Shown here: positions 1 to 10,576 of the stretch, piece by piece | Layout of the letters: every line of letters begins with the position of its first letter | Numbering within the stretch: the first letter of the stretch is position 1 | Source of the DNA: Promethearchaeota archaeon | GTDB taxonomy: Archaea > Asgardarchaeota > Lokiarchaeia > Sigyniarchaeales > SOKP01 | Direction of reading: 5' to 3' | Assembly (NCBI GenBank): GCA_048941285.1 | Contig: JBHLNS010000076.1 | Location: forward strand, 1 to 10,576 | Length of the DNA stretch: 10,576 nucleotides | Notes under the pieces: model-generated | The model's database searches: none | What the model was told of the DNA's origin: nothing | Seen by the model: only the letters and a program-made list of their open reading frames with translations | Translations under genes and position numbers: made by a program

Positions 1-1141
1 TTCTTTTAAAATTTAATGGAATAGGAGCATTACATCGAGAACAGAGACCAGAAGTTCTAAGCCAATCTTTAAACTCATCCGCATGGGCAGGATATCTACA
101 ATTTGGGCATAAAATGATTCCTCTGCCATTATCTTTAGGAGACTCTGGCAGTCGAAAGCAAAAAATACATTTAAAATCTTCAATTGTCAAGTTTGCTGCT
201 CTCGGCCTATATAATTTTAAATTTATTTGCTTTTTTCTGCTTTGACTCCTCCTAATTGGTTTTCCTGTTGTACCTCTGCTTGTAGAATGAGTACTTGTTT
301 TAACTTTAGAACTTCTAGATTGTATTTGACCGCTAGGTGTTGATCTTGATGATTGAGACAAACTTCTTGAAGTACGAGTTACAGTTCTTGTTGAAGGTGT
401 TGAACCTATTCTTGTTGTAGTACGAACAGTTTGCCTTCGGCTACTAGGAGCGGATCGTGTTGTTGGTGTTGCTAGTTGATTTAACCTATTAGTTCGTTGT
501 GTTACGTAATCTCGGGTCAATTGAGGTAATTGAGTTCTTGATCCAAAAAAACCAAGCACAATCATTATTAGTATGGTGCAAATAAGAAATATTAGAAGAT
601 TAAGATCTATTAGAAAGTGGAGAGGGACTAAAACAGTATCATAAAGATCAACAAATGAATAAAAACTAACCCAATAAATTACAATAAAAAGTACAATTGA
701 AATGCACAGAAAATAACCAAAAGTACGTGCTTTTACTGATTTTGTACCAAAATATATTACACTATACTTTTTGAAACACCGATATAAAGAAATTGAACTA
801 TATAGGACGTAGGGAAATCCGAATAGAATGGTCCACCAACTTAAATATAAACTGGATCCTTCTAAAAGATTTTCGCCTAATAAACCTGTGAAATTACCCC
901 AAATTGAGTAAAAAATTCCCATAAAAACAGGACCAATTGTAAAGAATGCGGTGTTATGAGGAGAATTAAACTCACGATATTGTTTGATATTTTTTATAAC
1001 TTTAATAGAATAGATTAACCAAATCCCAATTAACAACCAACTTGCAAAAACATTAAAGGAATTTAGTATAACTCCATGTATAATACCGATCACCATAAAT
1101 ATTACCAATGTAATTGCTATGGATTTAATCTTAGCTTTCGT
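1..1141 (-). CDS. Multi-pass membrane protein (about 6 TM) with a Ser/Thr/Arg-rich linker and a C-terminal variant RING finger; putative membrane E3 ligase. 3' end is truncated by the window edge. Start is uncertain: ACG 1141, TTG 1108 or ATG 1096.
   Basis: Not in the ORF track. Manual translation gives a frame open from 1144 to the window edge. Hydrophobic segments: SIAITLVIFMVIGIIHGVIL, VFASWLLIGIWLIYSI, AFFTIGPVFMGIFYSIWG, LYLSWWTILFGFPYVLYSSISLY, FGYFLCISIVLFIVIYWVSFY, LNLLIFLICTILIMIVLGFFG. These are followed by a low-complexity S/T/R linker and then CIFC-x16-CPNC-x4-H-ADE-FKDWLRTSGL-CSRC (nt 169 to 32). The gene lies directly downstream of E1, E2 and JAMM. Confidence 0.88.
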
Positions 1142-1167
1142 TACTCATCACCCTGGTTTTTTAATCT

Positions 1168-1980
1168 TTAATCTTCATCATATTCAAGGTAAACGGCTTT
1201 TCCTTCAATAATAGGATTCATAAATTTAAGTATTTCTGGTAACATTTTTACATCTAAAGATCCTTTAATCCCATAAACCAAAGGATACCATGTTTTAGAT
1301 TTAAAATCAGCTTTATATATCTCAAATCCAGTAGATTTACCATCAATTTGATAAGGATCAATAACAAGAGCTACAGCTTTATCCCATAATTTTTGATATC
1401 TTGCTTGAGTTCCCAGATCTTCATTAGACATAAAACAACCATATGATGGATGCGAATGATACCATCCACAGATAAACAATTTGTGTCTTTTAATATCTTT
1501 AAAAGCTCTTACATAATTTTTATAATCTTTAATCTCTGCATAAACTGCTGTACCATGTCCCATTGGATAAGAATCTTCAATGTGGATTACATTATTTTCA
1601 TCTATTTTTCCCGCAAGAAGTCCTATAACCTCCACCCAACTTTCTTTTGGAATTTTAGAATTAGCATATTTAAGTGCGTGACTAGCTATTTTAAGAATTG
1701 CTTTTACTGAAATATAGATTTCCTTTTGAATTTCCTCTACTTTTTGAGTTTCAGCTATTTTATTTTCTATAATATTAGCTGTAGGTATCTTTGTAAGTTT
1801 TATAGTTGGTTTATTAGAAGATTTTAGGGTAATCATTGAAGATATTTCCTCAGTTAATTCATCTTCTTCTAACTGCAGTTCTTCACAAATTTCATCAATT
1901 AATTCTTGTTTTATTTTTTCTTTTATCTTCCGTTTAATTACATCCTTGATCGAATTACTCGCTAGGTCTTTTTCTTCCAT
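1168..1980 (-). CDS. JAMM/MPN+ metalloprotease (Rpn11/CSN5-like deconjugating enzyme) with an N-terminal charged extension
   Basis: Has EVIGLLAG (catalytic Glu), GWYHSHPSYGCFMSNEDLGTQ (intact HxH-x7-S-x2-D) and AVALVIDP. Start moved from 1995 to ATG 1980 because GGTGAT (1993-1988, overlapping the E2 stop) is positioned as its SD. Confidence 0.95.
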   Translation of the reverse strand: MEEKDLASNSIKDVIKRKIKEKIKQELIDEICEELQLEEDELTEEISSMITLKSSNKPTIKLTKIPTANIIENKIAETQKVEEIQKEIYISVKAILKIASHALKYANSKIPKESWVEVIGLLAGKIDENNVIHIEDSYPMGHGTAVYAEIKDYKNYVRAFKDIKRHKLFICGWYHSHPSYGCFMSNEDLGTQARYQKLWDKAVALVIDPYQIDGKSTGFEIYKADFKSKTWYPLVYGIKGSLDVKMLPEILKFMNPIIEGKAVYLEYDED

Positions 1981-1988
1981 TAAAAAAA

Positions 1989-2516
1989 TCACCATTTTTT
2001 ATTTGCATACTTTTTAACAAGATTTTTTACCTTTTTCTCAAAAAATTTTTGGTTTTTCATCATTTCGATTGCTGCTTTTTTATTAAAAACATCTGTTGGA
2101 TTAACATATTTACCTCGCGTGTTTAACATAGCAATTATCGCTTGAACGACGGTAACGGCGGTCTTTGATGGGCTCCACCCGCCTTTTTTCCCAACTAATG
2201 AGGGATCTACTAAAGCTAGGCAAATATTTCTTTGTCCTTTATATTCTGATGGTTTTGGCCAAAAATTTGGATGCCAAATTGGAGTATGCATTCTTACAAA
2301 AGGAGGTTGTTTTGGATATTGAGCAGGGAATCTCAATTCTAATCTAAAAAGACCACCTGCATAAGCAGTACCTTTAGGACCTTGAAACGAAATTGCCAAA
2401 TGATCAATACTCTTCCTTTTTGGATTAAATGGTTTTAATTGAACGAGACTACCTTCTTTAAGCATTTTTTTTAAACCCGCAAAATCTCGGGTAATACGAC
2501 TACTTCTTATACTCAT
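1989..2516 (-). CDS. Ubiquitin-conjugating enzyme E2 (UBC fold)
   Basis: GPKGTAYAGGLF, FPAQYPKQPP, TPIWHPN, catalytic Cys99 in NICL, WSPS and the C-terminal helix KNLVKKYA are all UBC hallmarks. Confidence 0.96.
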   Translation of the reverse strand: MSIRSSRITRDFAGLKKMLKEGSLVQLKPFNPKRKSIDHLAISFQGPKGTAYAGGLFRLELRFPAQYPKQPPFVRMHTPIWHPNFWPKPSEYKGQRNICLALVDPSLVGKKGGWSPSKTAVTVVQAIIAMLNTRGKYVNPTDVFNKKAAIEMMKNQKFFEKKVKNLVKKYANKKW

Positions 2517-2595
2517 TTTCTTGACCCTTTTTATTTTCTCTAAGTTATAATTAAAAATTTTTCTATAAATATTTGTTCTTTCAAATAATTTTAAT

Positions 2596-3855
2596 TTAAA
2601 ACTTTATTTGGTTCAAATTCTTTTTTAATTTTAAGGTTACAAAAATTTCTCCACCTAAAAACCCCGCAACTGTCATAAATTCATAATTTCTTAAACCATT
2701 TTCAATAGAATTCTTATCTAAATCAACCATCTTAACATCATTAAAATCTAGTAATGTAAGAATTGGTTCAGACTCCGGATCCAATTTAAATCCATTTTTA
2801 GCTAAAATTTTAATAATGTTTATACAAGGTGATTTGGAATTCAATTTTATAGATACTCTACGTACTTTTTTACCACATTGGGAACATTCTGGATTCCTCG
2901 ATTTTTCAATGTGATAAAATTTCATTGTAATGGAATTAAAGATTACATATGTCTTAATTGGTTCTCCTACTCCTTTAAGACCCGCCTTAAAATGAAGTAT
3001 TTTTATTACTTCATGTGATTGTAAGGCAGAAATAACAGCATTTATTGTTATTATACCTGGATCGTGTCGATCGATTATTTTCACAATATCATCTTGAGTA
3101 TATTCAGGTAAGAAATTGTGTTTGTTTACTAATTCATTTGCAACCTTTTGAATAAAATTAATATCATTTATATCTTTTGGATTTGGATCTCGATCAAATT
3201 TTTCTTTAAAGGCCATATCTCCTTTAAAAACACAATGTATTCTTTTTCGAGGAACACCGACTACAGTGCAAGCAGCCATCTCATCGCTTTCTCCTACAGG
3301 TAACGGATTGCATTCATAACAGGCATTTTTATAAGGAAATATTGTATATATATGACCATGATAACCGGATACTCCTCCATCAACAAGGGGTTTCTTAAAT
3401 CGAATGCACTGAGCATTTAAATTCAAACGAGCATTCATCGAATCTAGGCCTCCAACAATAACATCAGCAGCTAAATATATTGCTGGATTTAATCGTTCTA
3501 AAGAAGTGTGATATCCATTAATAATAATATTAGGATTAATTTCTTTTAATTTCCTTGCAGCAACAACTGCCTTAGGCTCTCCTATCTTCGCATCAGTAAA
3601 AAGAATTTGACGATTCAAGTTTGAATGTTCAATAATATCTAAATCAACAAGATCTAATTGCCCAACACCAAGCATTGCTAGATTTTTAGCTATTTCACAA
3701 CCTAAGCCTCCAACACCAACTATTAACACTCTTGAGTTCTTCACTAATTTCTGAGACCATCCCTCCAAACGAAATTGGCGATCATATAGCTCTCGCTCTT
3801 CTGTTGATAAATCTTTTGCGAAAAAATCTGAATCCTTATCCAATTTTATCACCAT
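2596..3855 (-). CDS. Ubiquitin-like activating enzyme E1 (ThiF/MoeB adenylation domain, catalytic-Cys domain, probable C-terminal UFD), UBA3/UBA2-type
   Basis: Has YDRQ, GVGGLG, DLDIIEHSNLNRQ, Zn ligands CYEC and CSQC, catalytic Cys196 in AACTVVGVPRKRIHC, and PGIITINAVISALQSHEVIK. About 90 further residues follow the second CxxC. The true start may be TTG at 3843 (GGTGAT-AAAA-TTG). Confidence 0.95.
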   Translation of the reverse strand: MVIKLDKDSDFFAKDLSTEERELYDRQFRLEGWSQKLVKNSRVLIVGVGGLGCEIAKNLAMLGVGQLDLVDLDIIEHSNLNRQILFTDAKIGEPKAVVAARKLKEINPNIIINGYHTSLERLNPAIYLAADVIVGGLDSMNARLNLNAQCIRFKKPLVDGGVSGYHGHIYTIFPYKNACYECNPLPVGESDEMAACTVVGVPRKRIHCVFKGDMAFKEKFDRDPNPKDINDINFIQKVANELVNKHNFLPEYTQDDIVKIIDRHDPGIITINAVISALQSHEVIKILHFKAGLKGVGEPIKTYVIFNSITMKFYHIEKSRNPECSQCGKKVRRVSIKLNSKSPCINIIKILAKNGFKLDPESEPILTLLDFNDVKMVDLDKNSIENGLRNYEFMTVAGFLGGEIFVTLKLKKNLNQIKF

Positions 3856-3867
3856 TAATTTTTATCT

Positions 3868-3901
3868 AAAATAATAAAAAAAATTGAAGGGCTATAAGCC
3901 C
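3868..3901 (-). terminator. Possible intrinsic terminator or attenuator between Ubl-1 and E1
   Basis: Minus strand reads GGGCT-TAT-AGCCC (5-bp GC-rich stem, 3901-3889) followed by TTCAATTTTTTTTATTATTTT. Confidence 0.45.
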
Positions 3902-3935
3902 ATATATTATATCTTATGAAGAAAGTTTAATAAGT

Positions 3936-4268
3936 TTATCCCGCTGTACTTGCAGGGATTAAAAGAATATCATCGCCGTCGTTTACACCATATTCTCTTA
4001 AAGAACTATTTTCATCCATCGTAACTCCACCAGATGATAAATGAAAGTCATTGGGATCAAGGCCGTATAAATTTCCTAATGTTTCCTTAATATCACTTAC
4101 ACGATTACTATCATTTACTGTAAGTTTCTCCTTCTTTTCACCTGGACCAATTGTTGACATGAAGTATAAAGTTAATTTCTTTCCACCTGAAGGGGTTTTA
4201 GAGGCGGGAGTTTTAGATTTTACCGGTTCTCTTCCACCTAATTCTTCATCAAATTCATCAAAACTCAT
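3936..4268 (-). CDS. Ubiquitin-like (beta-grasp) modifier Ubl-1 with an N-terminal extension, ending in single-Gly -PASTAG
   Basis: Ubiquitin-fold pattern: LTV..S..VSDIKE.L....GLDP.DF.L..GG..MDE...L.EYGV.DGD.I.L. First gene of the E1/E2/JAMM/RING operon. SD-like GAAGTGAT lies 4 nt before the ATG. Confidence 0.92.
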   Translation of the reverse strand: MSFDEFDEELGGREPVKSKTPASKTPSGGKKLTLYFMSTIGPGEKKEKLTVNDSNRVSDIKETLGNLYGLDPNDFHLSSGGVTMDENSSLREYGVNDGDDILLIPASTAG

Positions 4269-4541
4269 TCATATCACTTCTAATTTTTTTTATTTTATGA
4301 TTTTTAGTTAATTTAAATTTAATAAAATGGCATTAAAAAGGTATTATAAAACCCTTTGGAATGATTTTGAAGTATTTAAAGATAAAGCCAAAAAACAGAA
4401 GTGAGATAATTTGGATTTTAAAGAAATTATATTATATATTGTATGAATGCCTAATTATATTTATAAGACATTGAATATTGTTTTAGAGAGAATATGTAAA
4501 TATAAAAATGGAAAATTTTAACTCAAATTAATTATAGGCTT
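4269..4541. promoter_or_regulatory. Divergent promoter region between the Ubl operon and the wHTH gene
   Basis: 273-bp AT-rich gap between divergent genes. TATA-like elements on the minus strand: TTTATAAT (4350-4343) and TTTAAATA (4380-4373). The functional element cannot be pinned down from sequence. Confidence 0.5.
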
Positions 4542-5213
4542 ATGAGTTCTCTGGATAATGCAGAATCTGTTGTTCTTGAATTAGTAGAGGAGTATTTGGC
4601 AAAAAAGACTTTCTTCTCAATTAGAGAAATTGTCTCATATATAAGTAATAGAGTTAGATACAATCCTAATATAAATGAAAATAGAATAGAATTAGTCTTA
4701 AAGAATTTAATCAAAAGACGTGTTATTTTTCCCGGAACACGATTAATGAAGAATAATATTATTGAACACCCAATAAGAAATGAGATCTTTAACTATATTA
4801 AAAAGAATCCCTCTAATATTAATGAAATCATGAGAGCTTTAAATATTGGTAGCAATCAAGCATTATGGCATTTGTCATGTCTGGAGAAATTTAAATTCAT
4901 AAGATCAAAACAAATTAACAATCATAAATTATTTTTCAAATTTGATTCTAATCCAAAACTCGATTCATTATTTTATTATCTGAACAAAAAAATTGTTCAA
5001 GAAATTATAAACTTTATAAAAAACAAAAATAAAGCATTTAAAATTACAGAGATAGCAACTGGTTTAAGAAAAAATCATAGTACTATTAAAAAATATTTAG
5101 ATATTCTAATAGATCTAGAATTAATAATAATTCAGAAAGAAAATAATAGAATTACATTCAAAATAGATTTGGATAAATATTCTAAAGCTCAAAAATCAAT
5201 AGAAGGTGTGTAA
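4542..5213 (+). CDS. Tandem winged helix-turn-helix protein, putative transcriptional regulator (archaeal COG3398-like)
   Basis: Two ArsR/MarR-like wHTH units, RNEIFNYIKKNP..INEIMRALNIGSNQALWHLSCLEK and QEIINFI...FKITEIATGLRKNHSTIKKYLDILIDLELI, plus a probable degenerate N-terminal wHTH. Confidence 0.8.
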   Translation: MSSLDNAESVVLELVEEYLAKKTFFSIREIVSYISNRVRYNPNINENRIELVLKNLIKRRVIFPGTRLMKNNIIEHPIRNEIFNYIKKNPSNINEIMRALNIGSNQALWHLSCLEKFKFIRSKQINNHKLFFKFDSNPKLDSLFYYLNKKIVQEIINFIKNKNKAFKITEIATGLRKNHSTIKKYLDILIDLELIIIQKENNRITFKIDLDKYSKAQKSIEGV

Positions 5214-5298
5214 AAATAAAAACTCCAAATTTATTCCAATCCCATTTAAATTTTAAATCGTATATCTTAAAATTAGAAAATGATCTAATCAAAAAATT

Positions 5299-6093
5299 AT
5301 GAAAAAGAATAATAAAATTTTAACCGTTATTGCTCTTTACACTGTTTGTATCTTGTTTTATGTAATTTTTTTCCTATTTCATATACAAAATACTACGATT
5401 TTCCTTTTTTTAACAATTGGTAGTGTCGCGGTATTATCAACTAGTACTATTTACACAGTTATACAGTCTAAAAGTAGTCCAGGTATGACTATAAAAGAAA
5501 AAAAGTCTTTTATAAAACCAAAATCGATTCAAATTGATACTAACGATATAATTGAAGATTATATTGATGTTATGCCTTCAATAGAATCTTATATCGATTC
5601 AGATGAGTCTTATAAAGATATGCCAATAATTGACAAATATATCTTTTCAATTTTTAGTAAGGAAGAATTAGATAAGATAAATCTTTTAGATTTACCAAAA
5701 ATGGATAAGATAATATTTATCAGAGAAATGCTATATTACGATCCAAATGAAAGAAAGAATTTAATCGAAAATATGTTGAAAAGTAGGGATAAAGCCGTTG
5801 AAATAATAAAATATTCACCACCTAGCAATCAAATTGAATTGGAAGACCAGATTCGAGTTTATGTTAGATCATTACTAGAACCCGGTGAAAAAACTAAAAT
5901 AATTATTATTGATACGAGTGATCTAATTGGAATAACAAAGGAAAAAATTGGAGTATTATTTGATTATGATCTAGAAGATTTTCTTTTATCTAGTGGTGGG
6001 ATATTGCTAAAAGACAATTTACTAATAAAAGATTATGATATCGATGATGATGATGAGATCGCTCTAATCCCTTCTAGAAAAAGCATAAATTAA
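5299..6093 (+). CDS. Membrane-anchored protein (2 N-terminal TM helices) with a C-terminal ubiquitin-like domain paralogous to Ubl-1 and Ubl-2, lacking a terminal Gly
   Basis: TM segments ILTVIALYTVCILFYVIFFLF and TIFLFLTIGSVAVLSTSTIYTVI. The C-terminal domain (5845-6093) shares S..[GE]PGEK, KE....LF, DF.LSSGG, Y...D.D.I.LIP with the free Ubls and ends IPSRKSIN. Confidence 0.88.
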   Translation: MKKNNKILTVIALYTVCILFYVIFFLFHIQNTTIFLFLTIGSVAVLSTSTIYTVIQSKSSPGMTIKEKKSFIKPKSIQIDTNDIIEDYIDVMPSIESYIDSDESYKDMPIIDKYIFSIFSKEELDKINLLDLPKMDKIIFIREMLYYDPNERKNLIENMLKSRDKAVEIIKYSPPSNQIELEDQIRVYVRSLLEPGEKTKIIIIDTSDLIGITKEKIGVLFDYDLEDFLLSSGGILLKDNLLIKDYDIDDDDEIALIPSRKSIN

Positions 6094-6110
6094 ATAAAGA
6101 ACCTAAATTT

Positions 6111-6548
6111 TTAACCAGCAATACTAGCTGGAATTAAAAGTATGTCATCTCCATCAGAAACATTGTAGTAGCTTAATGTATTAGTTTCTTCCATGGTTAC
6201 ACCACCAGATGATAAATAGAAGTCAGCAGGATCTAAACCAAATAAATTAGCAACAGTTTCTTTTATATCTCCGACTAAATTCCCATTATTAACAGTTAGC
6301 TTTTGCTTTTTTTCACCTGGGCCAATAGTGGACATAAAAAATACCGAAATCTTCTTCCCACTAGTAACAAGAGGTGTAGAAGGAGTTTTAGATTCAACTT
6401 CATGCTCGGGAACCTTTACTGAAGGCTCTTCTTTCTTATCCTCATATTTCTCTTCAAATTCTTCATCTAAATCTTCTAAATCTTCATCAAATTCTTGTTC
6501 GTCAAACTCTTCATCAAACTCATCATTAAACTCTTCATCAAAACCCAT
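6111..6548 (-). CDS. Ubiquitin-like modifier paralog Ubl-2 with a long acidic N-terminal tail, ending -PASIAG
   Basis: The core is 59/82 identical to Ubl-1 by hand alignment. SD-like GAGGT lies upstream of the ATG. Confidence 0.92.
   Translation of the reverse strand: MGFDEEFNDEFDEEFDEQEFDEDLEDLDEEFEEKYEDKKEEPSVKVPEHEVESKTPSTPLVTSGKKISVFFMSTIGPGEKKQKLTVNNGNLVGDIKETVANLFGLDPADFYLSSGGVTMEETNTLSYYNVSDGDDILLIPASIAG
6450..6542 (-). repeat. Degenerate, mostly 12-bp coding tandem repeat (TTTGATGAAGAR) encoding FDEE units
   Basis: Encodes FDEE-FNDE-FDEE-FDEQE-FDED-LED-LDEE-FEE; aaactcttcatc-like units recur on the + strand. Confidence 0.75.
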
Positions 6549-6753
6549 AAAATAGACCTCAATACATTACATATTTTTTTAAATATAATTCTGATAAATC
6601 TTCTGTTATGATTATATGAAAATAATAGAAACTAAGCTATTTAAATAGATTTAACAAAATCACAATTTTGAAATTTCAATTTTGTCATACAAACACTTTA
6701 GAGTCAATATTCATATGAATTTATTAATAGAATAACTAAAGATTTGAAGCATT
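6549..6753. promoter_or_regulatory. Divergent promoter region between Ubl-2 and the coiled-coil gene, with a 12-bp palindrome
   Basis: Perfect palindrome CTATTTAAATAG at 6637-6648 gives the TATA-like TTTAAATA on both strands, roughly midway between the two starts. Confidence 0.45.
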
Positions 6754-7911
6754 ATGAATGATAAACCAATTCCCAAATATCAAATTCGAGAAAAAACTCC
6801 AGATGAAGAATTAGATATCATTACAGATAAAAAATTATTAAAAAAGATAAAAAAAGAAAGAATAAAATTGGACAAAGAAAAAAGTGAATGGGAAAAGGTA
6901 ATTAATCAAATTCAAGACTACAAAGAAAATGTTGAGGATCTCGAAAAAAAACGAAAAGAAAAAGAACTTAAAATTAAATCTCTTCTTGAACAAAGAGATA
7001 AATTAAAAGATGAGTTAGAAAGAACGAAGAATCAAATAGAGCAACAAAAAAATGAAATAAATGTTAAAGAACGACAATTTAAAGAAAAGATCCAAACTAA
7101 AAATGAAGACTTAAATCAAAAAAATAAAGAATTAGAAAGATTTCAAGAAAAATTAGATAAATTGAGAGAAGATATTTCTAATCAAAAAAAGAATTTAGTT
7201 TGGGAAAAGGAAAGGACAGAAAAACGAATAAAAGAAATTAAAACAAAAATTCCTGGCATGGAGAGAAGAGAAAGTGCATTAGAAAGAACTATTAATGATT
7301 TAGAAAACAAATTAATGGACTTAAGAAATGAAGTTAAAAATTTAACTAGAGAAAGGGATAATCTAACTAAGGAAGTTAACAACTTAAAAAGAGAGATTAA
7401 TGATGAGAAAAATCGTTTTTCTGATGAAAAGCAAAAACTTAAAGAAGAACGAGAAAAAACTCGTTTTAAAAAACAAGATTTAGATTTAAGAACTCGTGAA
7501 CTTGATAAAAAAAAAGCAGATCTAAAAAAATATAGAGATAAAGTAGAAAATGATGTAAATGATTTAGAGAAAAAAAGACGCCAACAAGAAGCAAGATTGA
7601 AAGAATTAGAAAGAAAAGTACCTGCATTAGAAAATAGATATCACTCTTTAAATCACAAAATTCCGAATTTAGAAGAAAAATTCTCCAGATTAAATAATGA
7701 ATATAAACAATTAGAAAAAGAAAAAACGAAATTAGAAAGCGAAAAAAGTCTTATCAAACGTGAAAGAGAAAAACTTGAAAAAGATAAACAAAGATTTTCA
7801 CGAGAAAAAAGAGATTTTGAAACAGAATTAAAAAAAATCAAATCCAAAACTCCAACAATTAAAGCAAAGACTCCTTCGCATATCAAAACTAAAACACCCT
7901 CTAAATATTAA
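6754..7911 (+). CDS. Long coiled-coil protein with a C-terminal KTP-repeat tail
   Basis: About 335 aa of K/E/R/L-rich heptads with no Walker motifs or TM segment. Tail is IKSKTPT-IKAKTPSH-IKTKTPSKY. Confidence 0.85.
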   Translation: MNDKPIPKYQIREKTPDEELDIITDKKLLKKIKKERIKLDKEKSEWEKVINQIQDYKENVEDLEKKRKEKELKIKSLLEQRDKLKDELERTKNQIEQQKNEINVKERQFKEKIQTKNEDLNQKNKELERFQEKLDKLREDISNQKKNLVWEKERTEKRIKEIKTKIPGMERRESALERTINDLENKLMDLRNEVKNLTRERDNLTKEVNNLKREINDEKNRFSDEKQKLKEEREKTRFKKQDLDLRTRELDKKKADLKKYRDKVENDVNDLEKKRRQQEARLKELERKVPALENRYHSLNHKIPNLEEKFSRLNNEYKQLEKEKTKLESEKSLIKREREKLEKDKQRFSREKRDFETELKKIKSKTPTIKAKTPSHIKTKTPSKY

Positions 7912-7922
7912 TTAATATTAAT

Positions 7923-8972
7923 GTGAAATTGATGAGGATTGTTAATTCAATTGAAGGAGATTATATAGAAACAAAAAAAGATAATTTGATTTTTGATGTA
8001 AAAGGGCTTCTCCATCCAAAAGATTATATTATTTGTTTTCTAAGATTTTATCCTCATCCGGAGGGAGAACGAATAAAAAATGGTATAAAATTCAAAAAAA
8101 TCTACAAATTAAACGAACGATATGATCTTTTAAGAAAAAATTATCCAAAATATCTTCTGTTTTCTAAAGAATTAGATTTAGAAATACAAGGTGTTAAAAA
8201 CTATGATATAAAAAAAATTTATAAACCTAAGATCTTTTTTAACGACTTATTAGAAAAAAATCAATTATCTAGTGTTGAAGATTGTGCAAAAAAATTATGT
8301 GAATTATTTATTAATGAGGGAAATCTTTCTAAGAATTCAATTGGAATCACTGGATCACTTATGGCTGGATTAAATACTGATGATTCAGATATTGATTTAA
8401 TAATATATGGCACAGAAGCAAGTATGAAATTTCAAGAGAAATTGGTTAATATATTTGAAAAGCCAAATAATTGTCGCAAATATACTATGAATGAATATAG
8501 ATCCCATTATCAATGGAGAGTTGGCGGTTCTGATATTCTATTTGAAGATTTTCTTAAAACTGAACAAAGAAAGCAACATCAAGGGAAATTTATGAATCGT
8601 GATTTTTTTATTAGATATATTAAAAGTCCTAAAGATTGGAAAGGGAATTTCTATGACTATCAGTTTACAAATTATGGCAGGATAAGACTTAAAGCTACCA
8701 TATTAAATTCAAAAGATTCAATTTTCACTCCTTGTACTTATAAAATAAAATCGTTTAAAGTTCTCGAAAGAAGTATTAAATCAAAAAAAGTTAATTTACA
8801 AAACATAAATGAAATCTGCTCATTTAGAGGTCGTTTTTGTGAGCAAGCAAAAGATGGAGAAATAGTGTTAGTAGAAGGAAAACTAGAAAAAGTTAATTTT
8901 CAAAATACTGGAGAATATTTTAGAATATTATTAACTAATCAAATAAAAGATAAATTGCTCATTATAAATTGA
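7923..8972 (+). CDS. Predicted nucleotidyltransferase, Pol-beta superfamily (archaeal COG1665-like), with a probable C-terminal OB-like domain
   Basis: GITGSLMAGLNTDDSDIDLIIYG gives the GS-x-DxD motif. N-terminal EGD.IE....IFDVKG..HP.....FLRFYP and C-terminal SFRGRFCEQA..GE...VEGKLEKV are typical of this archaeal family. Start is GTG 7923 or ATG 7932. Confidence 0.85.
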   Translation: MKLMRIVNSIEGDYIETKKDNLIFDVKGLLHPKDYIICFLRFYPHPEGERIKNGIKFKKIYKLNERYDLLRKNYPKYLLFSKELDLEIQGVKNYDIKKIYKPKIFFNDLLEKNQLSSVEDCAKKLCELFINEGNLSKNSIGITGSLMAGLNTDDSDIDLIIYGTEASMKFQEKLVNIFEKPNNCRKYTMNEYRSHYQWRVGGSDILFEDFLKTEQRKQHQGKFMNRDFFIRYIKSPKDWKGNFYDYQFTNYGRIRLKATILNSKDSIFTPCTYKIKSFKVLERSIKSKKVNLQNINEICSFRGRFCEQAKDGEIVLVEGKLEKVNFQNTGEYFRILLTNQIKDKLLIIN

Positions 8973-9031
8973 ATTCAACTAATTCATATGTGATTAAAAT
9001 ATTTTTATTTTATTATGATTTTTAATAACTG

Positions 9032-10342
9032 ATGGATATTTTTAACGCTGATCTGCATATTCATAGTCCTCATTCTATTGCAGTATCGAAATCATTGAAC
9101 TTAGATACGATGTTGGAGACTTGTAAGAAGAAAGGTTTAAATATTCTTGGAACTGGTGATATCTTACAACCTGAATGGTTAAAATATATGGAGCATAATT
9201 TAGAAAAGCAAAGTGATGGCTCATATTCATATAAAGACATTTTTTTTATCCTTCAGACGGAATTGGAAGATATAGAAAGCATACATCATTTAGTTTTATT
9301 CCCTGATTTCAAATCAGTTAAAGAAACTCAGATTAAGTTAACACGACATTCTAAAAATATTTTGGATGGATGGGGGGGAAGACCTAGGGTGAACTTATCA
9401 CCTCCTGCCTTAGTCGACACAATTTCAGATTCTGGTGGCATAATTGGCCCTGCTCATGCTTTTACTCCCTTTAAAGCAATTTTTCGACAAGGTAAATTTC
9501 AATCTTTAGAGGATTGCTACAAAGGAGTTAGTAAGAAAATAAGTTTTATCGAATTAGGTCTTTCTGCCAATTCTGATCTAGCAGATCGGCTAGAGTCATT
9601 AAAAGATGTGTCATTTCTAAGCAATAGTGACGCTCATTCACAAGATCCACGTTCTTTGGGACGAGAATTTAACAGATTTGATATCGATAACCCTTCCTTT
9701 AATGAAATTTTGCTTGCTCTGCAGAGAAGAAATGGAAGAAAGATAACTCTTAATGTAGGATTGCACCCTAAGCTTGGTAAATATTACAATATGTTTTGTA
9801 ATAAATGTAGGAGAAGAATTTTATTTAAGAAAGTGAAGAAAAATAGGAATGCGATCTTTAACCAATATTCGATAACTGAGAATTTTGTAATATTTTATTC
9901 TAATGATCCATACACTTCAAGATTGGATTATTTAGACCAAGTTTCTAAAAATAAGATGAATTGTCCAGCGTGTAAAGAACAAAGTAACAAAAATTTTAAA
10001 GTTAAATTAGGAGTAAGTGAAAGGATTGAAAAAATTTCTACATTTAAAGAAATTAAACATCCAGATCATAGGCCTCCTTATATCAATGCCGTACCGTTAA
10101 TTGACATAATTCGAGCAGTAAAAGGTATTAAAAGTACATCCAGTAAAACGGTTTTAAATGAATATAATAGAATAATTCAGGAACTAGGGACTGAATTTGA
10201 GATACTGATTGATATTCCGATTACTAAGATTGAAGATTTTGATGATAATACAGCCCTGATTATAAATGCTATTAGAAACAATGAGGTTGAGTACACTCCC
10301 GGTGGAGGAGGTAAATATGGCCAAATAAGATTTGATATTTAA
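9032..10342 (+). CDS. endoQ: Endonuclease Q family protein (PHP domain plus Zn ribbon; TIGR00375/COG1379)
   Basis: Has ADLHIHS, GTGD, HHLVLFP, GRP, PAHAFTP, ELGLSA, NSDAHS, LGRE, LGKY, CNKC...CPAC, GVSERI, HRPPY and PGGGGKYG. Confidence 0.9.
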   Translation: MDIFNADLHIHSPHSIAVSKSLNLDTMLETCKKKGLNILGTGDILQPEWLKYMEHNLEKQSDGSYSYKDIFFILQTELEDIESIHHLVLFPDFKSVKETQIKLTRHSKNILDGWGGRPRVNLSPPALVDTISDSGGIIGPAHAFTPFKAIFRQGKFQSLEDCYKGVSKKISFIELGLSANSDLADRLESLKDVSFLSNSDAHSQDPRSLGREFNRFDIDNPSFNEILLALQRRNGRKITLNVGLHPKLGKYYNMFCNKCRRRILFKKVKKNRNAIFNQYSITENFVIFYSNDPYTSRLDYLDQVSKNKMNCPACKEQSNKNFKVKLGVSERIEKISTFKEIKHPDHRPPYINAVPLIDIIRAVKGIKSTSSKTVLNEYNRIIQELGTEFEILIDIPITKIEDFDDNTALIINAIRNNEVEYTPGGGGKYGQIRFDI

Positions 10343-10365
10343 GTCAAGCCAATTTTTTAATATAA

Positions 10366-10413
10366 ATTTAGAATATTAATATCTATAAGATCTTTAAATA
10401 TTAAATTCTAAAT
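10366..10413. other. Imperfect AT-rich inverted repeat between convergent genes; possible terminator
   Basis: ATTTAGAATATTAATATCTA (10366-10385) matches the reverse complement of 10395-10413 (ATTTAGAATTTAATATTTA) with one gap and one mismatch. The arms flank the palindrome AAGATCTT. Confidence 0.35.
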
Positions 10414-10576
10414 CTAGTTTTATAAGATCACCACACGTATTGCAGGTGATAAATTCGAATACTTTCACTGCAACCGTGAGTAATTCAAGATCTTTTCGAG
10501 GAAATTGATTTCTGAACTTCTTTTTGTATCCGCAATTTGAACAGCTGATTATAGCTCTTACTTGAATTAAATCACT
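10394..10576 (-). CDS. Partial small Zn-ribbon protein (5' end outside the window)
   Basis: Manual translation gives SDLIQVRAIISCSNCGYKKKFRNQFPRKDLELLTVAVKVFEFITCNTCGDLIKLDLEFNI*, with two CxxCG knuckles. Confidence 0.75.
   Translation of the reverse strand, partial: SDLIQVRAIISCSNCGYKKKFRNQFPRKDLELLTVAVKVFEFITCNTCGDLIKLDLEFNI

Follow-up and report, generated by a model that had tools for sequence, protein, structure and literature searches.

The Ubl1 gene lies on a stretch of DNA of 10,576 nucleotides (the window; contig JBHLNS010000076.1, positions 1 to 10,576 of assembly GCA_048941285.1, a Promethearchaeota archaeon). Together with its paralog Ubl2 and a third free copy located elsewhere in the genome, on contig C65, it probably encodes a conjugatable ubiquitin-family modifier of Loki-type Asgard archaea that has an Ala-Gly reactive end and is trimmed by a neighboring Rpn11-like JAMM metalloprotease. 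Ubl1 is part of an 11-gene cluster, the main features of which are collected in Table 1.

Table 1. Features of Ubl1 and of the genes around it, with positions in the window.
Feature	Position	Strand	Basis or remark
Multi-pass membrane protein with C-terminal Cys-rich RING/U-box-like domain, candidate E3	2..1108	-	3' end lost at contig end
JAMM/MPN+ metalloprotease, Rpn11-like; E122, H180, H182, S190, D193	1168..1995	-	Pfam JAB, 65.2 bits
E2, 175 aa, UBC fold; HPN82-84 and Cys99	1989..2516	-	Pfam UQ_con, 86.2 bits
E1, 419 aa, ThiF adenylation domain with inserted catalytic-Cys region (Cys196)	2596..3855	-	Pfam ThiF, 206.7 bits
Ubl1, free ubiquitin-family modifier (putative), 110 aa, IPASTAG-stop	3936..4268	-	ORF list and DNA reading
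Ala109-Gly110-TAA, single-Gly C-terminus of Ubl1	3936..3944	-	DNA; no variation at A109 or G110 in alignments A1 and A2
Disordered N-terminal tail of Ubl1, residues 1-29	4182..4268	-	pLDDT <50 for residues 1-24
Two SKTP motifs in the Ubl1 tail, K17..P26	4191..4220	-	Alignment A1
Acidic-aromatic motif in the Ubl1 tail, F3..L10	4239..4262	-	Alignment A1
Double winged-helix (ArsR-type) protein, between the cluster halves	4542..5213	+	Pfam HTH_5 and other wHTH families
Membrane-anchored protein, two hydrophobic segments, C-terminal Ubl domain	5299..6093	+	Pfam ubiquitin, residues 189-256; hydropathy scan
Ubl2, second free paralog, 145 aa, long acidic N-terminal extension, IPASIAG-stop	6111..6548	-	ORF
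Coiled-coil protein	6754..7911	+	Coiled-coil Pfam/NCBIfam matches below cut-offs

The Ala-Gly end and its conservation

Read directly from the minus-strand DNA, Ubl1 closes with Ser-Thr-Ala-Gly-TAA at 3936..3950. The sequence-only reading had held that both free paralogs stop after Ala-Gly, which is confirmed for Ubl2 (which shares 67% identity with Ubl1 across 95 residues) and extends to the copy on contig C65 with its IPASTAG end. Its view that the single Gly is no error agrees with the family as a whole, as Ala-Gly is terminal in 113 of the 120 closest database relatives, with 2-4 residues beyond it in the other 7. Similarly, 80 related loci found with alignment A1 contain 131 Ubl ORFs, of which 109 stop directly after Ala-Gly and 22 carry tails of 1-7 residues. 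Residues A109 and G110, the latter being the point on which that reading had staked its case, are invariant across 22 diverse members sharing 37-93% identity (alignment A2). The pattern [ILVM]P-x-[ST]-x-A-G occurs no more than 10 residues from the end in 40 of 150 listed cluster representatives and is exactly terminal in 17. The Ala-Gly end is a trait of the family, either terminal or with 1-7 residues after it, and its invariance, where the downstream residues vary or are absent, is what a reactive end exposed by processing would show.

Tandem forms also occur: P0121 consists of three Ubl units and P0122 of two, and every unit ends in IP[HF]S[TQ]AG. The fused P0121 form was not found in the genome search, in which family f16 shows adjacent separate paralogs instead. 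P0123, in which an F420-oxidoreductase N-terminus is joined to a Ubl, is possibly a chimera produced by gene calling and was set aside. Of 400 genomes of the phylum, 194 contain the family, as do 119/134 of the taxonomic family and 52/53 of the genus, and the identity among species representatives (77-95%) resembles the conservation seen in ubiquitin. On contig C40, the genome also encodes a distinct Ubl of the Gly-Gly type, accompanied by JAB, ThiF, and E2-like genes of its own, and the Ala-Gly end is therefore specific to the family and not a general habit of the organism. No description of an Ala-Gly-ended Asgard Ubl was found in the literature searched, which took in a minority of subscription journals.

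Alternatively, Ubl1 could be a non-covalent adaptor of the HUB1/UBL5 kind that is never conjugated, with Ala-Gly having a structural role only. The membrane-anchored Ubl-domain protein, which matches Ubl1 at 33% identity (E 3e-12), has no such reactive end (…IPSRKSIN, with relatives ending IPSRK…) and is consistent with this reading. It is nonetheless very improbable, given the varying length and sequence of what follows Ala-Gly, the presence of the motif at the end of each tandem unit, and the tight linkage of the gene to an E1, an E2, and an isopeptidase-type JAMM.

Relationship to ubiquitin

The Ubl1 family appears to consist of relatives of ubiquitin rather than of UFM1 or SAMP. The Pfam ubiquitin model (PF00240, cut-off 25.4) scores 29.6 bits with Ubl1 and 26.2 bits with Ubl2 and matches 22/22 diverse members at E<=10 (best 6.9e-9). 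The Rad60-SLD model (PF11976, cut-off 23.8) gives Ubl1 20.1 bits in a region overlapping the stronger ubiquitin match and reaches 17/22 members (best 3.3e-5). All PDB sequence and profile matches of Ubl1 are of the ubiquitin type, and all atlas neighbors of the family are ubiquitin/Rad60-SLD clusters. The top Foldseek match of the Ubl1 model is Caldiarchaeum ubiquitin (6fno_D, E 1.4e-7; also 6fj7 and 6fnn_C), the best VIA match is the ISG15 C-domain, and the top of the list of fold matches is made up of ubiquitin, ISG15, NEDD8, SUMO, and Caldiarchaeum ubiquitin. The modeled beta-grasp fold is thus closest to ubiquitin-type modifiers among the matches listed; UFM1, URM1, SAMP, MoaD, and ThiS chains do not appear among the ∼50 matches listed per structure search, which does not by itself exclude an unlisted family.

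The span 3936..4185 corresponds to the ubiquitin-fold core of Ubl1, starting at about residue 29. HMMER aligns Ubl1 without gaps over ubiquitin residues 14-76, so that ubiquitin position p is Ubl1 position p+34, and the segment SLREYGVNDGD, which had been taken as ubiquitin-like, indeed aligns with the ubiquitin 54-66 region. In this alignment, ubiquitin I44, K48, and K63 become S78, V82, and D97, as the sequence-only reading had proposed; H68 and V70 become L102 and I104, G75 becomes A109, G76 is retained as G110, and the K27 and D52 positions correspond to the invariant K61 and E86. The equivalents of Lys29, Lys33, and Lys6 are Thr, Leu, and Ile, the last of these outside the aligned stretch. 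In the model, residues 32..107 align to ubiquitin 1..73, with a first hairpin ∼3 residues longer than that of ubiquitin and an invariant hairpin loop (TIGPGEKK). The features of eukaryotic-type ubiquitin are not kept, there being no C-terminal Gly-Gly, no Ile44 patch, and no Lys48 or Lys63. Ubl1 is therefore no canonical K48 tag, in agreement with the earlier proposal, and both the proteins that read it and any chains it forms must be unlike their counterparts for eukaryotic ubiquitin.

Enzymes and neighbors of the cluster

Genes for what appears from sequence to be a ubiquitin-type conjugation set are linked to Ubl1, namely an E1 with a catalytic Cys, a UBC E2 with HPN and Cys, an isopeptidase, and a candidate E3. 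The E1 has two CxxC pairs (179, 324) and a C-terminal extension, scores 134.9 bits with Uba1, 133.5 with SAE2, 133.2 with UBA3, and 60.2 with UBA5 in the PDB, and its Cys196 is aligned to the Cys of the PxCT motif in Uba1/SAE2/UBA3. The E2 has 277 PDB E2 matches and is 84-96% identical across loci, and the JAMM enzyme scores 64.9 bits with Rpn11, 60.7 with the Caldiarchaeum Rpn11-like protease, and 55.9 with CSN5. The C-terminal domain of the multi-pass membrane protein has a modeled RING/U-box-like fold (structure match Z <8), with no Pfam RING match and no Foldseek match at E<=0.001, and the protein might conceivably act as an E3. In total, the genome contains five genes of the ThiF family and three or more E2-like genes, and we infer from adjacency that Ubl1 is paired with the E1 and E2 of its own cluster.

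The E1 gene adjoins the Ubl in 56/80 related loci, the E2 in 52, the JAMM in 47, and the RING-like gene in 45, and the same loci include the double winged-helix gene (53), the membrane-anchored Ubl-domain gene (51), and the coiled-coil gene (47); several of these loci end at contig edges. In 24/80 loci the Ubl copies stand alone without the enzymes. The double winged-helix protein may, from its sequence, be a regulator. The C-terminal tail of the coiled-coil protein (7831..7908) contains three K-x-K-T-P motifs that resemble those of the Ubl N-terminal tail, and K[ST]KTP is found in the final 40 residues of 40/47 coiled-coil homologs. K-[ST]-K-T-P, invariant in the disordered tail of the Ubl, recurs in 1-3 copies near the C-terminus of the syntenic coiled-coil protein. 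In the tail of Ubl1, residues F3, E5, F6, D7, L10, S18, K19, T20, and P21 are invariant (alignment A1), and [ST]K[TVIM]P precedes the Ubl core in 120/120 close relatives and 118/128 locus ORFs.

These neighbors also bear on whether Ubl1 is a sulfur carrier, or a dual-function protein of the SAMP/Urm1/MoaD type, charged by a MoeB-like E1 for cofactor synthesis or tRNA thiolation. The C-termini of MoaD and ThiS have Ile-Pro before the tail and an acidic Gly-Asp-Asp turn, both of which Ubl1 recalls; in addition, the Pfam ThiS model (PF02597) matches 1/22 members (E 0.013), and the E1 adenylation domain scores 122.7 bits with MoeB and has NCBIfam MoeB/ThiF matches below cut-offs. Such a role is nevertheless very unlikely, as the E1 carries a catalytic-Cys insertion aligned with Uba1/SAE2/UBA3, synteny links the Ubl to a UBC E2, a JAMM protease, and a RING/U-box-like protein, and no rhodanese or cofactor-synthesis gene lies within the cluster. 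The single ThiS match also stands against 22/22 for ubiquitin, the end is Ala-Gly rather than Gly-Gly, and long disordered N-terminal tails, tandem units, and large-protein fusions do not fit a small carrier.

An anti-virus defense module of the bacterial Bil/CBASS kind would have the same four component types (Ubl, E1, E2, and JAB), and the E1 adenylation domain does reach up to 60 bits with the E1-E2 models for CBASS in PADLOC. PADLOC matches neither the Ubl nor the E2 or JAMM, however, and the presence of the family in 52/53 genomes of its genus and 119/134 of its taxonomic family, the neighborhood fixed in the 56/80 loci that hold the E1, and the 77-96% identity of Ubl and E2 across loci, where defense islands are far more variable, make a defense role extremely improbable.

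The question of UFM1 ancestry

The sequence-only reading had placed Ubl1 between ubiquitin, UFM1, and SAMP/MoaD and had considered a relation to the origin of UFM1; a modifier of this kind could serve an Asgard UFL1-like ligase. Mature UFM1 ends in a single Gly after a non-Gly residue, as does Ubl1. On contig C66 of the genome, a 790-aa frame codes for a UFL1-like protein (PF09743 above cut-off at 58 bits) and also matches DDRGK repeats; Pfam detects neither Ufm1 nor UFC1 in the genome. In Asgard archaea, the emergence of UFL1 and DDRGK1 preceded that of UFM1, according to the part of the source drawn on here (PMC10183829). The same reading had cautioned that novelty needed checking, and rightly, since structure-level Ufm1 homologues in nine Asgard clades were reported in 2026, with some matches partial or multi-region (PMC12962969, in the portion consulted); such matches would fit the tandem and fused forms of the Ubl1 family too.

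The profile results do not bear out an intermediate position. The Pfam Ufm1 model (PF03671) matches 0/22 family members at E<=10, compared with the 22/22, 17/22, and 1/22 obtained above for ubiquitin, Rad60-SLD, and ThiS, and the structure matches at the top of the list are ubiquitin, ISG15, NEDD8, SUMO, and Caldiarchaeum ubiquitin. Scanned in six frames with the Ufm1 model, the whole genome gives two weak matches (12.4 and 11.9 bits), neither of them in the Ubl1 contig, and 0/400 genomes of the phylum have one over cut-off. The UFC1 model has no match in the genome, though it matched no control genome either. The partner enzymes are of the ubiquitin/NEDD8/SUMO type and not of the UBA5/UFC1 type, with an E1 at 133-135 bits to Uba1/SAE2/UBA3 vs. 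60 to UBA5 and an E2 containing HPN, which speaks against a link to UFM1 origin. Furthermore, the Ala-Gly Ubl occurs in 9/12, 19/22, and 2/2 genomes of families f15, f16, and f17, where the UFL1-like gene is present in 0/12, 0/22, and 0/2, whereas in family f6 both genomes have the UFL1-like gene (2/2) and neither has the Ubl (0/2); the two distributions therefore do not track each other. The UFL1-like gene also lies on a different contig from Ubl1. The supplement of the 2026 paper, by its labels, lists the Ufm1-matching Loki protein and the ubiquitin cluster cog.001299 as different entries, and it is the latter that shares the best match of Ubl1, the ISG15 C-domain (PMC12962969, in part). A UFM1-like or proto-UFM1 identity is accordingly very improbable, and the only UFM1-like trait remaining in Ubl1 is the non-Gly residue before the terminal Gly.

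A possible pathway

If the Ala-Gly copies are modifiers, as seems probable, the neighboring Rpn11-like JAMM enzyme would cut after Gly where Ala-Gly precedes extra residues or tandem units, the neighboring E1 would adenylate Gly110 and then take Ubl1 onto Cys196, and Ubl1 would be handed to Cys99 of the UBC-type E2. The membrane-anchored RING/U-box-like protein might help its transfer to target lysines, probably at the membrane, and removal could also be carried out by the JAMM enzyme. In ubiquitin, replacement of Gly75 impairs the action of E1 and of deubiquitinases, and for this reason an Ala-Gly end working with a canonical-type E1 is not self-evidently active.

A more elaborate scheme, which we regard as speculative and rather unlikely, is that the Ala-Gly Ubl forms a separate Asgard modifier pathway at membranes that builds on its own tail. 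K-[ST]-K-T-P would be an acceptor-lysine or E2/E3 docking consensus, the coiled-coil protein a built-in substrate, and chains would be formed on the N-terminal tail as in SUMO2/3, the whole, with the multi-pass RING/U-box-like ligase and the membrane-anchored Ubl-domain protein, representing an ERAD-like or membrane-remodeling module that predates eukaryotes.

Asgard ubiquitin systems are the basis for inferring the origin of eukaryotic ubiquitylation, and a Gly-Gly end has been taken as given for Asgard ubiquitin in the part of the literature drawn on here (bioRxiv 10.1101/2023.07.25.550441). The Ala-Gly family is widespread, multi-copy, and conserved, yet appears to be paired with a canonical-type E1 and E2 and coexists with a Gly-Gly system. 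If Ubl1 is conjugated, E1 and JAMM enzymes would discriminate two tails in one cell, providing a natural test bed for tail specificity, and archaea would have tandem "poly-Ubl" genes and C-terminal Ubl fusions. Every conjugate would also be missed by standard di-Gly remnant proteomics; with trypsin the remnant would be 19 residues long, as no basic residue of Ubl1 follows Arg91.

Comparison with known systems

The Caldiarchaeum subterraneum operon (Ub, E1, E2, small RING, and Rpn11-like protein) likewise brings these five types of component together in a single cluster, but its ubiquitin ends in Gly-Gly and that of the Ubl1 family in Ala-Gly. Its ubiquitin, described in PDB entries 6fj7, 6fnn, and 6fno and in two papers drawn on in part (PMC5654768; PMC6043591), is the best Foldseek match of the Ubl1 model, yet the two share 21-23% identity; the resemblance extends to the JAMM enzymes, and the Caldiarchaeum precursor is trimmed by a JAMM enzyme (PMC6043591). 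The Ubl1 family adds a conserved disordered two-motif N-terminal tail, several paralogs per genome, and tandem and fused forms, and in its cluster the RING-like protein is anchored by several membrane passes and a Ubl-domain partner is likewise anchored in the membrane. The Helarchaeia ubiquitin, as described in the consulted part of the preprint, belongs to an ESCRT-linked operon, was reconstituted in vitro with E1, E2, and RING E3, and is synthesized as a precursor extended by a short tail at its C-terminus (bioRxiv 10.1101/2023.07.25.550441). By comparison, Ubl1 ends in Ala-Gly, has no ESCRT gene in its cluster, and comes from a genome that has a Gly-Gly-type Ubl system besides.

Eukaryotic ubiquitin, NEDD8, and the ISG15 C-domain are like Ubl1 in belonging to the Pfam ubiquitin family and in having a canonical-type E1 and a UBC E2, whereas Ubl1 has Ala in place of Gly75, a 29-residue N-terminal tail, and a longer first hairpin. 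In the UFM1 system, as in Ubl1, a single Gly follows a non-Gly residue, a precursor tail is removed (predicted for Ubl1), and a UFL1-like gene is found elsewhere in the Ubl1 genome. The UFM1 trimming enzyme is, however, a UFSP-type cysteine protease, whereas the predicted trimming enzyme of Ubl1 is a JAMM metalloprotease, and Ubl1 has no Ufm1 model match, an E1 that is not UBA5-like, and an E2 with HPN. SUMO2/3 similarly have a disordered N-terminal tail ahead of the ubiquitin fold, and SUMO structures are among the fold matches of Ubl1. Ubl1 differs from them in its Ala-Gly end and in K-[ST]-K-T-P, which is unlike the SUMO consensus, but by analogy its lysine-bearing short tail motif could be a SUMO-like site of chain formation.

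Ala-Gly end of the ubiquitin-like proteins

The free ubiquitin-like proteins (Ubl) of the window, Ubl1 and Ubl2, both stop after Ala-Gly, as a sequence-only reading had stated: the minus strand reads Ser-Thr-Ala-Gly-TAA at the end of Ubl1, and Ubl2, 67% identical to Ubl1 across 95 residues, ends IPASIAG-stop. Contig C65 of the same genome encodes a further, third free copy, with an IPASTAG end. HMMER aligns Ubl1 residues 48–100 without gaps to ubiquitin 14–66, and extending this register to the end places Gly110 on Gly76 and Ala109 on Gly75 of ubiquitin. A word-indexed database search with Ubl1 returned 872 relatives at E ≤ 0.001, of which the best 120 (83–94% identical) are ubiquitin-like proteins of Promethearchaeota and of Loki-, Thor-, Odin-, Hermod-, and Hodarchaeota (names as deposited); Ala-Gly is the C-terminus in 113 of these 120 closest listed relatives, and 2–4 extra residues follow in 7. 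Exhaustive search of cluster representatives gave 210 proteins at E ≤ 0.001, and among the 150 listed, 40 carry [ILVM]-P-x-[ST]-x-A-G no more than 10 residues from the C-terminus (forms include IPHSTAG, IPSSTAG, IPVSTAG, and IPSSRAG), 17 of them ending at the motif exactly and the rest with tails of 1–6 residues. The remaining 110 listed representatives are mostly long multi-repeat proteins (19–31% identity), fragments, or proteins of the membrane-anchored type with an IPSRK… end. At 80 related loci, 109/131 Ubl open reading frames stop at Ala-Gly and 22/131 have tails of 1–7 residues. The only invariant residues in a diverse 22-sequence alignment (37–93% identity) are M1, L70, G81, L102, I104, P105, A109, and G110, so that a check on the conservation of the terminal glycine came out in its favor. 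These sequences show Ala-Gly to be a trait of the whole family, bearing the marks of a processed, reactive end, and a full-text search of the openly accessible literature (main texts only, for preprints) found no paper describing it.

Two database proteins carry the Ubl in tandem, with three complete units in P0121 and two in P0122, each unit having its own N-tail and ending IP[HF]S[TQ]AG; these genes are polyubiquitin-like but keep full N-tails between units. The Ala-Gly Ubl also forms the C-terminal part of larger proteins (P0138, P0151, and P0126–P0132), in which it follows a HerA-like ATPase, CDC48_N with VWA, or a recurring N-domain that contains CxxC and is accompanied by a coiled coil and an acidic linker; such entire proteins might be conjugated via the Ubl end.

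Gene cluster and conserved linkage

The genome (3.55 Mb, 94% complete) holds the cluster on contig C41, all of which (10,576 bases) is the window, at a GC content of ~24–33%.

Features of the Ubl gene cluster and of related genes on other contigs of the genome
Feature	Contig	Position	Strand	Remark
Multi-pass membrane protein, Cys-rich C-terminal domain (RING-like)	C41	2..1108	minus	truncated by contig end
JAMM/MPN+ protease	C41	1168..1995	minus	
UBC-type E2	C41	1989..2516	minus	
ThiF-type E1	C41	2596..3855	minus	419 aa
Ubl1, ubiquitin-like	C41	3936..4268	minus	110 aa
[ST]-K-T-P region of Ubl1	C41	4191..4220		
Acidic-aromatic motif of Ubl1	C41	4239..4262		
Double winged-helix protein	C41	4542..5213	plus	
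Membrane-anchored protein, Ubl domain at C-terminus	C41	5299..6093	plus	
Ubl2, second free Ubl	C41	6111..6548	minus	
Coiled-coil protein	C41	6754..7911	plus	
K-x-K-T-P tail of coiled-coil protein	C41	7831..7908		
Nucleotidyltransferase-like protein	C41	7923..8972		
PHP-type TIGR00375-like protein	C41	9032..10342		270.8 bits, under cut-off 326.6
JAB, ThiF, E2-like gene, and Ubl	C40	2045..4291; 1471..1725		loci L110; L008
E1 and third E2	C61	3915..10922		locus L109
Ubiquitin-like open frame	C68	1447..1704		locus L003
UFL1-like frame	C66	~66857..67741		loci L111–L114

The membrane-anchored protein is two-pass, its Ubl domain is 33% identical to that of Ubl1, and it ends IPSRKSIN, without Ala-Gly; it may be a membrane-tethered, non-conjugatable partner of the Ubl system.

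A pattern scan of species-representative genomes gave 258 loci, and across the best 80, in which the Ubl match is 77–95% identical, it lies beside the E1 (56/80), HTH (53/80), E2 (52/80), membrane Ubl protein (51/80), JAMM protease and coiled-coil protein (47/80 each), RING-like protein and nucleotidyltransferase (45/80 each), and PHP protein (41/80), the other 24/80 being stand-alone Ubl copies. Gene order at the related loci is that of the window, with several loci ending at contig ends, and identity to the window proteins is 84–96% for E2, 76–90% for E1, 61–91% for JAMM, and 48–84% for the RING-like protein. The Ubl is tightly linked to a Cys-bearing E1, a UBC E2, a JAMM protease of Rpn11-like type, and a RING/U-box-like protein of the membrane. 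One full Asgard-type cluster (locus L084) stands in a record titled Nanopelagicaceae bacterium, probably a mis-binned contig.

With P0121 as the sole query, a genome search found the family in 194/400 genomes of the phylum, including 52/53 of the genus and 119/134 of the family, and, by numbered family, in 25/31 (f13), 9/12 (f15), 19/22 (f16), and 2/2 (f17); this query gave 0/89 in f18–f27 and three further families. Two different paralogs, one of the IPHSTAG type and one of the IPVSTAG type, are neighbors in f16.

Affinity of the Ubl and its enzymes

The sequence-only reading had also seen Ubl1 as apparently intermediate between ubiquitin, UFM1, and SAMP/MoaD and possibly related to the origin of UFM1, which the profiles do not bear out: Pfam Ufm1 and Urm1 match 0/22 diverse members vs 22/22 for Pfam ubiquitin (Ubl1 above cut-off, 29.6 vs 25.4), while Rad60-SLD matches 17/22 and ThiS 1/22 (E 0.013). 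Single-sequence and profile searches of all PDB chains returned only ubiquitin-type proteins among the best 60 matches listed (ubiquitin, ISG15, ubiquilins, FAT10, HUB1, Rad23, NEDD8, and Caldiarchaeum ubiquitin). In the AlphaFold model of Ubl1, a disordered N-tail (residues 1–24, pLDDT <50) precedes a confident beta-grasp core; the top Foldseek match of the model is Caldiarchaeum subterraneum ubiquitin (6fno_D, E 1.4e-7), followed by ubiquitin variants, SUMO1, ISG15, NEDD8, and HUB1; UFM1, URM1, SAMP, MoaD, and ThiS chains are absent from the fold matches listed, although they may occur at lower Z. In the ESM Atlas, Ubl1 neighbors UBL5 and ubiquitin/Rad60-SLD clusters from Promethearchaeota, Nitrososphaerota, and Bathyarchaeota.

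In a PDB sequence search, the E1 scored 134.9 bits with Uba1, 133.5 with SAE2, and 133.2 with UBA3 (these three aligned across residues 35–341), 122.7 with MoeB, 94 with ThiF, and 60.2 with UBA5. Its Cys196 aligns to the Cys of the P-x-C-T motif in Uba1, SAE2, and UBA3, the catalytic cysteine of those enzymes, and its CYEC and CSQC pairs align to CxxC pairs of SAE2 and UBA3. The E2 carries HPN82-84 and Cys99, and 277 E2 sequences of solved structure match it. The JAMM protease, with the motif of Glu, His-x-His, Ser, and Asp, scored 64.9 bits with Rpn11, 60.7 with the Caldiarchaeum Rpn11-like protease, and 55.9 with CSN5. By these scores and motifs, the cluster enzymes belong to the ubiquitin type. 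In the pathway we propose, the JAMM enzyme would expose Gly110, which the E1 would adenylate before holding the Ubl on Cys196; the E2 would receive it on Cys99, the membrane RING/U-box-like protein would steer it onto lysines of membrane-proximal targets, and the JAMM enzyme would also undo the modification.

Conserved N-tail motifs

The Ubl N-tail opens with an acidic-aromatic motif, F3 E5 F6 D7 L10, invariant among close relatives, and its general form at the extreme N-terminus, [DE]-F-[DE]-[DE]-[FL]-[DE], is kept from 93% to ~40% identity. In its sequence, this motif appears to resemble short linear motifs binding Ubl grooves. One or two [ST]-K-T-P motifs also occur in the N-tail (S18 K19 T20 P21 invariant among close relatives), and the same motif is found three times, as K-x-K-T-P, in the C-terminal tail of the window coiled-coil protein, whose syntenic homologs end in one to three copies of K-[ST]-K-T-P in 40/47 cases. 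In a crude six-frame open reading frame set of the genome, K[ST]KTP is rare, seen 5 times vs 1.5 expected, 4/5 in Ubl or coiled-coil proteins. The boldest reading, a suggestion and not a finding, is that the common motif could reflect a shared reader or serve as an acceptor consensus for the Ubl and the coiled-coil protein.

Comparison with other ubiquitin-like systems

Five genes of the ThiF family occur in the genome, along with three or more E2-like genes. Contig C40 has a second complete Ubl system, whose 87-aa Ubl ends with Gly-Gly and three residues, and a second copy 11 kb off ends Gly-Gly-stop; Ras-like GTPase genes adjoin this system. The 530-aa E1 of contig C61, with a large insertion, and its E2 lie beside a 1343-aa MIT/TPR protein, with no adjacent Ubl gene seen. 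The 85-codon frame on contig C68 (Pfam ubiquitin, 36.7 bits) ends with Gly-Gly and one residue and has no in-frame ATG, GTG, or TTG start. Since Gly-Gly Ubls occur in the same cell, the Ala-Gly end is specific to the Ubl1/Ubl2 family.

The available part of a structural search reports Asgard Ufm1 homologues in nine clades, some hits being partial or multi-region, and leaves the terminal glycine and enzymes unmentioned there (PMC12962969); in its supplement, one Loki protein matches mosquito UFM1 residues 1–84, and a separate cluster, cog.001299, holds a Loki protein matching the ISG15 C-domain. Because the best VIA match of the Ubl1 model is the ISG15 C-domain, we think that the Ala-Gly family would be of this ISG15-matching kind rather than the Ufm1-matching kind. 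On contig C66, a 790-aa frame scores 58 bits with the UFL1 model (E3_UFM1_ligase) and also matches DDRGK repeats, consistent with the available part of PMC10183829; Pfam detected neither Ufm1 nor UFC1 in the genome. The UFL1-like gene occurs in 141/400 genomes of the phylum, and in 0/12, 0/22, and 0/2 of f15, f16, and f17, where the Ala-Gly Ubl is common, while both f6 genomes have the UFL1-like gene and 0/2 the Ubl. The two do not co-vary over the 400 genomes, which argues weakly, relatives not being independent, against a functional tie.

Relative to ubiquitin itself, the equivalents of Ile44, Lys48, and Lys63 in the HMMER register are Ser78, Val82, and Asp97, the Ser, Val, and Asp anticipated from the sequence, and lysine is kept only at K11-like (K45/K46) and K27-like (K61) positions. 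With Ser78 in place of Ile44 and lysine so restricted, neither recognition nor the topology of any chains can be as in eukaryotic ubiquitin.

Follow-up and report, generated by a model that had tools for sequence, protein, structure and literature searches.

The window, the whole of a 10.6-kb contig (10,576 nt) from a Promethearchaeota genome (Asgard, Loki-type), encodes in order a membrane RING protein (RING-TM), a JAB protease, an E2, an E1, a ubiquitin-like protein (Ubl1), a tandem winged-helix protein (wHTH), a membrane Ubl (TM-Ubl), a second ubiquitin-like protein (Ubl2), a coiled-coil protein (CC), a nucleotidyltransferase-fold protein (NTase) and a PHP protein:

2..1108, minus strand: RING-TM, putative E3; open reading frame with several membrane passes, an S/T/R-rich linker and, at the C-terminus, a RING-like zinc finger
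1168..1995, minus strand: JAB/MPN isopeptidase, Rpn11-like, extended N-terminally by ~90 aa (PF01398, E 6e-18)
1989..2516, minus strand: E2 (UBC fold), HPN...Cys, with family-specific insertions either side of the catalytic Cys (PF00179, E 2e-24)
2596..3855, minus strand: E1, ThiF-type activating enzyme (PF00899, E 4e-61)
3936..4268, minus strand: Ubl1, open reading frame; acidic FDE-rich start, two motif copies, beta-grasp (PF00240), C-terminal ...PASTAG
4223-4188, minus strand: Ubl1 tail motifs VKSKTP and ASKTPS, read VKSKTPASKTPS (columns K19, T20, P21)
4542..5213, plus strand: tandem winged-helix protein (HTH_5, HrcA_DNA-bdg and others)
5299..6093, plus strand: TM-Ubl, open reading frame; membrane protein with a C-terminal beta-grasp (PF00240 at residues 189-256), without AG end or motif
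6111..6548, minus strand: Ubl2, open reading frame and domain search; long acidic tail, degenerate KVP copy and VESKTP, beta-grasp, C-terminal ...PASIAG
6398-6381, minus strand: Ubl2 tail motif VESKTP (within VESKTPSTP)
6754..7911, plus strand: CC; disordered head, single long helical rod and disordered tail predicted by AF2; generic coiled-coil matches
6784..6801, plus strand: CC head motif IREKTP, inside the conserved PIPKYQIREKTP (32-sequence alignment)
7237..7254, plus strand: CC rod internal variant IKTKIP, found 22 times among 51 CC-type open reading frames
7606..7665, plus strand: CC rod internal variants LERKVP and LNHKIP, where model confidence dips
7837..7902, plus strand: CC tail, three motif copies IKSKTP, IKAKTP and IKTKTP (IKSKTPT-IKAKTPSH-IKTKTPS)
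7923..8972, plus strand: NTase (domain search, synteny)
9032..10342, plus strand: PHP/TIGR00375-like protein (domain search, synteny)

RING-TM is truncated by the contig start, with ~25 C-terminal residues missing (its orthologues are ~25 aa longer); it had no Pfam match, and C25, C28, C45, C48, H53, C67 and C70 are invariant Cys/His columns across 31 orthologues. Synteny comparison showed that the wHTH gene belongs to the locus in some genera only, that NTase and PHP constantly adjoin CC only in the same genus and the nearest genera, and that the conserved core contains no kinase gene. TM-Ubl is not conjugatable, as the AG end is absent; some orthologous Ubls carry residues beyond the terminal glycine, as would be expected for JAB-trimmed precursors. 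Elsewhere in the same genome lie another E1/E2 pair and further ubiquitin-like genes whose products end in GG, so the window locus probably represents a distinct, paralogous system.

Eukaryote-like E1/E2/RING/Rpn11 ubiquitin operons are described from Caldiarchaeum subterraneum and Asgard archaea (PMC5654768, PMC6043591, PMC9192718), and the portions of these accounts available to us describe the same assembly of beta-grasp modifier, ThiF-type E1, UBC E2, small RING E3 and JAB/MPN protease. By the same partial comparison, the window modifier differs in ending AG rather than GG and in having an acidic, motif-bearing N-tail, its RING protein crosses the membrane several times, and loci of this type constantly include a coiled-coil (or basic K/P-rich) protein that bears the motif; the available text on those operons mentions no AG end, N-tail, membrane RING or motif partner. 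The novelty is a conserved linear motif with a dedicated partner inside an already known kind of system.

A sequence-only reading had proposed that a motif, (I/V)KxKTP, links the Ubl tails to the tail of CC, and the strings it named (VKSKTPASKTPS, VESKTPSTP, IREKTP and the triple CC tail) all lie at the positions listed above. The motif is present, although that definition proved too narrow: judging from the alignments, the short linear motif is genuine and reads phi-x-[S/T/E]-K-T-P, where phi is I, V, L or M, K and P are fixed and T is sometimes I or V. In an alignment of 47 Ubls from several classes (A1), K19, T20 and P21 are invariant in an otherwise gap-rich tail. Of 94 distinct tails of conjugatable Ubls, 86 have KTP at most 40 aa before beta1, 5 have K[SVIA]P and 3 have neither; like all other motif and locus counts, these are not independent, being taken from genomes that are related. 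Apart from those three tails, conjugatable Ubls have one to three copies, ~10-15 residues ahead of the first beta-strand; at the VESKTP site of same-genus Ubl2 tails, 19 of 20 have KTP and one KVP.

CC shows the same constraint at both ends, with one to four copies per head and per tail and K-[IV]-P variants where the rod is weak. P7, K8, K14 and P16 of the head are invariant and Q10, I11 and T15 at least 90% conserved (32 sequences); in the last tail copy K and P are invariant, and I and T at least 90% conserved, across 36 tails. At position -3, I is present in 133 of the 153 copies. In the rod, K288, P290 and K302 are at least 90% conserved, and pLDDT is 65-70 across blocks 281-310. Motif density is ~7 per 1,000 aa in Ubls and 11 in CC, against 0-0.13 in orthologues of RING, JAB, E2, E1, wHTH, TM-Ubl, NTase and PHP.

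We scanned 5,413 six-frame open reading frames of at least 60 aa from the same genome (1,207,643 aa), with expectations taken from composition. Plain KTP stood at background (181 observed, 177 expected), as did [IVLM]xxKTP proteome-wide (63 against 50, not enriched) and terminal single-copy motifs (5 against 3.7; 11 against 7.3), meaning that the motif is not a general tag. The narrower [IV]KxKTP occurred 9 times against 2.4 expected, and five of the nine matches fell in CC (three), Ubl1 (one) and, on contig C65, a solitary paralogue of Ubl1 (one); paired KTP, one to six residues apart, occurred in these three open reading frames only. The background level of plain KTP and of single phi-x-x-KTP is what would be expected if low-complexity K/T/P/S-rich tails merely resembled one another by chance, with no common function. 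This is hardly credible, however, given the clustering of copies in 3 of 5,413 open reading frames, the invariance of K, T and P across classes while the tails diverge in sequence and length, and the distribution in 48 CC proteins, where KTP occurs 133 times in the terminal 90 residues (4,320 aa in total) and never in 13,792 rod residues. The comparisons thus indicate that the motif is a selected feature rather than a compositional accident, and the proposed link between Ubl tails and CC is borne out by its conservation, placement and restriction. Of the outcomes that would have refuted the sequence-only reading, neither lack of the motif in orthologues nor background frequency of its clustered form was observed.

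The motif tracks, as far as the sequences indicate, the conjugation-competent AG end of Ubls. C-terminal Ubl fusions ending in AG have it, or a K-x-P variant, directly upstream in a vWA fusion and two further fusions; of two HerA-like fusions one has it and the other has none. TM-Ubl, which lacks the AG end, has one motif among 30 orthologues.

CC, encoded divergently next to the Ubl, adjoins it in 20/20 same-genus loci, 11/14 further loci and 17/20 class-level loci. With one CC query, CC was found at the operon in all five operon-bearing genomes tested and in none of the five tested without a Ubl; genera g2 and g9 each include both states, operon with CC and neither Ubl nor CC. These patterns support the CC gene as an inherited part of the conjugation locus, in agreement with the co-occurrence that the sequence-only reading had named as a check. 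The motif also reaches beyond the window genome into other classes, where the E2 is ~58% identical and Ubl tails retain phi-x-S-K-T-P, but its partner there is not a coiled coil: 8 of 13 CC-less loci encode a basic, K/P-rich protein of 219-286 aa whose two ends carry phi-x-x-K-[TIVL]-P repeats, mainly KIP, KVP and KLP. This protein stands in CC's place. There was no partner protein within the retrieved stretch at L069, L086 and L094, nor by BLAST within 9 kb at L052, while L089 and L091, partial or masked, are uninformative.

AF2 models place the motif in predicted disorder. The Ubl1 beta-grasp spans residues 31-105 and residues 1-25 have pLDDT below 50; CC is a single helix from 26 to 362, with pLDDT below 50 at residues 1-4, 9-23, 362-376 and 381-383, so that its motif-bearing ends are predicted to be disordered. 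This plan recalls neurofilament M/H, head-rod-tail filament proteins with K-S-P tail repeats, and coiled coils of the crescentin type; proline-directed sites likewise flank lamin rods, and T-P is the minimal proline-directed kinase site. CC shares with these proteins a long unbroken helical rod and disordered ends with K-x-P repeats, a likeness seen in sequence and AF2 model, but shows no sequence kinship: domain searches returned generic coiled-coil matches below cut-off, and Atlas feature look-alikes were generic, filament-type coiled coils scoring below 0.9. K-T-P repeats could on this analogy be phosphorylation sites controlling CC filament assembly and Ubl activity, a reading that the head-rod-tail plan, these filament-type look-alikes and the sufficiency of T-P all favour. 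We consider it very unlikely, since the fixed residue is lysine and the hydroxyl dispensable. Among 178 K-x-P copies in Ubl tails the +1 residue is T in 136, I in 12, V in 8, K in 5, A in 4, G in 4 and E in 3; among the 153 in CC it is T in 127, V in 7, K and Q in 3 each, and S, A and Y in 2 each. The frequent exchange of T for the non-phosphorylatable I or V and only rarely for S, the usual alternative at kinase sites, argues against a phospho-site, as do the KIP, KVP and KLP of the other-class partner and the kinase-free core. The proline-directed kinase idea of the sequence-only reading is therefore weakened, whereas a selected motif, the Ubl-CC link and co-inheritance of the locus stand.

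We propose that the motif probably marks the point at which a tagging system of eukaryote-like type holds on to, or modifies, a target dedicated to it. In its fullest form, to which we give slightly less than an even chance, the motif is the recognition site of the conjugation machinery: the RING protein would hold the E2 at the membrane; the E2, with its invariant extra loops around the catalytic cysteine, would dock on the extended motif; the Ubl C-terminal glycine would be transferred to the invariant motif lysine, of CC as built-in client or of the Ubl's own tail as chain-building site; and the JAB protease would reverse both client tagging and chains. We infer both an acceptor role for the motif lysine and chain formation via the tail. 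SUMO-2/3 chains are built on a lysine that the modifier carries in its own N-tail, within a consensus (hydrophobic at -1, acid at +2) that the E2 itself reads. The SUMO analogy drawn earlier fits the anatomy here, a short lysine-centred motif in the modifier's predicted disordered N-tail and in the disordered ends of a client; the idea of an E2 reading the site directly is shared as well. Unlike SUMO, the window motif is hydrophobic at -3 with T-P after the lysine, its modification is putative, and the E2 is no nearer Ubc9 than other E2s; its nearest solved relatives are Ubc13, UBE2T and Rad6-type enzymes. Further lysines are available, K48 of the Ubl1 core being invariant in the 47-sequence alignment and both Ubl and CC containing many outside the motif.

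In the E2 itself, H82, P83, N84, F85, W86, P89, E91, R96, N97, I98 and C99 are invariant (40 sequences), as are the insertions flanking the catalytic Cys, opposite which the solved E2 shows gaps. Folding E2, RING domain, Ubl core and CC tail together in three runs gave a score of 0.52 (0.55, 0.52 and 0.48), against 0.00 for the best of three controls, which included a replaced E2; among 157 solved complexes the mark is reached by 116, and among 215 mismatched pairs by two, scores of 0.60 or below comprising 18 of the 157 and both mismatched pairs that passed. The runs share at least 60% of contacts, with partner pLDDT of at least 58, and the score came without interface output; in the control with a replaced E2 the remaining chains were degraded as well (pLDDT 56). 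The model thus lends weak support to E2-dependent docking of the CC tail.

That signal is silent on chemistry, and is compatible with a non-covalent docking motif whose lysine is never modified. Such a motif would form a short extended strand and bind a single shared partner, which might be the Ubl beta-grasp (bound in the manner of a SIM), the E2 back, the JAB protease or the RING protein. On this reading CC would act as a receptor or scaffold with two binding ends for Ubl or enzymes, and the Ubl tail would serve self-association or auto-inhibition. With -3 I, -1 S/T and +1 T/I/V on one face and the lysines opposite, the alternating pattern and tolerated T-to-I/V exchange fit a packing face; indeed, a model in which the lysine is purely an acceptor leaves the +1 T/I/V and -3 I preferences unexplained, and these look like a docking face. 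The motifs sit in predicted disorder, as is typical of linear motifs, and several copies at each end of a long rod suit multivalent binding. We nevertheless rate docking alone as rather unlikely, because besides P only the lysine never varies (in the 178 Ubl-tail and 153 CC copies, selected as K-x-P), and it is invariant also in alignments not built around K-x-P; moreover, the Ubl1 monomer model shows no tail docking on its own beta-grasp, and the motif follows the conjugatable AG end while missing from the non-conjugatable membrane Ubl.

Conjugation of an operon-encoded client has an Asgard precedent: in vitro, a Helarchaeial cascade of E1, E2 and RING attaches a single ubiquitin to K201 of UEV-Vps23 (bioRxiv 10.1101/2023.07.25.550441). 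In the part of that report available to us, the RING E3 contributes to recognition; our client is putative, while theirs belongs to ESCRT-I and carries its modification in a helical hairpin, their modifier is a di-glycine pro-ubiquitin, and the available text mentions no linear motif.

It is decidedly unlikely that the motif is instead a shared address outside the conjugation system, for a membrane surface, nucleic acid or other polymer. Motif regions are basic, the other-class partner very much so and K/P-rich, the RING protein and second Ubl-domain protein are membrane-anchored, and two instances elsewhere in the genome, at a bactofilin-adjacent Ubl1 paralogue and in a membrane protein tail (RIKQKTPK, 7/9), would fit such an address; it leaves unexplained, however, the motif's presence beside conjugatable Ubl domains in unrelated fusions and the joint loss of CC and operon, and the docking score was abolished, albeit weakly informatively, by the replaced-E2 control.

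The lone Ubl1 paralogue on contig C65 adjoins a bactofilin gene. Separately, in an unrelated membrane protein (C59:11507-12460), RIKQKTPK ends the cytoplasmic tail in seven of nine readable sequences, the window genome's included, a tenth locus having been left out as in-frame stops made its tail unreadable; of the other two tails, one has RIKTKSP and one VNTKKP.

Contig C41, 10,576 bases long, is part of a 3.55-Mb genome of 29.7% G+C and carries the following genes.

Genes of contig C41
2-1108, minus strand: multi-pass membrane protein with a RING-like zinc finger at its end, cut by the contig start
1168-1995, minus strand: JAB/MPN protease (PF01398, E 6e-18)
1989-2516, minus strand: UBC E2 (PF00179, E 2e-24)
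2596-3855, minus strand: ThiF-type E1 (PF00899, E 4e-61)
3936-4268, minus strand: ubiquitin-like protein Ubl1 (PF00240 match, AF2 beta-grasp)
4542-5213, plus strand: tandem winged-helix protein (wHTH)
5299-6093, plus strand: membrane protein with a C-terminal beta-grasp (membrane Ubl)
6111-6548, minus strand: ubiquitin-like protein Ubl2 (PF00240 match)
6754-7911, plus strand: coiled-coil protein (CC), 385 aa
7923-8972, plus strand: nucleotidyltransferase-fold protein (NTase)
9032-10342, plus strand: PHP/TIGR00375-like protein

An E1, an E2 with HPN and catalytic cysteine, and a JAB/MPN protease lie within one locus, as in eukaryote-type Ubl conjugation loci, which this one also resembles in its beta-grasp modifiers; it differs in that these end in AG, not GG. 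A109 and G110 are invariant in a 47-sequence Ubl alignment and most sequences stop there, exposing a C-terminal glycine; Ubl1 ends in IPASTAG (C-terminus at 3936-3941) and Ubl2 in IPASIAG (6111-6116), and neither K nor R lies close to the Ubl C-terminus. Several orthologues (L046, L047, L049, L051, L054-L057 and others) continue for 1-8 residues beyond AG, and these look like precursors in need of trimming, presumably by the JAB enzyme. The membrane Ubl has neither the AG end nor the motif described below. In the E2, H82, P83, N84 and C99 are invariant across 40 sequences. The RING-like finger keeps its cross-brace-like C/H columns in all 31 orthologues aligned, and no RING model of Pfam or NCBIfam matched it; its gene leaves the contig at the start (1-245), and orthologues are about 25 residues longer (..NPKIISVKNY..).

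Archaeal E1/E2/RING/Rpn11 operons have been described before (PMC5654768, PMC6043591, PMC9192718), and an Asgard cascade modifies UEV-Vps23 in vitro (bioRxiv 10.1101/2023.07.25.550441). The accessible portions of these works and of PMC11354881 mention no modifier N-tails, KTP motif or coiled-coil partner, and a search of the openly available full-text literature returned no paper pairing Asgard with KTP. Among possible targets of Asgard ubiquitin-like operons, UEV-Vps23 is the sole in-vitro client that we found in the accessible literature.

The sequence-only reading had linked the tails of Ubl1 and Ubl2 to CC through a common KTP motif, and every string that it quoted was found where it had placed it. 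Over all sequences collected, the motif takes the form phi-x-[S/T/E]-K-T-P (phi, I/V/L/M), with K-x-P variants in which another residue replaces T. In the proteome, clustered copies stand out and single ones do not. The genome's six-frame ORFs of 60 aa or more, 5,413 in all, hold 181 plain KTP, a background figure given the 177 that composition predicts; [IV]KxKTP occurs nine times against 2.4 expected, and five of the nine belong to CC, to Ubl1 or to a solitary paralogue of Ubl1 encoded on contig C65. KTP pairs no more than six residues apart are confined to these same three ORFs.

Within the genus, Ubl is present in all 24 other genomes sampled first, and in the 20 syntenic loci fetched the full gene order is preserved wherever the contig permits. 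Ubl1 tails carry SKTP in 20/20 loci, with a second copy reading KTP at 13 loci and K[IVS]P at the other seven; Ubl2 tails have KTP in 19/20 and KVP in the remaining one. Every one of the 19 full-length CC proteins has [KNR][ST]KTPS-x-Y at its C-terminus, and the heads carry PK[YH]QI[RQH]EKTP. The flanking residues vary in both sequence and length, bearing out the earlier remark that the motif survives while the rest of the tail diverges. It is this persistence amid changing surroundings that counts, not the raw totals, which are not independent events because the genomes are relatives.

The wider collection shows the same pattern. Of 94 distinct conjugatable-Ubl tails, 86 show KTP somewhere in the 40 residues that precede the first strand, five have K[SVIA]P and three have neither; K19, T20 and P21 are invariant columns of the 47-sequence alignment across groups, where the rest of the tail is largely gaps. 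The 48 CC sequences (L046, L055, L070 and L071, truncated or masked, were dropped, as were BLAST matches to unrelated coiled-coil proteins at other places in the loci) hold 133 KTP in their first 55 and last 35 residues and none in 13,792 rod residues, and the last copy keeps its K and P in all 36 aligned tails. On the invariant K19-T20-P21 and the count of 133 versus 0 between CC ends and rod we reject plain low complexity, and chance is excluded for practical purposes. Per 1000 aa, the generalised motif occurs about seven times in Ubls and 11 times in CC, and 0-0.13 times in the RING, JAB, E2, E1, wHTH, membrane-Ubl, NTase and PHP families; the start codons of some fetched-locus ORFs were assigned mechanically. 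An address shared by Ubl and CC and standing outside the conjugation system would also place the motif in these two proteins; we consider it quite unlikely.

Counted from the lysine, K and P are fixed and position -3 is hydrophobic, being I in 133/153 CC copies; at -1, 136/153 have S, T or E. Position +1 is mostly T, also I, V, K or A, and seldom S (Ubl tails, n=178: T 136, I 12, V 8, K 5, A 4, G 4, E 3; CC, n=153: T 127, V 7, K 3, Q 3, S 2, A 2, Y 2), and such a pattern would fit a short extended strand presenting a lysine. KSP-type repeats, as in neurofilaments, need a hydroxyl before the proline and have S and T interchangeable. Here the hydroxyl is not obligatory and S seldom replaces T, so the proline-directed kinase site suggested earlier loses ground; T predominates at +1, and the tolerance of I, V, K and A argues against an obligatory phospho-acceptor, leaving phosphorylation a very improbable meaning of the motif.

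The sequence-only reading had also proposed checking whether the coiled-coil gene accompanies syntenic loci, and in most it does. CC adjoins Ubl2 in 20/20 genus loci, in one of them cut by the contig end. It is found in 11/14 further loci (those of the same order together with split or partial genus loci), the absences being L052, L054, whose contig stops 220 bases beyond Ubl, and L060, a detached fragment of a split locus. At 20 loci covering the class's other genera and families it stands beside Ubl in 17, and is missing from L069 (no CC across 18 kb), L079, a second Ubl locus that has neither E1 nor E2, and L080, whose contig stops 256 bases beyond Ubl. Class-level Ubl tails read, for example, IASKTP in two copies, and class-level CC heads bear as many as four copies, the tails three. 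With one CC query, the protein was found at the operon in 5/5 operon-bearing genomes and was not found in 5/5 genomes, four of them at least 90% complete, in which the 47-sequence Ubl profile finds nothing; genera g2 and g9 each include genomes with operon and CC and genomes without Ubl.

Companion genes are less uniform. The NTase and PHP/TIGR00375-like genes always follow CC on the same strand throughout the genus, adjoining the putative conjugation client. The wHTH and membrane-Ubl genes (4542-6093) are inserted between the Ubl1 and Ubl2 genes. In company with Ubl2, and with NTase and PHP on contigs long enough to include them, the two were seen only in genera g1, g22 and g15; the separate g21 locus L079 has wHTH, membrane Ubl and PHP without the other companions. 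The pair lies outside the class-wide core.

E2s from the phylum's other classes show about 58% identity, and the Ubl tails there retain phi-x-S-K-T-P, mostly in two copies. CC is present in two of 15 such loci (families f28 and f29), and at eight its place is taken by a basic K/P-rich protein, 219-286 aa long, whose two ends bear phi-x-x-K-[TIVL]-P repeats, KIP, KVP and KLP predominating; Pfam found no match for these proteins. Neither partner is seen at the other five, L086, L094, L089 (partial), L091 (N-masked) and L097, whose contig begins 646 bases before Ubl.

Basic K/P-rich proteins at loci of other classes
L085, 5205-6065
L087, 5310-6170
L088, 10939-11640
L090, 5629-6309
L092, 6387-7121
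L093, 14556-15236
L095, 5195-5854
L099, 6060-6761

AF2 predictions from each protein's own alignment give Ubl1 a beta-grasp at 31-105 (mean pLDDT 75.4) with residues 1-25 below 50, and CC a single helix at 26-362 (mean 80.1) with both ends below 50; the low confidence of the Ubl1 start and CC ends places the motifs on predicted disordered head and tail segments. A long helical rod with disordered ends is the plan of filament-type proteins. The rod has three K-[IV]-P variants whose -3 residue is hydrophobic, two at dips in confidence and one at least 90% conserved. Pfam, NCBIfam and the ESM Atlas gave CC generic coiled-coil matches only, below cut-offs or under 0.9, and we therefore give it no family name. 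The AF2 monomer leaves Ubl1 residues 1-25 unplaced and speaks neither for nor against auto-inhibition by docking of the tail on its own domain.

SUMO-2/3 builds chains through the modifier's own N-tail. The present arrangement resembles the SUMO consensus site in having a lysine-centred motif in the predicted disordered parts of both client and modifier N-tail. It differs in that the locus's E2 and Ubl are not orthologues of Ubc9 and SUMO: the closest solved structures to the E2 are the ordinary ubiquitin E2s Ubc13, UBE2T and Rad6-type, with Ubc9 lower, and the Ubl matches ubiquitin best, with Rad60-SLD reaching 20.1 bits, below its cut-off.

The placement of the motif on disordered ends, its tie to a conjugatable Ubl, the co-inheritance of CC and the lack of the motif in the enzymes lead us to favour, tentatively and at a little under even chance, a site where the locus E2/RING recognises its built-in client and the modifier's tail, the lysine being the probable acceptor. 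The locus seems to name its own client and site, through a six-residue motif common to modifier tail and operon-encoded partner and conserved across classes. Extra residues flanking the catalytic cysteine of the E2 are invariant across 40 sequences; relative to solved E2s there are insertions at 85-97 and 105-111, the first of which (FWPKPxEYxGQRN) is almost invariant across classes and is a candidate reader of the motif.

We folded the E2, RING domain and Ubl core (28-110) with the last 46 CC residues as scored partner, each chain with its own alignment. The score was 0.52 (runs 0.55, 0.52 and 0.48) against 0.00 for the best of three controls, one of them with the E2 replaced; we grade this as weak support. 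The benchmark mark, reached by 116/157 solved complexes and 2/215 mismatched pairs, was reached at scores of 0.60 or below by only 18/157 solved complexes and by both passing mismatches. The runs share at least 60% of contacts with a partner pLDDT of at least 58, and the output gives no interface. The result lends no more than a small push to the idea that the CC tail docks on an E2-containing assembly. Such docking would equally suit a motif that is purely a non-covalent docking site; this is the main rival to recognition by the E2/RING with a lysine acceptor, and we hold it to be possible though doubtful. Should the lysine be unmodified, the system would still have here a docking motif that is new and well defined.

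A bolder version of the recognition reading, which we regard as unlikely, is a motif-directed Ubl code in Asgard cells. Here phi-x-x-K-T-P would be a consensus acceptor read directly by an E2 that has active-site loops of its own; the same site in the modifier's tail would serve for polymerisation, and the filament-type CC would be covalently cross-linked at head, tail and rod breaks, its place as target being taken in other classes by the basic disordered protein. The resulting isopeptide-stitched lattice might form at the membrane of the RING protein and be dissolved by the JAB protease, and if so, structural use of ubiquitin-like conjugation would be older than eukaryotes. The system bears on how archaeal E2/RING enzymes choose lysines, on whether N-tail chain building, the SUMO-2/3 solution, predates eukaryotes and on whether Ubl conjugation in Asgard cells acts on cytoskeleton-like proteins; a short peptide, a few point mutants and five small proteins make it tractable.

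The motif is also found on larger proteins. It, or a K-x-P variant of it, lies shortly before the C-terminal AG-ended Ubl domain of a vWA fusion, a HerA-like ATPase fusion and two more fusions; a second HerA-like ATPase fusion has neither before its Ubl domain. A conjugatable AG-ended Ubl domain on proteins such as these means that whole enzymes could be ligated to targets.

Large Ubl fusion proteins
L053, 9691-11448
L096, 1910-3718
L098, 13072-14814
L073, 12703-14658
L060, 5342-6895

When single motif copies were used to look for further clients in the proteome, their numbers stayed at background. The sole candidate with a conserved terminal copy is a single-pass membrane protein (contig C59, 11507-12460; L135) of no Pfam family, whose basic cytoplasmic tail ends RIKQKTPKNE. 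Ten full-length-type matches were found; the tail is readable in nine, that of G000 (the genome of contig C41) among them, the tenth locus having two in-frame TGA, and reads RIKQKTP in 7/9, RIKTKSP in one and VNTKKP in one, the end following RIKQKTPK-x-E. We regard this protein as a candidate further client of the system.

Elsewhere, the same genome has a second E2 and 530-aa E1-like pair (C61:6914-9751) and two more small Ub-like frames with GG at the end (C68:20075-20263 and C40:37426-37680). The C68 frame, the best Pfam ubiquitin match, is an 85-codon stop-to-stop frame ending in GG plus one residue; it has no ATG, GTG or TTG start, and an ORF listing with standard starts is empty there. 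Given this second E1/E2 pair and the GG-ended genes, the AG-ended, tailed Ubls look like a separate paralogous system, and the organism seems to run at least two Ubl systems.

In the closed genome G022, alone in the genus, the locus lies in three distant pieces (L059, L060 and C1:1854852-1855376): Ubl2-CC-NTase-PHP, wHTH-membrane Ubl, and E2. The lone third Ubl of G000 (C65:16700-19357; L136) is 95% identical to Ubl1, with the same tail, and precedes two genes, one of the bactofilin family (PF04519, E 6e-11) and one for an acidic helical protein.
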